64,000 nucleotides of DNA from Planctomycetia bacterium TMED53. Lineage in GTDB: Bacteria; Planctomycetota; UBA8108; UBA1146. The stretch lies in NCBI GenBank assembly GCA_002167285.1, contig NHDG01000067.1, forward strand, positions 88,153 through 152,152, given 5' to 3'. Both the position numbers and the translations under genes were made by a program. How positions within the stretch are numbered: position 1 is the first letter of the stretch; every line of letters starts with the position of its first letter. The notes beneath the pieces are model-generated. The model did no database searches. It saw nothing but the letters and a program-made list of their open reading frames with translations, and was not told the origin of the DNA. This document shows, piece by piece, positions 1 to 64,000 of the stretch.

Positions 1-1779
1 AAGCCCGGCGGGATCTATGGCACAAGTCTCGGGGTCATCGATGGTCCAAACTCGATGAGCACGATCGATGAGGTGCGAAAAATCCTCTGCTTTGAGAGAT
101 CCCACCTCAGGTGCATTCGCCTCATTCAGTTGATGGAGAGCATGCAATCTCTCTTCGGTGACCGTTTCTTTGTGTCGGCGATCGCCATCACGAATCGATT
201 CGATAATTCGATCGCTCCACTTACGAAGGGCAGGATCTTGCAGCTGCCTCGCCATCGCTTCGAGCCCTTGGCGCCAATTTTTTCGTAAACATCGGCGATC
301 CTCTTCATCAGGGAAGCAGCGAAGAATGCAACGCAGACGATCGCTTCTGCTAAAAGAATCAGAGTAGTGACTGATCACTCCCAAAACATCTTCGAGACGC
401 TCTTCAGCACTGATCTCACCTTGGTACTCAAGACAACAGGGATCGACACTGACGTGAACTCCACGAGAAGTTTCATCGATGTACCAATGATCAGGGCTTG
501 CCTTCCGCAATCGAATCCCCTGCCGCTGCCGCTGAAGAACGGAGTCGAGCACCGCAAACATCGGTCGGAGGTCTGATGAACTCATGCCGCCTTCCTGAAG
601 CCACCGGCGTAGTGAATTCCCTGACGATTCCTTCTCGATGAGATGCTGACTCCAAGCGCCCTTCTGCTGCGATTGCCTAAACAGAAAAACAGGAGGACTT
701 CGATGCAAAAGAACCTGCTCGATCAGATTACCTTGCCAACCTCTTTGCAGACCTTCCCTGAGAGATTCCCCCCTCAATGTACGCTGGAATCTACTTCGAA
801 TACGTGGCGGGAAATCATGATCCAGAAAGCCGTGAGATCGCCAGTACGTCCAACCATCACCATTCTTTCGTGAAGCACTTCGTCGAAGCCCTCTGCGAAG
901 ACGGCGTTGGCGACGGCGTCGCTCCCTCGATTCGACTTTCGATTCCAATCGCTCTCTTTTGTGAGGGCATACCGATTGAACTTGAATCCCATCACTGAAT
1001 CGAATCGGGCCCACCCCCCAACCGCTGTTGATACCCAGATTCCTAGCGGCCGCTGCCCACCCTTCGAGCATCGCCTCGACATCGTTTCCAGCACGGGATC
1101 CGCCCAATGCCTGCGCGACCTGCTCCAACATCTTCTCTTGAGCTGATTCGAGAACCGAGACGCGGCGGCGAGCGTCATGGAGATCGACAACCCACAACTG
1201 AGTCGATGGGGCATCGTGACCACGGGCGAGAATGTTCCCGGTGTGAAGATCCCGCGCTTCAATTCCCGCCCGCGCGAGCTGCGCCACCAATGCACCGAGA
1301 CGGTGCAAAACATGGACTCTTTCGTCGCCGGCGTAGCGCTCCAAATAAGTGGGAAATGGCTCAGTATCGAGGAGGAACTCGGTCACCACTCCATCCCCTG
1401 AAGGGGACGAGAACCATGCTACAGGTCGCGGCACTGGAACATTCAACTGCTCAGCCTGCTTCAAGAATTGCCATTCGAGTCGAGCCCGCCCCCAACCCAG
1501 CTTTCTGCGCAATCGCGCAAAAGGATCCGATTCCCGATGAATCTTCACCAGCAAAGTAGGGCGTGATGGGGAGGGAGGAATCGCGACCAATTCCCGGTCA
1601 CCACGTTTTTGAATCGGTTCGATGCCTGGAAGTTGCAGAATTTCATCGGCCTCGAATGGCAATCCAGATAACCAATCTCGACGCCGATGAACGACTTCCT
1701 TCAAACCGTCTGCAGAGAACCCACCCAAACCATTCAAGAAGGGATGATTGCGGTAGGTTTCTTCAGTTTGTTGATGCAC
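1..1779 (-). CDS. Lipopolysaccharide kinase (Kdo/WaaP/InaA family)-like protein, runs off the left edge of the window; absent from the ORF track
   Basis: Manual minus-strand translation is open from GTG at 1779 (RBS GGAGGGG) down to at least position 181, presumably to the window edge. Contains LLVKIH, RARLEW, VPVPRPVAW, catalytic loop RDLHTGNIL and LWVVDLH, then a second degenerate kinase-like region ending SRSDRLRCILRCF. Confidence 0.8.
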   Translation of the reverse strand, partial: MHQQTEETYRNHPFLNGLGGFSADGLKEVVHRRRDWLSGLPFEADEILQLPGIEPIQKRGDRELVAIPPSPSRPTLLVKIHRESDPFARLRRKLGWGRARLEWQFLKQAEQLNVPVPRPVAWFSSPSGDGVVTEFLLDTEPFPTYLERYAGDERVHVLHRLGALVAQLARAGIEARDLHTGNILARGHDAPSTQLWVVDLHDARRRVSVLESAQEKMLEQVAQALGGSRAGNDVEAMLEGWAAAARNLGINSGWGVGPIRFSDGIQVQSVCPHKRERLESKVESRERRRRQRRLRRGLRRSASRKNGDGWTYWRSHGFLDHDFPPRIRSRFQRTLRGESLREGLQRGWQGNLIEQVLLHRSPPVFLFRQSQQKGAWSQHLIEKESSGNSLRRWLQEGGMSSSDLRPMFAVLDSVLQRQRQGIRLRKASPDHWYIDETSRGVHVSVDPCCLEYQGEISAEERLEDVLGVISHYSDSFSRSDRLRCILRCFPDEEDRRCLRKNWRQGLEAMARQLQDPALRKWSDRIIESIRDGDRRHKETVTEERLHALHQLNEANAPEVGSLKAEDFSHLIDRAHRVWTIDDPETCAIDPAGL

Positions 1780-1986
1780 GGTTCCCCTCCGCTGAATCTC
1801 AATAGTTGCGGCTGAATCGTACCGCCTCCCCAGCACCGATGCAGGAGATCTGAAAATTGCCTCCGGTAGTTTCGGTGCGCCACAGTTGCTATCCTCGGTT
1901 TAAGAATCAAACCGCATTGATCCCTTGGATCGCCTGATTCACGTTGATTTTGCAGCAGAAGCACAGTTTTTAGGAGTTTCGCCAAT

Positions 1987-3333
1987 ATGGCCAAACAGTC
2001 CTTCGATCGAGCACATCAGGACTTACCCCAGCAGGAAACTGAACGGGACCGGGCCATCGTCCTCAAAGCGTTGACCCCCGGCGACCCCTCAGAAACAGTG
2101 AGTAACGTCGATCCCATCGCCGAGATCACCGCTCTCGCCGATACCGCAGGGGTGGATGTGGTCGACTCCGTGTTGCAGAAGAGACCGAAACCCCACACTG
2201 CAACATACGTGGGTAAAGGAAAACTGGAAGAACTCGCTGAAGCAGCCCAGGAACATGAAGCTCACCTGATCTTGGTCGACGACCCCATCTCGCCAGCTCA
2301 AGGGCGTAACATCGAAGCCGCGACAGAACTCCGCGTCGTCGATCGTTCTGAATTGATTATGGATATCTTTGCACGCAATGCGCGCACCCATCAGGCGAAG
2401 ATTCAGATCGAGTTAGCGCAGTTGAAATACTTTCAATCTCGACTCACCCGAATGTGGACTCACCTTTCCAGGATGGAAGGTGGAGCGGTCGGTACCCGCG
2501 GCCCCGGTGAAACGCAGTTAGAAACGGACCGCCGAATTATTCGCCGTAAGATCTCCTTACTTCACAAACGCCTGGATGAAATCGAGAAGCAGGCAAACAC
2601 CCAGAATAAATCCCGCGCGGAGTCCCTCCGAATCGCCCTCGTCGGTTACACCAATGCTGGGAAGTCGACACTGATGAAGCGACTCACCGGCGCGGATATC
2701 TTGGTGCAGGATCGCCTCTTTTCGACCCTCGATACCAGCACTCGTAAGTGGGAGTTGGATTTGCCCTTTGATGTGCTGCTCTCTGATACGGTCGGATTTA
2801 TTCGTAAACTGCCCCACGATCTAGTCGCCTCATTCCATGCCACCTTGATGGAGGCACGGGAAGCGGATCTCTTGCTCCACGTGATCGATGCATCTTCTCT
2901 AACCGTTGATTTTGATATGGAATCGGTAGAAAGAACCCTGCAGCGCATCAGCTGTGGAGATCACCCATGCTGGCTCGTCTTCAATAAGTTGGATCGATTG
3001 CAAGAGGAGCGCCGCATCGATCTACAGCATCTCTTGGCAGAAAATGAAAACTCTTTCGCCATCAGCGCGGGAACCGGAAGCGGAGTGGATCTGCTCGTAG
3101 AAAAGATCGTCGAGCTGGGGCAGCAGCGGCAAGAGTCCGGCAGCTACCAAATCCCCCATTCGCGAGCAGATCTGGTCGCTAAGTTGCGTCAAAATGCCCA
3201 TATCGAAACAGAGAACTTCCTCGAAGACGGCATCCATTTGGAAGTGCTCTTTAAACCGGGGATGAAAAGTCGCTGGGAGAGCGCTCTTCAGGAAGCAGGA
3301 TTGTGGCCTCAAGCCCGATCCGAATCTTCCTGA
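1987..3333 (+). CDS. hflX: GTPase HflX
   Basis: VGYTNAGKSTL P-loop, LFSTLD, DTVGFI, GTRGPGETQLETDRR signature. Confidence 0.97.
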   Translation: MAKQSFDRAHQDLPQQETERDRAIVLKALTPGDPSETVSNVDPIAEITALADTAGVDVVDSVLQKRPKPHTATYVGKGKLEELAEAAQEHEAHLILVDDPISPAQGRNIEAATELRVVDRSELIMDIFARNARTHQAKIQIELAQLKYFQSRLTRMWTHLSRMEGGAVGTRGPGETQLETDRRIIRRKISLLHKRLDEIEKQANTQNKSRAESLRIALVGYTNAGKSTLMKRLTGADILVQDRLFSTLDTSTRKWELDLPFDVLLSDTVGFIRKLPHDLVASFHATLMEAREADLLLHVIDASSLTVDFDMESVERTLQRISCGDHPCWLVFNKLDRLQEERRIDLQHLLAENENSFAISAGTGSGVDLLVEKIVELGQQRQESGSYQIPHSRADLVAKLRQNAHIETENFLEDGIHLEVLFKPGMKSRWESALQEAGLWPQARSESS

Positions 3334-3372
3334 AGAACACACTCGCTACTTGGTAAAACTCACGCCTCCCTT

Positions 3373-4434
3373 TTAAGGGGAGACCTCAACGACCGGCAGC
3401 TTTTCCAATCGATCGATCATTCCCCTGACAAATCGATCAGCTCTTCCATGGGCATCGGTGTAGGCGGAAAGGCAAGCAGTGGCTGTCTTTCGATCCTTCG
3501 CTTCGATAGCCCCATCGAAAGCCAAGACCCAAAACGCACGAAACTCCGGATCCGACTCGGAGAGCCGCTGATTGTCACGAACCATCGAATAAGCTCGCTC
3601 GACCGCAACTTGGCGTAACTTTTGGACCTCTTCTTTTTCGGCACCCTCAGAGTACGCCAAGCGATAGGGCGTGAAGGCATCCAGAAAACGAATCCGTGCC
3701 TTTTCTCTGAGCCAGCGGCCGACCAGCTCAGCAGGTACTCCCTCGACCTGGATCGCCGCCTCCATCTCTTCAAGAGAACAGCTCTCAGGATTGAGCAACC
3801 CCAAGATCAGAGTCAGATGCGCCTTGGATAAAGCATCCTCGGGGTTGTCTTTAACCTTTTTCTTGAGAAGAAAAATCGTCTCGACCTCAGCAAGTCCCGC
3901 TTCAAGATTTTCCGGGGTATCGGGTCTCCAGTATGGCTCCTTGCCGAAGAGAACCTGGCCTTCCGCATCCATGATCAGGAAGGTGGGGAATCCCCTGAGT
4001 TCATAAGTCTGCATCATCTGCTGATCCGGCTTATCAGGAAGATTTGCACTGATGTTGAGGTAAGGAACAAATCGCTTCGTCGAAGATTTCCACCAATCGG
4101 ACAGGAGGGGGCCCCCCTCCATGAATTCACATGGCGGTCATGGTGCGTAAGATCGAGTGAAGTAAGCGATGATCGGCATGTTTTTTTCCAACGCCTTCTT
4201 CTTCGCCTCTTCTAAAGTGCCTTCCCATGCGATGGCGCTGACGAAAGTTTTTTTCAACTTCTCTTGGTAGTTCTTCTCCATCCGATCTTCGTCGTTGGAG
4301 TAGATCGGATTTGCATCGCTGTTGGAGTGAGACCCGAGGATCATCAGCACCCCAAGGATGAGTGATAAGGGTGACAACTTTGAAGTGCCACGGATCAAGG
4401 ATCGGTGAGAGTGCATCGGCTCCCCTTTCTTCAT
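3373..4434 (-). CDS. Exported thioredoxin-fold selenoprotein (UxxC) with helical C-terminal region; joins track ORFs 4138-4434 and 3373-4122 through an in-frame TGA at 4138-4140 (start may be 4416)
   Basis: Reads ...IIAYFTRSYAP-TGA-PPCEFMEGG... in one frame; cis-Pro loop RGFPTFLIMD; hydrophobic N-terminal signal; hairpin 3' of the TGA; selB present in the window. Confidence 0.85.
4104..4140 (-). promoter_or_regulatory. Putative bacterial SECIS element
   Basis: TGA followed after 17 nt by GGAGGGG-GGC-CCCCTCC stem-loop with a G-starting apical loop about 24 nt after the UGA. Confidence 0.65.
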
Positions 4435-4450
4435 TCATCTTATGGAAGAT

Positions 4451-4476
4451 AACGGAGATCCTCGATTTACCAATCC
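4451..4476 (-). promoter_or_regulatory. SigR/SigH-type ECF promoter candidate upstream of the selenoprotein gene
   Basis: GGATT-N18-GTT, one mismatch to the SigR consensus GGAAT-N18-GTT, just upstream of the start codon. Confidence 0.4.
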
Positions 4477-4542
4477 CACTCCCAAATTGCGTCATAATAA
4501 CACACCCAGGCTGCCTCAAAACAATGCACTATTGGCTGCTAC

Positions 4543-4583
4543 AAAATGAAGCACCCCTCCCGCTTTCCGCGCAGGAGGGGCGC
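4543..4583 (-). terminator. Intrinsic terminator after the ECF sigma gene
   Basis: GCGCCCCTCC...GGAGGGGTGC stem followed by TTCATTTT on the minus strand. Confidence 0.65.
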
Positions 4584-4616
4584 CAGGGATGGTCTCTGGG
4601 TATTTTTAGTGCCAAT

Positions 4617-5249
4617 TCAGGCTGCGCTCAGCTCCCTTTCTGCGAATCCACAGGATTGCGCATACTCCAACAACTCGGCTCGTAACCTCTTTCTAGCCCT
4701 AGAGATACGAGATCTTACCGTGCCCAATGGAACCTGTAATTCATGGGCGATTTCGTGGTAAGCCAGCCCATCGAGGTCGCACATCAACAGCGGGATGCGG
4801 AACTCGTCTGGAAGCTGATGAATCGCTTCCCTGACCTGATCTCCGACCAAATCTAGGCTCGGATCGCCGCCATCTTCCAGCCGTTGCAGCTCTTTTTGGA
4901 CCTCCCAAGATCTCTCTGGGGCCACAGGTTGCGTCAAATCGACATCTTCATGGGTCGGACGGCGCATCTTTTTCCTGCACAGATCGTAAAAGCGATTCTT
5001 GCAGATTCTAAAGAGCCAGGAACGGCAATCTGTCCCCTTCGAAAATGAGTCAAATGCCTTCAAGGCCCTCAAAAGGGTATCTTGAAGCAAATCCTCGGCT
5101 CTATTGCGATCACCCGTTAATGAGATCGCAAATGCCGTCAGAGAGTGGATGTGAGGCAAAACCTCTGCGGAAAAGTCGTCTTCCACAACTCCTTTGCCAT
5201 TCTGGAATACGGAATCCCACTCTTCGAAACTGAACATTTTCATGGTCAT
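4617..5249 (-). CDS. ECF RNA polymerase sigma factor, SigR/SigH-like
   Basis: Region 2 AEDLLQDTLLRA...GTDCRSWLFRI; region 4 LPDEFR...GLAYHEIA...GTVRSRISRARKRLR; C-terminal EYAQSCGF resembles SigR. Confidence 0.93.
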   Translation of the reverse strand: MTMKMFSFEEWDSVFQNGKGVVEDDFSAEVLPHIHSLTAFAISLTGDRNRAEDLLQDTLLRALKAFDSFSKGTDCRSWLFRICKNRFYDLCRKKMRRPTHEDVDLTQPVAPERSWEVQKELQRLEDGGDPSLDLVGDQVREAIHQLPDEFRIPLLMCDLDGLAYHEIAHELQVPLGTVRSRISRARKRLRAELLEYAQSCGFAERELSAA

Positions 5250-5306
5250 GGCCCCCTCAACAGTCAAATGGCCACACTTTCAAAAAACTCGGGCAATCGC
5301 GGTTTA

Positions 5307-5323
5307 AGCAAGGGGTGTGCCAA
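5307..5323 (-). promoter_or_regulatory. Sigma-54 -24/-12 promoter for the ECF sigma gene
   Basis: Minus strand TTGGCAC-ACCCC-TTGCT, consensus spacing, intergenic, about 60 bp upstream of the start. Confidence 0.75.
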
Positions 5324-5425
5324 TCCATTCCCCTCAGGGGAATCTCCAGCATTGGAGACAAATTTCGATATGATCGGGGCGAAGAGATTTGACGGCTTTG
5401 CGCCCCCATTGGGAAGATTTCTGCA

Positions 5426-8400
5426 ATGTTCAAAAATCGATCATTTCTCGCTCTGACGGCGACCCAATTCCTCGGTGCGTTCAATGACAACATCTTCAAG
5501 CAGTTCATCCTTTTGATCGCGCTACAGATGAGTCTTGAATACCTACCTCTGGATGCCCAAGCGGTGGCGATGGGGATCTTTGCTTTTCCATTTGTCATGT
5601 TTGCCTGCCTGGGTGGGTCCATCGCCGACCGAGTCCCCAAACGCCGAGTGATCATCCTCGTCAAATTGAGTGAAATCTTCGTCATGATTCTTGGAATGGG
5701 TGCTTTCTTCCTCGCCAAATCTGATCCAGATCTGGGGATCATGGCGATGATGGGCGTTCTCTTCCTCATGGGAACCCAGAGTGCATTCTTCGGTCCGTCA
5801 AAATTTGGAATCATTCCAGAGACGGTCAGTGAATCGAATCTGACCCGAGCAAATGCCATCATCAGCATGACCTCGAACATCGCCATCATCCTTGGAACGA
5901 CATTCGCGGGATTGATGTTCCTCTTCCTCAATCCTGGAGGAGACCTGACCCAGGGTTACCCCAACTGGTACAGCGGCGTCATCTTCATCTTCATCGCGAT
6001 CATCGGCTGGATTTGTGCTCAAAAAATCAAATCCGGAGCAGAAGCGAGTGCACCCCATCGAAAACTGGAGTGGAACCCGATTCATGAGTTGCGTCACCTC
6101 GCGACCGACAAGCCTCTCCTTGGAGCAGTGATCTCCACCGGTTGGTTCTTCCTGATCGGTGCGCTCGCATTGGCCTCCCTCAATGTATGCGGTAAAGAAG
6201 TGTTGTCGTTAGGAGATGGGGGCTCCCGCCTCTTCTTCTTCGTCGCCGGCGGAATCGGCTTGGGCAGCCTATTAGCCAGTAAACTCTCGGGGGACAAGGT
6301 CGAGATCGGCATCGTTCCCGTAGGGGGAATTTTGATGACCGCCGGCTTTGCCCTGACCACCATCGTCGAAGAAACGCTGCTCGGTTACGGATCAACGCTG
6401 ACGATCGCCGGAATTGGCGGCGGCATGTTCTTGGTACCTCTTGTCGCATACATCCAAGAACGCTCCCGCGGAGAGGAGCGGGGGAAAATCCAAGGTGCCT
6501 CTGAATTCGTCACCTTTTCCTTCATCTTCATGTCCGCACTCGTATGGGACTTTTTCGTCAACACCAACATGCTCGCCCTGAGCCCGGAAGGCACTCTACT
6601 GGCGATCGCTGTGCTGGCATTGACGGGAACACTGGGTGTCTTCTTTGCCGTCCCCCACATCGCCGTGCGATTCCCGGTTTGGATCCTCGTACACACTCTC
6701 TATCGGATTCGAATCCTTGGTATGGAAAACGTTCCACGCCGCGGAGGAGCATTGCTGGTCGTCAATCACTTGTCCTACGCAGATCCATTCCTCGTCGGAG
6801 CCTCGATCCCTCGCTTTGTACATTTCCTTATGCATCGTCAATTCAAGGACATGGGGCTCATCGGTTGGGCAAGCCATCTGATGCGCGCGATACCGGTCTC
6901 CAGTGATGATGGCCCCCGTGCCATCATCCAGTCCTTAGAAAACGCAGCCGAGCACGCTCGCAATGGAAACATCGTCTGCATCTTCGCTGAGGGGGGGATT
7001 TCTAGAACCGGTAACTTACTGCCATTCTCGAAAGGCCTCGAAAAGATTGCCCGAAAAGCGGACGTTCCCATCATTCCGGTCTACCTCGATCGGGTCTGGG
7101 GCAGCATCTTTTCATTCCGCGGTAAAAAATTCTTCTTCAAACGTCCGCTGCGATTGCCATACCCGGTCACTGTCACCATCGGTGAGCCGATGGCTCCCGA
7201 TTCCACCGCCCGACAAGTCCGTTCGCGAGTGGAAGAGCTGAGTGCTCTCGCCCTCGATTCACGCAAACAAAAGGGAATCACCCTCGCCACCCGCTTCCTC
7301 ACGGTTGCTCGAAAATCTAGTGGCAGAACTGCGGTTATCGAAAAAGATCGCCGCCTCTCATTCCGCAAATTTCTAATTCTTGTGCTGCTCCTACGAAGGA
7401 AACTGCGCAAGCGATTAGAGGGACAACAGAATATCGGGGTGATTCTTCCCTCCGGAGTCGGCGGCGCTGCGATCAACATCGCTCTGACCGTCATGGGAAA
7501 AACGGTCAGTAATCTGAATTTCACCGCCGGCACAGCGTCGCTGAAATCTGCTTGTGAACAGTTAGAGCTAAAGACCATCATTTCAGCAAAGATGTTCACC
7601 AGCAAAATTGATATGGACATCTCAGAATTCGCGCCCGATGTCGAAGTCATCGACCTTCCCGCATTGCTGACACGCGAGGTCTCCACCGGGGACAAGATCA
7701 TGGCGATGCTCACAGCTTTACTGCCATCGACTTTCTTGCGCTCTCTGCCAGGAGTTCCCCAAGATCCAGATCAAGATGTTTCAATCATGTTCTCATCAGG
7801 ATCTACTGGCACGCCCAAGGGAGTGCGACTCTCACACCACAACATCCTTTCGAATGTGCGTAGTGTTTCACAAATCTTTGATGTCGATCACAAAGATCGG
7901 GTCGTCGGCTCTCTGCCCTTCTTCCATGTCTTTGGTTACACCATCACTCTTTGGTTCCCCCTTGGAAATGCGATCGGCGCCATCTATCACAATAATCCGA
8001 TGGACACCGACATCATCGCCGAGCTCACCAGAGATCACAAAGGCACGATCTTCCTGTCAACACCGACCTTCTACAGAACCTACCTGCGACGCTTCCAACC
8101 GGAAGATTTCCAATCGGTTCGGATCGCAGGTGCTGGAGCAGAGAAGCTGAAAGCGAGTCTTGCCGAAGCTTGGGAGGAGCGCTTCGGCTCACCACTCCTT
8201 GAAGGTTATGGCTGTACCGAACTGAGCCCGGTGGTATCGGTGAATCTTCCAGATATCGATGTACCCGGATTCCGTCACAAGACCCGCAAACTAGGAACCA
8301 TCGGGCTTCCAATTCCAGGTGTAGTCACCCGCGTCGTTGATCCAGAAACAGGAGAAGATCTCCCCCATGGGGAAGCAGGCCTACTTCTGATTAAAGGCCC

Positions 8401-8890
8401 CAGTGTGATGCAAGGATACCTGGGCAGGGATGACCTCACCGCAGAAGCGTTCGACGGAGAATGGTACAAGACCGGAGACATCGCCAAGGTCGACGAGGAT
8501 GGCTTCCTCGTCATCACCGACCGCTTGTCTCGATTCTCTAAACTCGGCGGCGAAATGGTCCCCCATGTGCTGATTGAAGAAGCCATCCAAGAAATCATCG
8601 ACGCTGCGATTCCCGATGAGGAGGAAACGGATGGCGAAGCGATGGTCGCTGTGACAGCAGTTCCCGATGAATCAAAAGGGGAAAAGCTCGTGGTCGTTCA
8701 TGGCGAACTCCCCATCGACCCTCCCGAAATCCTCGAAAGCTTGAGAACCCGTGGGGACTTGCCTAATCTCTGGCTGCCCCGAAAAGAAGCATTCGTGCCT
8801 GTCGCGGAGGTCCCACGCCTGGGATCAGGAAAACTGGATTTGAAAGCGGTCAAAAACCTGGCCCTCGATCACTTCGGAATCGGCGGTTGA
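5426..8890 (+). CDS. aas: Acyl-ACP synthetase / 2-acylglycerophosphoethanolamine acyltransferase fused to an LplT-like MFS domain
   Basis: N-terminal MFS (TQFLGAFNDN), PlsC motifs NHLSYAD and FAEGGISRTG, AMP-binding FSSGSTGTPKGV, EGYGCTE, YKTGD. Confidence 0.92.
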   Translation: MFKNRSFLALTATQFLGAFNDNIFKQFILLIALQMSLEYLPLDAQAVAMGIFAFPFVMFACLGGSIADRVPKRRVIILVKLSEIFVMILGMGAFFLAKSDPDLGIMAMMGVLFLMGTQSAFFGPSKFGIIPETVSESNLTRANAIISMTSNIAIILGTTFAGLMFLFLNPGGDLTQGYPNWYSGVIFIFIAIIGWICAQKIKSGAEASAPHRKLEWNPIHELRHLATDKPLLGAVISTGWFFLIGALALASLNVCGKEVLSLGDGGSRLFFFVAGGIGLGSLLASKLSGDKVEIGIVPVGGILMTAGFALTTIVEETLLGYGSTLTIAGIGGGMFLVPLVAYIQERSRGEERGKIQGASEFVTFSFIFMSALVWDFFVNTNMLALSPEGTLLAIAVLALTGTLGVFFAVPHIAVRFPVWILVHTLYRIRILGMENVPRRGGALLVVNHLSYADPFLVGASIPRFVHFLMHRQFKDMGLIGWASHLMRAIPVSSDDGPRAIIQSLENAAEHARNGNIVCIFAEGGISRTGNLLPFSKGLEKIARKADVPIIPVYLDRVWGSIFSFRGKKFFFKRPLRLPYPVTVTIGEPMAPDSTARQVRSRVEELSALALDSRKQKGITLATRFLTVARKSSGRTAVIEKDRRLSFRKFLILVLLLRRKLRKRLEGQQNIGVILPSGVGGAAINIALTVMGKTVSNLNFTAGTASLKSACEQLELKTIISAKMFTSKIDMDISEFAPDVEVIDLPALLTREVSTGDKIMAMLTALLPSTFLRSLPGVPQDPDQDVSIMFSSGSTGTPKGVRLSHHNILSNVRSVSQIFDVDHKDRVVGSLPFFHVFGYTITLWFPLGNAIGAIYHNNPMDTDIIAELTRDHKGTIFLSTPTFYRTYLRRFQPEDFQSVRIAGAGAEKLKASLAEAWEERFGSPLLEGYGCTELSPVVSVNLPDIDVPGFRHKTRKLGTIGLPIPGVVTRVVDPETGEDLPHGEAGLLLIKGPSVMQGYLGRDDLTAEAFDGEWYKTGDIAKVDEDGFLVITDRLSRFSKLGGEMVPHVLIEEAIQEIIDAAIPDEEETDGEAMVAVTAVPDESKGEKLVVVHGELPIDPPEILESLRTRGDLPNLWLPRKEAFVPVAEVPRLGSGKLDLKAVKNLALDHFGIGG

Positions 8891-8946
8891 TGGGGTGGTT
8901 CCCATGCCCATCAGCCGTCATGATGACTCCTGAAGAAGGAGGATCG

Positions 8947-9288
8947 ATGGCCCCCGAGCAGGAACCTGATCTAGGAATCCGAAGTTTTCAAAAAACCATC
9001 GAAAGCATCTACTTCGAAAAAGATTCCAAACGCGGAGTAGAAGGCTCATTCATGTGGCTGGTCGAGGAGGTTGGAGAACTGGCACGCTGCCTAAACTCCC
9101 CCGATGCGAACTCCCCTGAAGAGCAAGCTGAGTTTGCCGATGTCCTCGCCTGGCTGGCCAGCATCGCCTCCATTAGAGGGGTCGATCTTGCGACCTGTGT
9201 GAATCAAAAATACGGAACCGGCTGCCCGCGCTGTGATAAAACCCCCTGTAACTGTCACCACCGTGAAGAGAAATCGACCCAACAATGA
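8947..9288 (+). CDS. MazG-like nucleotide pyrophosphohydrolase
   Basis: WLVEEVGELA, EFADVLAWL, C-terminal CPRC..PCNC; RBS GAAGGAGG before ATG 8947. Confidence 0.88.
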   Translation: MAPEQEPDLGIRSFQKTIESIYFEKDSKRGVEGSFMWLVEEVGELARCLNSPDANSPEEQAEFADVLAWLASIASIRGVDLATCVNQKYGTGCPRCDKTPCNCHHREEKSTQQ

Positions 9289-10514
9289 AGAAACTGGGAG
9301 TCCTCGACCGTTACCTACTAAAGGATCTCATCGTCTCGACCCTCTTCAGTCAATTGGTGTTGTGCGTCCTCGTCAGCATCGTCTTTGCTATGAAAGCGGT
9401 CAGCTCCGGATACTCCTTGGGGATCGTCATCCCTTGGCTCGGTGATAGCCTCCTTTACAGCATGTACTTCACGACGCCGATGTCCGTGATGGCTGGTTGT
9501 AGTCTCAGTTACGGTAATTTCGTCGCCGATCGAGAATACACCGCTGCCGTCGCATCAGGCATCAGCCCATCCCGGCTCTTCCTACCGATGACGATGCTCA
9601 TCATCCCTATCTTGATGCTGCTGATGTTCACTCAATCGACACTGCTCCCTGAACTTCAACACCGCAAACAAGACATTAGCCGCTTTTTTGTCAAGCAGCT
9701 GGAAAACATCGGTGACGGCAAAAAGGGACAGATCCCCCTCGACGATCAAGGCGGAGTCATCTACTGGGAAGAGATCCGCAATGGAACAGATCTCAAGGTG
9801 GTCTTCATCGAGAAACAGCTCAATGTTTCGGCAGGAGGTGCAGTTGCCAACTCTTCTGTAACCGATGAAACTCCTCCAACAAAAATAAATGCCAGACGAG
9901 CAAAGCTCAGTGTCGACGAAGAACGAGGGCTCATTCGCCTGACCCTTCGTGATGTCAGTGTGGTGTTTCCGGTTAACAGCTCTCCAACGGGGCAAAAAGA
10001 GTTCCTTGATTGGGATCACGAAACGATCGAGTTTGATCAGTTCAATGTGGACTTCCCTGTCAGCTCAAGGAACCGTAGACCCAACGACTTACCTACCGCT
10101 GAATTGGCAGAGCGCGTCACGTTGCTCAAAGCGGAGGTAAAAGAGATCGGGGAAACCTGGAACACTCTTCCAACTGCCGAAGAGAAACAGAAAAGTGAAC
10201 TACGACAGGCTAATCTGACCCGCTCTATCCGCAGAGGCGAGACTGAAATTTGGCGTCGTAGAGCGATGGCTTTATCAGTCCTCACCTTTGCATTGATCGG
10301 ATCTCCCCTCGCCCTTCTGATGAGGACACCCCAAAAACTAGTGCCCTTCTTCTTCTCACTACTGGCAGTACTCGCCGTCTTCTACCCCCTCACTTACGGA
10401 GGAATCCAACTGAGCAGGGCCACCGGCGCACCCCCTTGGCTAACAGTTCTTTCAGGGAACTACATCTTGCTGGGGATCTCTTTGGCGATGCTTTTCAGAT
10501 TGAGGACGCGATGA
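9285..10514 (+). CDS. lptF: LptF/LptG family LPS export permease
   Basis: LDRYLL start, ADREYTAAVASGIS motif, 3+3 TM layout with periplasmic domain. Confidence 0.85.
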   Translation: MKKLGVLDRYLLKDLIVSTLFSQLVLCVLVSIVFAMKAVSSGYSLGIVIPWLGDSLLYSMYFTTPMSVMAGCSLSYGNFVADREYTAAVASGISPSRLFLPMTMLIIPILMLLMFTQSTLLPELQHRKQDISRFFVKQLENIGDGKKGQIPLDDQGGVIYWEEIRNGTDLKVVFIEKQLNVSAGGAVANSSVTDETPPTKINARRAKLSVDEERGLIRLTLRDVSVVFPVNSSPTGQKEFLDWDHETIEFDQFNVDFPVSSRNRRPNDLPTAELAERVTLLKAEVKEIGETWNTLPTAEEKQKSELRQANLTRSIRRGETEIWRRRAMALSVLTFALIGSPLALLMRTPQKLVPFFFSLLAVLAVFYPLTYGGIQLSRATGAPPWLTVLSGNYILLGISLAMLFRLRTR

Positions 10515-11656
10515 AAATTTGGAATCGCCCGCCTCTTAAATGGTTGCCGTTGAAAACCATCGACAGATACCTGATCCGGCAGTATCTGGTTTCTTGGTGC
10601 ATCTGCTCTTTCGCGATTCTCTCCCTCTTTTGCGTGATCGATGGAGTCTCAAGGCTTGACCGCTTCCTGCGCCATGATCAACCTTTGCCATTGGTGATTC
10701 TGCGATACTTCTCAGGAATGATTCCCATCTACTTCACCCAGTACTTGGGCCCGATCTTGACTCTCTTTGCGGCCATGTTCACCGCAACACAAATCAATAA
10801 GGGCCGTGAACTGATCCCGTTGCGAGCGGCAGGGATTCCACTTCCAAGAATCTTGGCTTCATTCTTCCTGATGGCTTTGTTGATGTCGGGCTTGATGATT
10901 TTAGTTCAGGAGACGGTAGTCCCCTCTCTTAAGGACGAGATCCGCCTTGCCGATTCATACGGTCGATCACGAACCAATATTCAGCCAGAGATGGTGTCAG
11001 ATAGCCTCAACAACCTCATCAAAGTCACGAGCTATCTCCCCCACGAAAAGAGGGGGCAAAAAGCTCGGATCATGAGCCTCCATGCGGGTTCAGGAAAACT
11101 GGAAACCCTCATCAGTGCTCGCGAGTTGATTTGGAAATCCCCGGAATCAGGGCAGCCCTATTGGCTCCTACGTGAAGGCAAGAAGGAGCAGTATCACGAG
11201 AATGGCCAAAAGGTGCCATTCCCCCAACCAGATGGCACTGTTCGACTTAGCTTGGCATTCGACGAGCTCAAGTTGGAAACGGATATGCGCCCTGTAGACC
11301 TAGAATCCAGTGACAATGAAATCGAATATCTCTCCTTCAGGGAATTGCGAGATCAGTACAAACGTCGACCCCATCTCACCCACCTCGAAGTCAAACTTCA
11401 CCGACGCTTCGCATTCCCCCTAGCAAACTTCATCCTGTTACTATTGGGGATCCCGTTCGTGATGCGATCGGAGAGCCAATCGATCATCCTCGGTCTATCG
11501 ATGGCCCTTGCTCTTGGAACGGCCTACCTGATTTTCACCGAGATCTGCGCCCACTTAGGAAATATTGGCGGACTCAACCCGATGCTGTCAGCGTGGCTAC
11601 CGGTTCTCTTTTTTGGAGCGCTGGGATTAACTCTGTTTGATGGCATCGAAGACTGA
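10511..11656 (+). CDS. lptG: LptF/LptG family LPS export permease
   Basis: IDRYLIRQYL, ELIPLRAAGI, RFAFPL, LSAWLP; ATGA overlap with the upstream gene. Confidence 0.85.
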   Translation: MKIWNRPPLKWLPLKTIDRYLIRQYLVSWCICSFAILSLFCVIDGVSRLDRFLRHDQPLPLVILRYFSGMIPIYFTQYLGPILTLFAAMFTATQINKGRELIPLRAAGIPLPRILASFFLMALLMSGLMILVQETVVPSLKDEIRLADSYGRSRTNIQPEMVSDSLNNLIKVTSYLPHEKRGQKARIMSLHAGSGKLETLISARELIWKSPESGQPYWLLREGKKEQYHENGQKVPFPQPDGTVRLSLAFDELKLETDMRPVDLESSDNEIEYLSFRELRDQYKRRPHLTHLEVKLHRRFAFPLANFILLLLGIPFVMRSESQSIILGLSMALALGTAYLIFTEICAHLGNIGGLNPMLSAWLPVLFFGALGLTLFDGIED

Positions 11657-11710
11657 CGTACTTGAGGCAGATTCCATCAATCACTTCACTCACTCAAAGT
11701 GCTGTGAGGC

Positions 11711-12289
11711 CTAGGTAATTTGACGCAAAGCTTCAATGGCTCGCTGATAGCGTTTGCGAACAACAGCAGGAGTAATACTCAATCGGTCAGCGATCTCCGC
11801 GGTCTCCAACCCGTCGAGTTTTAGCCATAAGACACTCGCATAGATTTCATCGAGTCGTTCGATAAGTGCGTGAAGCCATTCCGATTCTTCACGCTCGATC
11901 ACCAAGGCTTCCCCCCCAACCACATCTGGATCGATGGGAATAGAGACCAGCCCTCCTGGAACGTTCGACTCCCCTTTGAAGTTTTCATTCTTCTTGACGG
12001 CATCTAGAATAGTCCATTGGGCATTCTTCAGCACCAGGTTGATAAAGTCTTGCGTTGAAGCGGTCTCAGGGAGATTTTCTAGGACTCTGAGGGCTCTCAG
12101 AAAAACGTCTTGGCACATGTCATCTACTTGGATTTTTCGCCTCAACGATAATCCCGATTGCTGCTCTAAATACATTTGAATCTTAGGTTGAACCAAAGAA
12201 AACAAGTGACTTCTCGCAGATGAATCTCCGCGAATCGCTGACCTCAGAGTTGCTGAGAAATCAGCTTCTATATCGTTTTCCCCGGCCAA
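11711..12289 (-). CDS. ECF RNA polymerase sigma factor (start uncertain, TTG 12289 or 12304)
   Basis: VDDMCQDVFLRA region 2; GLETAEIADRLSITPAVVRKRYQRA region 4 HTH. Confidence 0.85.
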   Translation of the reverse strand: MAGENDIEADFSATLRSAIRGDSSARSHLFSLVQPKIQMYLEQQSGLSLRRKIQVDDMCQDVFLRALRVLENLPETASTQDFINLVLKNAQWTILDAVKKNENFKGESNVPGGLVSIPIDPDVVGGEALVIEREESEWLHALIERLDEIYASVLWLKLDGLETAEIADRLSITPAVVRKRYQRAIEALRQIT

Positions 12290-12816
12290 TTGGTCTCTCC
12301 CCAAAAAAAGTGAAACAAGTCGGTCTAAAGATGTAGTTCATCACCCTCAAAGTCTTTTGCTAAAAGTCTTCTGCTAGTGGGTCCGATGGGGCCGGCCGAA
12401 GCCCCATCTTCTGACGATAACCGAATATCACTCATCTTCTCCGATTTTCCAGCTTTTTTAATTTCCCTGTCACAGCGCGCGACTTCGGATCGCTGATGGA
12501 TATAGGGGAAGGTCTGTTTTGGAGGGTTCCTCCTCAAGAACGCTTCAAAGGCAGACCTGATCCTAGAGCTCGACTGTTGAAGATTCAGTCGAATTACGAT
12601 CAGAACTGGTCGAAATCAAAAAACATAGATTTTGAGACCCGGGGGCTGGTAAATGGCCGTTCTACCGCCCTCGGTGTTCTCTTTTTTGGTGTTCTCTTCT
12701 TCGTCTGGCTACCTTTTAAGATCCACCGGTGATTGGGGAGAGCTCGTGCAGGGGTTGAGCTCTCTTAGCGAATATCGCGACCAAATATACATTTGCTGGT
12801 TGAGTAAATTCGAGGC

Positions 12817-12917
12817 TGATCAGCTGTTGATTGATCAACTTCGTGGTTGATCAGCTGTTGATTGATCAACTTCGTGGTTGATCAGCTGTTGATTGATCAA
12901 CTTCGTGGTTGATCAGC
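12817..12917. repeat. 31-bp perfect tandem repeat, about 3.3 copies, each carrying an 8-bp hairpin
   Basis: Unit TGATCAGCTGTTGATTGATCAACTTCGTGGT at 12817, 12848 and 12879, partial at 12910. Confidence 0.95.
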
Positions 12918-14058
12918 CTTGACCGATCGCTTGATCCAAATCTTCCAGCAGGTCCTCTACCGATTCTATTCCCACCGAGATTCGAATCAGTCCATCAGAA
13001 AGTCCCTCTGCCCGTCGTGTTTCGACAGGAATCGCGCCGTGGGTCATCGAGGGCGGATGTTCGATCAGGCTTTCAACTCCACCAAGACTCTCCGCAAGGG
13101 CGAAGACTTGAGTCCGAGAGACCATCTTGCGAGCCTCCTCCTCAGAAGCGCCCGCCAACTCGAAGGAAATCATACCGCCGGGTGCACGCATCTGACGACT
13201 GGCAATCTCGAATCCCTCGTGACTCTCGAGCCCAGGATAAAAGACTTTGCCAATCCGTGAATCATTTTCGAGCCAGGTGGCAATCTGAGCGGCATTTTCA
13301 CAGTGGCGATCGAGACGTACTGCAAGAGTCTTCGTTCCACGCAAGGTCAAGAAACAATCGAGGGGACCAGGCACACCACCTACTGCATTTTGCAGGAATG
13401 CCAACTTTTCATGGAGATCGTCATCCGAAGTGATGAGTGCCCCTCCAACCACATCTGAATGGCCACCCAGATATTTAGTCACCGAATGAACGACGATGTC
13501 CGCTCCAAGCTTGAGGGGCTGCTGGAGATAGGGAGTGGCAAAGGTGTTATCGACCACCAGCAGTACGCCCTTTTCCTTGCAGACTGCGGCGACTGCAGCA
13601 ATGTCGGTGATCCGCAATAACGGATTTGTCGGTGTTTCGAGCCAGACCATCCGTGTCTTCTCTGTGATGGCATCCCTAACTTGATCGACATCTCCGGTAT
13701 TAACGAAATCAAATCCGATTCCCATCGGTCCATATACCTGGGTAAAGATGCGATGGGTTCCACCGTACAAGTCATTCCCGGCAACGACGTGATCTTCAGG
13801 TGACAAGAGTTTCAACACCGCATCCGTAGCAGCCAAACCACTCGCAAAGCAAAGGCCGTGCGTTCCCCCCTCAAGGGAAGCCAAGTTTGCTTCCAATGCA
13901 GACCGGGTCGGATTCCCGGTGCGGGAATACTCGTAACCCTGATGAACTCCAGGTGCCTCCTGAACATAGGTGGAGGTGAGATAAACCGGGGTCATGACCG
14001 CACCGGTACTGGGGTCGGGATGTTGTCCAGCGTGGATAGCTCGTGTTTCAAATTTCAC
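12913..14058 (-). CDS. Cystathionine gamma-lyase/gamma-synthase (Cys/Met metabolism PLP enzyme)
   Basis: YEYSRTGNPTR, ETPTNP, DNTFATP, HSVTKYLGGHSD, AESLGGVESL. Confidence 0.95.
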   Translation of the reverse strand: MKFETRAIHAGQHPDPSTGAVMTPVYLTSTYVQEAPGVHQGYEYSRTGNPTRSALEANLASLEGGTHGLCFASGLAATDAVLKLLSPEDHVVAGNDLYGGTHRIFTQVYGPMGIGFDFVNTGDVDQVRDAITEKTRMVWLETPTNPLLRITDIAAVAAVCKEKGVLLVVDNTFATPYLQQPLKLGADIVVHSVTKYLGGHSDVVGGALITSDDDLHEKLAFLQNAVGGVPGPLDCFLTLRGTKTLAVRLDRHCENAAQIATWLENDSRIGKVFYPGLESHEGFEIASRQMRAPGGMISFELAGASEEEARKMVSRTQVFALAESLGGVESLIEHPPSMTHGAIPVETRRAEGLSDGLIRISVGIESVEDLLEDLDQAIGQG

Positions 14059-14060
14059 GG

Positions 14061-15437
14061 TTAGGACCTTCTTCCGCTCATGGAGTGAATCATGTCGTAC
14101 TTAGTGATAATGCGGAATCCTTCAGGGGTATCGACGAGTACAGCAGCAGACGGCTTGCTCGCTAACCGAGCAAAAATCGAATCTGCGCTGGCGCCTTCTC
14201 CAACGACGGGGAAGGGCTCCTCCATCACTGTTCCGATTTCACAATCGAGGTGCTCTGCTCCTGAAAGCATTTTTTCCAGGACCATTGACTCACGAATGCT
14301 ACCCACCGGCTGATTCTCTTCGAACACAGGAATCTGGCTGATTTCTCCAGATTGCATCCTCTCGACCGCTGCGCGAAGAGAATCGTTGGGTGAAAGATGG
14401 ATCAATGGTTGGCGACGTGTGCCACGTCGATCGAGGATTTCTCCTGCGGTCAGGTGAAGAGACGATTCGAGGAGACCGTTGGTTCGGAGCCAATCATCGT
14501 CGTACACCTTACTCAGATATCGCTCTCCCGTATCGGGAATGATGACGACCATGATATCGTCCGGCCCCATCTGCTCCGCGGCGATGACTGCGGTGCAAAC
14601 AGCGGTCCCTGCAGAGGATCCGCTGAGGATTCCCTCTTCCCGCGCCAATCGCTGCGCCATCGAAAAGGCATCTACGTCACTGATCTGGTGGACTTCATCG
14701 ATCAATGAGAAATCGATGGTCCCGGGAATCATGTCTTCGCCGATGCCCTCGGTTTTGTAAGTATTTGCTTCTCCCAATTCGCCGGTATCGAAGTACTCCT
14801 TGTAGAGAGATCCGATGGGATCACCACCGATGACTTTAATATTGGGATTTTGCTCCTTCAGATAACGGGCAGTACCGCTGACCGTCCCCCCCGTACCAAG
14901 ACCGGCAACGTAATGGGTGATCTTTCCATCGGTGTCTTGCCAAATCTCTGGCCCTGTTGCCACGTAATGGGCGTGAGGATTCCATTCGTTGAAGTATTGA
15001 TTGGGGTTGAATGCCATCGGATCTTCTTCAGTGACTCGCTTTGCCACCGAGTAGTAAGATCGGGGATCATCCGGCTCCACTGCTGTAGGACAGATGATGA
15101 CTTCTGCACCAAACGCCCTCAAAAGCTTCGATTTTTCCTCGGCGACCTTATCAGGCATGGTGAAGACCGCCTTATAACCGCGAACACACGCGATCAAAGC
15201 GAGTCCGAGGCCAGTGTTTCCCGAAGTGCATTCGACGATGGTCCCACCTGGCTTGAGCAAGCCTTCGCGTTCTGCAGCATCGATCATATGAACTGCGATG
15301 CGGTCCTTAATGCTGCCCCCTGGGTTGAATGCTTCAACCTTGGCAAGCATGGTGCCGGGCAACCCTCTTGAGATCCGGTTCATCCGAACCAAGGGGGTAT
15401 GACCAATCGTGTCGAGAATGTGATCGTAGATCTTCAT
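14061..15437 (-). CDS. Cystathionine beta-synthase with C-terminal CBS domain pair
   Basis: NPGGSIKDR, TSGNTG, GTGGT, EGIGEDMIP, PDTGERYLSK; C-terminal CBS (ISQIPV, IITKYD). Confidence 0.95.
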   Translation of the reverse strand: MKIYDHILDTIGHTPLVRMNRISRGLPGTMLAKVEAFNPGGSIKDRIAVHMIDAAEREGLLKPGGTIVECTSGNTGLGLALIACVRGYKAVFTMPDKVAEEKSKLLRAFGAEVIICPTAVEPDDPRSYYSVAKRVTEEDPMAFNPNQYFNEWNPHAHYVATGPEIWQDTDGKITHYVAGLGTGGTVSGTARYLKEQNPNIKVIGGDPIGSLYKEYFDTGELGEANTYKTEGIGEDMIPGTIDFSLIDEVHQISDVDAFSMAQRLAREEGILSGSSAGTAVCTAVIAAEQMGPDDIMVVIIPDTGERYLSKVYDDDWLRTNGLLESSLHLTAGEILDRRGTRRQPLIHLSPNDSLRAAVERMQSGEISQIPVFEENQPVGSIRESMVLEKMLSGAEHLDCEIGTVMEEPFPVVGEGASADSIFARLASKPSAAVLVDTPEGFRIITKYDMIHSMSGRRS

Positions 15438-15487
15438 TTTTTACCTGTTTTCATGTCCCTTTGAAGGTGGCCACTCCACATTGGGCA

Positions 15488-15520
15488 ATCCTCGGTCATG
15501 CCTTGGTCATTCCTAGGTCA
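15488..15520. repeat. Three 11-bp direct repeats upstream of CBS
   Basis: ATCCTCGGTCA / TGCCTTGGTCA / TTCCTAGGTCA. Confidence 0.7.
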
Positions 15521-15537
15521 CACTTCTGGGCGGACCC

Positions 15538-15555
15538 TGTGAGGGTACCCTCACA
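15538..15555. promoter_or_regulatory. Perfect 18-bp palindrome, candidate operator in the divergent CBS/nagB region
   Basis: TGTGAGGGTACCCTCACA equals its own reverse complement. Confidence 0.55.
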
Positions 15556-15711
15556 TGATACGCGTGGAAGCCGGGATGAACACGGTTCCCGGAGAGATTC
15601 CCACAACCTTGATCACTGCCACCCCTTGGCCCGGGAAGGCCCATGGGATAGGTTCCTATGGGGCCCGGGGGCTAGGCCCCGATTAAACAGCTAGACCGGA
15701 GAACACCTGCC

Positions 15712-16401
15712 GTGGGGCCGAAATTGATGATTCGAAACTCTGATCCAGAAGAGTTGGCAAAACGGTTGCGAGAGGATCTCCTCTCTTGCATGGCTGACGG
15801 CGACTTACTCTGCATCCCTACTGGTCGCTCTCCCCTGGAGCTCTATCAGCAAATCCGTGAAGACAGCGATAGCGCTGATCGTTGGCGTAGCTTTCGATAC
15901 CTACAACTGGACGAATATCTCGACCCGTCCGGATCGATTCATAGCTTTCGAGATGAATTGAGCCAGCAAATTTTCACCCCACTGCAAGTGCCAGCAGATC
16001 AGATTCATTCCATCGATCCCCAAGGTGACCCGGTTACCCAAGCAAAGAAACTCGATCAAATCTATGATCGATGGGGCCCCCCTAAAGCTTGCGTCCTTGG
16101 CCTTGGTTCCAATGGGCATATTGCATTCAACGAACCCGGCAGCTCATTTTCGGGTTACACCGTCGTCGACTTGGCACAGGAAACCATCGCAAACAATTTT
16201 CCTGAACCACAGCCGTCAAAGCTGCAAGCGCTGACAATCAGTCTCGAGCAGATTTACGCATCTCAACACGTATTCCTCCTCGTGCCTCAGCCAGAAAAAA
16301 GTTCTATCCTCGACCGCTGCCTGGCTGGCCCGAAGGATGTCAATATTCCTGCCTCCTGGCTTCACGATCACCCCAGCCTGCACGTCTATCGTCATCGATA
16401 G
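15712..16401 (+). CDS. nagB: Glucosamine-6-phosphate deaminase family protein
   Basis: PTGRSP, QLDEY, LGLGSNGHIAFNEPGS, PASWLHDH. Confidence 0.8.
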   Translation: MGPKLMIRNSDPEELAKRLREDLLSCMADGDLLCIPTGRSPLELYQQIREDSDSADRWRSFRYLQLDEYLDPSGSIHSFRDELSQQIFTPLQVPADQIHSIDPQGDPVTQAKKLDQIYDRWGPPKACVLGLGSNGHIAFNEPGSSFSGYTVVDLAQETIANNFPEPQPSKLQALTISLEQIYASQHVFLLVPQPEKSSILDRCLAGPKDVNIPASWLHDHPSLHVYRHR

Positions 16402-16420
16402 TCAACAGAAAGGCACCGTC

Positions 16421-19063
16421 ATGAATCTGCTGATCCTGTTTCTCATTGGTCTCGGGTTTCCGGCGTTGGCCGCTGATCCTCCCGTCGATCCGGTCGGAGG
16501 TGACGGCTCAAAAGGAAGCATGAAATTTGAGATCATAGACACCGATGGAGAAGCGGTTCCATCGCGGCTAACCTTCCGCAAAACTGATGGCACTCGACAA
16601 AAGTTTTTTAGTGAAACCCAAGTGCTCCCTAAAGACCTTGCGATTCGCGATGACGTTATTTGCACCCTCTCAGGGAGGGGACACATCACACTCCCGGTCG
16701 GTAAATGGGTGGTTTATGCCAGCCGTGGGCCAGAATGGAGTATCGATCGCCAAGAGGTTTCCATCTCAGCCGATACCATGACAGAGGTGACATTTCGCCT
16801 GGAGCAACAGATCGATTCAAGCGGTTGGGCCGCAGCAGACTATCATCTGCATACTTTGACCTACTCTGGTCACGGCGATAGCAACATGACTGAGCGCATC
16901 ATCAGTATCGCTAGTGAAGCTCTCGAAGTCGGGATCGCCACCGACCACAACCACCACACCGATTACTCTCCCACCATTTCGGAGTTATCAGCGGGGGAAC
17001 ACTTCCAGGGAATCGTTGGCAATGAGATTTCAGTGCCCCTCGGTCACTTCAATGCTTTTCCTCTGGAACCATGGGGAGAAGTAGTCGATGTCAATTCCTC
17101 CAATGGCCCCAGGATGTTCCGCGCTGTTCGCAAGATGGGGACCGAAGGTGGCGAAGTACCGGTGATCCAGGTCAATCACCCTCGCTGGGAAGCGATCGAT
17201 TACTTCCGAATCGCAGGCCTCGATCCCATCACTGGTAAATCCGCTGATCATGATTGGTCCCTCGATTTTGACAGCGTCGAGATCTTCAATGAAAACCCAG
17301 GTTGGGGTTACTACGATGCGGAGACGACTGACAGAAATGTCGGAACCAGTCGCCACTCTGTTCTCGAAGACTGGCATAACCTCCTCAATCATGGCGCCCG
17401 CATCACTGCAGTCGGCAATTCCGATAGTCACACCGTCAATGTCAACCTGGCCGGCTGGCCGCGAAATTACTTTCCCGTCTCTAATGACCAACCGGGGCAA
17501 ATCCCTGTCAAAGAAATCTGTGACACCGTCAAAAATGGTCAAGTTTTCACTACCTACGGCCCCTTTATAAAGTTTTCAGTCAATGGCAAAGGGATGGGTG
17601 AAACGGTCAAAGCGGAGAGAGCAGCAGTTCGTCTGAGTGTCGAGGTTTACGCAGCGGATTGGATCGATGTCGATCGAGTCCTCGTCGTCGTCGATGGAGA
17701 TGTGGTCGAAACGATCCCTGTTCCAGAGACTCGAGAGATTCTCCGACTCAAGGATGAGCGAAAGATACCGGTACGGACTGACGGCTGGATCGCCATTCGT
17801 GTGGAGGGTGATGACAGTCTCGCCCCGATCGTGCCCGACAAGGATCGGCCCATTCTCCCCATCGCGATGACGAACCCCATCTACGTCGATGTCGATGGAG
17901 ATGGTCGTGTCACCGCGCCAGTGGAAGTCGCGCGTAACTGGCTCGAAAACCATAAAGGTGACTCCATGCACCTCCATGCAGAGTGGCAAGCGAGACAACC
18001 CCATCAAAGAGTCGCGATGCTCCACGCCTGCACCGATGATTCAGAAACGGTTCGAACTCTTTTGAAATGGGGACTGCAAGATCCCTCACGGCTCGTCTGG
18101 CTCGCTGCTTGTCGAACCATGGAGGAGCTGGAACTTAGAAACGATGCAGACTTGACCGCTGAGTTACTGAAAAAGTATTCGCTAGAGGGTCTCGATCACT
18201 GGGCACTCTCAGTCATCTTAAAGGCGATGCCCCCTGAAGAAAGTGGCCCCCGCATCGCTGAACTCCTTGGTCGCAAAGGTAAGAACGCTTTAGGAATTCA
18301 TACCAGACAGGTGATTTCACTTCTTCCCGGACACTTTGTCCGTCGTGTGTTCATCTCTGAACCATTCCCGGGGGGTGGCAAGGAAGGTATCGAAGGAGTC
18401 CTCGCGCTTCCTGCTCAAGAACGTCAAACCACAAGAGTCCTCCTCTCCACTGAAGAAGGGCCTTTTGATCTTCAGCAGTATGGAGAAGAGCGTGGACGTT
18501 CAGAGGATTGCGTATTCCTGATGCGCTGTGTTTTGATCAGCCCCGGCGATCGTCAAGTAAACCTTGCCGCCGGCTCCGATGATGGTTGCCTCATACAAGT
18601 GAACGGAGTCACCGTCGTCGAGGATTTTTCTGAGCAAGGCGTCGATCCACTCGATCACTTGATTCAGGTTCCGCTGAAAAAAGGAACCAATGAAATCCTC
18701 TTCTTCGTCGAAAATGGTGGCGGAAATTCAGGAGCTTCTCTGAGGGTTCTCGATGAAAAAGTCGTCGTTCAGTCTGCTGAAAAAAGCAGTCTGAAGCCTT
18801 CCATCTCCCCTCGAGACAAAGTGGTTTCAGATCTCGCCGCACTCCATGCCGCGGCAACGATCTTCTTTCTGGATCGTAACGAATGGCCAGCAGCGGTCTC
18901 TGACCTCGTCGATGCAAAATTGATTCAATCGATAACCACGGATCCCTGGGGTGGGGAATATCAGATCATTCAAAGTGGCAACAAAGTAGAAGTGCTGTGC
19001 CTGGGAGCAGACGGATCAGAGGGCGGCATCGGCTTGGAAGCCGATGTTCGATACTCCCCCTAG
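16421..19063 (+). CDS. Exported CehA/McbA-type (PHP-like) metallohydrolase with helical region, PA14-like module and C-terminal GspG-like domain
   Basis: Signal peptide; DYHLHT, ATDHN, GNEIS..GHFN, NHPR, GNSDSH; GSDDG...VPLKKGTNEI; DPWG...LGADGSEGG...ADV. Confidence 0.85.
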   Translation: MNLLILFLIGLGFPALAADPPVDPVGGDGSKGSMKFEIIDTDGEAVPSRLTFRKTDGTRQKFFSETQVLPKDLAIRDDVICTLSGRGHITLPVGKWVVYASRGPEWSIDRQEVSISADTMTEVTFRLEQQIDSSGWAAADYHLHTLTYSGHGDSNMTERIISIASEALEVGIATDHNHHTDYSPTISELSAGEHFQGIVGNEISVPLGHFNAFPLEPWGEVVDVNSSNGPRMFRAVRKMGTEGGEVPVIQVNHPRWEAIDYFRIAGLDPITGKSADHDWSLDFDSVEIFNENPGWGYYDAETTDRNVGTSRHSVLEDWHNLLNHGARITAVGNSDSHTVNVNLAGWPRNYFPVSNDQPGQIPVKEICDTVKNGQVFTTYGPFIKFSVNGKGMGETVKAERAAVRLSVEVYAADWIDVDRVLVVVDGDVVETIPVPETREILRLKDERKIPVRTDGWIAIRVEGDDSLAPIVPDKDRPILPIAMTNPIYVDVDGDGRVTAPVEVARNWLENHKGDSMHLHAEWQARQPHQRVAMLHACTDDSETVRTLLKWGLQDPSRLVWLAACRTMEELELRNDADLTAELLKKYSLEGLDHWALSVILKAMPPEESGPRIAELLGRKGKNALGIHTRQVISLLPGHFVRRVFISEPFPGGGKEGIEGVLALPAQERQTTRVLLSTEEGPFDLQQYGEERGRSEDCVFLMRCVLISPGDRQVNLAAGSDDGCLIQVNGVTVVEDFSEQGVDPLDHLIQVPLKKGTNEILFFVENGGGNSGASLRVLDEKVVVQSAEKSSLKPSISPRDKVVSDLAALHAAATIFFLDRNEWPAAVSDLVDAKLIQSITTDPWGGEYQIIQSGNKVEVLCLGADGSEGGIGLEADVRYSP

Positions 19064-21003
19064 GAGAGTTCCGCCAACTTTTCATGATTCACTTCCCTGC
19101 GATCCTCTCGACGTCGGGTCCACCCCTGCTTGTCGAGGTGCTCCAGCAAGGGGATGGCAAATTTCCGAGTCGTTCCCAAGAGGTCCTTCGCTTCCGATGC
19201 ACTGAAGGGCCCTGAAGTTTCATGGTGGGCAGCTAGGCGCCTGACCGCTTCAAGAATCGCTTCTTCCAAGAGAACGACATCAGGGGTCAATCGCACCAAC
19301 TCACCCCGATCGACCAATAGAGATTGAAGTTTGCTAAGGAGAGCTTCGGTGGTTCCGAACTCCGGTGCCAAATCCTCATTTCGCCCAGCTTCAAATAGGT
19401 TTCCTGCCAGATAGTTACGGTACTTCTCCAGCACTGCTCTTTCAGCTTCCGGAATAGGCGGTTCAAAATCTGGAATAGAAAGCCTTCCACCACGCAATCT
19501 ATCAAGACGGCCCTCTGCGACCAAACTTTCATAAACCGCTTCAAGAAAACCATCTTCGAGTCGAAGTGCATCGCGAATTTCAAGGGCCTTCACCGATACA
19601 CGATAAGGGTCTTGGCGGAATACTGTCTCGATGGCACCGGTGATACGCTCACCTGCCATTCTCATTCCCTCTTGAACCAACCAACGACCACCTTGCAAAG
19701 AAGTGACCTCACCAGCTGAAGCGAGTTCTTCAAGATACTCGGCAACCTGCTCCTGGGTGACGGTCATACGACGTGACAATTCTTCGGTCGTGTGAATCTC
19801 CAGTAATGCATCCTGAAGAAGACTGCGTAAATAATCTTGTGGGCTGTCGAGTGCTGTCATCTTTCGCCGTACCGATTCGACGACAAAATCTTTACCGGTC
19901 TTCAGGCGCCAGCGAGAACGGTCGAGAATTTCTCCACCACCCAGGGTGATCATCGGCGAAGTTTGACGCAGGACGAAGCGATCACCAGGAGCGACGACGA
20001 CCGGCTCCTCCAGCCGAATCTGTGCCACCGCCTCTTCCCCCGGTTCCAAACTGGTGCAATCGAGCAGGTACAGGCGCCCGACCGCTTCTGTCGTGCCCTG
20101 CAAAAACCGAATCGGCATTCGATGGGTTAACGGTTGAGACAAACCTGACAGGGACCGCAAGCTGACTTCGAGCATCTCGGTTGCGGTAAAATAGCCCGGT
20201 GTTGCAGCCACCATTCCTCGACTCAGGTCCTTATAATTGACATCCGCCAAGTTAATCGCTGTCGAATGACCGGCACGTGCACGATCCACTGTTACTTTGT
20301 AGGCTTGCAAGCCGCGAACCCTACCTTGATGTTCGCCAGGAAGAATCTCCAATCGATCATCCTTGGCTACAGCTCCACTTACAGGAACACCGGTGATGAC
20401 TGTCCCGTGCCCCTTCGAGGAAAAAACCCTCTGGATCGGTAAGCGAAAAACACCTTCCGTATCCCGAGATGGCAATTCGCCAATGATGCCGATGACTTCA
20501 TCACGTAATGCGTCGATCCCATCGCCGGTCTCAGCACTCACCCTGAGCATAGGAGCATCCTCGAGGAAGGTCCCTTGCACCGTTTCACGAATTTCTTCCT
20601 CGACCAACTCCAGCATCTCGCTATCGACTAAGTCGATCTTATTGATGGCGATCACTCCGCGCTCAACTCCGAGGAGGGTCATGATGGCGAGGTGCTCCAA
20701 AGTTTGAGGCATCACTGAATCGTCTGCGGCAACCACCAAAACGACTAAATCGATGCCGCTGGCCCCAGCGACCATGTTGCGGATAAATTTTTCGTGGCCA
20801 GGAACATCGATGATCCCTACCAGCTCACCCCCCGGCAGCTTCATCGGCGCAAAACCAAGATCGATGGTCAATCCGCGATCTTTCTCCTCAGGGAGCCGAT
20901 CTGGGTCAATCCCCGTCAAACGGCGCACTAAAGACGACTTTCCATGGTCGATATGTCCGGCGGTGCCGACAACGACACCGAAAATGCTGTCTTCTGTGGC
21001 CAA
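19060..21003 (-). CDS. selB: Selenocysteine-specific translation elongation factor
   Basis: GTAGHIDHGKS, RLPEEKDRGLTIDLGFA, DVPGHEKF, C-terminal winged helix TRKFAIPLLEHLD; start likely TTG 21003. Confidence 0.96.
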   Translation of the reverse strand: MATEDSIFGVVVGTAGHIDHGKSSLVRRLTGIDPDRLPEEKDRGLTIDLGFAPMKLPGGELVGIIDVPGHEKFIRNMVAGASGIDLVVLVVAADDSVMPQTLEHLAIMTLLGVERGVIAINKIDLVDSEMLELVEEEIRETVQGTFLEDAPMLRVSAETGDGIDALRDEVIGIIGELPSRDTEGVFRLPIQRVFSSKGHGTVITGVPVSGAVAKDDRLEILPGEHQGRVRGLQAYKVTVDRARAGHSTAINLADVNYKDLSRGMVAATPGYFTATEMLEVSLRSLSGLSQPLTHRMPIRFLQGTTEAVGRLYLLDCTSLEPGEEAVAQIRLEEPVVVAPGDRFVLRQTSPMITLGGGEILDRSRWRLKTGKDFVVESVRRKMTALDSPQDYLRSLLQDALLEIHTTEELSRRMTVTQEQVAEYLEELASAGEVTSLQGGRWLVQEGMRMAGERITGAIETVFRQDPYRVSVKALEIRDALRLEDGFLEAVYESLVAEGRLDRLRGGRLSIPDFEPPIPEAERAVLEKYRNYLAGNLFEAGRNEDLAPEFGTTEALLSKLQSLLVDRGELVRLTPDVVLLEEAILEAVRRLAAHHETSGPFSASEAKDLLGTTRKFAIPLLEHLDKQGWTRRREDRREVNHEKLAELS

Positions 21004-21095
21004 ATGGGTCCTCCGGAACCGGTTCAACAATTTCATGGCAGAACTCAAGTTCTGCTCCCTTGACGATAACCGAGTTTTGTTCCAGCATCATTGCC

Positions 21096-21968
21096 ATGAG
21101 CACCGCCAGAGATGAAATCTTCTGTAAGTTTGCCATTCAGCAAGGCCTCTGGTCCAAAGAGGAGGCCGTGCTGTTTTTGAACCATTTCCGTTCGGAGGGC
21201 TCCCCCGGCAGATTTGGTGATTGGGCTGCCGAACAGGGAGCGATCTCTGCAGAAATCGCCCAACGTATCGAAGCCGCCATCGATAAAAGGATCGGTGCTT
21301 CTCCAGCAGCAACAAACCAACCTGGCAAGAAACCTGCCTCCGGAAATACGGGGGGAAGTGCAGCAGCGGGCCGCGGTGGTAAAACTCGCCGTCGTCGCAA
21401 ACGGGGTGGTGGTGGTCTCGGTCTCGATTTTGAAAAGAATCCGGTTCAGACCTCGATCTATCTCGCATGTGGAATTTTGGCGCTTGGGCTCGTGGTATAC
21501 GTCATCTACAACTTCCAAAAAGCGGATCCACCACCGCCACCGAAGACTACTGAAGAATCCCAAAGTGAATCTTCGAGTTCTTCGACATCCGCCACCGCAA
21601 ACGAAGCGCCTCCAGCGCCCATCTTCAGTGAAGAAGAACTGCTGAATATGGACAACCGAATCAACGTCGCCATCACCGATGCACGTCAGTACCTGCGAGA
21701 TGGAAAACTCTATCTGGGCATCAATATTCTCAACAAGTTGCGGGAGGACCTCGGAGGCAACGACCTTCCCGAAGCACAAAGATCACGACTCGATTCTCAA
21801 CTTGCCGAGTTGTCAGAAATTCGTGAAGGCACCTATTCAGACCTTCTCGAAGAATTACGCGAGGCCAAAGGGAGCGGCTCAGATCAAGATGTGCAAGACG
21901 CCCTCGATGAAATCGAACAAAACTGCGGCCCCGATTTCCGCGCCCGCGCCGAGAAGGAGGGGGCCTAA
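21096..21968 (+). CDS. Single-pass membrane protein with N-terminal MshEN-like helical motif
   Basis: FCKFAIQQGLWS...RFGDWAAEQGAIS, basic linker, TM IYLACGILALGLVVYVIY, Pro/Ser linker, helical C-terminal domain. Confidence 0.7.
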   Translation: MSTARDEIFCKFAIQQGLWSKEEAVLFLNHFRSEGSPGRFGDWAAEQGAISAEIAQRIEAAIDKRIGASPAATNQPGKKPASGNTGGSAAAGRGGKTRRRRKRGGGGLGLDFEKNPVQTSIYLACGILALGLVVYVIYNFQKADPPPPPKTTEESQSESSSSSTSATANEAPPAPIFSEEELLNMDNRINVAITDARQYLRDGKLYLGINILNKLREDLGGNDLPEAQRSRLDSQLAELSEIREGTYSDLLEELREAKGSGSDQDVQDALDEIEQNCGPDFRARAEKEGA

Positions 21969-21982
21969 GCCCCGCTTGCACC

Positions 21983-22879
21983 ATGGCTCGTGAAAGACTC
22001 CAGAAATACCTGGCCCGCTGCGGCCATGGATCCCGCCGCCGCGCTGAGCTTCTCATCGAAAAAGGGCTCGTCTTCGTCAATGGCGAAGTCGCTGATCTCG
22101 GAGTCAGCATTCAGCCTGGCAAAGATGAAGTCGTCCTTCATGGTGAAAAGGTCCAGCCCCCCAAGACTCTGACCGTCATGTTTCACAAGACCGCAGGAAC
22201 GATCACCAGCACCCATGACACCCACGATCGCTTGACCGTCATGGACATGCTGCCAAAACGAATCGTCGATGCAGGGGTTCTTCCTGCCGGAAGGCTCGAC
22301 TTAGAAACCGAAGGATTACTAATCTTCACCAATGACGGTGATCTTTTGCACCGCATCACCCACCCGCGCTACCGCTGCCGTAAGGAATATTTTGTCGTCC
22401 TGTCGCGCGCGCCATCCGAAAGAATATTGGAAACCCTTCGTCGAGGGGTCTTCCTCCCCGATGTTGGTAAAGAAACCTCCCCCGCACAGATCACCCGTCT
22501 GCGCCGCCGCAAGGATGGCACCGCTTCACTCCACATCGTCATTCACGAGGGAATGAAGAGACAGATCAGGCGTATGTTCTCAGGGCAGGGCCTCGAAGTG
22601 ACATATCTCAAACGAATCTCTATCGGAAAACTGAGCCTCGACGACCTCGCCCCTGGCAAGTACCGAACCCTTCGTGATCGAGACCTCGCGCAGTTATTGA
22701 AATCCGATGAGGACGAAAAAAACCGTCCTCCCCATCCGAAGGGACGAGGAGGACGGTCGAGCTCCAAAGGAGGCTCTGGAAGGAGTTCAAGGGGCACGAG
22801 TGGCCAACGTGAAGGTCAAAAGCGAGGTCAACAGCGTGGCGGTCAACAGCGCGGCGGGCAACGCAGAAGCCAACGTTAA
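21983..22879 (+). CDS. rluB: rRNA pseudouridine synthase, RsuA/RluB family with S4 domain and R/G/Q-rich tail
   Basis: ERLQKYLARCG.GSRR S4, AGRLDLETEGLL, EGMKRQIRRM. Confidence 0.88.
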   Translation: MARERLQKYLARCGHGSRRRAELLIEKGLVFVNGEVADLGVSIQPGKDEVVLHGEKVQPPKTLTVMFHKTAGTITSTHDTHDRLTVMDMLPKRIVDAGVLPAGRLDLETEGLLIFTNDGDLLHRITHPRYRCRKEYFVVLSRAPSERILETLRRGVFLPDVGKETSPAQITRLRRRKDGTASLHIVIHEGMKRQIRRMFSGQGLEVTYLKRISIGKLSLDDLAPGKYRTLRDRDLAQLLKSDEDEKNRPPHPKGRGGRSSSKGGSGRSSRGTSGQREGQKRGQQRGGQQRGGQRRSQR

Positions 22880-23280
22880 TCCAAGATCACCTGCAGGTAG
22901 CCATCCACATCAGTCGAATCGATGACCACTTCCCACAATCCAGGTACTCCCAAATCAGAGAGCGCTTTATAGATCACATTGCCACCATTACCGAAAAATG
23001 TTTCGTCATAAATTTTGAAGTTAAAATTATCAAAGATCCGAATCCGTACGATTCCATCAAACTTCAATCCATCGAGAGTGACGAAGGCATCACTTAAAGT
23101 CGTGAACCAGAGGTAGCTCTCTGAGTAGTAGAAGTTTGAAAAATCGCCCGAATAGGTGAAGAGCTGTGAATCTCGGGTGACCAAAGGGTCATTGATGCAA
23201 CTGCCACAGCCGTAGTTCTTGCACCCCGAAGATAAGATCAACACCGCTGCCAACCCTGCAGCCAAAACACGAGAAGACAT
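22876..23280 (-). CDS. Putative lipoprotein, beta-rich
   Basis: Lipobox-like LILSSG-C after a hydrophobic stretch; CGSC follows the lipidated Cys. Confidence 0.7.
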   Translation of the reverse strand: MSSRVLAAGLAAVLILSSGCKNYGCGSCINDPLVTRDSQLFTYSGDFSNFYYSESYLWFTTLSDAFVTLDGLKFDGIVRIRIFDNFNFKIYDETFFGNGGNVIYKALSDLGVPGLWEVVIDSTDVDGYLQVILD

Positions 23281-23532
23281 CGTTACTCCCATCCAGAGAC
23301 CTTCATGGCCTCAGAAGATAGACGTACCGCCGCTTCGATTATTCATCGGTTTTTTATCTGCCAGAAACCACCCGCCCAACCAGACCAGTAGGATGGTCCC
23401 AAATTCGCCTATTCAAGCTATGCGGGTCTATTTCTTCGTAGATTCAGCCGTCACCTCTCGGCTATCCTGTGGATTGGCTCTGGGATTTTAATTCCCGTTT
23501 CCTGGACAGCTTCCCCTGAGAAAGGTCACTTT

Positions 23533-26181
23533 ATGCGGCTCAACACAATGTGCATCCGCCTGTGCCTCACCGCCCTGATTCTCCTTCTGGTCTCACCCAT
23601 CGGCTGGGCCCACGATCCATTTGACGAGATTCCCCCACCCTTCTTGGTCGTCGACAAACTCGAGCGGGAAGACCCTTTCCGCCAACTGGATGATGTTTTA
23701 CCGACCCCCAATGAGTCGCGACTCGGTTCCGGTGCACCGGGACCTGGATACTGGCAACAAAAGGTCGATATGGAAATCGACGTAACTCTCGATGCCGTAA
23801 ACCATCAACTCGATGGTCATGAGAAGGTGACCTACCACAATAATTCACCCCACACTCTGACCTACCTTTGGATGCAACTGGATCAGAATCGCTTCCGCGA
23901 AGATTCGATTGGAAATCGCTCAAGAGCGACAGACCCCAACGACGAACAAAGCATTCGCTGGCTGAGACGCCTCGCTTTCCAGCAACAGTTCGAGGGCGGT
24001 TTTCAAATTGAATCGATCGTCGATACTGCAGGAAACGCTGTTCCCTTTATCATCAACGACACTCTCTTGAGAATTGATCTCCCCAAGCCATTGGCTCCGG
24101 GAGAAACCTTCACCTATTCCTTGAAGTGGCAGCACAATATCGTCAACGCCAAAGTCCTTCGCGCCCGTGGAGGTTACGAATGGTTTGAAGATGCGGGTAA
24201 TGCCATCTACGAGATGGCGCAGTGGTTTCCGCGCATGTGCGCCTACACCGATTACGCCGGATGGCAAAACAAACAATTCATCGGCAGTGGTGAGTTCACA
24301 TTGGAGTTCGGTGATTACCTCGTCAATATCACCGTGCCCGACACCTTTGTCGTCACTGCAACCGGGGAACTGACCAACTCTGACGAGGTCATGACCGAAA
24401 CACAAATGAAGCGCCTCAAGGAATCGGAGACTGCGGCGAAACCGATGTTTGTCATCACGCCGGAGGAGGCCCTCGCCAATGAAGAGAAGGAAGCCACCGG
24501 CACGCGTACTTGGAGATTTGACGCCAAGAATGTTCGCGACTTCGCCTGGGCAGCCTCCCCAAAGTTCATCTGGGACTCTCTTGGAGTCGAGGTTCCCGGT
24601 GGTGAACTCACGATGGCGATGTCCTTCTACCCCAATGAAGGCGAGCCTCTGTGGAGTAAATACTCAACCCATGCCATCGCCCACACTCTCGAGGTCTTCT
24701 CTGAGATGTGTACTCCCTACCCCTACCCCGTCGCCATCAGTGTGAATGGTCCTGTCGGTGGCATGGAATACCCGATGATCTGCTTCAACGGCCCGCGCCC
24801 GGAGAAGGACGGCACCTACTCTGAACGAACAAAGTACGGCCTGATCGGCGTCATCATCCACGAAGTCGGACACAACTGGTTCCCGATGATCATCAACTCG
24901 GATGAGCGTCAGTGGACGTGGATGGATGAGGGACTCAACACCTTTGTACAATTCGTCACTCAACTCTCGTGGGAAGAGAAATACCCTTCTCGCCGTGGTG
25001 AAGCACGCAACATCACCGGTTTCATGACCAGCCCGAATCAGATGCCGATCATGACCAATAGCGAGCAACTGATTCAGTTCGGCAACAACGCCTATGCCAA
25101 GCCCGCCACCGCCCTCAATATCCTGCGCGAGAGTGTCATGGGCCGTGAACTCTTCGATTTCGCGTTCCGTGAATACTGCAAACGTTGGGAATTCCGTCGC
25201 CCCGAGCCCGCAGACCTCTTCCGTACCCTTGAAGATGCCAGCGGCATGGATCTGGATTGGTTCTGGCGCGGTTGGTTCTACACCACCGATCACGCGGATC
25301 TCGCCATCGAGAGTGTCGTTCGTTACCACATGGACAGCGGCAATCCGGATGTCGAGAAGCCCCTCCAAAAAGAGGAGCGCGACAGCGATCCAGAGTGGAT
25401 CAGCCGAACCAACAACAAGGATATTCCATTCCGTAGCGATCGCTTCCCGGAGCTGCTCGACTTCTACAATAGCTTCGATGAACTCGATGTCACCGCTGAG
25501 GATCGCCGTGGTTACGAAGCCTTCCTCGCACGACTCGATGCCGGTGATGAAGAACTCCTCAATCGGGATTGGAACTTCACCGTCATTCGCTTGCGGAACT
25601 ACGGAGGTCTAGTGATGCCAGTTCCAGTACGCATCACCTACTCCAGTGGAAAAACTGAAGAGCAGCACCTTCCCGCTGAATTGTGGCGCTCCAATCCGCG
25701 GGTGATTTCACGTCTTCTCGTCACTCCAGAACCGGTGGTCAAGGTCGAGATCGACCCCAACCTGGAAATCGCCGATGGAGATCGCAGCAACAACACCTAT
25801 CCTCAAGAGATCGACCAAAAACGCTTCCGAATTCGTCCTGATTCCGATCGATCAAACCCGATGCAACGCTCCCGTGATGAAAGATTGCTGAAAGAAGCAG
25901 AGCTGGCTGCAGGAAGGTTGGGTCAAGAGATCGCCAAGCGCATCGCCTCCAACACCGTGGGAACCCCAGTGCCAGCAGCTTCTGGAATCATCTCTGAGTT
26001 ACGCCAAGACTTCTTCAATGATCCCTTCGGATCTGAGTTCTCCGTCTTCGATTTCGAAGGTGAAGAAGGCATCGCCCGCATCTATTCGGTCGGGCCCGAT
26101 GGCGATCCTGGAACCGCTGACGATTTGACGTGGATTGTTCGTAAGGATGGTCACATCGATTGGTGGATCTCCGAAAAATAA
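23533..26181 (+). CDS. Exported M1 family aminopeptidase with C-terminal GspG-like extension
   Basis: Signal peptide; GGMEYP, HEVGHNWF...WMDEG; C-terminal DPFG...IYSVGPDGDPGTADDL. Confidence 0.92.
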   Translation: MRLNTMCIRLCLTALILLLVSPIGWAHDPFDEIPPPFLVVDKLEREDPFRQLDDVLPTPNESRLGSGAPGPGYWQQKVDMEIDVTLDAVNHQLDGHEKVTYHNNSPHTLTYLWMQLDQNRFREDSIGNRSRATDPNDEQSIRWLRRLAFQQQFEGGFQIESIVDTAGNAVPFIINDTLLRIDLPKPLAPGETFTYSLKWQHNIVNAKVLRARGGYEWFEDAGNAIYEMAQWFPRMCAYTDYAGWQNKQFIGSGEFTLEFGDYLVNITVPDTFVVTATGELTNSDEVMTETQMKRLKESETAAKPMFVITPEEALANEEKEATGTRTWRFDAKNVRDFAWAASPKFIWDSLGVEVPGGELTMAMSFYPNEGEPLWSKYSTHAIAHTLEVFSEMCTPYPYPVAISVNGPVGGMEYPMICFNGPRPEKDGTYSERTKYGLIGVIIHEVGHNWFPMIINSDERQWTWMDEGLNTFVQFVTQLSWEEKYPSRRGEARNITGFMTSPNQMPIMTNSEQLIQFGNNAYAKPATALNILRESVMGRELFDFAFREYCKRWEFRRPEPADLFRTLEDASGMDLDWFWRGWFYTTDHADLAIESVVRYHMDSGNPDVEKPLQKEERDSDPEWISRTNNKDIPFRSDRFPELLDFYNSFDELDVTAEDRRGYEAFLARLDAGDEELLNRDWNFTVIRLRNYGGLVMPVPVRITYSSGKTEEQHLPAELWRSNPRVISRLLVTPEPVVKVEIDPNLEIADGDRSNNTYPQEIDQKRFRIRPDSDRSNPMQRSRDERLLKEAELAAGRLGQEIAKRIASNTVGTPVPAASGIISELRQDFFNDPFGSEFSVFDFEGEEGIARIYSVGPDGDPGTADDLTWIVRKDGHIDWWISEK

Positions 26182-26202
26182 TACCACTGAAATTTTGACG
26201 AC

Positions 26203-26259
26203 GAGCGGATCCGCAGGAGGACAGAGGACGACCTCCTGCCCGGATCCGCTCTTTTTTTT
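26203..26259 (+). terminator. Intrinsic terminator
   Basis: GAGCGGATCCG-CAGGAGG...CCTCCTG-CC-CGGATCCGCTC followed by T8. Confidence 0.85.
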
Positions 26260-26315
26260 GCCCCAGCTCTCACTTCACTTCTTCAAATCCCCACCCACCT
26301 GCGTTCTTCACACCT

Positions 26316-26347
26316 TTTCATGGCCCTATTTCATGGCCCTATTTCAT
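26316..26347. repeat. 13-bp tandem direct repeat (2.5 copies)
   Basis: TTTCATGGCCCTA TTTCATGGCCCTA TTTCAT. Confidence 0.8.
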
Positions 26348-26378
26348 TAACCGAATTCCATTTCAAATCCCTGGAAGA

Positions 26379-26394
26379 TGGCACTCGTCTTGCA
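26379..26394 (+). promoter_or_regulatory. Sigma-54 -24/-12 promoter
   Basis: TGGCAC-TCGTC-TTGCA, 37 bp upstream of ATG 26432 (RBS GGAGGAG). Confidence 0.72.
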
Positions 26395-26431
26395 ATGCCT
26401 CCCTCCCGCCCTAATCACGAGGAGGAGAATC

Positions 26432-28048
26432 ATGCGTGGCGATCGTCATCTATTGACCTACTTTATTGGCTGTCTGTTTCTGGCTCTCATCGGCCTATTG
26501 ATCTTTCAAAGCAGTGGATACTCGCAAACTTCTGGATACTCGACAGCCCCACCTTTGATCGTTGCAGATACGAGCCGTGATCACCTGATCGGGCTCAAGG
26601 ATCTCGATGGGGATGGTTTCTATTTTTCCCCCGAAGAGCACTCCATCCTTCTCACCGAACTTTCCGGGATCGACCTCTCGATCCCAGCAGCTCTACTCAG
26701 TCGGCCCGATGATTTGCTTCTTTTGGATGGGGGGAGCGTCGATCAACTGATCTCCTTACGCGATCTCGATGGAGACGGCAGCTGGATTGGCAATGGTGAA
26801 ACTAGCGTGCTTTACGATGGCGGAAATTCGATCCCTGATTGGGTCTACCCAACGGCTCTATGCCGAGATCCAGCTTCTGTACAAGGCGTTGAAACTCTTT
26901 ACGTCGCCGATCGCAGTACCACCCGAAGAAGAATTCTGCAACTGCGAGATCTCGACGGCGACGGTTCTTTCAGCACCGGTGAAGCTCAAATCTGGTGGAG
27001 CGTTTTGAATGGCCCAAATATCGATCCTTCTTTTCTCCCGACAGAACTGCTCGCTATCGCTCCTTCCGAGTTACTGGTTGTCGATGGGCCTCGTGGGCTG
27101 ATTCACCGTGCTCACGATATCGACGGTAATGGCATCATCGACACTGATGCCGAATGGTCCCCCTGGTTCGTAGCCCCCAGTGATTTCGGCATCACCCGTA
27201 TCTCCGATTTCCAGCGTGGAGACGATGGACGATTTTGGCTGACTGATGATGTGAGTGGTCAGGTGTTTATCTTCGAAGATTCCGACAGCAGTGACCGCAT
27301 CGATCGCAATGAGGAAGTCATTCTCTTTACCTCGAAATCTTCACCGCGTTCAATATGGCCCCACCCTAGCACGGGGGCATTCATCGGAGATGGCGAGACC
27401 GATACTCTTTGGTTTTGCCGAGATGAAGATGGCGATGGATCTGCTTTTGGAAATGAAGAGTGTATTGCACTACTCCCTGATTCTTTCGCAGATCTATCGA
27501 CTCCATCAGCGATCAGCGGCCCCCAAGGTTGGCAAAGTTTGCAATTTGAAAGCATCGATCCTCCATGGGTCTCACGAGAAGGGCAGGTAGTCGAGATCCA
27601 TGGCGATGGTTGGAGTACGGGAGTTCCGATTTCCTTACAGGTATCGGGCACAGAGATACCGGCGACCAGTGTACTCCCACAAAGAATCGTTGCAGATTTC
27701 CCACCTCTGCAGGAAGGAGTCCACGACTTGTGGATCCAGTCCGGTCAGTGGCACGGTTATATTCCCGCGGCGATCACGGTTGTTCCAACTTTCATTCGGG
27801 GAGACGTCACTCGCGATCAGCACATCAATTTGGCGGATCCGCTGCGTTTACTGCAATGGCTCTATATTCCGGGAGTCCCTCCCCTGCCCTGCCTCGACGC
27901 AGCCGATGTGAATGATGATGAACTTCTGCAACTCACCGATGCCGTATGGCTACTCGACTACCTCTTCGGTGGAGGACCGATGCCGCAGTTGCCATTTCCT
28001 GAATCAGGGCCCGATCCTGTTCAAGAGGAACAGGGCTGCGTTGAATGA
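26432..28048 (+). CDS. Exported protein: DxDGDG-repeat beta-propeller-like region, IPT/TIG-like domain, C-terminal dockerin-like (EF-hand pair) domain
   Basis: Repeated [LR]DLDGDG motifs; FESIDPPWVSREG..VEIHG; FIRGDVTRDQHINLADP...CLDAADVNDDELLQLTD. Confidence 0.8.
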   Translation: MRGDRHLLTYFIGCLFLALIGLLIFQSSGYSQTSGYSTAPPLIVADTSRDHLIGLKDLDGDGFYFSPEEHSILLTELSGIDLSIPAALLSRPDDLLLLDGGSVDQLISLRDLDGDGSWIGNGETSVLYDGGNSIPDWVYPTALCRDPASVQGVETLYVADRSTTRRRILQLRDLDGDGSFSTGEAQIWWSVLNGPNIDPSFLPTELLAIAPSELLVVDGPRGLIHRAHDIDGNGIIDTDAEWSPWFVAPSDFGITRISDFQRGDDGRFWLTDDVSGQVFIFEDSDSSDRIDRNEEVILFTSKSSPRSIWPHPSTGAFIGDGETDTLWFCRDEDGDGSAFGNEECIALLPDSFADLSTPSAISGPQGWQSLQFESIDPPWVSREGQVVEIHGDGWSTGVPISLQVSGTEIPATSVLPQRIVADFPPLQEGVHDLWIQSGQWHGYIPAAITVVPTFIRGDVTRDQHINLADPLRLLQWLYIPGVPPLPCLDAADVNDDELLQLTDAVWLLDYLFGGGPMPQLPFPESGPDPVQEEQGCVE

Positions 28049-28067
28049 GAGCAATGGAGTGAACCGA

Positions 28068-28946
28068 TCAATCCTCGGAGGATTTATCTCCTCCGAGGAG
28101 ATCTTTTAAGCCACTGGGAAGTCGATCCTCCAGTACCTTTTTGACCTGCCCCTTCACGCGATCCTTGACGATATCGGAGACGCCCTCTTCAGACCAACTG
28201 CGAAGCATCAGCAAAAAGGCTTCCCGCTCCCCTTTTGACATCTGCCACTTCTCACTGGCAACCTCTAGAGCGTTCAATGCTCTACCGATCAATAAATCAA
28301 GCACTTCACGATATAGCTCGCCAACATTCGTCGTTTGCTCCGATTGGAGATTGGCTTCGGGGGTGAAGATCATCGCCGGAATCGTCAATGAAATTGATTC
28401 AGTTTTCCCACCCGGTAGTCGAATCTGTCCAACCAATCTGGAGTCAGTAATCGACAATTTTGATAACTCCACCAGAGGTCCTCCCTCTGAAGACTGTTCA
28501 TTCTCTTTATCATTCTTCTTTGGGAGCTGATCTTTAATTTTTCGATACGCCTCAAGTAGGTTCAATTTTAATCCATTCGATCCTAATGAAGCATCAATGG
28601 TCAGCTGTACGCCATCCAATAAAAGCTCTACTTGCTGAGGAGCTTCGGAGAAAATCGAACTCAAATCCAAATAGATGATCGCAGTATCAATACTGACAAG
28701 CTCACCTTCACCGAAACTAGACGGGCTTTTCAGATTCAGATTTTCAACTCGTAGCTTTTCGAGGCCTGGGATTTTGACCTTACTCACGGAAGTCGACCCT
28801 TGGCCTAACACGTAATCCCCCCCGAAGACGAGGGTCCTCTCGATAGCTATTGGCATACTCATCACTACGACACCAATCAAAACTAAGCATGAAAGGAGCA
28901 AAATCACCAAGATTTTGACAGATGGCTTTTTTAGCCAGCTACCCAT
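28068..28946 (-). CDS. Membrane-anchored hypothetical protein, AsmA-like N-terminal region
   Basis: N-terminal TM, beta-rich segment LRVENLNLKSP..F...LVSID; RBS AAGGAG before ATG 28946. Confidence 0.65.
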   Translation of the reverse strand: MGSWLKKPSVKILVILLLSCLVLIGVVVMSMPIAIERTLVFGGDYVLGQGSTSVSKVKIPGLEKLRVENLNLKSPSSFGEGELVSIDTAIIYLDLSSIFSEAPQQVELLLDGVQLTIDASLGSNGLKLNLLEAYRKIKDQLPKKNDKENEQSSEGGPLVELSKLSITDSRLVGQIRLPGGKTESISLTIPAMIFTPEANLQSEQTTNVGELYREVLDLLIGRALNALEVASEKWQMSKGEREAFLLMLRSWSEEGVSDIVKDRVKGQVKKVLEDRLPSGLKDLLGGDKSSED

Positions 28947-29132
28947 ATCGATCTCCTTACCGCTCGTTTTCACTGGAGTTCAAATTGAAGAGCACTAAAG
29001 TCAGCCCATCAACCCTGCTAAATGCAGTTCTTTGCAAATCTCGAATTCAAGTGCTCATCATCTTCATAACGCCTGCTGCAGCAATGCATTCATTTTTCCT
29101 CAGGTATCACCGACGTAGAAAGAAGTCGTCGA

Positions 29133-29999
29133 TCAATCCTTAATAAGTTCCAAAGCCTTGAGAACAGTCTCTCGATCTTTATCAGAGAGATCCCAACCGG
29201 CGACAGCATCTCGAATCTCATCGACAGAGTTTTGAATGATGCCCATCAAGATGTAACAAAAATATTGCTCGACAGTGGCAAGATCCTGGATGTGAGGCGC
29301 ACGGACACTACCTCCGTTGGTTTTTGCATCATGAACTGCATTAGTTTTCCAAATTCGCTGGGTATTCTTCTCTCGCCATAATGGAGATATCTCAGGCAAC
29401 TCCATGTCGAGCTCACCCACCCAACTATTGATTTTAAAATCGCCACCAACGAGCCGATATTTTTCGACAAACGGCGAGTACATCTTAATGACAGGACTTT
29501 CAGGAAGCGGACGATCCATTTTCACACCAGAAGCAATCTGCTCTAACCTCAGTTTTAGATGACGATAAATATCGACGAGATTGACTCTCATATCTTCACC
29601 GCTACCGAGAACCGTGACATTCACAGTGCAATTCTTAAAGAAAGTCTGAATATCAATACGTCCCTCCAACAGGCTTTCAACTTTGTAAGAAACCTGTAAC
29701 TGGCCGACCTCAAGCCAGTTCTTCACCTCTGAATATTCACCAGGGTTTGAGATCGAGAACCCCCATAGCATGAGAATCTCATACAAACCCTGATCTACAT
29801 TTGGCAAGTAAGTGGCAGATTCGATTTGAGTACTTCCATCTGAAAAGATGGCGTTCCCAGTAGTCAGAACCAGATCAGTGATTTTTGAGGGCGCATTTTT
29901 TTGAAAACTTTTGTACTCCCCGATTAATACTGCAATCAAGCCACCCACTATCAAAAGCAGTGAAATCAAAAGAATCAAAAATTTTCTGTTCAACATCAT
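29133..29999 (-). CDS. Membrane-anchored hypothetical protein, distant paralog of the downstream gene
   Basis: N-terminal TM; GFSISNPGEYS, VNLVDIYRHLK (cf. LNLLEAYRKIK), WDLSDKDRE (cf. WQMSKGERE). Confidence 0.65.
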   Translation of the reverse strand: MMLNRKFLILLISLLLIVGGLIAVLIGEYKSFQKNAPSKITDLVLTTGNAIFSDGSTQIESATYLPNVDQGLYEILMLWGFSISNPGEYSEVKNWLEVGQLQVSYKVESLLEGRIDIQTFFKNCTVNVTVLGSGEDMRVNLVDIYRHLKLRLEQIASGVKMDRPLPESPVIKMYSPFVEKYRLVGGDFKINSWVGELDMELPEISPLWREKNTQRIWKTNAVHDAKTNGGSVRAPHIQDLATVEQYFCYILMGIIQNSVDEIRDAVAGWDLSDKDRETVLKALELIKD

Positions 30000-30207
30000 G
30001 GTCGAATCTCATTCTTATCACGCCAGAACTTTTAAGAGCATTCCTTCGTAGTTCTTCACGAATCATAAATCCGAAATCAGGGAACAGCAGGCCATACAGC
30101 ATTGCCCCCATTGCTCACAAACTATTTTCATGAATAAAATAAGGGAGACAAGGATCACCTGCCGTATTCTAGAGAAGGCTTCAGAAATCATTCCTTGATG
30201 GGGTTCA

Positions 30208-30552
30208 ATGAAATCAGACAAGAACTATGCCGTAGCGGTCATCTTATCGATGATCTTTGGAGTTTTTGGTATCCAGCACTTCTATCTGGGTCGCTGGTTT
30301 CTTGGTCTTTTTGATTTGAGTCTTTCGATTTGCGCGATCTATCACTTCGCCATTGGAAAACCGGGCTTAGCCCTGCTCTTTTTTGCTACCGACTTTATTC
30401 ACACAACCATCGTCACCATCGAGTTGTTCACCGGCAAATTCAAAGATGGGAAAGGTCGGTTCGTCTGTTACCCTGGACAGAAGCTGAAAGGTCAAGAAGA
30501 TGAATCGTTCCCGTTACAAGGTCAAGAAGATGAATCGTTCCCGTTACAGTGA
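30208..30552 (+). CDS. TM2 domain protein
   Basis: AVILSMIFGVFGIQHFYLG, GKFKDGKG. Confidence 0.85.
   Translation: MKSDKNYAVAVILSMIFGVFGIQHFYLGRWFLGLFDLSLSICAIYHFAIGKPGLALLFFATDFIHTTIVTIELFTGKFKDGKGRFVCYPGQKLKGQEDESFPLQGQEDESFPLQ
30488..30547. repeat. Perfect 30-bp tandem duplication at the TM2 gene overlap
   Basis: AAGGTCAAGAAGATGAATCGTTCCCGTTAC x2. Confidence 0.95.
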
Positions 30553-30967
30553 TTGTGGATTTGTACCTACAGCATTATTGGCGATGTTCTTGGGTAGCTT
30601 TGGAATCCACCGTTTTTACGTTGGAAAAGTAGGTACAGGAATTTTGATGCTGTTTACCTTCGGCGGCTATGGGATTTGGACACTGATCGATTACATCATC
30701 GTTTTGACCGATGGCTTCACCGATTCAGAAGGCCGGGTTATCAGCCGAAATCAACAAATCCAACCTGAGAGCGACTGTAACTTCATACCCGCTTTTTTCC
30801 TCTGTGCTTTCCTTGGCTTGCTTGGAGCCCACCGCTTTTATACCGGCAAGTACCTGACCGCTATTCTGATGATCATCACCTTCGGGGGTCTCGGAATCTG
30901 GATTCTCATCGACAGTGTGATGCTCATCACAGGAGGCTTCCACGATAGTGAGGGCAAGCTCGTCTAG
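30500..30967 (+). CDS. Tandem (double) TM2 domain protein; start 30500 or 30530
   Basis: FLGSFGIHRFYVGK...GFTDSEG and FLGLLGAHRFYTGK...GFHDSEG. Confidence 0.9.
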   Translation: MNRSRYKVKKMNRSRYSDCGFVPTALLAMFLGSFGIHRFYVGKVGTGILMLFTFGGYGIWTLIDYIIVLTDGFTDSEGRVISRNQQIQPESDCNFIPAFFLCAFLGLLGAHRFYTGKYLTAILMIITFGGLGIWILIDSVMLITGGFHDSEGKLV

Positions 30968-31309
30968 CAGCTGTCAGGGCTCTTCATCCACTCCCGAGGG
31001 GCCCTGCAGCCCTCCGTTCGCAGATTTTCGTCTAATTTATTTCTGTGGGCATCACAGCGGAGATTCCCTCGATATCCCTGTCAGGGGGGCAGGACTTGCC
31101 AGGTGTCCTCTGCCTTGGCCGTCACATTTCCCAAAGAAACCGTTCAATCTTCCCAGTAAACGGGACAAATCCATTCGAAAAAGTTAAGGTCTATAGCAGT
31201 GACCTTTGTGTGAGGAGCGGTTTTCTACTGAAACCCCCTCGCCAACCGGCGGACGCTTCTGTCCCGGTTTTGGCAACAGGGGATCCAGTGACGTTCAACG
31301 TGAGAGACA

Positions 31310-33106
31310 GTGATGGAAACGATCGATCCCTTTGCCCAGGTTCCGGCCCCTCTGCGTGCAGCCATCGAGGCCCGCGGTTTTGAAAAACTGACCTCGGTTC
31401 AGGAAGCTGTGCTCTCCGCCGAAGGAGAAGGCCGCAACCTACGCATCTCGTCGCAAACCGGATCCGGTAAAACCCTCGCCCTCGGCCTTCGCCTCGCTTC
31501 CGATCTGATTCCGCAAGACGGTCAATTTCTTCCACCGGCAGATGGACCTCGCGCCCTGCTGATCACCCCCACCCGAGAATTGGCGGTGCAGGTGGCAGAA
31601 GAATTGCGCTGGTTGCTGGCGCAGGTTCCCGGAGTCACCGTCGAAGTGGTGACCGGCGGATCTGATCCGGTCCGTGAGAAACGCGCCCTGAAAAAATCTC
31701 CGGCGGTGCTGGTCGGTACCCCCGGCCGTCTCCTCGATCACATTCGAACCGGTAACCTGCGCTGCAGTTCCATCCGCCAGGTGGTCCTCGACGAAGCGGA
31801 CCAGATGCTCGACATGGGATTCCGTGAAGAGCTGGAAGCCATCCTCGAAAACCTGCCCCAGGAACGCTACAGCCATCTGGTCTCCGCGACCTTCCCGCAG
31901 GCGGTGAAGAAACTCGCCGATGGTTTTCAGAAGAACCCGCTCATCGTCGAGGGCACTCGTCTTGGGGAAGCCAATGCGGATATCCAGCACATTGCCCATC
32001 TGATCCGCCCCCGTGAACTGGAACGCGCTCTGACCAACGTGCTGCTCCACTCCGAGGGAGAACGGGTCCTGATCTTTGTCCGCCGTCGAGTGGACGCCGC
32101 CGATCTGACGGAACGCCTGTCCGCCAAGGGTCTTGCCGCCGCGCCTTTCAGCGGGGAATTGACTCAGGCGCAAAGAACCCGCACTCTCAATGCCTTCCGT
32201 CATGGTGAGCAGAAGATTCTTATCGCCACTGACGTGGCGGCCCGCGGCATCGACATTCCGGGAATCGGCATGGTCATCCATGCGGATATCCCCACCGATG
32301 TCGAGAACTACACCCACCGCAGTGGGCGTACCGGTCGTGCCGGCCAAAAGGGACGCAGCATCCTCATGGTGCCGCTGCACCTTCAGGGAAGAGTGCGCCG
32401 GGTTCTTTCCCAAGCCGGAGTCGAGCCCCAGTGGCAACCGATCCCGAGCCGGGCGCAAATTGAGAAGCGCCACACCAAATTGTTCCGCCGGGATCTGCAC
32501 GCACAACTCGCCGAGCCGGATGAGGTCAGCGAGAAACAGAAGTCCTATGCCAAGTTCCTGCTCGAACAGCCTGAAGGCCGCACACCCGAAGAGATCATCG
32601 CAGCCCTGCTGCAAATGGCCGAGCCCGCACCTTCCAACCGCGGCTACGATCTGGAAAAAATCACTGAAAAACCGGGACGTCACTCCGACCAAAGAAGGCC
32701 CCATGACCGTCGATCGCAGGATCGTCGCAACCACTTCGAGGATCAGGGACTGCGCAAGCGTGATCTCTCCGGATCCTTTGATGTCTTTGAAATCAATTGG
32801 GGCTTCCACAACGGCGGCAACGCCAGCCGCATCCTTTCCCACGTCTGTCGCCGGGGAAAGATCAACCGCGCCGCCATCGGCCAGATCAGTGTCGGTGCGA
32901 AGGCCAGCGTCTTCGAAGTTTCCGACACCGTCTCACAGGAGTTTGCCCAGGCGTGCCAGCGTCAGGATTCCCGTGACCCCGATCTGATCATCCAACGTAG
33001 TCAGAAGACCCTGGCCCCAAGAAGCCCCCGTCGCCCGAAATCAGACCGTGGCAAAGGCCGTCACTCCTTCGGCAACCGCCCCAAAACCGGAACCGGCCGT
33101 CGCTGA
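31310..33106 (+). CDS. deaD: DEAD-box RNA helicase (DeaD/CsdA-like with DbpA-type RNA-binding domain)
   Basis: SQTGSGKT, PTRELA, TPGRL, LDEAD, SAT, ARGID, HRSGRTGRAG. Confidence 0.93.
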   Translation: MMETIDPFAQVPAPLRAAIEARGFEKLTSVQEAVLSAEGEGRNLRISSQTGSGKTLALGLRLASDLIPQDGQFLPPADGPRALLITPTRELAVQVAEELRWLLAQVPGVTVEVVTGGSDPVREKRALKKSPAVLVGTPGRLLDHIRTGNLRCSSIRQVVLDEADQMLDMGFREELEAILENLPQERYSHLVSATFPQAVKKLADGFQKNPLIVEGTRLGEANADIQHIAHLIRPRELERALTNVLLHSEGERVLIFVRRRVDAADLTERLSAKGLAAAPFSGELTQAQRTRTLNAFRHGEQKILIATDVAARGIDIPGIGMVIHADIPTDVENYTHRSGRTGRAGQKGRSILMVPLHLQGRVRRVLSQAGVEPQWQPIPSRAQIEKRHTKLFRRDLHAQLAEPDEVSEKQKSYAKFLLEQPEGRTPEEIIAALLQMAEPAPSNRGYDLEKITEKPGRHSDQRRPHDRRSQDRRNHFEDQGLRKRDLSGSFDVFEINWGFHNGGNASRILSHVCRRGKINRAAIGQISVGAKASVFEVSDTVSQEFAQACQRQDSRDPDLIIQRSQKTLAPRSPRRPKSDRGKGRHSFGNRPKTGTGRR

Positions 33107-33121
33107 GACACCCACCGATAC

Positions 33122-33164
33122 AAAAGCGTCGGCATTGGGACGGTTGAGTCTCAATACCGACGTT
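33122..33164. terminator. Hairpin between the convergent helicase and rpoN genes, probable bidirectional terminator
   Basis: CGTCGGCATTGGGAC-GGTTGA-GTCTCAATACCGACG; T-tract on the minus strand. Confidence 0.65.
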
Positions 33165-33199
33165 AAGTGATTGAATCACAGTTACTTTTATTGTTTCAA

Positions 33200-34603
33200 C
33201 TAACCCTTGTAACGTTTACGCAACTTCGCTTGGGGAATGCCGGCGCGTTCGCGGTATTTGCTGACAGTGCGGCGGGCAATTTTGACACCTAGGTTGGCCA
33301 GCTTCTTGGCGAGCTGGGTATCGCTCAGCGGATAAGCAGGATCTTCGGCATCGATGATGTCGCGGATCGCTTCACAGATGCTTTCGCGGCTTTCGACCCC
33401 GCCATCCTCACGCTCGACCCCTCCGGTGAAGAGACGACGCAGCTCTATGACTCCGTGAGGGGTTTGCATGTACTTGCCATTGGCGGAACGACTGACGGTC
33501 GAGATGTGTACACCGGTGGCATCCGCCACTTCCTGCATCGTCAATGCCTGAATTCTCGAAGGGCCATGACGGAAGAAGTCTTCCTGCCGCTCGATGACGG
33601 TCTGGGCGATGTCGATGAGAGTACGACGACGCAGTTCCACCGAATGGATCAACGCACGGGCACCCTCGACGCGGGTTTTGATGTACTCCTCGACCTCCGG
33701 CTTCAGCTGCGGCTCTTCAAGCATCGCTGAACAGGCGGAAGAGATACGCAGGTCGGGCAGACGATCACTGGCAAGTCGGGCGACAAACTTGTCACCAACT
33801 TCATCGACAGCGATCTCTGGCACGATGCCGTGGTGACCACGATCGGCGAAGGCGGATCCGGGGGCGGGATCGAGCTGGCGAATCACATCACACGCTTCTT
33901 GAACCTCTTCCATCGAGACTTCCAGCTTGTCAGCCATCTTTGGCAGGGCATTGGCGAGGAGATCTTCAAGGCACTCATCGATGATGCGGTACTCGGTGCT
34001 GCCGACGACACTGTTCAATTGCAACAGCAGACAATCGGCGAGATTCATCGCTCCTACCCCTGGAGGATCGAGGCGACGTACCACTTCGAGTGCGCGAGCC
34101 AAAACCGGTTCCGATTTGTTGGTGCAGCGGGCGAGATCGGACACATCGCCGATGAACCAACCCCGATCATCGAGATTGGCGCAGACGATTTCGCACGCTT
34201 TGCGCAATGAGGGATCGAGTTCGAGCATCTGTAACTGACGCACCAGGAACGCCTCGAGAGACTCGGGACGATCGACGGTGTTCATCAGTGCTTCATGTTT
34301 GGCATCGGAGGCTTCCGAAGAACCCACCTGACGGCGTTCGCCGGTGGCGGGGCGCTCCCAGTTATCGACGATCTCCATCAGACGACGGGTTTCATCATCC
34401 ACTTTCTCGGAAGAGGATTCTGTGGGTTCGTCCGCTGTGAAGGTCGGTTTTTCAACCAGCTCCAAAGCGGGGTTCTCGGTGAACTCCTTCTGGATGCGCG
34501 CTTCCAGATCGGTCACACCTAATTGCAAGATGTCCATCGACAGGATGAGCTGTGGAGTCAGAGTCTGTTGTTGCTCGAGTCGTCCTGAAACCTGAAGACG
34601 CAC
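33200..34603 (-). CDS. rpoN: RNA polymerase sigma-54 factor
   Basis: N-terminal Q/L-rich region, ENPALE, HISTVSR, RpoN box ARRTVSKYRE. Confidence 0.97.
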   Translation of the reverse strand: MRLQVSGRLEQQQTLTPQLILSMDILQLGVTDLEARIQKEFTENPALELVEKPTFTADEPTESSSEKVDDETRRLMEIVDNWERPATGERRQVGSSEASDAKHEALMNTVDRPESLEAFLVRQLQMLELDPSLRKACEIVCANLDDRGWFIGDVSDLARCTNKSEPVLARALEVVRRLDPPGVGAMNLADCLLLQLNSVVGSTEYRIIDECLEDLLANALPKMADKLEVSMEEVQEACDVIRQLDPAPGSAFADRGHHGIVPEIAVDEVGDKFVARLASDRLPDLRISSACSAMLEEPQLKPEVEEYIKTRVEGARALIHSVELRRRTLIDIAQTVIERQEDFFRHGPSRIQALTMQEVADATGVHISTVSRSANGKYMQTPHGVIELRRLFTGGVEREDGGVESRESICEAIRDIIDAEDPAYPLSDTQLAKKLANLGVKIARRTVSKYRERAGIPQAKLRKRYKG

Positions 34604-34728
34604 ACGTCCCCCTCTCGGATCCGACTGGCGGATCGGGTGGTTCTTGAACTCTTGCGAGAGACGTGGTGTGGATGAAGAGGCGTAAAAGCCTCCACTCGCA
34701 GACTAATTTTCTTGGCTTCCCGATCGGG

Positions 34729-34974
34729 CTAAAGCGCGGTCCCGCCCATCGGATTCCCAGTAGCGGGATCGATAAAGACGCGATCGAGCCTGCGCTCGAC
34801 GTACAGGTTGCCGTCATCCGGAGCAAAAAAGATCCTTTGTCCCGAAGCGAGAGCTTCCACCAGTTGCTGATGCATCCGTGGACGTTCTCTCTCCAGTTGT
34901 CCGGAGAGCACGAGTCGACGAGCCTCCCACGAAAAATCGTAGGCGTGATCGAATTCGTGCACCCGAACCTCCAT
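34729..34974 (-). CDS. Small hypothetical protein between P-II and rpoN
   Basis: 81-aa ORF co-oriented with its neighbours, protein-like composition; start 34974 or 34986. Confidence 0.55.
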   Translation of the reverse strand: MEVRVHEFDHAYDFSWEARRLVLSGQLERERPRMHQQLVEALASGQRIFFAPDDGNLYVERRLDRVFIDPATGNPMGGTAL

Positions 34975-35113
34975 CCCCGGGGCCAAGGCCCCTACAGATC
35001 TATTCAGTCCGGCGAGTCATAGTGGCGGCAGCGGGCACGGCAGTTGCCAGAAAGCCCGATTTACCGGATCCACTTCAGACCCGCTGAAGACTACCTTTCT
35101 CCGGCCGGAGGCG

Positions 35114-35425
35114 TCAAACCCTGCCAGAATCGATTCCAGCGATCAGGAAAATCTTACCGTCACCGATACGGCCGGTCCGACCTTCACGCATCACCGTATT
35201 CACAACTTCTTCGACGTGATCCTCCTCAACGAGGACTTCTAGGCGGATTTTAGGCAGGAAATCCATGCCGGCGTCATCCCCCGAATAACTTTCCAAATGA
35301 TCTTTTTGCATGCCATAACCGCGAACTTCTTGGGCGGTAATCAGTGCAATTCCGGAACATGCCCCCAAGGCTTTTCGGGTCTGCGCCAGTCGATACGGCC
35401 GGAGGATGGCGACGAGGCGATTCAT
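35114..35425 (-). CDS. P-II family signal transduction protein, non-canonical
   Basis: AILRP, EVRGYG.QK, DFLPK, RTGRIGDGKIF; ATGA overlap with the STAS gene. Confidence 0.92.
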   Translation of the reverse strand: MNRLVAILRPYRLAQTRKALGACSGIALITAQEVRGYGMQKDHLESYSGDDAGMDFLPKIRLEVLVEEDHVEEVVNTVMREGRTGRIGDGKIFLIAGIDSGRV

Positions 35426-35757
35426 TCTCCCTGGCCAGCTCCATCGCTGATTTCCTGCCATAGATCCTGCTCCTCGAGGAGTTCACGTAACTCCCGGGGA
35501 GGACCATCGACACGAAAAGAGATATCTCGATCACGGGCTTCCCGTGCCAAAGCAACGATCCCCAACGCACCTGTCAGATCGACATCGGTGAGTGATCCGA
35601 GCCGCATTTCCAAGGAGCGAGCTTCGCCGATCGCCTCGAAGCCGACATGGGCCAACTGTTCGACATTACCCGCATCGAGAACACCACGGATTTCGATGAT
35701 TTGCAGATCGCCTTCATTTTTTCTGTCTACCAGCAGTTCGCCACTCATCGGTGTCAC
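35422..35757 (-). CDS. STAS domain protein (anti-sigma-factor antagonist-like)
   Basis: IIEIRGVLDAG, LTDVDLTG, PRELRELL; overlaps both neighbours by 4 bp. Confidence 0.8.
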   Translation of the reverse strand: MTPMSGELLVDRKNEGDLQIIEIRGVLDAGNVEQLAHVGFEAIGEARSLEMRLGSLTDVDLTGALGIVALAREARDRDISFRVDGPPRELRELLEEQDLWQEISDGAGQGE

Positions 35758-37334
35758 TCCCGTCTTGCAATCACCAAGGTAATATCATCGGTCGGTTCCG
35801 CGCCCGCCACATGTGCTTCCAAATCGGCCAACACGCCATCGACTAAAGATTGGGGATCTGAAGAATTCAAATTCTGCAGCACTCTAGCAAAGGCCTCGAG
35901 GCCATATTCTACACCACTGTCATTCATCGCTTCCACGATTCCGTCGGTGTAGAGGATCAAAGCATCTCCCCGCTCCAACTGGACGTCACTTATTTCCAGA
36001 GCTTGCTGAAAAACCGGGCCGCCATCGATCCCGAGGGCGATCCCCCCTGGTTGAAACTGCTCGACTCTGCCATTTGCTCGCAGGATCAAAGGCGGATTAT
36101 GTCCTGCTCGGGCGATCCGTACTCTTCCACGGTCAGCGACGATCTCTGCCCAAGCCAGTGTGACAAACATCCCGTCCGTCATATCTTTGGACAAACTCGC
36201 ATTGATACTTTCCAGCATCGATTGGGCATCGGGGTGAATCCGTGCAGCCATGCGAACCAGACTTCGAGTCATCGTCATCACCAAACTGCCCGCGAGGCCC
36301 TTACCCGATACATCCGCAACGACGATTCCCGCACGATCTCCTGCGAGGGGAACCACATCGTAGTAATCGCCACCGACCTCTTTCGCTGACTGATAATAAT
36401 GGGCGATTTCGATTCCAGAGATTTCGGGAAGCTCTCGGGGTAACAGCGCATTCTGGATTCCACTGGCGATATTGAGGTCGCGGGCAACTGCTTGAGCTTG
36501 CATCTCCTGTTCCCGGGCTTCCGCCAGAAAACGGGTCATACGGTTAAAGGATGACGCGAGAGAACCCAGCTCGTCCGTCGTTCGTACCTGGGATTGGTGA
36601 TCGAGATTTCCTCTGGCCACCATCGCCATATCTTCACGCAAGCGGCGCACCGGCCTCGTCAGCAAAAATCCGACGACCAAAACCAATGGAATACCGATCA
36701 ACAATGCTGACCAAACCAGTTTATTGGTGGAGCTTTGAAGCTCTTCTTCGAGTGCGGCAATAGATCGAGCACTGAGAAGTAACTGCACAGACCCTGCTCC
36801 TCCTGGAAGCTTCTTTTCAAAGGAACGGATCGGCACCACCCCATCGGAACCTGAGACATCTCCTTCCAGAACCACTACTCCATCCGCGGAGCCAGAATTG
36901 AGGTTGCCTGATTCAAGGCGAAACTTCAGTCGATCTCCACCGCGGGCACTGGCGATCAATCTGGTACCGGTGCCATCGAGGACCAGCAGATCGAGAACTG
37001 GCGTATCGCCACCCTGCTGCAGGAACCCGGCGAGACGATTTTCAAGTTTCAGTTGCGAGCTTTCACGCTCCTCGAAGGGCATCTCTGTACGAGTCCAGAA
37101 GGGGTCCACGAAAGAATGCGCCAACTTGACCAACTCAAGGCCATTTTGGTGAAGCAGTCGAGAGGTCGAATCGAGGGAAGAAGTGGTCAAAGAATTGGAA
37201 ACCCCGATGACGAAGGCGAGAAGAATCAATCCCGCCACAACCCCGTATTTGACGGAGATGGGAAAGATCTGCTTGGGAGGCCGCTCACCGGAGCGCCCTC
37301 CTCGATTTCGAATCTTTGCGGATGTCAGGGCCAA
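35754..37334 (-). CDS. Membrane sensor PP2C/SpoIIE phosphatase with HAMP domain (start uncertain; TTG 37334 has RBS GGAGG)
   Basis: Two TMs, HAMP DELGSLASSFNRM, EVGGDYYD, ADVSGKG, AGHNPP, YTDG, DDIT. Confidence 0.92.
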   Translation of the reverse strand: MALTSAKIRNRGGRSGERPPKQIFPISVKYGVVAGLILLAFVIGVSNSLTTSSLDSTSRLLHQNGLELVKLAHSFVDPFWTRTEMPFEERESSQLKLENRLAGFLQQGGDTPVLDLLVLDGTGTRLIASARGGDRLKFRLESGNLNSGSADGVVVLEGDVSGSDGVVPIRSFEKKLPGGAGSVQLLLSARSIAALEEELQSSTNKLVWSALLIGIPLVLVVGFLLTRPVRRLREDMAMVARGNLDHQSQVRTTDELGSLASSFNRMTRFLAEAREQEMQAQAVARDLNIASGIQNALLPRELPEISGIEIAHYYQSAKEVGGDYYDVVPLAGDRAGIVVADVSGKGLAGSLVMTMTRSLVRMAARIHPDAQSMLESINASLSKDMTDGMFVTLAWAEIVADRGRVRIARAGHNPPLILRANGRVEQFQPGGIALGIDGGPVFQQALEISDVQLERGDALILYTDGIVEAMNDSGVEYGLEAFARVLQNLNSSDPQSLVDGVLADLEAHVAGAEPTDDITLVIARRE

Positions 37335-37472
37335 TCTGCCTCCAGATTCGGCGAGAAATCGAACGGTGCCTTGCCGTCGGCGGGTCACCCCCCTACCGTA
37401 AATTCGAATGGGGTCCAATCCCACATCGTTTTACCAAACAGAGAGCACTTTGTGCGAAGACATGGAGCCCAT

Positions 37473-38762
37473 TTGAGCGGTCCCGGTTTCGAAAAAGACC
37501 CCCGAACCATCTGGTTAATGGCCATTTGCCGCTTTGGCGAAGCTGTGGCGGTCGGCATGCTGATTCCGGCATTGCCCCTCTTTCTTGGCGGGTTGACCAC
37601 ACCTGGGGTCGATCGCTTGACCACCTCTATTGCCGAATGGTTCCCGGGATTTGCTGAATCGTTTCCAGATCTGCTCGATCCGAGCCAAGAATTCCTCACT
37701 GCGATTCTTTTTAGTATCACCGGACTGGCGATGGCAGGGGTACAAATCGTCTCCGGTCGGATCTCCGATCGCTTCGACACCCGTAAAAGCCTCATCCTTC
37801 TCGGAATGTTCCTGGGAGCGTTTTGTTCATACGCGTTGCACTTTGTTGATAGCTATTACCAACTCCTCGGTGTTCGAATTCTTCAGGGGGCATTCCTCGG
37901 AATGACGTTCCCACCGATGATGGCGATCATCGCCCGCAATGCCCCGGACAATGCCGGGGGCAAAGTCATCGGTACCTATTCAACGATTCGACTCTTGGGC
38001 TTCGGCATCGGCCCAGTGCTCGGTGGTTTTGTTGGCGATATGGGTGGCTATGACCTCGTCTTCATCGTCTCCGGATCACTACTGCTGACCAGCGTGTTAC
38101 TGGTTTCGATTCGTATCCATGATCCCAAGGAGTTTCCCGGTGGGGTCCACGCAGAGAAGCGGGATCGTCCACCGGTAGAACCGGTTTTCCGACTCCTCGC
38201 CCTGAGCATCTTTGTCATGATGGTGGGGATCAGTGCGGTGATCTCACTGTTTCCTTTTTATGAACGGGAATTCGCAGCAACCCAATCGGAGCTGGGAATG
38301 ATGTTCGCTATTTTTGTTGGCAGTCGCTGCCTGTTTCAGTACCCAAGTGGCTGGATCGGTGACCATCTCGACAAGAAGTGGCTGTTGATGTTTGGGCTGG
38401 CGGCGTTTGTACCGCTGGTCGCACTGCAAGCCCACGTTGAAAACCTGACCACACTCACCTGGATTCGCGCCGGGCTTGGTGTTGTCTCAGCAGCGATCAG
38501 TACTTCGGTGGGCGGCATCAGTGCCGAGCGCAGTCTTCCTGGCAATCGGGCGCGGACGATGGGACTGAACACCATGTCCTTTAGTTTGGGCACAGCCGTG
38601 GGGCCTAGTCTTACAGGCTTCATCGAAACCCAGAGCACCGCTTTTGCGATTCCCGCCGTTGCTGGCGGATTGCTGCTCTTATCATTGGGTGTGTTGTTAC
38701 CGTCAGATCGCCACTTCAAAAGGCTCCAAGGCTCTGCGGGTTCTACCGCTGCTGCAGCCTAA
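37473..38762 (+). CDS. MFS transporter (track start 37053 likely over-extended)
   Basis: Motif A GRISDRFDTRK and GWIGDHLDKK, about 12 TM segments. Confidence 0.9.
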   Translation: MSGPGFEKDPRTIWLMAICRFGEAVAVGMLIPALPLFLGGLTTPGVDRLTTSIAEWFPGFAESFPDLLDPSQEFLTAILFSITGLAMAGVQIVSGRISDRFDTRKSLILLGMFLGAFCSYALHFVDSYYQLLGVRILQGAFLGMTFPPMMAIIARNAPDNAGGKVIGTYSTIRLLGFGIGPVLGGFVGDMGGYDLVFIVSGSLLLTSVLLVSIRIHDPKEFPGGVHAEKRDRPPVEPVFRLLALSIFVMMVGISAVISLFPFYEREFAATQSELGMMFAIFVGSRCLFQYPSGWIGDHLDKKWLLMFGLAAFVPLVALQAHVENLTTLTWIRAGLGVVSAAISTSVGGISAERSLPGNRARTMGLNTMSFSLGTAVGPSLTGFIETQSTAFAIPAVAGGLLLLSLGVLLPSDRHFKRLQGSAGSTAAAA

Positions 38763-39253
38763 AATCGACTGAGCAAGTCTCCGGGTAGCTGTGCGAGTCC
38801 CAACAGGATCACCGCTGCCAAGATTCCCGCCGCCACATCATCGAGCAAGACTCCCCAACCGCCAGGCTTCTCTTCCAACTTACGGATGCCAAAGGGTTTC
38901 AAAATGTCGAAGAGTCGAAAGAGCAAGAAGGCAAGAATCCAAGGAGTCCAGGTTTGTGGTAACCACGGCATGACGGAAAGTGCAGCATATTGACCAGCGG
39001 CTTCATCGATGACCACCACCCCCGGATCTTTACGACCGAAAAGGGACTGAATGCGTTCACCGGGAAGAACGCAGCCCGCCATCGATATCAGAGTCAAAAC
39101 CGGAAACAAAAATGGAAGTGCCGCCTCAGGAAGTTGAAACCAAAGCAGTGCCCCCACCGCTAATGAGGCGGCAGAGCCGGCAGTTCCTGGTGCAACGGGA
39201 AAGTAACCGCTACCGAAGAAGGTCAGAATGATGCGATCGGTTTTAGCGGACAC
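38759..39253 (-). CDS. pgpA: Phosphatidylglycerophosphatase A
   Basis: APGTAGS, KDPGVVVIDE, FRLFDILKP, LDDVAAG. Confidence 0.95.
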   Translation of the reverse strand: MSAKTDRIILTFFGSGYFPVAPGTAGSAASLAVGALLWFQLPEAALPFLFPVLTLISMAGCVLPGERIQSLFGRKDPGVVVIDEAAGQYAALSVMPWLPQTWTPWILAFLLFRLFDILKPFGIRKLEEKPGGWGVLLDDVAAGILAAVILLGLAQLPGDLLSRF

Positions 39254-39916
39254 TCAAGTCACCGGGTCTGACTTTTTGCTGTTGCGCACCCCGGCCACCA
39301 GATAATCCATACCGGACCAAAGTGTCGTCACCAGCGTGCCCCAGAAGAGCGGTTCCGTCAGATTTTCGAGGAGGCCGAAGAGGGTCTTCCAGATGGACTC
39401 GTCACTCATCCCGGCGACGAAATCGCGATTGCCCTCCACCAGCATCACCGCCGGGATCAGGATCGACTGCAGAATCATCTTCAGCTTGCCGCCGATGCTG
39501 GGCGCCACCTCCTGGCCCTGGGATTCAAAATACGATTTGAGTCCACTGACCACAAACTCGCGGGTGACGACGATGACGACAAACCATGGCTTGATCAGAT
39601 CGGGGGCAAACTTCACCAGGTAGATGAGGCTGCCACAGATGACGATCTTGTCGACGAAGGTATCGGCAAGTCGACCGAACGCGGTGACCATCTTCCACTT
39701 GCGCGCCAGATACCCATCGATGGCATCGGTAGCGACACAGAGGATGAAGGCGACGGTGGCGATGTTGAGAGCCAGATGTCGATCGCCGATGCCCCAGCCC
39801 TGCAACTCCAGGGTGAGCATGGCAAAGAGCAACACGGCGATGCCCAGCCGACTGATGGTGATCAGGTTCGGCAGGTTCTTCCAGTCGCCGGATGATTTCG
39901 TGGCTGTCGAGTTCAT
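39254..39916 (-). CDS. pgsA: CDP-diacylglycerol--glycerol-3-phosphate 3-phosphatidyltransferase
   Basis: NLPNLITISR, TDAIDGYLAR..VTAFG..D..VDK, GKLK. Confidence 0.93.
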   Translation of the reverse strand: MNSTATKSSGDWKNLPNLITISRLGIAVLLFAMLTLELQGWGIGDRHLALNIATVAFILCVATDAIDGYLARKWKMVTAFGRLADTFVDKIVICGSLIYLVKFAPDLIKPWFVVIVVTREFVVSGLKSYFESQGQEVAPSIGGKLKMILQSILIPAVMLVEGNRDFVAGMSDESIWKTLFGLLENLTEPLFWGTLVTTLWSGMDYLVAGVRNSKKSDPVT

Positions 39917-39932
39917 CCCTCTCCCTGCAGGT

Positions 39933-41285
39933 TCAGGAACGGATCGGTTCGGCGATCAGGTCGTAGTCATCCATCTCGGTGATGCGACAGCGGACCAGTT
40001 CGCCCTGCTCCCCCGCTTCCTTCGGAACGCGGATGATGGAGTCTATCTCCGGAGCCTCGGCAAAGGAACGACCGAGCCACTGACCTGTTTCAGGGCACTC
40101 TTCATCGAGAAGCACATCGGTTTCACTCCCGACCCGCTCGCGGTTCCAGTCGAAGGCGACCTTCTGCTGTACCAGATACAATTCTTCCCGACGCTTCTCC
40201 TGCTCTTCCGCATCGATACGGCCGGGCAATTTTTCTGCGGGAGTGCCTTCTTCCGGAGACCAGGTGAAGACGCCGACCCGCTCCAGCTGGAACTCCTCGA
40301 CAAAGTCGATGAGCTTCTGGAACATTTCGCGGGTCTCGCCGGGGAACCCGACGATGAAGGTAGTGCGCAGAACCAAATTCGGAATTCGATCGCGCATCTT
40401 GCGAAACAGCTCGACCGTATCCTTCTCGCCCATGCGCCTCCCCATGCGCTTGAGCATGGTGTCGTCGATGTGCTGGATCGGCATGTCGATGTAAGGAATC
40501 ACTCGTTCAAGGCGGGCAACCGCATCGATCATCTCGTCGGAGAACTTGTAGGGATAGGTGTAGAGCAGGCGGATCCACTCGAGCCCTTCGACTTGGTCGA
40601 GTTGTTCCATGATCTGCGGCAGTAAGAACTCACCATCGATGTCGCTGCCGTATGAGGTCAGATCCTGACTGATCAGATTGATCTCGCGGGCTCCGTTGGC
40701 GACCAGCTCTTTCGCTTCCTGCACGACCATCTCCGGCGGCTTCGAACGGAAGCGACCGCGGAAACTGGGAATCGAACAGAAGGTGCACGGGTTGTCACAC
40801 CCTTCGGAGATTTTCAGATACGCGCTGTGGGCTGGAGTCAGCCGCAGTCGTGAATCTTCTGAATACGCCGGGTGGGTGCTATCGCCCACATGGACCCGCT
40901 CCGCCGCACGGGCCTCACGCACCTCCGCCATCAGACCGTTGAGGATCTCTGGCATCTTTGGGTACTCGGACATGCCGACGATGGCATCGATCTCGGGGAT
41001 CTCTTTGGCCAGCTCTTCCGGGTAACGCTGCCCGAGACAACCGGCGACGACGACGCGCTTGGCGGGGTCATCCTCCTTGAGGCGTACCAGGTCGAGGATG
41101 GCGTTGACCGATTCCTCCTTGGCACTCTCGATGAATCCGCAGGTATTGACCATCAGAATATCGGAGGTCTCCGGCTGCTGGGAAACCACAAAGCCCTCAG
41201 CCCCGAGCCGCCCGAGGATCACCTCGGAATCGACCAGGTTCTTGGGACAGCCCAAACTGACCATGTGGATGGCGACCGGATTCAC
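39933..41285 (-). CDS. rimO: Ribosomal protein S12 methylthiotransferase
   Basis: SLGCPKNLVDSE, NTCGFI, EGCDNPCTFCSIP radical SAM motif, TRAM domain APEID. Confidence 0.96.
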   Translation of the reverse strand: MNPVAIHMVSLGCPKNLVDSEVILGRLGAEGFVVSQQPETSDILMVNTCGFIESAKEESVNAILDLVRLKEDDPAKRVVVAGCLGQRYPEELAKEIPEIDAIVGMSEYPKMPEILNGLMAEVREARAAERVHVGDSTHPAYSEDSRLRLTPAHSAYLKISEGCDNPCTFCSIPSFRGRFRSKPPEMVVQEAKELVANGAREINLISQDLTSYGSDIDGEFLLPQIMEQLDQVEGLEWIRLLYTYPYKFSDEMIDAVARLERVIPYIDMPIQHIDDTMLKRMGRRMGEKDTVELFRKMRDRIPNLVLRTTFIVGFPGETREMFQKLIDFVEEFQLERVGVFTWSPEEGTPAEKLPGRIDAEEQEKRREELYLVQQKVAFDWNRERVGSETDVLLDEECPETGQWLGRSFAEAPEIDSIIRVPKEAGEQGELVRCRITEMDDYDLIAEPIRS

Positions 41286-41430
41286 GGGTGGCCTGACCTT
41301 TCTGCGAGACGAGACGTTACCTGTTCATGATCGCATTCTAGCATCTGCCATCAAAAGGACCATGCCACCGGGGCTTTCATCAGCAAGTTTCACCCCTGAG
41401 AATAGTTAGAACACCTTTGGAAAGGTATCC

Positions 41431-42441
41431 ATGGCGCTTCAGGGAACCCTTCGGGAATTGACGGAAATGGCCCTCACCAGCATCCGCCAGCCCTACCCCT
41501 TTTATCACGGGCAGGTTTATACCAGTACTGCTGACGTCAACATCCCCGGGGAACTGACCCCGGTCTTCAATGGTGCCTTTGACTGGCACTCGGCGGTGCA
41601 CGGGCATTGGACTCTGATCCGAGCTTTGCATGTAGATTCAGATCGATCTGAACTGGGTGATGATCACGCCGCAGAGATCGAACGATACCTCGCTGAATCC
41701 CTCAATGCAGAAGATCTCTCCCGTGAAGTCGCTTATGTCGAAGCTCACCCCCGATTCGAGGTGCCTTATGGAAGAGCATGGTTACTGACTCTTTGTGCAG
41801 AGTTACGGATGATGAAACATCCGCTGTTGACTCGCCTGGAGGACTTAGAAAGCGAAGCCCTCGGAGCCATCATCCGTTGGTGCAAGAAGCTGCATCGTCC
41901 GGTGCGCTCTGGGCAGCATGACCAATCGATGTATTCACTAGGCCATTTCTTCGATTGGGCCACTGTCGTCGGCGATACGACGAGCACCGATCGCATTCGC
42001 GAAATTGCCCTGCGTCACCATGCTGATGACCAACAACTGCCCTTGCACCTGGAGCCATCGAATCACGATTTCCTGTCACCCACTTTAGAAACAGCGGATC
42101 TGCTGCGGCGTGTGTTGTCCCCCGCAGATCTGAAAACATGGCTACAGCAGGCGGCCCCTGCACTCCTCGATGGTTCCTGGCCCAACGAACCGGTGACCTG
42201 CCCCGACCCCACCGATGGAAAACTCGCCCATCTAGATGGTCTCAATCTTTCACGGGCCCGGGCGCTTCAGGCCATGGCCCAACATTTCAAAAACGAAGAT
42301 ATGAATCTGTCGAGAAATCTTGCGCAACAAGCCCAAACCCATCGGCAAGCAGGACTTCAAGGGATTCACCCGGAGCATTACGCCGGGAGTCACTGGCTAG
42401 CTTCCTTTGCACTAGAAGTGATCCATTTGCGCATGAACTGA
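41431..42441 (+). CDS. DUF2891 family protein
   Basis: PVFNGAFDWHSAVHGHW, PYGRAWLL, DGKLAHLDGLNLSRA, YAGSHWLASFA. Confidence 0.85.
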   Translation: MALQGTLRELTEMALTSIRQPYPFYHGQVYTSTADVNIPGELTPVFNGAFDWHSAVHGHWTLIRALHVDSDRSELGDDHAAEIERYLAESLNAEDLSREVAYVEAHPRFEVPYGRAWLLTLCAELRMMKHPLLTRLEDLESEALGAIIRWCKKLHRPVRSGQHDQSMYSLGHFFDWATVVGDTTSTDRIREIALRHHADDQQLPLHLEPSNHDFLSPTLETADLLRRVLSPADLKTWLQQAAPALLDGSWPNEPVTCPDPTDGKLAHLDGLNLSRARALQAMAQHFKNEDMNLSRNLAQQAQTHRQAGLQGIHPEHYAGSHWLASFALEVIHLRMN

Positions 42442-42545
42442 TTCAAAGCAAATCGGATTTTTACTCACAAAGCCATTTCTGGATCTAAAGGGCTAAATTG
42501 TTTACGATGAATGTTGCCCCGCGCCCACTGTGAAAGAGGTGCTGA

Positions 42546-43385
42546 ATGCGCTCCAGGAATGTTTACGCTCTTCAATTTATTTTGGCCTTGGTCATCAGCT
42601 TATCGGCGACCGCAAAGGGTTCAGCACAAAACACGCCATTCCCGATTCCAGTTCCACCAGGGAGTGGTAGCACTGGAGGATATAATAATGATCTCGGCAT
42701 GAGCATCGCTGACATCACCGTAGAGCCGGGAGAACTTTTTGAGCTCGTCGTAGAAATCGACAACCCCAACCTGATCTTGGACTTTCAATTGTATTTGAAT
42801 TCCTCATCAGCGGCGAACTGCCAGTTTTTGATCGCCAATCTTGGGGCCGGCATCGATGCCTATTCAGCAGCGAATGGAACTCTCCCACCAGGACAGTGCG
42901 ACCTCTTTACCGAACCTTCCTCCGTATGGGCCCTCATGTTCTTTTATCCGGTTCCTTACCAAAGCTCGATTTACGGCAATGAGATCTATCGGATTAGCTG
43001 CGCTGCGGGAATGACTCCCGGAGAAGTGACTCTTCCGTGGTTTTACACCAGTAGCACTTCCATGAATGGTTTCTCTGGAGAAGTGATCGTGACGATTGCC
43101 GACCCGACACCGGCGATCACCGAAGTGATGCGCGGAGATGTCAATCTCGACAGCTCTTGCAACCTGACAGATGCCATCAACCTGCTCGACTACCTGTACG
43201 TCGGCAACTTTGAAAGCACCTGCATGGACGCTTGCGACATCGATGACTCTGGAAACGTCAACCTGGCAGATGCCGTCAATCTACTGAGTGGGCTTTTTGG
43301 CGGTGGCTTCAATCTCGAAGATGCCTGCAAAGCAGACGGTACCGCAGACAGCTTGGCAGAATGCATTGGATCTCCCTGCCCATAA
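42546..43385 (+). CDS. Exported protein with cohesin-like beta-sandwich and C-terminal dockerin-like domain
   Basis: Signal peptide; SIADITVEPGELFELVVEIDN...DFQ; RGDVNLDSSCNLTDAI...CMDACDIDDSGNVNLADAV. Confidence 0.75.
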   Translation: MRSRNVYALQFILALVISLSATAKGSAQNTPFPIPVPPGSGSTGGYNNDLGMSIADITVEPGELFELVVEIDNPNLILDFQLYLNSSSAANCQFLIANLGAGIDAYSAANGTLPPGQCDLFTEPSSVWALMFFYPVPYQSSIYGNEIYRISCAAGMTPGEVTLPWFYTSSTSMNGFSGEVIVTIADPTPAITEVMRGDVNLDSSCNLTDAINLLDYLYVGNFESTCMDACDIDDSGNVNLADAVNLLSGLFGGGFNLEDACKADGTADSLAECIGSPCP

Positions 43386-43408
43386 AGCCAATCCATAAAA
43401 ACAAATAT

Positions 43409-43444
43409 TCCCCTTGCGATGTAAATCGCAAGGGGAGTTTTTTT
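43409..43444 (+). terminator. Intrinsic terminator
   Basis: TCCCCTTGCGAT-GTAA-ATCGCAAGGGGA then G and T7. Confidence 0.9.
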
Positions 43445-43479
43445 GGTTGGATTAATGCCAAAGAAATTCGCAAATCGAA

Positions 43480-43927
43480 TTATAAATGATTACTTGATCG
43501 ATCAGCCTCATCGTCATCAGACAACAGAACACCGATCATTATTTCAAAGATGGTCAGAAACCACTTCGGGTCATCAATTCCCAGTGTAATCATTGGTTCG
43601 TTTGCGATGCCATCACTCTGGATTCCCAGTGAAAATCCGTTATCGGTGAGATACTGCGCGCCTACAACAAATCCCCCATGAGGTACACTGACAGCATCAA
43701 ACTGACTCGGAGTATTTCCTGAAGTTGCAAATCCTAAGTGAATGCCAACATTATCATTTAGTTTACGAGTCACTCCTAAGTGAACTCCCACCAACAGAAG
43801 ATCAGGTGACTAAGAACTTTTTCGCCAACGCGAATTGGTATTATTTAATGAACTCTGTGAAATCAGCGTAGTGCAATCCAGATATTGACAAAAGAAGTAT
43901 AACTTGACTTTTCTATCAGCGATTCAT
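43480..43927 (-). pseudogene. Degraded gene for an exported beta-strand-rich (outer-membrane-like) protein
   Basis: RBS AAAGAGG + ATG 43927 reads MNR**KSQVILLLSISGLHYAD (broken signal peptide), then a frameshift and in-frame TAG at 43810-43812 before the intact 104-aa beta-rich remnant. Confidence 0.5.
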
Positions 43928-44116
43928 CTAGCCTCTTTCGGGCCGCCATTGGTATTATAGTTATAGTTTCACAAATACCTGGTTTCGACTAACCACACTG
44001 ATCAGAAATCAGAAGATGCTCAAGGCAAGACGATGATGGCTAGGAACGAGCGACTTCAGTAAAGCCTAGCTCGAACTCCGGAAAAATTTTTGACCTCAAG
44101 AATCCTCGGGGGCCAC

Positions 44117-44704
44117 ATGCTTCATAAGTTTCTTTCTCTCTTCAGAAGCAAAAGAAGATACAAAAATTTTCAGGAGTACTTCTTCGCCACCGCGCTGGCC
44201 GAACTAAAGCTACCGAATGATGATATCGAAATCGACCATTACAATGGTCGCTGCTGGTCGCCAAAGACCGATTGGGTTCCGGTGGTGTTTCCTGAAAAAA
44301 TCATCGCTTTCGTTGATCAGTTACCAAAGAAAAAGCTCCAAGATTACTTCTTCCGCGGATTTGTTTCATCCAATCGCAAGTGGTTGGAAAAGTATCCTGG
44401 ATTTGAATCGTCGAATTACGGCAGAGATCGACAAACCAGGTTCAAACTCGATGAAGACTACTATCGCACACTCTCAGTAACTCGATATGGGCTTGCCCCC
44501 ATCGGTGATTGCCCTTGGTCATATCGATTTTTTGAAGCGGTGATGTGTCACTCGATCCCGGTGATTGGAAAAGACGATCAAGATATCTTTGCCGAAGACT
44601 ACGTCTACCTTCGAGATGGTACAGATCACTCCTACGATTCAGCTGCCTGTGCTGATAACTATCAAACCTTTTTGAAAAATCACACCCTCAGGCATATGCG
44701 CTAA
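44117..44704 (+). CDS. Exostosin/GT47-like glycosyltransferase domain protein
   Basis: FFRG; YYRTLSVTRYGLAPIGDCPWSYRFFEAVMCHSIPVI. Confidence 0.7.
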   Translation: MLHKFLSLFRSKRRYKNFQEYFFATALAELKLPNDDIEIDHYNGRCWSPKTDWVPVVFPEKIIAFVDQLPKKKLQDYFFRGFVSSNRKWLEKYPGFESSNYGRDRQTRFKLDEDYYRTLSVTRYGLAPIGDCPWSYRFFEAVMCHSIPVIGKDDQDIFAEDYVYLRDGTDHSYDSAACADNYQTFLKNHTLRHMR

Positions 44705-44720
44705 AAAAGAGTGACGGGCT

Positions 44721-47231
44721 TCAAGATTGGGAAGACATCTCTTCCCATTCTTCCAAAGTAACCCTGACCTCGCGAGCCTTAGAGCCCTTGAATGAACTGA
44801 CGATCCCAAACTCGCTCATCAAATCCATCAATCGTGATGCACGGGTGTAGCCGATACTAAGGCGGCGTTGCAGCAGGGTTGTAGATCCCCTACCTGTTTC
44901 GATGACGATACGAACCGCTTCATCAAAGAGCTCGTCGTCAGCTCCCGGTGTTCCATTACCTGCACCGTCCTGACGACCATCAAGGAAGTTATCGATCTCC
45001 TTCGAGAACTGCGGCTTGGCTTCATTACGTAGATGCTTGACGATCTTACGGATCTCTTTGTCATCGACGAAGGTGCACTGGGCCCTTTCCAACATCGAGG
45101 TGTTGGGGGGCAAGTAGAGCATATCACCCATACCCAAGAGCTTATCTCCACCGATGCGATCGAGAACTGTTCGTGAGTCGATCTTGCTCGCAACCTTGAA
45201 ACAGATCCGAGACGGCAGGTTTGATTTGATCAAACCGGTGACCACATCCACAGACGGCCTCTGCGTCGCCAGGATAACGTGGATCCCCACAGCCCGCGAT
45301 TTTTGAGCCAGTCGAATGATGGAAGCCTCGACCTCTTTCGAGCTGGTCATCATCAAATCTGCCAACTCGTCGATGATGATCGTCATATACGGCAACTGCT
45401 TGGGAGCCTCATCCGCCTCTTCATGACTCACCTTTTCGGTGAGCCGGGCGTATCTCTCTTCATGTTCGAGGTCGTTGTAGCTTTTCAGATCCCTGACACC
45501 GACCTTGGAAAGCAACTCGTACCGCTGCTCCATTTTGCGCACGAGCCACTCAAGTGCTGCAGGCGCTTTCTTCATATCGGTGATCACTGGGGTTAATAGA
45601 TGTGGGATGTCTTCAAATGCGGAGAGTTCAACCATCTTTGGATCGACAAGGATCAACTTCAGCTCATCGGGAGTCCTCGTCATCAACATCGATGTGATGA
45701 TCGTATTGATGCAGACCGATTTACCAGAGCCGGTCGATCCAGCGATGAGCAAGTGTGGCATCTTCGTCAAATCGGCAACGATGGGAACTCCGGCGGCGTC
45801 TTTCCCGAGGAGTAACGGCAACCCCAAATCGGAATCGGCAAACGCCCGAGATTGCAGCAACTCTTTGAGAACTACTGATTCGCGCTGCTTGTTGGGAACC
45901 TCGATCCCCACTGTTGGCTTACCAGGGATAGGCGCCACCACCCGAACACTCTTGGCGGACAAAGCCATCGCCAAGTCATCAGAGAGTCCAACGATCTTGT
46001 TGACCTTTACCCCGGGCTCAAGGGTCAATTCGTACTGAGTGATCACCGGACCGCGCTGAACATTACCCACCTTCGATTCAATCTTGAAGGATCGCAACGT
46101 TTCCTCGATTTGGGTAGCGACCTGGTTCAGCTCCTCACGGCCTTCTTCATGATTGACCTCTTTGGGGTCTTGAAGAAAGTTCAGCGGAGGAGGAGAGTAT
46201 GCTCCATCGAAGGTGAGTTGCTCTTCGTAAGCACTGACCACTGGCTCACTTTGCTCAGGGCCGAGACGAATCGTTCGAGTAATTGGAATCTCTTCCTCTT
46301 CCTCTTCTTCGTATTCCTCTTCGTCGTACTCTTCCTCGTCGTATTCTTCCTCTTCCTCATACTCTGCGTGAGGATCTTCCTCCTCATCTTCTTCGTACTC
46401 TTCTTCCTCGTATTCGTCTTCTTCTTCCTCCTCGTACTCAGCATCTTCATCGTAGATGCCGGTGTCTTCCTCCTCGTACTCTTCCTCTTCTTCCTCTTCT
46501 TCTTCCGTAGCATCACCCAGGAGAAGGTCGCGTTCTTCAGAAGTGACCTCTGAATCTTTGCGAGAGGATGAGAGACCGGAAAGCGTCTTACGAGTGGCTT
46601 CACTCGCAGTGCCTATGCCACCGGCCACTTTGCGAGCGAGATCAGGAGTCTTGCCGCCAATGCGAGCGAGGAACCCGGCTCCGATGGCCAAGAAGGTGCG
46701 TAAGAAGTGAGCGACAGGCATGCCCGTCATAAACATCAACCCGAGGCTCAGGGATAGGAAAGCGAAGATCGTCGTACCGGTCACTCCAAAAGCGTCGAAT
46801 GCCCAGCGACCGATGTAAGCACCTAAAATTCCGCCGCGATAATCAAAACCGGGTAACAACGAAACTTCAGTGAAGCGATATTCGAGGGAACAGATGGCGA
46901 TGAACAAGATTGCCAGCCCCCCGAGACGAGGCCACATCTTGTCGATGGAGATGTTGAAGAGTCTGAATCCAGCCCACACACCGATGGCTAATGCGGCGAG
47001 AAATCCCGAGATGAGACCAAAGATGGTGTAATGAGTACTCGCCAAAAACTCACCGATAAAGCCACATGCGTTAGCACTGCTTTGACCGGTGGCGACCAAA
47101 TACTGGCTGTAAAGGGCGATCATAAAAAAGGCAGTGAACCCTACCACCACCATGGCGAAGGCTTCTTGGGAGAGATTCCCCTCAGACTGACCTTGACTAC
47201 GACTGCGCTTGTTGCGACTCCGACTCATCAT
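44721..47231 (-). CDS. ftsK: DNA translocase FtsK/SpoIIIE with very acidic linker
   Basis: 4TM N-domain, GPVITQYE, MPHLLIAGSTGSGKS, IIIDELADL, ATQRPS, gamma domain LQRRLSIGYTRA. Confidence 0.97.
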   Translation of the reverse strand: MMSRSRNKRSRSQGQSEGNLSQEAFAMVVVGFTAFFMIALYSQYLVATGQSSANACGFIGEFLASTHYTIFGLISGFLAALAIGVWAGFRLFNISIDKMWPRLGGLAILFIAICSLEYRFTEVSLLPGFDYRGGILGAYIGRWAFDAFGVTGTTIFAFLSLSLGLMFMTGMPVAHFLRTFLAIGAGFLARIGGKTPDLARKVAGGIGTASEATRKTLSGLSSSRKDSEVTSEERDLLLGDATEEEEEEEEEYEEEDTGIYDEDAEYEEEEEDEYEEEEYEEDEEEDPHAEYEEEEEYDEEEYDEEEYEEEEEEEIPITRTIRLGPEQSEPVVSAYEEQLTFDGAYSPPPLNFLQDPKEVNHEEGREELNQVATQIEETLRSFKIESKVGNVQRGPVITQYELTLEPGVKVNKIVGLSDDLAMALSAKSVRVVAPIPGKPTVGIEVPNKQRESVVLKELLQSRAFADSDLGLPLLLGKDAAGVPIVADLTKMPHLLIAGSTGSGKSVCINTIITSMLMTRTPDELKLILVDPKMVELSAFEDIPHLLTPVITDMKKAPAALEWLVRKMEQRYELLSKVGVRDLKSYNDLEHEERYARLTEKVSHEEADEAPKQLPYMTIIIDELADLMMTSSKEVEASIIRLAQKSRAVGIHVILATQRPSVDVVTGLIKSNLPSRICFKVASKIDSRTVLDRIGGDKLLGMGDMLYLPPNTSMLERAQCTFVDDKEIRKIVKHLRNEAKPQFSKEIDNFLDGRQDGAGNGTPGADDELFDEAVRIVIETGRGSTTLLQRRLSIGYTRASRLMDLMSEFGIVSSFKGSKAREVRVTLEEWEEMSSQS

Positions 47232-47901
47232 TCCCCATACTGGCACGGTGACCGCGGCGAGGCGTCACGTGAGTGCCGATAAACTCCATCAACTTGACTG
47301 CGAGCAGATCCTTGGAGATCGCCGGCAAGTCGATGGAAGGTTGGCCCGGCTCGATCCAGATGTAGTCCCCCGTGGCCACACCCAGGTTGCCTGGCGAGTT
47401 GCAAAGTACCAGATCCAGATTTTTCTTCACGGCCTTTCGCCGAGCTTCTTCCTCACCCGCCTGCGACTCGAGGGCAAATCCGACCAGAATTCGTGGCCCA
47501 TTTTCGTCTTCCCTGTCTTTAGAGCGGTTTTCGAGGATGTCCGGATTGCGCACCAATTGGAGATTCCAATCCCCGGGGGCCTTCTTCTTTTTGCCAGGAA
47601 TCCGCTCATGGGGTCGATAATCGCAGACCGCCGCTGTAGCGACGAAGGCATCGACCTGAGGCCACAATTGTGCGGTCAACGCATCGAGATCGCGGGCCGT
47701 TTCGAAGGGATGGTGAATGACTCCTGCAGGGATCTGGGCATCGACTGGGCCGAGTGCCAAGTGAACCTGCCAGCCCTTTTCTGCAGCAACCTGAGCCACC
47801 GCCAAACCCATACGTCCACTGGCGCCGTTACTCAGGTAGCGCACATCGTCGATCGGTTCACGGGAAGGTCCGGCAGTAATCAGCAGGACCGGCGGCTTCA
47901 A
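47197..47901 (-). CDS. coaB: Phosphopantothenate--cysteine ligase (CoaB half of CoaBC)
   Basis: LITAGPSREPIDDVRYLSNGASGRMG, AAVCDY, LVGFALES; TTGA overlap with coaC. Confidence 0.9.
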   Translation of the reverse strand: MKPPVLLITAGPSREPIDDVRYLSNGASGRMGLAVAQVAAEKGWQVHLALGPVDAQIPAGVIHHPFETARDLDALTAQLWPQVDAFVATAAVCDYRPHERIPGKKKKAPGDWNLQLVRNPDILENRSKDREDENGPRILVGFALESQAGEEEARRKAVKKNLDLVLCNSPGNLGVATGDYIWIEPGQPSIDLPAISKDLLAVKLMEFIGTHVTPRRGHRASMGNDESESQQAQS

Positions 47902-48473
47902 GAGAGCTCCCTCGCACCGAGGATTTGATCGACCCGACCATCGATCACATCGAGATCCGCAAGGCGACCGGGCCCGACAGATCCACATGCGAGATGACCA
48001 ACTCCGGGATCGATGATTTCGGCACCGCGCTCACGAAGAGTGTTGATATTTGCCTGCACTGCAGCATGACGCCACATGCGATCATTCATCGCCGGGCAAA
48101 TTACCAGAGGGCCCTCCCAAGCAAGCGCGGTCAAGCACACCGCATCATCACCAAAACCTTGGGCCAATCGGGCGAGGTGATCTGCACTGGCAGGTGCGAT
48201 GATGAAGAGATCCGCTTCATCACCAGAACCGATGTGTTCAGGACGATCGCCGGTGCCTAAAGGTTGCCAAATTTCGGTGGTTACCGGCTGACGGGTGACC
48301 GCCTCAAAGGTTAATGGCTGGACAAACTTGCACGCAGAAGGAGTCATTCTGACACGAACTTTTGCACCACGTTGAGTCCAGCGGGATGCCAGGTCGGCAA
48401 CCTTGTAAGCGGCGACTCCCCCGGTCACACCGAGGAGAAGTGTTCTTCCGTGCCAGTGACTATGGTCCGTCAT
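47898..48473 (-). CDS. coaC: Phosphopantothenoylcysteine decarboxylase (CoaC half)
   Basis: LGVTGGVAAYK, EHI, APASAD, PAMN, LACG..GPGRL. Confidence 0.93.
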   Translation of the reverse strand: MTDHSHWHGRTLLLGVTGGVAAYKVADLASRWTQRGAKVRVRMTPSACKFVQPLTFEAVTRQPVTTEIWQPLGTGDRPEHIGSGDEADLFIIAPASADHLARLAQGFGDDAVCLTALAWEGPLVICPAMNDRMWRHAAVQANINTLRERGAEIIDPGVGHLACGSVGPGRLADLDVIDGRVDQILGARELS

Positions 48474-48485
48474 AGTTTAAATAGT

Positions 48486-48518
48486 TGGGCGAGGTCCATC
48501 CCCGACGAACCTCGCCCA
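48486..48518. terminator. Hairpin after rpoZ (possible weak terminator or processing site)
   Basis: TGGGCGAGGT-N13-ACCTCGCCCA inverted repeat. Confidence 0.45.
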
Positions 48519-48524
48519 TACTTC

Positions 48525-48899
48525 CTACTCGCTCGTCGGATTGAGGAACTCTGAAAGCTCCTTGATCCGCTCTTCCTTGACCTTCTTGAGGTCGGAACCA
48601 AATACTTCGCGCTCTTCTTTGGCATCCCCTTCGCCCGAGAGTTTGCGCGCCTCGGAAAGGAAATCCTTCTCTTTCTCCTCGAGTTCAGCCAAGACTACTT
48701 TGTCCTGAAGAATCTCTTGGATGACGATTTCCTGAAGATCGGTGGAGGTGGTCTCTACGAGAGGTCTGGCCCCACGCTTGAGTTCCACTATGCGCTTTTG
48801 CATCAGGGCAGTCAGTTGCAACTTACCGCCTGTTTTTTCCACCAGCTGGTCCTCGATGTCGACGTCCAGCATCATGTCCTCCATCCTCGGAGAGGCCAT
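48525..48899 (-). CDS. rpoZ: DNA-directed RNA polymerase omega subunit with C-terminal extension
   Basis: GGKLQLTALMQKRIVELKRGARPLV; gmk-rpoZ-coaBC synteny. Confidence 0.85.
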   Translation of the reverse strand: MASPRMEDMMLDVDIEDQLVEKTGGKLQLTALMQKRIVELKRGARPLVETTSTDLQEIVIQEILQDKVVLAELEEKEKDFLSEARKLSGEGDAKEEREVFGSDLKKVKEERIKELSEFLNPTSE

Positions 48900-48923
48900 T
48901 GAGCCACCTCTCCGCTCTGTGCT

Positions 48924-49520
48924 CTATTGATGACCATTTCTGCGCTGCCGATCTTCCTCGATGATCCGGATCAGCTGATCCGCTGCATTCTCGAGGTCAT
49001 CATTGACGACGCAGTGGTCGTATTTATCTCTTTGTTCCAACTCCACCCGGGCATTCGCCAGGCGGATTTCCATTTCTTCTTTTGTCTCGTCTCCACGCCC
49101 TTTGAGGCGACGCTGCAACTCTTCAAGCCCCGGAGGCTCGAGAAAAATATGCAGTGCGTCCACCGATTGCTGACGCAGATTCTGTGCACCCTGAACATCG
49201 ATGAGCAACAGCACTGCATTGGCGTGTTGTTGCTGCTTCGCGATGTCCACCCGAGGGCTGCCGTACAGGTTGCCATGAACCTCGGCATACTCGAGAAACC
49301 CTCCCTCTTCGATGCGTTTCTCAAACGCTTCCCGATCGAGGAAGTGATAGTCGACACCATCCCTCTCCCCATCACGGGGAGATCGGGTGGTTGCGGTGAT
49401 CGCCCGAACATAATTGCCCTTAGCGATCACACACTCACTGACAGCAGTCTTGCCAACCCCCGAGGGGCCGGAGAGCACCACCAGTACTCCTGGGTCATTC
49501 GGGGCCGACAACGGTTCCAT
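48924..49520 (-). CDS. gmk: Guanylate kinase
   Basis: SGPSGVGK, TTRSPRDGERDGVDYHF, YGSP, IDVQGA. Confidence 0.96.
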   Translation of the reverse strand: MEPLSAPNDPGVLVVLSGPSGVGKTAVSECVIAKGNYVRAITATTRSPRDGERDGVDYHFLDREAFEKRIEEGGFLEYAEVHGNLYGSPRVDIAKQQQHANAVLLLIDVQGAQNLRQQSVDALHIFLEPPGLEELQRRLKGRGDETKEEMEIRLANARVELEQRDKYDHCVVNDDLENAADQLIRIIEEDRQRRNGHQ

Positions 49521-49575
49521 CGTGGCGGCACCCTTTCCAATTGATCCCACTTGAGCAGGATCAAACGATTTCAAA

Positions 49576-50457
49576 TCACTCGATGTTTTGCGTCTGCTCA
49601 CGCAGACGATCCACATTCACTTTGATCCCAACAACGGTGTGGGCCAGATCATGTCGAGGAAGCTTTGAGGTCATCGTGTTCGCTTCCCTAAACATTTCCT
49701 GGGTCAGGAAGTCGAGTCTTCGACCAACCCGACCGCCGCCTGCCACTACGTTGCGATACTCCTCAACATGTCCGCGCAAGCGCGACAACTCTTCGGTGAT
49801 GTCTGATCGTTCAGTCAGCACTCCGACTTCGCGCAGGAGATCCTTAGAATCGATGTCTCCGCCAGCAGATTCAATCAACTGCTGAATTCGATCGCTGTAA
49901 CGATCACGAAGCCATTCCAAAACCTCCGGAAGGGACGATTCAATCTCGTCCAATGCGGATTCCGTATCTTTCAGTAAACGCTCGAACTCGACTCGAAGAC
50001 GCTCACCTTCATTCTCTTGCATACGACGCAAATCAGCGATGGCCGCTTCGACCGCCTCCAACAACAGTTGGTCTGATTCGCCGCTGGCGCTGACGCCGGA
50101 AGAGGAAGCCTCATGCAAGGCAACCACATCCATAAAGCGAATCTCCTGGTCTGGTGCGACGTCATCTCGAAGTCGACTTAACTGTTCAAAGCGTGCAGCG
50201 ATCGCTTCCCCATCGATGGGAGGCCCTGCATTTTCCAAATCTTCAACAAACACCGAGAGATGAATTGCACCTCTCTCAATCTTCTCACGCAGTAACGCAT
50301 CGACCTTGCTCTGTAGAGAGGCGAAACGATCGGGAAGGTGGTAGGAAGATTTGAGATATCGGTGATTCACCGATCTCAGCTCGACCTTGACTCCCAGGTC
50401 GCTGCCCTTCACATCTCCGGATCCGTATCCGGTCATACTGCGCAATGGAGAAGCCAA
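49576..50457 (-). CDS. yicC: YicC family endoribonuclease (track start 50700 over-extended)
   Basis: SMTGYG, ELRSVNHRY, DITEELSRL, GRRLDFLTQEMFREANT, REQTQNIE. Confidence 0.93.
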   Translation of the reverse strand: MASPLRSMTGYGSGDVKGSDLGVKVELRSVNHRYLKSSYHLPDRFASLQSKVDALLREKIERGAIHLSVFVEDLENAGPPIDGEAIAARFEQLSRLRDDVAPDQEIRFMDVVALHEASSSGVSASGESDQLLLEAVEAAIADLRRMQENEGERLRVEFERLLKDTESALDEIESSLPEVLEWLRDRYSDRIQQLIESAGGDIDSKDLLREVGVLTERSDITEELSRLRGHVEEYRNVVAGGGRVGRRLDFLTQEMFREANTMTSKLPRHDLAHTVVGIKVNVDRLREQTQNIE

Positions 50458-50461
50458 GGTC

Positions 50462-51019
50462 TTATCTCTGTCCCGCTTCTCCACTGGAAGGCGTTTCGGT
50501 CCCTGGAGCCGGATCTTCTGTTGCAGCGCCACCTTCACTGGTCGCGTCCGCTTCACCAGTAGACTCACCAGCATCGCTCTCAGTAGCACCGGTATCCGCT
50601 GCTCCTCCGGTGGAGTCTGCGCCATCGGTCGCGCCTGTTGCAGCGGTGCCTGCTGCATCGGAGCTCGTTGATTCAATCGAAGCGTCATCACCGAGGGCAT
50701 CGCCGATTCCGACGACGACTTCTTCTTCGGAAGAAGTTGTCACCGAGGCATTCATGGGATCGTCATCTTGAAGGATAGAAGTCGAGCCTTCCTCTTTGGC
50801 GATAATGCCAACGCTAAGACACAACGCGAAAAAGACCACCGCTAAGAAGCGGGTCAACTTTGCGATGCCACTGGTTGGACTTGTTCCCAGCATCGGGCTG
50901 TCACCACCGAGGCCAAAGGCGCCGGATAGCCCCGCCTGCTTCGGCTCTTGAAGCAGAATGGCCAAGCCCATCAGCACCGATACGAAACCCAACAGGACGT
51001 ACAAAATCGAAATCAACAC
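50462..51019 (-). CDS. secG: Preprotein translocase subunit SecG with long acidic tail
   Basis: ILLQEPKQAGLSGAFG, second TM LTRFLAVVFF; downstream of tpiA. Confidence 0.88.
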   Translation of the reverse strand: MLISILYVLLGFVSVLMGLAILLQEPKQAGLSGAFGLGGDSPMLGTSPTSGIAKLTRFLAVVFFALCLSVGIIAKEEGSTSILQDDDPMNASVTTSSEEEVVVGIGDALGDDASIESTSSDAAGTAATGATDGADSTGGAADTGATESDAGESTGEADATSEGGAATEDPAPGTETPSSGEAGQR

Positions 51020-51028
51020 GACTTCACC

Positions 51029-51850
51029 TCATTCATGAAGTTTTGGCTCGCGGCCTCCACGGCACGCGATTCCCGCATCCAAAATCCCGAGGAAGCTACT
51101 CGCTTCCAGACTCGCACCACCGATGAGTGCGCCATCGACGTCACTGAGACCCAATAGGTCTGCGGCATTATCCGCCTTGACGCTCCCGCCGTACAAAATC
51201 GGCGTCGCTTCCGCACCCGATCCGCGAAGTTCGCAGAGACGGTCTCTAAGAAAACCGTGAACCTCTGCCACCTGTTCAACAGTCGCCGTCACTCCGGTAC
51301 CGATCGCCCAAACAGGCTCGTAGGCAATCACCGGCTGCTCCCCCTCTACACAAAGGGAAAGCCCTCTCTCTAATTGCTCGCCCACGACACTGCGGGTGTC
51401 CCCGCTCTCTCGTTGAGCCAACGTTTCTCCGATGCAGAGCACCGGTTTGAGTTTATGGTCTAGCGCCTGTCGAACCCGACGAGCGCAACTTTCATCATCG
51501 ACACCGAAGAGCGTTCTTCTCTCCGAGTGTCCCACCAGACACCACTGCGCGCCGAAGTCTTTGACCAATTGAGCCCCCACCTCTCCGGTGAAAGCTCCCA
51601 TCGAAACCTCAGCCACACACTGCGCACCAAAACTGATCGGCAACGAATCCTGTGCAGTGTCACCACTGGCAGAAAGCCACCCCAACCAAGGAAGCGGTGG
51701 AAAGATGAGCACCTCGACTGAGTCGGGATCCCCAACCATCCTCGAACGACGTTCCTCGACCCCTCCCATGACATCCCGCAACAGGGATTCGCCATTGGAA
51801 CGGTCTGGGTTGTGCTTCCAGTTCCCCGCGATGATGGTCGGTCTGATCAA
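51029..51850 (-). CDS. tpiA: Triosephosphate isomerase
   Basis: IAGNWK, GAFTGE, GHSERR, AYEPVWAIGTG, YGGSV, GGASL. Confidence 0.97.
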   Translation of the reverse strand: MIRPTIIAGNWKHNPDRSNGESLLRDVMGGVEERRSRMVGDPDSVEVLIFPPLPWLGWLSASGDTAQDSLPISFGAQCVAEVSMGAFTGEVGAQLVKDFGAQWCLVGHSERRTLFGVDDESCARRVRQALDHKLKPVLCIGETLAQRESGDTRSVVGEQLERGLSLCVEGEQPVIAYEPVWAIGTGVTATVEQVAEVHGFLRDRLCELRGSGAEATPILYGGSVKADNAADLLGLSDVDGALIGGASLEASSFLGILDAGIACRGGREPKLHE

Positions 51851-52058
51851 ATCTCTCCCGTGGGCATGCAACCCGCTCCGCCAATGAATTCCGCCAGTTG
51901 ATTCCACACCCGAAAAAAGCACATTTCGGGCCCAATTCCGGGATCCGTATCCTAGCGGGATCCTGCCGAAAGTGGAATCAAAGTGGGACCGGGCACAAGC
52001 AGAACAGAGTACCGCTCTCGTCTAAATCAATCAACCTGTTGCCACTATTGGATTTCCG

Positions 52059-52784
52059 TCAACGGCGAGGGGGTTTGAGGGGGCGAATTTCAACCTCACT
52101 GAGGACCGTACCCGGTGGGGCCTCCAATTGCTGGAGGACGACTTGAGCAATCTGAACTGGATCGAGAGGATCAGCGTCAGATGGTCCCTCAGAGGTATTT
52201 GAGGGCGGTTCCGCTGCAATGGACCCGGGATGGATCAGGCTCACCCGGATCCCCTGCTGCCGAAGTTCCGAAAAAATAGATCGGCTCCAGCCGACTAATC
52301 CATGCTTAGCTGCAGAGTAGGCAGAACCGCCGGGAAGGGGCTGAATTCCTGAAATCGAAGAGATTTGAATCAAAGAGGGTTTCTTTGACCTTTTCAGATG
52401 GGGTAGCGCGCTCAGGCTCGAATTCACGGCGGTCATCAAATTTTGCTTCAAGACCTGCAGAAATTGCTCCGACTGCATCTCCTCAAATGCTTCAAAGTAG
52501 ACTTTTCCCGCATTGTTGATGAGGGCATCCAGTCCACCGAGGGTGGTGGCGAGTGATTCGATCGCATGGCGGGCAGCATTTTCATCCGTTAAGTCTGCCA
52601 CCTCCACCGCCTCCACTTGTCCCTCAGAAAGCAATTCCTCCAGGGACTCTGAGCTCCTTGCGATAACTCCGACGCGCCAATTTGCTTTAGCGAGATGTCG
52701 TGCCAGAACTCTTCCTAATCCACGACTGGCTCCGGTAACGATCACCCGACGTGGCACTTCCTCCGCCGAATCAGTTGGCTTCAT
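52059..52784 (-). CDS. Short-chain dehydrogenase/reductase
   Basis: TGASRGLG, NNAG, YSAAK. Confidence 0.93.
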   Translation of the reverse strand: MKPTDSAEEVPRRVIVTGASRGLGRVLARHLAKANWRVGVIARSSESLEELLSEGQVEAVEVADLTDENAARHAIESLATTLGGLDALINNAGKVYFEAFEEMQSEQFLQVLKQNLMTAVNSSLSALPHLKRSKKPSLIQISSISGIQPLPGGSAYSAAKHGLVGWSRSIFSELRQQGIRVSLIHPGSIAAEPPSNTSEGPSDADPLDPVQIAQVVLQQLEAPPGTVLSEVEIRPLKPPRR

Positions 52785-52907
52785 CGATTCACCTTCCAAA
52801 CCGGGATTACGATCAGGCGGACAAAATGAATTCCCTCGAATTGCCGACCTGACGATGATTCTGCCCTTTGCCAAGGGTAACATGGGGTTCCAGCGAAAGG
52901 AGTCCCG

Positions 52908-53705
52908 ATGAGTTTTCCCTTTGCGCGTGGCTCAAGGGCCGTCATCGGCGTGGTCCACTTGCCCGCATTACCGGGAAGCCCCGGCTACCAGCAGTCTCGC
53001 AGCCAAATACTTGATCACGCACTGGCAGACACGGAAGCGCTCATCGCCGGAGGCGTGAGCGGAATCATCGTCGAGAACTTTGGCGATGCTCCATTTTTCC
53101 CATCCAGTGTAGAGGCTTCGACCATCGCTGAAATGGCCGTCATCGTGAGAGCGATCAAACAACTGTCAGCATCGGCTCCAGTGGGAGTCAACGTTTTACG
53201 TAACGATTCCTTCGCGGCACTCGCGATCGCTGCAGCCTGTGGTGGTTCATTTATTCGAGTCAATGTTCACACCTCTGCCATGCTGACTGACCAAGGCTGG
53301 ATCGAAGGACAAGCCCATGAAACCTTGAGAAAAAGACAAGCCTGGGATGCCGGCGAGATTGCTATCGCTGCGGATGTCGGCGTCAAGCATGCCGTCAGAC
53401 CTGAAGGCTTTGACATCGCTCAGGCAGCAAAAGACACCGCAGGGCGGGGTCATGCCAGTGCGATCATCGTCACGGGTTCAGCAACAGGCTCGTCTGTCGA
53501 CACTGCCGAACTCCAGAAAGTCAGAGAGGCGATTCCACAAACGCCTCTCCTGATCGGCTCCGGAGTTGATTCTGAGAATATCTCCGAGCTGCTAAAGAAT
53601 GCAGACGGGGTTATCATCGGCACCAGTTTAAAAGAGGAAGGACGTGTCGATGCACCTGTGGAAGTAGCACGGGTTCGCCAATTGATGGATCAGGTCAACA
53701 AGTAA
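52908..53705 (+). CDS. BtpA/SgcQ family protein
   Basis: VIGVVHLPALPGSP, ENFGDAPF, GVNVLRND, ADVGVKH, IVTGSATG. Confidence 0.92.
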   Translation: MSFPFARGSRAVIGVVHLPALPGSPGYQQSRSQILDHALADTEALIAGGVSGIIVENFGDAPFFPSSVEASTIAEMAVIVRAIKQLSASAPVGVNVLRNDSFAALAIAAACGGSFIRVNVHTSAMLTDQGWIEGQAHETLRKRQAWDAGEIAIAADVGVKHAVRPEGFDIAQAAKDTAGRGHASAIIVTGSATGSSVDTAELQKVREAIPQTPLLIGSGVDSENISELLKNADGVIIGTSLKEEGRVDAPVEVARVRQLMDQVNK

Positions 53706-53720
53706 TCCTGCAATCAACAC

Positions 53721-54572
53721 CTACTCTGACTCGGCCGGTGAGTAATTCCCATCGGGAAGCACTTTAGCCCAACGGTACTCTTCAGCGGTCAACAGTGCGG
53801 TCAGCCATGGATCACCCTCGCGCATCTTTTCAGCGGTATTCAACTTCCACTCATGGGAGATTTCCCGCCCCCTCTGGGGCTCAGCCTGGGCCCCCAGCAA
53901 AGAGGTCAGTCCCCAATAAAGATACTCCACCGCCATGCAGCCATATTCGCAGCTACGATCATCGTAATGAAACCAAGCCTCCTCGGGATATTTTCTGGGC
54001 ACCCGCGAATAGTGGCCTCCCCTCGCTCGATCGAGGCAATCTGCTAACTCAGTTCCAGGCAGTGTCCCGAAGACTCTTGGATACGCTTCGCAATATCCCA
54101 TAGTGACGAGATGCAACACCTCTTCGATGGTGGCATCAAACTCCCCCCGCGGCAGAGTCTCTGACTCAAACTGCCCTTGCAGATAGCGGAAGTCGTACAG
54201 TTCAGCACCAGAACGATCCAGTCGCTCCATCTCTCTTTCCGATGAGAACAAGATCATCGCCATCGCTCGGGATGCCATCGCCTCCACGACTTTTGGATTG
54301 TCTGGTTTTCCATCTTCATCATTATCCAAATACTCTGCGAGCACCGCAGCGACATGACGGTGTTTAGCAGCATCGAAATCTGCGGTCGCTAAAACAGGGA
54401 TGCCAAAAACTGAAATTGACTTTTTGAAAACAGGAGAAATTTTATTGAACGGCTCTGGCACAGTACCGACCTCTAAATCGGGTACTGTAAATTTCGTGGG
54501 CTCTTTCTTCACTTCTATCTCATCCAGGTGAAACTCCAACATGAGTCCGCACAGCAACATCGCACTCAACAT
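53721..54572 (-). CDS. Exported hypothetical protein with zincin-like EEVLH motif
   Basis: Hydrophobic N-terminus, DNDEDG loop, ATIEEVLHLVT, CEYGCMAVEYLYW. Confidence 0.65.
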   Translation of the reverse strand: MLSAMLLCGLMLEFHLDEIEVKKEPTKFTVPDLEVGTVPEPFNKISPVFKKSISVFGIPVLATADFDAAKHRHVAAVLAEYLDNDEDGKPDNPKVVEAMASRAMAMILFSSEREMERLDRSGAELYDFRYLQGQFESETLPRGEFDATIEEVLHLVTMGYCEAYPRVFGTLPGTELADCLDRARGGHYSRVPRKYPEEAWFHYDDRSCEYGCMAVEYLYWGLTSLLGAQAEPQRGREISHEWKLNTAEKMREGDPWLTALLTAEEYRWAKVLPDGNYSPAESE

Positions 54573-54937
54573 GACTCCTCCTCGGAAGGAGACTTTTGCA
54601 GTGCAGCAAGGTTGGTTTTTTCCAAGGTCATACCTTTGGTGATCAAGGTTTCACTGATCTTGACTATCATCTCTTGAACCACGGGTCCTTTTTCGAGATG
54701 CGGATCGTCAACACATTTAACCGTCGTAGAACTTCCCTTGTCTTCTACAACAATATAAAACGACTGGGTCACTCCCAAATCGATGGCGATACAACGAAAC
54801 AGGAGTTGCTGTCGATCATTGCGCAGGAAACATGCGCAATAGTTTTGAATCTTTGCCCCGTGAACTTCCTTGTGAGGAGAGAACTCTGTCCAGACCTCTT
54901 CGAGGTCTAGCTTCCCTCCCAAAATGGCATGTGGCAT
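54566..54937 (-). CDS. Hypothetical protein
   Basis: 123-aa ORF with RBS AAGGAG, overlapping the downstream gene. Confidence 0.7.
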   Translation of the reverse strand: MPHAILGGKLDLEEVWTEFSPHKEVHGAKIQNYCACFLRNDRQQLLFRCIAIDLGVTQSFYIVVEDKGSSTTVKCVDDPHLEKGPVVQEMIVKISETLITKGMTLEKTNLAALQKSPSEEESC

Positions 54938-55081
54938 AAAAACTCCTTCGCCCGCAGACGTTGCCGCCCCCCTTGAGGTTGATTATCGTGACAGGATCGA
55001 GGTTTGAGCAAGTATCCCCCGGAGAAGTTGGACGCGGTTGATCTTTTTTTTGGATCTGGCCAATCGAATGAAAGTGAAATC

Positions 55082-55642
55082 ATGACCGAAACTGATCGAG
55101 ATCCCATTTCTGGTGATAACGCCTCAGATCTGCGTATCGGTGAAAGTTTCCATCGTCATGAAAATTGGTACCACGCCGGGAGCGCGACCATCGTCGGAGA
55201 CGTTCACCTTGGAGCAGAGTGCAGCATTTGGTATGGCGCAGTTCTCAGAGGAGATGATGCCCGAATCACCTTGGGAGAACGTGTCAATGTTCAGGACCTT
55301 TGCATGGTGCATGCAGATCCTGATAAGCCCCTGACCATCGGAGATGATGTCACCATAGGTCATGGAGCAGTGATCCATTGTGTCAAAGTCGGATCCAACA
55401 CCCTTATAGGGATGGGTTCAGTACTGTTAGAAGATGTCGTGGTCGGTGACGATTGCCTCATCGCTGCAGGAGCAGTCGTCCCACCGGGAAGCGATATTCC
55501 AGATGGATCTCTGGTTGTCGGTGTCCCCGGGAAGGTCGTCAGAAAAGTCACCGAAGAAGAAAAGATAAGTTTCATCAAATCCGCAAAAAAATATGCCGAT
55601 AATGCTCGCGAATTTCATCAACGCTACGGTAGTAGGAGCTGA
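55082..55642 (+). CDS. Gamma carbonic anhydrase family (YrdA/PaaY-like) protein
   Basis: IVGDV, VLRGD, NVQD..MVH, IGHGAVIH hexapeptide repeats. Confidence 0.92.
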   Translation: MTETDRDPISGDNASDLRIGESFHRHENWYHAGSATIVGDVHLGAECSIWYGAVLRGDDARITLGERVNVQDLCMVHADPDKPLTIGDDVTIGHGAVIHCVKVGSNTLIGMGSVLLEDVVVGDDCLIAAGAVVPPGSDIPDGSLVVGVPGKVVRKVTEEEKISFIKSAKKYADNAREFHQRYGSRS

Positions 55643-55645
55643 CAA

Positions 55646-56401
55646 ATGACTGACTCGGCACCACTACAGCTACCAGAAGATGATCGCTGGATTTTGATGA
55701 TCGAAACCAGTCAACGACAGGGTTCGGTGGCACTCGGTACCGTGGGTGGAGATTTGATCGAAGAGTTACCTTTCAGCCCAGGGCTCGTTCACGGCAAAGA
55801 ACTCCTACCCAGAATCGACGAACTAGTTTCAAAACACGGAACCCGATCTCAATTGGGAATGGTAGCTGTCAGCCGTGGCCCCGGTTCTTTTACTGGTATC
55901 CGTATAGGTGTTGCCGCCGCCAAGGCCATCGGCTGGGGGCTTGGGATTCCCACCATTGGGCTCTCCTCATTGGAGTGCATGATTCATGGACTCGGCCCCG
56001 ATTCTTCTGGACGGTGGGCTGCGATTCTCGATGCCAGTGGCGGAGACAGGGATTTAGGGATCTATCAAGTCGATGACCAAAGCATCGAGATCATCGAGGA
56101 TGAACGTGCGGTTCGAGTTGAAGACTTGCCCACCCTGATCGAAGCGGGAACTGGAGTGGTCGGCAGTGGTTGTAGGGATGTGGATTGGTCCAAGGAAGTC
56201 TTCGTCGCACCGATAGATAAAGATCAACCCCCTGCCAGCTCGGGGCTAGTACTCGCTCGACGCAAACTTGAATTGCTGCGCTCCGGCTCCGCTTCAGAAG
56301 AGAGTTGGAACAACCCGCACCAATTGCAACCGAGATATTTGCGCGTCAGTCGCGCTGAAGAAGTTCGTCGAAAAAAGTTGGCTGAACAGGGTCGTCAATG
56401 A
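55646..56401 (+). CDS. tsaB: tRNA threonylcarbamoyladenosine biosynthesis protein TsaB
   Basis: IETS, GPGSFTGIRIG, QPRYLR. Confidence 0.92.
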   Translation: MTDSAPLQLPEDDRWILMIETSQRQGSVALGTVGGDLIEELPFSPGLVHGKELLPRIDELVSKHGTRSQLGMVAVSRGPGSFTGIRIGVAAAKAIGWGLGIPTIGLSSLECMIHGLGPDSSGRWAAILDASGGDRDLGIYQVDDQSIEIIEDERAVRVEDLPTLIEAGTGVVGSGCRDVDWSKEVFVAPIDKDQPPASSGLVLARRKLELLRSGSASEESWNNPHQLQPRYLRVSRAEEVRRKKLAEQGRQ

Positions 56402-57579
56402 ACGCTGAACGTTCGAGACCTGAACGGGCATGGGCACGCATCGATCTCGGCCGAATCTCTTCTAATCTAGATCATGCTCGTCGCTCACTTCCCAATAAGA
56501 AGATTCTCGCTGTTGTCAAAGCTGATGCTTATGGCCATGGGGCGACCGCTATCAGCAAACAACTGGAGAAGGATGGAATCGACTATCTGGGAGTAGGAAC
56601 TTCTGTTGAAGCGATAGACCTGCGGAATGATGGCATCACTGCCCCAATTCTTGTTCTCGGTGCACTTCTTCCAACCGAGTTACCAGAAGTCATCGATCGA
56701 AACATTACCGTCACCATTCACTCTCCTGGCAGAATCACCGAGTTGGAATCTTTGGCAAAAATCAAAAATCAAAAGATTCCTGTTCATCTGCTCGTCGATA
56801 CAGGCATGGCAAGGCTGGGAGTCAGCACCCGTAATGCCCTCGACCACGCCAAAAGAATTGAAGCCAGTCCATGGCTTGAGTTGGAGGGGCTGGGAACCCA
56901 CATTGCAACTCCCGGCGATGATCAGCAGGTGAACTTACAGAGATCTCTTTTCCGAACCATTACTTCTGATCTTGAACAGTGTGGAATACGCCCTCCTTTG
57001 ATCCACGTAGATGCCAGTCACTCGGCGATCACTGCCAATGCTGGTAAAAGCACCATGGTGAGACTCGGAGGTTGGATCTACGGGATCGTCGCGGGCCTCG
57101 CTGGATCCAGCCCTGTGAGCCCCGCATTGTCCTTATTTAGCCAAATCGTTTATCTGCGAGATCATCCAGAAGGGCGCCCCATCGGTTATGGTGGAACCTT
57201 CGTGACCAGGCGTCAGTCTCGCCTGGCGACGATCAGCATCGGATACCACGATGGCCTCCCCACCACCCTTTCTAACAAGGGAGAGTTGCTGGTTCGGGGC
57301 CAGAGAGTACCGGTAGTAGGTCGAGTTACGATGGACTACACAACGGTCGATGTGACCGATGTTCCTGGAGTGTCTGTCGGCGACCTGGTCACCCTACTTG
57401 GCACCGATGGTAGCGAACAAATTGCTGCCAAAGAGATCGCCTCATGGTGTGGCTTAGTACCTTATGAAGTCACTTGCCTACTAGGCAGAAGGATCCTGCG
57501 AATCCCGGTGACGAAGGATGAATTTTGGCCGGAAATCGGTGAGGATGAATCGCAGATTGCCGAAGGTGAAAGGGTCTGA
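56398..57579 (+). CDS. alr: Alanine racemase
   Basis: AVVKADAYGHG, DTGMARLG, IGYGG, GYHDG, GRVTMD, PYE. Confidence 0.95.
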   Translation: MNAERSRPERAWARIDLGRISSNLDHARRSLPNKKILAVVKADAYGHGATAISKQLEKDGIDYLGVGTSVEAIDLRNDGITAPILVLGALLPTELPEVIDRNITVTIHSPGRITELESLAKIKNQKIPVHLLVDTGMARLGVSTRNALDHAKRIEASPWLELEGLGTHIATPGDDQQVNLQRSLFRTITSDLEQCGIRPPLIHVDASHSAITANAGKSTMVRLGGWIYGIVAGLAGSSPVSPALSLFSQIVYLRDHPEGRPIGYGGTFVTRRQSRLATISIGYHDGLPTTLSNKGELLVRGQRVPVVGRVTMDYTTVDVTDVPGVSVGDLVTLLGTDGSEQIAAKEIASWCGLVPYEVTCLLGRRILRIPVTKDEFWPEIGEDESQIAEGERV

Positions 57580-57582
57580 GCG

Positions 57583-60500
57583 GTGAACATGTCACCAGAA
57601 AAGGAGTCCACTGAATCGGTCTCGCTGCCAAAGGGCAACGTGAAGCCTACCCGGACTCGCCAAGCTGCCCGTCGGCGCCATCGCATCATCCTCTTTCTGC
57701 TTCTGCCTATTCTACTTGCAGCAGTACTTTTTTGGGTTGCTGATAAAACTCTAAGCCCAGATCAGTTACAGCTTCGAACAAAAAACTTTTTGCAGGAGCG
57801 ACTCAGCACCGGATTCAGTATTGCCAAAGTTGAATGGCAGTGGCCCGCGAGCATCCTTGTAGAGGACCTCGTGATTCATTCTCCGGATGGAAGTCGCTTG
57901 CCCGAATTGGTGAGAATCGGCGAGCTCAATTTGGACCTTTCTCTGCTCAGCCTTTTGATGGGTGAGCTGAAAATTGCCAGAGTTGAATCAGACAACTCCA
58001 GCATCGTTCTCGAGCGCGACAACTTCGGAGACCTCACTCTTCTAACTGTCATCAGAGGTTCTACTGCCCCGGTGCAAGGACCTCTCACCTACGAAGATTC
58101 ATTGGAATTGAGGAGCGCCTCCCTGATCAAACCCCCCGAGTTAGTGATCAGAAATTTGGCGGTTCATACCTGTCCCGAAACTGTCGCACACAGTCCTCAA
58201 GGACTCGATATCAGCCAGTTACGCCTGGAAGTTTCGGCGGAGGATCCAGAGCTGTGGGTAATGGATGGTGTCGCCTTTGACTCTTCTGTGAAAAGCATTC
58301 GCCTAGACGGCGGTGGGCGTCTTTCAATGGGAGACTTCGAGCTAGTCCTAGAAGTTGACGAACTGACATTGAATGAGGATTTACGCAAACGTATTCCTCC
58401 AGCTCTTCGTCCAGTCTGGGATAAGTACAACCCCAGTGGTATCGCCTCTCTGAAACACGAACTTTTCTTTAGGGACACCCGTGAAATCCGCAATTCGATG
58501 ACCGTCAATATCTCTCGGGGCAGTTTGCGCTTGAGGGATCCGGAAGTCACTCTCGAGTCCCTTTCCGGCGAATTGACGATCACTCCTGATGCAATTTCAT
58601 TTAGAAACCCGCTGTCAGGAAAAGTCTTTGGTGCAGAAGCACAGTTGGTGGGTGCCATTCAGCTAGAGACCCTTGAGCCAGGGGCCTGCGAACTGCAAGC
58701 CTCTCTCAAAGGGCTCGCATTTGAACCTGAAATCTATGAGATCATCCCCGAAGCGGGTCAAAAAATCTGGGATCAATACAACCCTTCCGGAAAATTTGAT
58801 TTTCAAATTCAAGCGACAGGAGAAGAGTTCCCACCACAAGTCAGTGAGATATTACTGACACTGCACGAGACCGACGGGAATTATGCACCCTATCCATATC
58901 CATTGCGTAACATCGACGGAGATCTTCGTTACACACCAGGCCTATTGGAAATTGATCTCCAAGGAGGTCTTCCTGGATCTCCCGTAAGAGCGAGAGGCAG
59001 CTTTGAATTAATCACCGGCGGAAAACGGCACCTGCTTATCGAAGGATACAGTATCCCGATCGACGACCGGGTTCGAACTGCACTCGGAGATCGAATCGCA
59101 CCCTACTACGACGAGTATTCTCCTAGAGGAATCACGGACCTCGCAATCACGATGGAACGCTTGAGACTTGGAGAACCCCTCGATTTAAAAGTGATCGTCA
59201 AGCCAACGGACGCCAGCCTGTCCCACTACTATTTCCCTTATCGCATCGATGCTGTTCGTGGCGAGATCGTCTTCGATATCAGTGAAAGAAAAATTTTGCT
59301 CCGTGACCTCAGCGGGCTGCATGGAGTGAGCCCTGTCACTCTCAAGGCAGGCTTCGTAGACCTTGTCACCAAGGAGCTAGAGATCCCCATTGAAAGCCCT
59401 AAGTTGGTTCCCGATGAGGATCTACTCTCAGCGCTCCCAGATGACGTTGAGTCTCGGCTGAGATCACTCGACATCCTCAATGGAGGCGGAGCCCTTGAAA
59501 CGGTCGTTGAGCTATTCCGAAAAGATTCGCCGAAGTTAGGGGTCTACGTCCGTTCAAGGGTCGTCGAACCGCTCCAACTCAAGTATGACCGTCTTCCATA
59601 CCCTCTGATTTTTCATGGTGGACAAGTGATCTATTCCAGCTCCGAAGAACGGGTTCGACTCGATGATTTGTACACTGACCTCAATGCCTCACCGGTCATC
59701 AGAGTTTCTGGAGAAATTGGACCCGACGATTCAGCAGACCCCCTTGCTAAAGATTCAACACTTCTGGCGATTCGATTGAATGTAGAAGAGGGCAGTGGCG
59801 GTGGTGGATTATCCCTCTCCGATGAAGCTTTTGTCTCCAGTCTCCCTGAAGACCCCAAAGCATTCTTCGAAAGAATGCAACTCTCCGGCAATGTCACAGG
59901 AACCTTGGATGTGATCCACCAATACGGACTGGACCCATCCGGAAATGAGATTCAATCAGTTCAATACGACGCCAGGGGAGATCTTCGCAATGGAGGTCTC
60001 GATTTTGGCATCGACACCGACGACCTATCGGCAAAGTTTGAAGTTCATGGAGGAATCAAACCAGGAACGGGACACACCTTCTCTGGGCAGTTGCGAAATT
60101 TCACCCTTAATTTCAACAACTTCCTCGCCACCGTTCCTGAAGAGAGAACTCTCGATTTTACTTACGGGAAAGTTCACCCTCGTCTCAACCCTCGTGGCTC
60201 AGCTGCATACGATTTGCCAACCTCATGGGTCTTGGACCGCTTACCCAATGATCGCTCGCGCCTCTTTCAGGCTGAAATCGGTCCAGCAAGTATTTTTGGC
60301 GGTACTCTCGATGGCTTCTTCTTTGTTGATCTCCGTGATGCGGATGGCACATACGCGGGCGAAATCTTGGTTGACGGACTAAAACTTGAGGAGGGCTCAG
60401 GTAACCTCTTCGGTCGATCAGATATCGCCGGTAATACGCGGATCGACACGAGGTTTGCCGGATTGGTTGGGGTTAAAGGCTCAACCATTGGCGATGGTTC

Positions 60501-60867
60501 TTTCACCATCTCCAATGGCAATTTGGCCAGGATCCCCTTGGTAGCCGGAGCACTCATCAACCCCTTTGAAGGGCTCAACCGGCGTAACAATAAAATCAAA
60601 TCTGCCGAAGGCCAATTCTCCATCGCCAACTCCATGTTCGAGTTCAAGGGTATGGGATCTCTCAAGCTAGACAGCCCTACAGGTGCAATATTCGGTAAAG
60701 GGAAATTCGGCTTTGATACTTCGATTGACTTGGTCTTTGAACCACAGACTCTTGGGGGCACTCCGCTGATTTCCGATATCGCCAACCGACTTTTAAGATT
60801 CAGGGTGATGGGGACCATCGACGACCCTGAAATCACGATTCGCAAGGTCAAACAGCAAGAGCTGTAA
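57583..60867 (+). CDS. Large AsmA-like / TamB-like membrane-anchored beta-taco protein
   Basis: N-terminal TM, repeated beta-rich units (W.KYNPSG / YNPSG / YSPRG; PYPL / PYRI), C-terminal FRVMGTIDDP. Confidence 0.75.
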   Translation: MNMSPEKESTESVSLPKGNVKPTRTRQAARRRHRIILFLLLPILLAAVLFWVADKTLSPDQLQLRTKNFLQERLSTGFSIAKVEWQWPASILVEDLVIHSPDGSRLPELVRIGELNLDLSLLSLLMGELKIARVESDNSSIVLERDNFGDLTLLTVIRGSTAPVQGPLTYEDSLELRSASLIKPPELVIRNLAVHTCPETVAHSPQGLDISQLRLEVSAEDPELWVMDGVAFDSSVKSIRLDGGGRLSMGDFELVLEVDELTLNEDLRKRIPPALRPVWDKYNPSGIASLKHELFFRDTREIRNSMTVNISRGSLRLRDPEVTLESLSGELTITPDAISFRNPLSGKVFGAEAQLVGAIQLETLEPGACELQASLKGLAFEPEIYEIIPEAGQKIWDQYNPSGKFDFQIQATGEEFPPQVSEILLTLHETDGNYAPYPYPLRNIDGDLRYTPGLLEIDLQGGLPGSPVRARGSFELITGGKRHLLIEGYSIPIDDRVRTALGDRIAPYYDEYSPRGITDLAITMERLRLGEPLDLKVIVKPTDASLSHYYFPYRIDAVRGEIVFDISERKILLRDLSGLHGVSPVTLKAGFVDLVTKELEIPIESPKLVPDEDLLSALPDDVESRLRSLDILNGGGALETVVELFRKDSPKLGVYVRSRVVEPLQLKYDRLPYPLIFHGGQVIYSSSEERVRLDDLYTDLNASPVIRVSGEIGPDDSADPLAKDSTLLAIRLNVEEGSGGGGLSLSDEAFVSSLPEDPKAFFERMQLSGNVTGTLDVIHQYGLDPSGNEIQSVQYDARGDLRNGGLDFGIDTDDLSAKFEVHGGIKPGTGHTFSGQLRNFTLNFNNFLATVPEERTLDFTYGKVHPRLNPRGSAAYDLPTSWVLDRLPNDRSRLFQAEIGPASIFGGTLDGFFFVDLRDADGTYAGEILVDGLKLEEGSGNLFGRSDIAGNTRIDTRFAGLVGVKGSTIGDGSFTISNGNLARIPLVAGALINPFEGLNRRNNKIKSAEGQFSIANSMFEFKGMGSLKLDSPTGAIFGKGKFGFDTSIDLVFEPQTLGGTPLISDIANRLLRFRVMGTIDDPEITIRKVKQQEL

Positions 60868-60931
60868 TTCTATCGGTGCTTCTGGACCCCGGTCTAAATG
60901 AAGTCATCCTTCGCATATAAGCGAGGTGATT

Positions 60932-61423
60932 TTATCGGAGACTTAAAATGCGCTGGACTGATTGAATCAAATCTTGAGGCAGAAATGGTTTCCCCAGAAA
61001 TAGTGTCAGGTTTTCAGGGCTACAACTTTCTTCGACTTCCTCGAATGAAAACCCTGAAATCAAGAGCGTGGGAATCTGCGAACCCGCTTCACGCAACATC
61101 TTTAGAAACTGCAAGCCCGACATAGAATCTCGACCCAGTCGAATATCGGTGATCATTAAATCAAACTTTGAAACATCACTGGGGGTCAAATTTGAATTAG
61201 TACCCACTTGGGTACACTTAATGCCCAAATCCTCGATCACATCGACGACAATATCCCTGACAATCTCCTGATCATCGATCACGAGACAGCTGAGCTGATG
61301 AGTAACTTTGGATTGGGCTTCGAGCTCCACCGACTTCTGAGCGGATGCTTCACAGCTTGGAGATAGACCCTCAACCCAATCTGGGCATTCGGCAGAGATC
61401 GGTATATTTATCGATTGATTCAT
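60932..61423 (-). CDS. Stand-alone response regulator receiver protein
   Basis: LVIDD, ITDIRL, ISG, KPF. Confidence 0.88.
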   Translation of the reverse strand: MNQSINIPISAECPDWVEGLSPSCEASAQKSVELEAQSKVTHQLSCLVIDDQEIVRDIVVDVIEDLGIKCTQVGTNSNLTPSDVSKFDLMITDIRLGRDSMSGLQFLKMLREAGSQIPTLLISGFSFEEVEESCSPENLTLFLGKPFLPQDLIQSVQRILSLR

Positions 61424-61649
61424 GTGACCTACCCAATTCCCACAAACTCCACCTCATGGGTAATCAGAACGTCAGTAGTTACCAAACCAGTTCCCGGTCC
61501 AGTTGAAAACTTGCGAATATGGGGTGATCTACCCCATAAATCGCCTCCAGCATGACCTCCGAATATCGCCCCGATAAGGAGAAACTGGTCGCACATGATC
61601 GCTCGATGCGGAGCTCCTTCTAGACCATTATGCCAATTAGGAGGTTTCC

Positions 61650-63503
61650 ATGACTGACTCCACAACCAACTTCGATTCGATGACCGGCCTGATCGAGTGT
61701 GTTCCCAATATTTCCGAAGGAAGAGACCGCCAGAAAATTGACCAAATCGTGGCAGCTGCCACCGCCGTACCTGAAGTGAGATGTCTCGACGTCGATCCAG
61801 GATCCGATACGCACAGAACTGTGATCACTCTGGTCGGCCCACCTGGGCCCATCGCAGAAGCCGCATTTCGATTAGTTCGTGAGTCTTCACAGCTGATTGA
61901 CATGAGCCAACATCATGGAGCCCATGCACGCCATGGAGCGACAGACGTGTGCCCCTTTATCCCTGTCAGTGGTGTAACCATGGAAGATTGCATTGCAGTT
62001 GCCAGAAGCGTCGGCGAACGCATCGGTGCAGAACTCGAGATTCCGGTCTACATGTATGATCGAGCCGCCCTCCGAGAAGATCGCCGCTCTCTGGCAGATG
62101 TTCGCAGGGGGGAATACGAGGCGCTTCCTGAAAAGATGACTGACCCCGATTGGGCACCGGATTTCGGACCTTCCGAATTCAAGCCTGGACCAGGTGTAGT
62201 TACTGTAGGCGCCAGAGAATTTTTGATCGCGTACAACGTCAACTTAAACACCAGAGACAAGCCAAAGGCCGATGACCTCGCTATGGAGATTCGGGAAAAA
62301 GGGCGAGCAGTCCGCATCGATCAAAAGACTCCTTATTACTCAAGCGGGAAGCTCTTACGTTATTCCATTTCAGATCAGCAGTGGCCTTCCAATCTAACCG
62401 GAGAAATTTTCGACTCTCGTGAAGCCCTGGATCAACACCTGCAAGAAAATGGGACTAGCCTTGCCGACGAGGTCGCATTTTTTGGACAAGATTGCGATGC
62501 CCTCGATGGGGAAATGGTGATGAAGCGAGGAACTTTTGAGCACTGTCGAGCAGTCGGTTGGGTCATCCCCGAATACGGACGAGCTCAAATCTCCATCAAT
62601 CTAACCGATTTCAATGTGACCAATATGCACCATGTCGTCGATGCCTGTCGTGATCTTGCAGAATCGAGAGGGTTGGTGATCACCGGCTCTGAATTAGTTG
62701 GAGTCGTTCCATATCGCGCAATCCGTGAGAGCGGAGAGCACTACCTTCGTAGCCAAGGCTCAAGTAGTGGCATCCCTGTGAAAGACATCATCGCAACTGC
62801 AGTTCAATCCCTCGGTCTTGATGACCTTGCACCCTTTGACTTGAACGCCACTGTCCTAGGAATGCCCACTACCCGTGGAGAATTGACTTCCATGGAAATT
62901 CACGAATTCACGGACGAAGTCTCGCGAGATTCGCCAGCCCCCGGAGGTGGATCGATCGCGGCACTCGCTGGATCTCTCGGCGCAGCGCTCACTTCAATGG
63001 TGGCCAACTTGACCTTTGCCAAGCGGAAGTACCGTAAAAGACAACCAGAGATGGAAGAACTGGCGAAGGATGTACAAAGACTGAAAGACGATTTATTGCG
63101 AGCAGTGGATGAAGACACGGCCGCTTTTGAAGAAGTCATCCAAGCCATGAGACTTCCTCAAGGAAATCCAGAGCAAGAAGACCTACGAAAAAAGGCGATT
63201 GAATCTGGCTATCGACACGCCACTGAAGTCCCGATGAATACCGCTCGCCTGTGCCTCGAAGTACTCGAGCTTGCAGCCGGAGCTGTAAATAGGGGAATGC
63301 CTGCGAGCGTCACCGATGCCGGAACAGCATGCTGGATGGCCCGCGCAGGGGTAGAGAGCGCTCTCTACAATGTTCGGGTTAACTTGGGTGAATTACAGGA
63401 TTCTGAATGGAAGTCGTCAATTATCGAGGAATCCCACCAAATTTCTGCCCAAGCAGACCAATTCTTGGAGGATTCACGTCTACAAATCGATAAAATCCTG
63501 TGA
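61650..63503 (+). CDS. ftcd: Bifunctional glutamate formimidoyltransferase / formimidoyltetrahydrofolate cyclodeaminase
   Basis: IECVPNISEGR, HRTVIT, GATDVCPFIP, GAREFLIAYN; SPAPGGGS, YNVRVNL. Confidence 0.95.
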   Translation: MTDSTTNFDSMTGLIECVPNISEGRDRQKIDQIVAAATAVPEVRCLDVDPGSDTHRTVITLVGPPGPIAEAAFRLVRESSQLIDMSQHHGAHARHGATDVCPFIPVSGVTMEDCIAVARSVGERIGAELEIPVYMYDRAALREDRRSLADVRRGEYEALPEKMTDPDWAPDFGPSEFKPGPGVVTVGAREFLIAYNVNLNTRDKPKADDLAMEIREKGRAVRIDQKTPYYSSGKLLRYSISDQQWPSNLTGEIFDSREALDQHLQENGTSLADEVAFFGQDCDALDGEMVMKRGTFEHCRAVGWVIPEYGRAQISINLTDFNVTNMHHVVDACRDLAESRGLVITGSELVGVVPYRAIRESGEHYLRSQGSSSGIPVKDIIATAVQSLGLDDLAPFDLNATVLGMPTTRGELTSMEIHEFTDEVSRDSPAPGGGSIAALAGSLGAALTSMVANLTFAKRKYRKRQPEMEELAKDVQRLKDDLLRAVDEDTAAFEEVIQAMRLPQGNPEQEDLRKKAIESGYRHATEVPMNTARLCLEVLELAAGAVNRGMPASVTDAGTACWMARAGVESALYNVRVNLGELQDSEWKSSIIEESHQISAQADQFLEDSRLQIDKIL

Positions 63504-63588
63504 CCAGGCGAAACAGTGCCATTTTTGCGGGGTTCCCCTTATGGCGACTCTGCATTCGATTCGCCACTTCGCCTTGTGAAAGGAAATC

Positions 63589-64000
63589 ATGAAGATTTAC
63601 CTCGCCATCCTCGGGTTGCTGAGCGCATTCAGCATCGCTGCCCTGATTCAACAGAGCGGCACCCTCGAAGAGACGCAGAATGAAGTTCAGCGCTCTCAAA
63701 AGACCATCGAAGTTTTAAGAAATAGGCTCGAATCTCTTGAGCAAAATTCTGAACAACAGATTGAAACACAGGTCTTTACATACACTGGTTCAGCCAACAC
63801 TACCGAAGCCGATATTCCTGAGGAATTGGTAACCGCTTTGGCAAACAGGCTTACTCAAGACCCTGTGAGCATGCAGGCGATAGCCCGAGAAGTTCCGCGC
63901 AGCAGAGGAGATTCCGAAGCGACTGGACTTGCGGCCATCAGCGCGAAGGAATTTGATACTCAAATTCGTGACACCATCGAAGCCATCGAAGAAGAAGAGC
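63589..64000 (+). CDS. Membrane-anchored coiled-coil hypothetical protein, truncated by the right edge of the window
   Basis: RBS AAAGGA + ATG 63589, MKIYLAILGLLSAFSIAALIQQ...; not closed by a stop in the ORF track. Confidence 0.7.
   Translation, partial: MKIYLAILGLLSAFSIAALIQQSGTLEETQNEVQRSQKTIEVLRNRLESLEQNSEQQIETQVFTYTGSANTTEADIPEELVTALANRLTQDPVSMQAIAREVPRSRGDSEATGLAAISAKEFDTQIRDTIEAIEEEE

Follow-up and report, generated by a model that had tools for sequence, protein, structure and literature searches.

The window, i.e. the whole 64,000-nucleotide stretch of DNA that was analysed, carries on its minus strand two open reading frames, 4138..4434 (98 aa) and 3373..4122 (249 aa), which lie in one common frame and, as the sequence-only reading of this DNA had described, are parted only by the bases TGA CCG CCA TGT GAA TTC. 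When the TGA is read as selenocysteine (U), both merge into a single frame of 353 residues, ...AYFTRSYAP-U-PPC-EFMEGGPLL..., that places the UGA at the first cysteine position of a thioredoxin CxxC motif, which is the position assigned to it in that reading and agrees with the fold model. Judging from the sequence, 4434..3373 on the minus strand is very probably a single gene encoding an exported selenoprotein (probability about 0.85). An alternative start at Met7 (4416) gives a better N-terminal alignment with the closest orthologue. The features assigned to the locus, together with the selB gene of the same window, are as follows.

3373..4434, minus strand: complete predicted selenoprotein gene, 353 codons plus a TAA stop at 3373-3375
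4324..4434, minus strand: predicted signal peptide, residues 1-37, with a basic n-region, the hydrophobic core L20-G34 and small residues (S-H-S)
3910..4299, minus strand: predicted thioredoxin-fold domain of the Thioredoxin_7 / DsbH / DsbD-gamma type, residues ~46-175
4138..4140, minus strand: UGA codon 99, read as selenocysteine, first residue of U-P-P-C
4129..4131, minus strand: TGT codon for Cys102, the putative resolving cysteine of U-P-P-C
4104..4120, minus strand: candidate SECIS upper stem-loop, 7-bp GGAGGGG/CCCCUCC with the apical loop GGC
4090..4137, minus strand: extended SECIS helix, with a lower stem in both the MFE and the centroid fold
3985-3987, minus strand: Pro150 in its loop (RGFPTF), invariant in the alignment
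3403..3915, minus strand: predicted all-helical, TPR-like C-terminal domain with eight helices, residues ~174-344
19099..20976, minus strand: selB, selenocysteine-specific elongation factor

All genomes used in this analysis are metagenome-assembled. The codon itself was recovered from an independent DNA run, in which one contig crosses the TGA site and is identical at 4138-4140. Contigs from two metatranscriptome runs cover parts of the gene and one RNA library flanks the UGA on both sides; none of the RNA contigs spans the UGA with 31 nt on both flanks. These contigs may be DNA carry-over, and uncovered stretches in some runs carry no meaning. A reassigned genetic code is out, since TGA closes 20 of the 35 open reading frames of at least 250 aa in the window and is the commonest stop codon there.

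The sequence-only reading had called for homologues with cysteine or a conserved TGA at this position, and both exist. All 20 orthologous loci have the TGA at the same aligned codon, as do 36 of another 40 related loci; among 82 occurrences of the motif (80 loci in other genomes), 81 show it there too, and 58 of 61 single HMM or protein matches in relatives span both flanks of the TGA. The Cys102 column is likewise nearly invariant (at least 90% in alignment A2). At the sole locus with a TGC (Cys) codon, L144, the hairpin is weak with -5.1 kcal/mol, compared to -7.9 to -18.9 kcal/mol at TGA sites. Full-length cysteine forms with a CPPC motif are found as well (P0020, P0021), and in a 50%-identity library 73 of the 113 hits covering the N-terminal part have cysteine at the selenocysteine position, 67 of these with CxxC. 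In the same library, 35 of 148 examined matches begin directly past the selenocysteine site, as expected of miscalled selenocysteine forms. Tryptophan, which like other non-cysteine residues had been named as evidence for a simple nonsense mutation, occurs at this position in five entries, of which four have lost the second cysteine as well (W..S or W..T) and one retains it (WPPC). These entries are not nonsense variants of the window gene; they form a separate paralogue group, for which the one copy with DNA sequence has a TGG codon and lacks a SECIS-like hairpin (-3.7). Paralogues with the suggested signature TRSY[AS]P-TGA are present in related genomes, and the family has up to four paralogues per genome as well as tandem arrays. 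In the source genome, which is 83% complete, one copy and no further one was found.

Against this background, next to no credit can be given to the TGA as a real stop, i.e. to a nonsense-broken gene or two separate small genes: TGA is this genome's usual stop, and gene callers and public records do split the gene, with relatives deposited as 'hypothetical proteins' of 247-258 aa that begin directly past the TGA (the mis-annotation that had been predicted), but the codon is kept at one position in lineages down to ~30% identity with protein conserved on either side, cysteine homologues are single open reading frames, and the split would sever at its active site a thioredoxin fold that the read-through model renders as one confident domain.

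Downstream of the codon, the hairpin GGAGGGG-GGC-CCCCTCC, already recognised as lying at a SECIS-like distance, begins 17 nt past the UGA. Published bSECIS constraints comprise an apical loop of 3-9 nt, an upper stem of 4-16 bp, a G within the first two nucleotides of the loop, a UGA-to-loop distance of 16-37 nt and an MFE of -7.5 kcal/mol or below (PMC13188914). The window hairpin, with its 7-bp stem, GGC loop and UGA-to-loop distance of 24 nt, lies within these limits, and the MFE of the 30-nt hairpin piece is -13.5. Across 50 distinct sequences, the core pairs of the upper stem form in 44-50 and show GC>CG and GC>AU compensatory changes; the covariation score of the hairpin is 0.163 compared to 0.105 in shuffled alignments (0 of 500 reach it), with the relatedness of the sequences left in by the shuffles. 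In addition, of 44 family members with the TGA, 35 have a native hairpin that 95% or more of its synonymous recodings do not surpass in stability; over all 44, this share is 83% or more. Folded alone, the 59-nt stretch does not stand out from shuffles of the same composition (z = -1.38, with 15 of 200 shuffles folding equally well), and the case for the hairpin rests on the comparative evidence. As the hairpin overlaps the conserved codons for M/L-E-G-G-P-L, part of its conservation is due to protein constraint. A lower stem, in which CCGCCA (4132-4137) pairs with UGGUGG (4090-4095), encloses the upper hairpin; five of its six pairs are each present in 41-46 of these 50, the remaining one in 10, corresponding to 75% of cells overall, so that its support is weaker than that for the upper stem. 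Scans of the window with Rfam at gathering thresholds and with ARAGORN gave no matches; Rfam is not known to contain a general bacterial SECIS model.

The machinery for selenocysteine insertion is encoded in the same genome. The selB gene, noted before in the window, is ~15 kb away from the selenoprotein gene (G000:C96:107251-109128) and matches TIGR00475 with 360.4 bits at a cut-off of 242. The further components, for which a search elsewhere in the genome had been recommended, are a tRNA-Sec (67.5 bits, anticodon tca), selA (526 bits) and selD (350 bits), the latter containing a TGA (Sec) of its own; all four exceed their curated cut-offs. A second candidate redox selenoprotein of this genome combines a DsbD_TM match (88 bits) with a subsequent thioredoxin domain that has an in-frame UGA in the form of U-Q-N-C. 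Both selD and this DsbD-like gene have hairpins with G-initial loops at a similar distance from the UGA. Read-through of the UGA without selenocysteine, either by near-cognate insertion of Trp, Cys or Arg or by a SelB-free local recoding, could draw on the ability of a stable hairpin past a stop to promote read-through on its own. It is nevertheless very improbable given the full selenocysteine machinery, the agreement of the hairpin with the bSECIS model and the location of the UGA at the nucleophilic cysteine of a CxxC motif, paired with cysteine in homologues, which is the signature of selenocysteine and not one of leaky termination.

The encoded selenoprotein would be exported across the inner membrane via its N-terminal signal peptide, in line with the signal or anchor sequence proposed earlier: on inspection of the sequence and the alignment, a basic N-terminus is followed by a hydrophobic core of 15 residues, and orthologues close this region with A-x-A-Q. 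The pLDDT is low in the signal region. Model confidence is high for the thioredoxin domain (pLDDT 91), which is continuous across the UGA. In this model, a strand (88-94) leads into a helix (100-106) that has U99 and C102 at its start, and the Pro150 loop lies opposite the U-P-P-C centre at the place of the thioredoxin cis-proline, as indicated by both the alignment and the confident model. Solved structures match the domain at Z >= 8 in 61 chains, the best 50 of which (Z 8.3-12.5) are mostly of the thioredoxin family. At the sequence level, the window protein reaches only 17 bits (E 0.0068) against Thioredoxin_7 (PF13899), below the gathering cut-off of 27 bits, and is also below the cut-off of PF13098. 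Most of the family does better: 35 of its 46 members reach E <= 0.01 against Thioredoxin_7, the best 2.9e-10, and cysteine relatives score up to 36 bits. The family is a divergent branch, with the window protein alone sub-threshold. None of the NCBIfam selenoprotein models matched: TsoB (NF045694) gave 15.9 bits compared to a cut-off of 805, a genome search with GOS_C / Omp28_seleno (NF045500) had no match at the selenoprotein locus, and besides TsoB and the DsbH model NF043050 there were no NCBIfam models at E <= 1 for the window protein.

The C-terminal half is predicted to be all-helical, as had been expected, and is modelled with a pLDDT of 94.9. Its best match among solved structures has a Z of 8.0, mostly TPR proteins being retrieved, within a range common for helical arrangements. 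There is no Pfam family for this domain, Foldseek with the domain alone returned nothing below E 0.2, and an annexin proposed as relative by a PDB profile (E 0.0027) looks spurious.

The gene neighbourhood gave no functional lead, as no conserved operon partner was found across 80 loci. A convergent hflX gene lies downstream in 17 of them, and an ECF sigma gene upstream in only seven, all from close relatives; paralogues neighbour arginase, NUDIX and Topo VI-B genes. A role as anti-sigma factor was rejected because of the short N-terminus of ~19 residues before the hydrophobic segment and the unconserved linkage to the ECF sigma gene.

Taking sequence and predicted fold together, the protein is most likely a selenol/thiol disulfide reductase or isomerase of the periplasm; the oxidase direction is also compatible. 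The reading as a selenocysteine-containing thioredoxin is supported, its periplasmic location and thioredoxin-like activity being suggested by the sequence and the predicted fold. Based on the comparative evidence, SelB with Sec-tRNA(Sec) would bind the stem-loop 17 nt past UGA99, so that selenocysteine is inserted and termination avoided, and the signal peptide would then direct the protein across the inner membrane. In a DsbH/DsbD-gamma-type thioredoxin fold, Sec99 takes the attacking and Cys102 the resolving position of the U-P-P-C centre. Most likely, an envelope protein would be gripped by the helical domain and attacked by the selenolate at a disulfide or a sulfenylated cysteine, followed by resolution of the mixed selenenylsulfide by Cys102. 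The oxidised Se-S centre would finally be re-reduced by the membrane-bound DsbD-like protein (U-Q-N-C) of the same genome.

More specific roles can be considered for such a selenoprotein. It could be devoted to one maturation pathway, for example the reduction of the haem-binding cysteines of apocytochrome c, by uniting a ResA/CcmG-like reductase with a CcmI/NrfG-like TPR chaperone. Haem-lyase partner TPRs do turn up with weak scores (NrfG 2e2e, E 0.56), and the thioredoxin domain model matches 3f9u, an exported, cytochrome c biogenesis-related thioredoxin domain, with a Z of 11.0. These structural matches are weak and generic, however, the genes nearby are hflX and the ECF sigma gene at the orthologues and arginase, NUDIX and Topo VI-B genes at the paralogues rather than cytochrome c maturation genes, and the presence of several paralogues and of tandem arrays argues against one housekeeping role, which makes this assignment quite improbable. 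Rather unlikely, too, is a function in oxidant defence as a holdase-reductase, i.e. a periplasmic counterpart of CnoX/YbbN whose TPR-like domain holds unfolded clients, while the selenocysteine centre forms and resolves mixed bonds with their oxidised cysteines. In its favour, the best Foldseek matches of the whole model are YbbN from E. coli (3qou, E 6.3e-5) and Salmonella (3qdn), which also consist of thioredoxin and TPR parts, and the C-terminal domain can be superimposed on the TPR part of 3qdn (Z 6.4, rmsd 4.2 A, 86 residues). Yet, with TM-scores of 0.21-0.25 and an rmsd of ~21 A, the domain types alone match and not their assembly, and the Z values are within the range common among helical repeats. 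Moreover, CnoX is cytoplasmic, whereas the window protein has a signal peptide. No YbbN/CnoX was among the matches listed at E <= 1 in the PDB profile search.

Beyond the reductase or isomerase reading preferred here, a wider picture may tentatively be drawn, although we regard it as rather unlikely to hold in full. Planctomycetota might possess a selenium-based periplasmic relay, in which a selenocysteine-containing DsbD-like transporter feeds diversified exported selenocysteine 'chaperedoxins' with client-selecting TPR-like domains, whose Sec-Cys pairs repair oxidised cysteines. If true, this relay would represent a periplasmic, selenium-dependent analogue of CnoX, the members of which would have been invisible hitherto because each of them is annotated as two fragments.

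Of the 251 genomes of Planctomycetota that were sampled, 65 contain the family, which thereby extends to 54 of the 203 genera and commonly has more than one copy per genome; 91 of 104 family matches contain the in-frame TGA (E <= 1e-15 in each case). The family is captured by no NCBIfam or Pfam model. It could not be recognised in a 2026 inventory of 119 selenoprotein families, which was compared by name, and a literature search found no description of it. A planctomycete genome paper from 2016 lists in Table S9 split selenoprotein candidates annotated as 'thiol-disulfide isomerase-like thioredoxin' and 'hypothetical' (PMC4807772); these are possible members, for which no sequences are given there. 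With UxxC selenoproteins of thioredoxin fold already well known, the chemistry is unsurprising, and what is new is the family itself and how widespread it is. A curated model would mend many genome annotations and raise estimates of selenium use for marine Planctomycetota. In addition, the family offers a natural series of selenocysteine, cysteine and inactive forms, including adjacent selenocysteine and cysteine copies, for addressing why selenocysteine is preferred in an oxidising compartment.

Several known systems share parts of this architecture. Closest in kind are the UxxC selenoproteins that were predicted from genomes and from metagenomes of marine origin and summarised as 'Trx-like 1-3' and 'thiol:disulfide interchange protein' (PMC2398784; Table 1 of PMC13188914), which have in common with the present family a selenocysteine-first UxxC motif in a thioredoxin fold, cysteine homologues, a bSECIS element past the UGA and an occurrence in marine bacteria. 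Compared with these published summaries, the family is distinguished by its own signature Y-F-T-R-S-Y-[AS]-P-U-[PG]-P-C and by the C-terminal TPR-like domain of ~170 residues; it is thus set apart by description rather than by sequence and may already sit within one of the published 'Trx-like' groups. CnoX/YbbN has a thioredoxin domain and then TPR-type repeats, a succession that the window protein is predicted to resemble in a different arrangement, selenocysteine being the feature of the window protein. For the thioredoxin domain, the closest solved relative is the chlamydial periplasmic disulfide reductase DsbH (2ju5), with a profile E of 4.9e-8 and a structural match of Z 12.5 (rmsd 2.4 A, 115 residues, 22% identity). 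Both are exported, the window protein by prediction, but DsbH is a single-domain cysteine protein, whereas the window protein has selenocysteine, another dipeptide (P-P) and the extra helical domain; with 21.7 bits at a cut-off of 190 for the equivalog model NF043050, it is no DsbH orthologue. The gamma domain of DsbD (1vrs_D) displays the same Thioredoxin_7-type fold (Z 10.4, rmsd 2.9 A, 111 residues), and both would act as periplasmic CxxC-type centres that pass on reducing power. While DsbD gamma is fixed to an electron transporter in the membrane, the window protein is predicted to be soluble or anchored by its signal sequence, and is more likely an electron recipient of DsbD than a part of it.

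The sequence-only reading had joined two ORFs of one frame across a spacer led by TGA, placed the UGA at the first position of a CxxC-type site, and pointed to a GGAGGGG/CCCCUCC hairpin 3' of this codon as well as to selB in the window. All of these elements are present in the DNA, and the selA, selC and selD genes to be sought elsewhere in the genome were located on a single contig, C8:

4138..4434, minus strand: N-terminal ORF, 98 aa
3373..4122, minus strand: C-terminal ORF, 249 aa, in the identical frame
4104-4120, minus strand: putative SECIS upper stem-loop, GGAGGGG-GGC-CCCCUCC, beginning 17 nt past the UGA
19099-20976, minus strand: selB (TIGR00475, 360 bits)
Contig C8: tRNA-Sec (67.5 bits; ARAGORN anticodon tca)
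Contig C8: selA (526 bits)
Contig C8: selD (350 bits), with its own in-frame TGA

The two ORFs are separated by TGA CCG CCA TGT GAA TTC, and reading the TGA as U affords a single product of 353 residues (...AYFTRSYAP-U-PPC-EFMEGGPLLSDWW...). The source genome (83% complete, 125 contigs) possesses the full Sec set, with tRNA-Sec, selD and selA clustered within G000:C8:19228-21927 (loci L001, L009 and L017). The selD codon lies in the context ...C-A-G-U-A-A-K..., and the Sec pathway thus depends on its own product.

TGA is the usual stop codon here, terminating 20 of the 35 window ORFs of at least 250 aa and likewise the neighbouring hflX. An assembly error does not account for the codon at residue 99, since one contig from an independent DNA run spans 3934-4222 and is identical at 4138-4140. 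Searched in six frames, 33 of 41 related genomes gave family matches; of the 61 listed, 58 are single alignments from about residue 45 to 346 that contain one in-frame TGA. In the 20 best loci, the codon aligned to residue 99 is TGA without exception, embedded in P-I-[IL]-A-Y-F-T-R-S-Y-[AS]-P-U-[PG]-P-C. Forty of the 41 remaining matches were read, all but a fragment that sits at the start of a contig. The codon is TGA in 36 of them, including two members of a D-W-U-G-W-C thioredoxin-like group that is more distant; another locus combines TGG with a lost second Cys (W-P-P-S), and three distant loci carry Cys codons within C-G-[WF]-C. An independent scan across one genome of each species was queried with the peptide pattern preceding the site, so that the codon itself was not part of the query; it yielded 159 relatives, and in the 80 loci retained for codon reading the pattern is followed by TGA in 81 of 82 occurrences and by TGC in one. 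Homologues display the conserved TGA or the Cys codons anticipated for a Sec site, with the proviso that the genomes in all counts are MAGs and that the relatives are kin, which makes these numbers exaggerate the independent events.

The hairpin provides a second line of evidence. In both the MFE and the centroid fold, it is enclosed by a lower helix of CCGCCA, directly 3' of the UGA, with UGGUGG. The bacterial SECIS consensus, as quoted in a 2026 review (PMC13188914), comprises an apical loop of 3-9 nt, an upper stem of 4-16 bp, a G within the first two loop positions that is usually followed by G or U, a UGA-to-loop distance of 16-37 nt and an MFE of <= -7.5 kcal/mol. In the window element, a stem of 7 bp carries the loop GGC at a spacing of 24 nt, with -13.5 kcal/mol for the 30-nt piece; folded alone, the 59-nt stretch gives z = -1.38, which is ordinary for its G/C-rich composition. 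When 50 different sequences bearing the TGA are aligned without gaps, each of the seven core pairs forms in 44-50, and exchanges of the GC>CG, GC>AU and GC>GU types are seen. None of 500 shuffles (0.105 +/- 0.008) reached the covariation score of 0.163, which drops once the pairing partners are slid, though relatedness alone can beat shuffles. More telling are the distant paralogues, in which the peptide is altered (E-S-G-P-L-S, E-S-G-T-L-S, E-N-G-L-F-S) and a perfect 7-8 bp stem is nonetheless built from different bases. Upon synonymous recoding with the codon usage of the window (300 recodings per sequence), the native hairpin equalled or exceeded the stability of 95% of recodings in 35 of 44 family sequences and of 83% in all 44; native energies were -7.9 to -16.5 kcal/mol, and the recodings averaged -4.2 to -8.7. 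The values for the TGG paralogue and the single TGC locus are -3.7 (77th percentile of recodings) and -5.1, respectively. In the same genome, selD and a DsbD-like gene also have post-UGA hairpins with G-first loops at a distance similar to that in the window gene.

The D-W-U-G-W-C loci, L072 (G040:C103) and L075 (G034:C7), represent a distant Thioredoxin_7-like group from genomes of another taxonomic family within the same class, with Cys counterparts (C-G-[WF]-C) at L071, L073 and L074. A hairpin sought at the corresponding place was absent from the two TGA loci; any SECIS must hence sit elsewhere.

At the protein level, the predicted mis-annotation is readily apparent: close relatives in a word-indexed protein database are 247-258 aa 'hypothetical proteins' from Planctomycetota MAGs that consist of the post-UGA portion only. 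Three longer proteins cross the site; two of them have C-P-P-C, the third W-P-P-S. A profile search of a representative library of 1.8 billion proteins gave 223 matches at E <= 1e-30, and the residue at the site was read in 148 of the best 150 (P0006 and P0018, further truncated forms, were omitted). While 35 of these begin directly past the Sec position, 113 contain the N-terminal part, among which 73 have Cys at the site (67 as CxxC, most commonly CPPC) and 40 have Ser, Trp or another residue, the second Cys frequently being gone as well. These residues give the classical picture of a redox family, with Sec and Cys interchanging at the nucleophilic position and activity lost in some branches. 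One paralogue group (L062 in G026:C66, P0019, P0022 and P0027) has Trp for Sec and Ser/Thr for the second Cys; L062, its only copy with DNA examined, has TGG and lacks the downstream hairpin. These W-P-P-S/T proteins look redox-dead and may have retained a binding function alone.

The AlphaFold2 model (46-sequence alignment; pLDDT 91.0, pTM 0.80) runs unbroken across residue 99. Residues ~46-175 adopt a thioredoxin fold in which U99 and C102 open helix 100-106, and P150 (R-G-F-P-T-F), which corresponds in position to the thioredoxin cis-Pro, does not vary across the alignment. The window protein remains under the Pfam Thioredoxin_7 cut-off (17 versus 27 bits), whereas its Cys relatives score above it; of the 46 family members, 35 reach E <= 0.01. 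The signal sequence and helical C-terminal domain of the sequence-only reading are likewise recovered. The N-terminus, with its basic residues, hydrophobic core of 15 residues and small residues thereafter, closes in orthologues with ...A-x-A-Q ahead of acidic residues and is read as a putative Sec-type signal peptide, while eight helices are modelled at residues ~174-344 (pLDDT 94.9 folded alone). This domain is weakly TPR-like (best Z 8.0); alone, it gave no Foldseek match under E 0.2 and matched no Pfam family.

Taken together, the conserved UGA at a nucleophilic thioredoxin-type position, the conserved hairpin, the Sec machinery of the genome and the confident fold lead us to infer SelB-dependent selenocysteine insertion at UGA99. 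The product would be exported to the periplasm, where Sec99 may attack disulfides or sulfenates of substrates and Cys102 would resolve the resulting intermediate, with the helical domain possibly binding clients. Recycling could be provided by a DsbD-like protein of the same genome (L164, G000:C77:22245-23456), in which the Thioredoxin_7-type domain after DsbD_TM (88 bits) contains a TGA in frame (...F-T-G-H-T-U-Q-N-C...) and a 12-bp hairpin occurs downstream; this protein probably represents a Sec-containing DsbD. A role as reductase or isomerase is tentatively favoured, because DsbH and DsbD-gamma, the closest relatives, act as reductants and Sec occupies the attacking position. L163 (G000:C81:12104-12358; Thioredoxin_7, 35.9 bits), with its TGA lying in frame in ...E-A-P-G-U-L-G-C..., would give the source genome a third candidate selenoprotein of the UxxC thioredoxin-like kind.

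Upstream, at a distance of 183 nt and in the same orientation, an ECF-type sigma factor is encoded (Sigma70_r2, r4_2; 4617-5267, minus strand). As this linkage is conserved in merely 7 of 80 loci, all close relatives, co-regulation is possible and not a family trait. Further along, a 1154-aa ORF (5426-8890, plus strand) appears by eye to fuse a membrane transporter to acyltransferase and AMP-dependent ligase portions, in the manner of lysophospholipid transporter/acyl-ACP synthetase fusions.

In a phylum-wide sample, profile search at E <= 1e-15 detected the family in 65 of 251 genomes and 54 of 203 genera; of 104 matches, 91 have an in-frame TGA (at any position), 12 no stop and one TAG only. 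Tandem arrays of 2-3 copies occur at G259:C29:12284-15630, G223:C40:22997-25049, G164:C181:17564-19512 and G260:C79:7037-9096, the last pairing a TGA-bearing copy with a stop-free one, presumably a Cys form. Named loci are almost throughout Planctomycetota MAGs, and most locus names and the runs containing the window indicate marine water, with the exceptions of one locus from Lake Baikal and one subsurface metagenome run. Typical members also occur at L097, L122 and L123 in MAGs labelled Bacillota, Proteobacteria and Gemmatimonadota, which may reflect mislabelling, mis-binning or transfer.

Among solved structures, the periplasmic reductase DsbH is the nearest relative of the thioredoxin domain (profile E 4.9e-8; Z 12.5, rmsd 2.4 A over 115 residues), followed by DUF255-type domains, DsbD-gamma and ERp18/AGR proteins. 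The best Foldseek matches to the whole model are YbbN/CnoX, which also combine Trx with TPR; TM-scores of 0.21-0.25 denote architectural likeness rather than demonstrated homology. NCBIfam release 20 gave only sub-threshold scores for the window protein (DsbH 21.7 bits, TsoB 15.9 bits), and the GOS_C model did not match the window locus. Table 1 of the 2026 review inventories 119 prokaryotic selenoprotein families; the portion covered lists several UxxC Trx-like ones and none, by name, with the signature or architecture of this family (PMC13188914). The large 'Trx-like 1-3' groups of the GOS study might contain members (PMC2398784), and Table S9 of a 2016 planctomycete genome paper contains split 'thiol-disulfide isomerase-like thioredoxin' plus 'hypothetical' candidates (PMC4807772). 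From the database-model negatives and this literature comparison, in which it is not recognised by name, the family is rated as new and widely distributed, and its kind, the UxxC Trx-like selenoprotein, as already known.

Follow-up and report, generated by a model that had tools for sequence, protein, structure and literature searches.

Introduction

The major pseudopilins of type II secretion systems (T2SSs), GspG, EpsG, and PulG (PDB: 3gn9, 3fu1, 4lw9, 1t92, and 5wda), share a globular fold with an alpha1C helix, a DPWG motif, and a calcium loop of the form LGADGxEGGxGxxAD. In GspG the head follows a class III signal peptide, a prepilin-peptidase site, and the alpha1N helix; the constructs used for crystals are N-terminally truncated and soluble. 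In modular type IV pilins, the pilin module comes first, with an N-terminal class III signal and alpha1N, and an extra module is grafted onto its C-terminal side; the whole polypeptide is built into the filament. How T2SSs recognize the folded proteins they export has long been an open question, and we know of no common signal.

Proteins without a pilin N terminus can nevertheless be carried by pili. TcpF is reported as a non-pilin passenger of the toxin-coregulated pilus (PMC9565799), as are PilY1/PilC on minor-pilin tips (PMC13533445). Such proteins are secreted or displayed through association with pilin subunits, to which they dock via short signals or beta-strand addition.

Here, we describe a hydrolase of Planctomycetota that ends in a pilin-type head of its own. 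Like modular type IV pilins, it joins a domain of pilin fold to a functional module in a single polypeptide, but in the reverse order: the enzyme is N-terminal, export is apparently by the Sec route, and the pilin part is without assembly elements. It may work as TcpF and PilY1/PilC appear to, with its own head in place of the docking signals reported for those proteins. The gene lies in a 64,000-nt stretch of DNA (the window), for which a sequence-only reading had proposed that a GspG domain is fused to the C terminus of a metallohydrolase.

Results

A CehA/McbA-type hydrolase with a C-terminal GspG-type head

The fusion gene occupies positions 16418–19063 of the forward strand (stop codon 19061–19063) and encodes an exported multidomain hydrolase of 881 amino acids with a C-terminal GspG-type head. 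It is part of one uninterrupted open frame on the same strand (16337–19063, 908 amino acids) with no internal stops, and the tail is in frame with the enzyme, as the sequence-only reading had it. The likely start codon is the ATG at 16418, which lies 16 nt past the stop codon of the upstream gene (16399–16401) and has a purine-rich gaaagg in front of it; the database twin of the protein (P0001) has 880 amino acids.

The chain begins with a probable Sec signal peptide, followed in order by a beta-sandwich, a PHP domain, HEAT-like helices, a PA14-like module, a flexible linker, and the 85-residue head. The signal peptide (16418–16471, MNLLILFLIGLGFPALA/A) was assigned by eye from a hydrophobic N terminus ending in ALA, and similar N termini are found in orthologs. 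The full-length AlphaFold2 model had a mean pLDDT of 91.5 and a pTM of 0.83, with the linker as the exception. Strands at residues 32–127 of this model (pLDDT >90) place the N-terminal beta-sandwich at approximately 16505–16798, followed by the CehA/McbA-type PHP metallohydrolase domain at 16823–17890. The latter was matched by NCBIfam NF038032 (161.8 bits against a cut-off of 80, E 2.5e-47) over residues 163–518 of the 908-residue frame, and Foldseek of the full-length model returned the PHP-type phosphoesterases 3e38 and 2anu with probability 1.00; the Pfam PHP profile stayed below its cut-off (13.7 versus 26.4 bits). Many of the His, Asp, Asn, and Glu positions of the PHP enzyme are invariant across 65 homologs and are candidates for metal-binding residues. 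Helices at model residues 501–631 define a HEAT-like region (17918–18310), and Pfam HEAT_2 was detected at the matching place in homologs. The next strands (residues 643–785, approximately 18344–18772) form a beta-sandwich for which Foldseek found the PA14 sugar-binding domains 6m8m, 6x8a, and 6x7x with probability 1.00; Pfam PA14 was found in one homolog (P0041, residues 717–791). These matches bear out the roughly 800 residues of PHP domain, helical region, and PA14-like module read from the sequence ahead of the tail. The linker that joins the tail to the PA14-like module (18773–18805) is modeled with low confidence (pLDDT <50 at residues 788–794), and its length and sequence differ among orthologs.

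The whole enzyme body is shared with CehA/McbA forms of about 800 amino acids from Planctomycetota and Phycisphaerae, which have 37%–42% identity over 83%–88% of the query and the same order of beta-sandwich, PHP, helical, and PA14-like parts. These relatives, in contrast, end right after the PA14-like module; the tail is limited to one clade. No solved structure that matches the enzyme body by sequence was found. Among the relatives, CBM9, alpha-amylase, and PI-PLC modules occur as accessories, with CBM9 and PI-PLC mostly at the N terminus. The CBM9 and amylase fusions, the PA14 module, and the sugar-phosphate gene next to the fusion (see below) suggest that the substrates may be phosphoesters linked to glycans.

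The last 85 residues (18806–19060) are a complete but minimal GspG-type head, identified by profile, sequence, and fold, with an alpha1C helix, a short loop, DPWG, a beta-sheet, and the LGADGSEGGIGLEAD calcium-loop motif. The tail start quoted earlier, 18812, is exact for the residues given, and the domain as delimited here begins slightly before it. Pfam T2SSG (PF08334) gave the whole protein 27.2 bits (E 4.1e-6; gathering cut-off 21) and its last 107 amino acids 33.8 bits, the alignment covering profile positions 60–106 of 108 only. When PDB sequences were searched with phmmer, EpsG/GspG was retrieved, with eight pseudopilin entries at E 4.3e-10 to 2.5e-6; identity to EpsG is 31%–32% over 98 aligned columns. 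A separate AlphaFold2 model of the tail (pLDDT 82, pTM 0.71) was matched by Foldseek to EpsG (3gn9/4lw9/3fu1) and PulG (1t92) with probability 1.00, TM scores of 0.67–0.69, and 26%–32% identity. The best PDB matches by sequence and by fold were all major pseudopilins, and look-alikes in the ESM Atlas were T2SSG clusters only, at 0.87–0.90. A T2SSG match above threshold and the fold comparison therefore both uphold the GspG assignment. "Near-complete," the earlier wording, is fair with the qualification that the head is minimal: relative to the genome's own GspG, its alpha-beta loop is shorter by about 9–10 residues.

Twenty columns are invariant across 13 aligned tails. DPW, Y, and LGADG..GG.G..D, both calcium-loop aspartates included, are conserved in all 13, which confirms the motifs named from the sequence. 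The two aspartates (LGADG...AD) align with the EpsG loop, and the equivalent residues in PulG/OutG, D117 and D125, are the main calcium ligands (PMC13081927). The conservation of this motif suggests a putative calcium site in the C-terminal loop of the tail.

The head lacks pseudopilin assembly elements

Between the PA14-like module and the head there is no prepilin-peptidase motif (G/F-T-L-x-E) and no hydrophobic alpha1N helix. A hidden Markov model (HMM) of the tail aligned over positions 4–83 of 85 with the canonical GspG of the same genome and began at about residue 34 of its mature form, in agreement with the proposal that the tail lacks nothing but the prepilin leader and the hydrophobic helix. 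The GspG equivalog profile TIGR01710 gave 27.7 bits for the whole protein and 34.9 bits for the tail, short of its cut-off of 88.85. Because the prepilin-peptidase site and alpha1N are absent, the head could not be processed or polymerized as a pseudopilin; in this respect, it resembles the truncated soluble constructs used for crystals. The same data bear on the idea that the protein is a true pseudopilin with a giant pro-region, from which the 800-residue enzyme is cleaved before the head is inserted in a filament. Its domain order would suit such a scheme and nothing further speaks for it; it is contradicted by the sequence, which has neither the cleavage site nor the helix, starts too far into the mature domain, and scores far below the GspG equivalog, and we regard the idea as almost certainly wrong.

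The gene also sits apart from any gsp operon. Upstream is a gene of the Glucosamine_iso family, of the 6-phosphogluconolactonase/glucosamine-6-P deaminase type (15712–16401, forward strand; Pfam PF01182, E 2.3e-17), and downstream is a convergent selB (19060–21048, reverse strand; Pfam GTP_EFTU, SelB-wing_3, and Beta-barrel_SelB), the end of which overlaps the fusion stop codon. The genome's real GspG, with prepilin motif and hydrophobic helix, is encoded in a gspF-G-H-I cluster on another contig, and each of the 17 other family genomes from which GspG was fetched likewise yielded a canonical one with both elements.

The tail might also be a built-in secretion handle, a special case of docking in which it binds the major or minor pseudopilins of the cell's own T2SS endopilus, or the assembly platform, and the folded enzyme is loaded on the piston and pushed through the secretin. 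This is an unlikely reading of the fusion. The domain is of the GspG type rather than the generic type IV pilin type, the gsp cluster is present, and pilin-complex passengers such as TcpF (PMC9565799) and PilY1/PilC (PMC13533445) are on record; however, there are no T2SS genes near the fusion gene in the 64-kb window, and most of the alpha3-beta1 loop, which is reported to determine secretion specificity in major pseudopilins (PMC13081927), is deleted in the tail. Salt-bridge positions were compared using our own mapping, which combined the phmmer alignment with PMC13081927. At the presumed equivalents of EpsG E44 and D48, the tail has H and T, which vary among tails, and at the two positions before DPWG, the presumed R87 and R88 sites, it has Q and S. 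These residues are uninformative about compatibility with the pseudopilus because the genome's own GspG also departs from EpsG (D44 and K48). Complex prediction for the tail with the soluble domain of that GspG, made without control runs, scored 0.03 against a mark of 0.32 and does not count for or against docking.

The fusion recurs in related genomes

Of 28 genomes from the family, 22 encode the architecture, against none of 33 from outside it; 21 named marine Planctomycetota MAG records also have it, with the same neighbors. The Glucosamine_iso gene is upstream of the fusion in 18 of 22 related loci, with contig-start truncations accounting for three of the four misses, and selB is beside it in 21 of 22. 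The tail is carried by 16 of the 120 homologs listed, which come from ENA, NCBI, JGI, and Logan assemblies. Contigs assembled from the runs of other studies covered 18666–19400 and 18630–18988 with zero differences, and further contigs covered 18300–18803 and 18775–19027. Across the junction (18780–18830), no indel, stop, joint, or loose end was reported in the contigs from other public runs, one of which, behind the junction-spanning contigs, may be the source sample.

A chimera, in which misassembly, a frameshift, or a lost stop in one MAG joined a stand-alone gspG-like gene to the enzyme, might have been suspected in an assembly that is fragmented (125 contigs) and 83% complete. The recurrence in 22 family genomes, 16 protein clusters from four repositories, and 21 MAG records, the contigs of other studies that span the junction, and the lack of a prepilin leader between the domains all speak against it. 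Neither of the two outcomes named as refuting the sequence-only reading appeared: T2SSG scored above threshold, and the contigs showed no stop or frameshift at the junction. An artifact is refuted as far as the data allow, and we give it next to no credence.

Several other candidates were rejected. Apparent stand-alone forms of the tail (G012, 139 amino acids; G020 and G021, 222–257 amino acids) were truncations at an N-gap or a contig start. Of the further putative fusions, L042, L049, and L050 proved to be ordinary prepilins within long spurious frames, and L090 and L101 were canonical prepilins.

In an unconstrained tree built from the enzyme part only, all 16 tail-bearing proteins formed one clade (SH-aLRT 99). 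This topology indicates a single origin of the fusion, at the root of a clade of uncultured marine Planctomycetota. In four unsaturated pairs, dN/dS was 0.08–0.22 for the tail versus 0.02–0.08 for 489 upstream codons, values indicative of purifying selection on the tail, the rate of which is about threefold that of the enzyme core. A surface adapting to a partner and a loosely constrained appendage fit the faster rate equally well.

A further reading is a stabilizing cap: a compact calcium-binding fold, captured once, that stabilizes or solubilizes the C terminus of the enzyme and has no external partner. Invariance is concentrated in the fold core and the calcium loop, with variable surface positions in the tail, the tail is under weaker selection than the enzyme, and the stability of the PulG domain is governed by calcium (PMC13081927). 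A packed cap, however, would not be expected behind a flexible, low-confidence linker, and the fact that the head recurs in tandem arrays and lipobox proteins as well as on unrelated enzymes and sensors (see below) points to a function of its own. We consider the cap improbable.

GspG-type heads without a pilin N terminus occur in other architectures

The same window contains a second, more diverged GspG-like tail (25894–26178, forward strand), identified by profiles at the C terminus of an M1 metallopeptidase (gene 23533–26181; Pfam Peptidase_M1, E 2.7e-14). Pfam T2SSG scored this protein at 15.5 bits, under the cut-off of 21. By hhalign, its tail matched the hydrolase tails with a probability of 68% (E 4.6e-5), and an HMM of the M1 tail ranked the hydrolase tail second among the 29,365 frames of the genome (E 0.0027). 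Of the 18 further family genomes searched for this tail, 13 gave high-scoring matches in long open frames (E 3.8e-16 or better) and three more gave weak ones, also in long frames (E 5.6e-6 to 0.0013). A peptide transporter on another contig (C94) was not established as a third carrier (T2SSG 13.7 bits, E 0.127; M1-tail HMM, E 0.25). A general sorting tag is disfavored because the genome has two clear head carriers and only perhaps a third.

A word-based search for longer tail carriers yielded only four proteins (the protein itself, two orthologs, and the contig-end fragment P0121); it was too insensitive for a census and was replaced by a profile search. Among the best 150 representatives matching the tail profile, 48 had a prepilin motif; the remainder were 51 long or multi-copy proteins, 10 short proteins with a lipobox, 29 short proteins with another N terminus, and 12 fragments, as sorted by simple regular expressions that misfiled some fragments and atypical prepilins (e.g., P0158). 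Proteins of the motif-less class gave the top tail-profile scores after the orthologs, above the genome's own GspG. They have the same head without the prepilin leader and differ in partners and copy numbers. Architectures confirmed by Pfam include Sec-type N termini followed by three or four T2SSG copies (P0122, P0123, and others), a Beta-lactamase with two T2SSG copies (P0139), a BlaR1 Peptidase_M56 with T2SSG (P0160), and HEAT with T2SSG. Lipobox forms with a T2SSG head were also found (P0153 and P0156). DUF4340 with T2SSG (L040 and L045), T2SSG with DUF7710, an anti-sigma protein (zf-HC2) in which the T2SSG match is weak, and T2SSG beside sub-threshold TraB/GumN matches belong to the same class.

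No published description of such fusions was found in a search of the open literature at abstract level, and the search returned no described function for T2SSG proteins lacking the pilin motif. The hydrolase fusion belongs to a wider pattern that is apparently undescribed. The earlier reading was right that the fusion is real, but it is less singular than that reading implied, given how common heads without a pilin motif are in other architectures. The occurrence of the same head on inner-membrane sensors, tandem arrays, and lipobox proteins also weighs against the secretion handle, since status as a secretion substrate does not explain these.

Discussion

The hydrolase-head fusion is conserved and of single origin. 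The interpretation we lean toward, with somewhat better than even confidence, is that its head is a calcium-stabilized, non-polymerizing docking or binding module. Such a head would hold the exported enzyme in place within the envelope, attached to a filament of the pilin type or to another envelope ligand. The accessory modules of the enzyme relatives may serve as a model for this role, although as a positional analogy the comparison is loose because those modules are mostly N-terminal. The same head apparently plays a similar part on many other proteins, among them exported ones, lipoproteins, and sensors in the membrane. A small autonomous pseudopilin head tethered to the end of an exported enzyme is a natural candidate for a built-in adaptor that links it to pilin filaments or the secretion piston.

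A broader proposal is that pilin-less GspG heads are a widespread, unrecognized class of docking tags by which enzymes that are exported, lipoproteins, and sensors in the membrane, in Planctomycetota and other phyla, would attach to the T2SS endopilus or related type IV filaments. We hold this to be unlikely. If it were true, then the hydrolase and the nearby M1 peptidase would each carry a piece of the piston as a secretion or display signal, and the T2SS would have a defined, transferable recognition module.

Even if the head is a general envelope-binding or stabilizing module, a T2SSG domain cannot be read as the mark of a pseudopilin, because only 48 of the 150 best tail matches had a prepilin motif by our simple rules. 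The annotation of secretion systems in Planctomycetota and other phyla is affected. The motif-less matches also point to a family of "pilin-head" proteins, in periplasmic, lipoprotein, and tandem forms, that has so far gone unstudied.

A GspG-type head at the C terminus of a metallohydrolase

The fusion gene (16418–19063, +) encodes 881 amino acids and lies within 908 codons without a stop (16337..19063, +). The start was set at 16418 because the upstream gene, a Glucosamine_iso family member on the same strand, ends at 16401 and the ATG at 16418 is preceded by a purine-rich stretch; the public database version of the protein is 880 aa. By eye, the N terminus (MNLLILFLIGLGFPALA/A) resembles a Sec signal peptide.

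The enzyme part is a PHP hydrolase of the CehA/McbA type. Its residues 163–518 matched NCBIfam NF038032 (CehA/McbA family metallohydrolase) with 161.8 bits (cut-off 80). An AlphaFold2 model of the full-length protein, which drew on 65 homologues (mean pLDDT 91.5, pTM 0.83), places an N-terminal beta-sandwich before a PHP-type barrel, a helical block (residues 501–631), a second, PA14-like beta-sandwich (643–785), a stretch with pLDDT below 50 (788–794), and, directly after it, the tail. Foldseek matched this model to the PHP phosphoesterases 3e38 and 2anu and to the PA14 sugar-binding domains 6m8m, 6x8a, and 6x7x, all with probability 1.00; no solved structure related to the body by sequence alone was found. 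CBM9, alpha-amylase, or PI-PLC modules are present in relatives of the enzyme, which, together with the PA14-like module, suggests that the substrate may be glycan linked.

The last 85 residues (18806–19060, + by our limits) belong to the T2SSG domain family. The sequence-only reading had claimed a GspG head fused to a metallohydrolase; the tail it quoted does begin at 18812, and four lines of evidence concur with it. Pfam T2SSG (PF08334), which has a gathering cut-off of 21 bits, gave the whole protein 27.2 bits and its last 107 aa 33.8 bits, in an alignment that spans profile positions 60–106 only. Eleven orthologous tails were combined into an HMM, which matched the canonical GspG of the same genome across positions 4–83 of 85, beginning shortly C-terminal of that protein's hydrophobic helix. 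A phmmer search of all PDB sequences returned eight major-pseudopilin entries (EpsG, PulG, XcpT, and GspG; E 4.3e-10 to 2.5e-6). Finally, the last 99 aa were modelled with AlphaFold2 (pLDDT 82, pTM 0.71, first 10 residues disordered), and Foldseek matched the model to EpsG (3gn9, 4lw9, and 3fu1) and PulG (1t92) with probability 1.00, TM scores of 0.67–0.69, and 26–32% identity. The alpha-beta loop is approximately 9–10 residues shorter than in the genome's GspG, so the head is complete but minimal.

Among 13 tails (39–73% identical to that in the window), 20 columns are invariant, including DPW, the next Y, and LGADG..GG.G..D with both aspartates. In PulG/OutG, one study gives the equivalent aspartates, D117 and D125, as the main calcium ligands and describes the calcium site as governing pilin stability (PMC13081927).

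A pseudopilin identity for the tail was considered and ruled out. The GspG equivalog model TIGR01710 scored 27.7 bits on the fusion protein, below its cut-off of 88.85, and neither a G/FTLxE site nor a hydrophobic helix was found ahead of the tail in the protein sequence. Lacking the signal, helix, score, and operon setting of GspG, the tail falls outside the GspG pseudopilin family. The head is intact, conserved, and tethered by a variable linker, and it is not processable or polymerisable as a pilin.

The fusion is conserved and has a single origin

Homologues of the fusion protein numbered 1116 with E < 0.001 among 7999 scored candidates. The tail is present in 16 of the best 120, 15 with a precomputed PF08334 match and the database protein P0005 at 23.7 bits; these 16, drawn from ENA, NCBI, JGI, and Logan assemblies, share 46–100% identity with the query. 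The remaining 104 (37–50% identity) are mostly about 800 aa long and stop right after the PA14-like module.

The same architecture was found in related genomes. Within the family, 22 of 28 genomes contain the tail at E 1.7e-18 or better (genera g1, g4, g5, and g6), mostly within open frames of 884–978 aa; the exceptions are one hit at an N-gap and two truncated at a contig start. Six family genomes of 88–95% completeness (g2, g3, g7, and two of g6) and 33 genomes of other families had no match this strong, and their matches were mainly to canonical GspG genes of 145–160 aa. The same fusion gene occurs in 21 named records, nearly all marine Planctomycetota/Planctomycetia metagenome-assembled genomes by title; a convergent SelB gene lies downstream in 21 of 22 loci and the Glucosamine_iso gene upstream in 18 of 22. 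The 22nd locus, L090, turned out to be a canonical prepilin. One record entitled "Bacillota bacterium isolate MAG 7" (L080) carries the fused gene with the same neighbors as the Planctomycetota records and is probably a mislabelled bin.

The sequence-only reading had raised an assembly fusion as the artefact to exclude. Contigs from public runs cross the tail junction: X1 (18666–19400) and X6 (18630–18988) have zero differences from the window, and X2 covers 18300–18803 and 18775–19027. None of these contigs was reported to have an insertion, deletion, joint, or loose end. The contigs come from different studies, but one run may be the source sample; therefore, the independent genomes carry more weight as evidence. 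Separately, in the 156-aa database protein P0124, an N terminus that by eye resembles the start of a sodium:neurotransmitter symporter leads straight into the last part of the PA14-like module plus the tail; this protein probably arose by chimeric assembly or gene calling on a short contig.

In a maximum-likelihood tree of 65 rows, made from the enzyme part after the tail columns had been cut out, the 16 tailed rows (including P0005, confirmed by Pfam) all group in one clade with an SH-aLRT of 99, and its sister group has no tail, which indicates a single gain. For four pairs with unsaturated dS, dN/dS (Nei-Gojobori) was 0.08–0.22 over the 85 tail codons and 0.02–0.08 over 489 upstream codons, indicating purifying selection on the tail approximately three times weaker than on the body. 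Two very close genome pairs (L012 with L013 and with L014) have a tail dS of 0.23–0.30, about three times the upstream value of 0.08; over 85 codons this may be noise, or it could reflect recombination confined to the tail.

The sequence-only observation is confirmed, with support for its interpretation: the fusion is real, conserved, and of single origin, with known domains in an undescribed arrangement.

A diverged head on an M1 metallopeptidase

An M1 metallopeptidase gene (23533–26181, +), 4.5 kb downstream of the fusion gene, encodes a diverged C-terminal head (25894–26178, +) with the motif DPFG ... SVGPDGDPGTADD. Pfam T2SSG scored 15.5 bits on this tail, below the cut-off. When compared with the hydrolase tails by hhalign, it matched with a probability of 68% (E 4.6e-5), and an M1-tail HMM ranked the hydrolase tail second of 29,365 genome frames (E 0.0027). 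Of the 18 other family genomes searched, 13 have long open frames that match the M1 tail at E 3.8e-16 or better, and a further three have long frames that match it weakly (E 5.6e-6 to 0.0013). In genus g1, the tailed hydrolase and tailed M1 genes are about 7 kb apart on one contig.

A POT/PTR2 peptide transporter (Pfam E 1e-84) elsewhere in the source genome (G000:C94:14655–16727; L053:756–2828, +) has an approximately 200-aa segment inserted between its transmembrane parts, with an M1-tail-like motif, YSDGPDGVAETEDDAWIV. The insert matched weakly to T2SSG (13.7 bits) and the M1-tail HMM (E 0.25); if real, the peptidase and the peptide transporter would have a head-like module in common. Further prepilin-type proteins of 200–265 aa with GFTLVE/GFTLIE leaders (L004 on G000:C88 and L005 on G000:C43) have a C-terminal "WS.GPDG...DD..W" motif closer to the M1 tail than to GspG. 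A different kind of fusion, a 1154-aa frame at 5426–8890 (+), has MFS_1, Acyltransferase, and AMP-binding domains and thus joins a transporter, an acyltransferase, and an acyl-activating enzyme in one chain of the LplT-Aas type.

Pilin-less heads in other proteins

Pilin-less pseudopilin heads make up a broader, unstudied set, of which the fusion is one member. When a profile of 13 tails was run against 1.84 billion representative proteins, it gave 4493 matches at E 0.001 or better. Simple motif rules, crude enough to misfile a few rows, divided the best 150 into 48 proteins with a prepilin motif a short way ahead of the domain, 51 without one that are either multi-copy or at least 250 aa long, 10 short proteins with a lipobox, 29 short proteins whose N terminus is otherwise hydrophobic or unclear, and 12 fragments. 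T2SSG was above the Pfam cut-off in 21 of 22 long proteins without the pilin motif that were checked.

After the orthologues, the best matches among these representatives were proteins of 390–500 aa without a prepilin motif, in which a Sec-type N terminus precedes three or four tandem heads (P0122, P0123, P0126–P0130, P0132, P0134, and P0136); Pfam confirmed this architecture in P0122, P0123, P0126, P0128, and P0136. Pfam also places two heads with a Beta-lactamase domain (P0139), a head with a BlaR1 Peptidase_M56 domain (P0160), heads with HEAT repeats (P0214), and one or two C-terminal heads on large proteins of unassigned family (P0187, P0217, P0232, and P0268). Genomes of the same class encode DUF4340 with T2SSG (L040 and L045), T2SSG with DUF7710 (L041), large proteins with a C-terminal head (L043, 1416 aa; L046, 700 aa), and an anti-sigma zf-HC2 protein with a weak head (L047). 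In Phycisphaerae, three frames of 440–550 aa have the T2SSG head in mid-frame (L102:2254–3912, L117:2539–3867, and L134:2239–3747); two of the three, L102 and L134, have a sub-threshold TraB/PrgY/GumN match adjoining it in the C-terminal part.

A possible docking role for the head

The same head occurs on unrelated exported enzymes, the outer parts of membrane sensors, lipobox proteins, and tandem arrays. Mainly because it behaves in this way like a mobile accessory domain, we infer that it may be a calcium-stabilised, non-polymerising docking or binding module, which would position the exported enzyme in the envelope. The most interesting candidate for its binding partner would be the endopilus of the cell itself. 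A gspF-G-H-I cluster is present in the genome, and the 17 other family genomes from which GspG was retrieved all yielded a canonical one. However, no T2SS genes were found near the fusion gene in the 64-kb window, and the loop to which PMC13081927 assigns pseudopilin specificity is largely deleted in the tail. The proteobacterial salt-bridge pattern is also absent, but since the genome's own GspG lacks it too, these residues are uninformative on endopilus docking.

The architecture of modular pilins is opposite in order to the hydrolase-tail fusion. The fusion protein may act in the manner of TcpF and PilY1, non-pilin passengers of type IV filaments, with the difference that any docking would be via its own pilin head. 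Public annotation names the tailed proteins CehA/McbA family metallohydrolases, and PF08334 is already stored for 15 of them in the protein collection searched; a search of abstracts in the open literature found no paper on pilin-less T2SSG fusions. The fusion would become a finding of high interest only if its head turned out to be a tag for docking onto secretion machinery.
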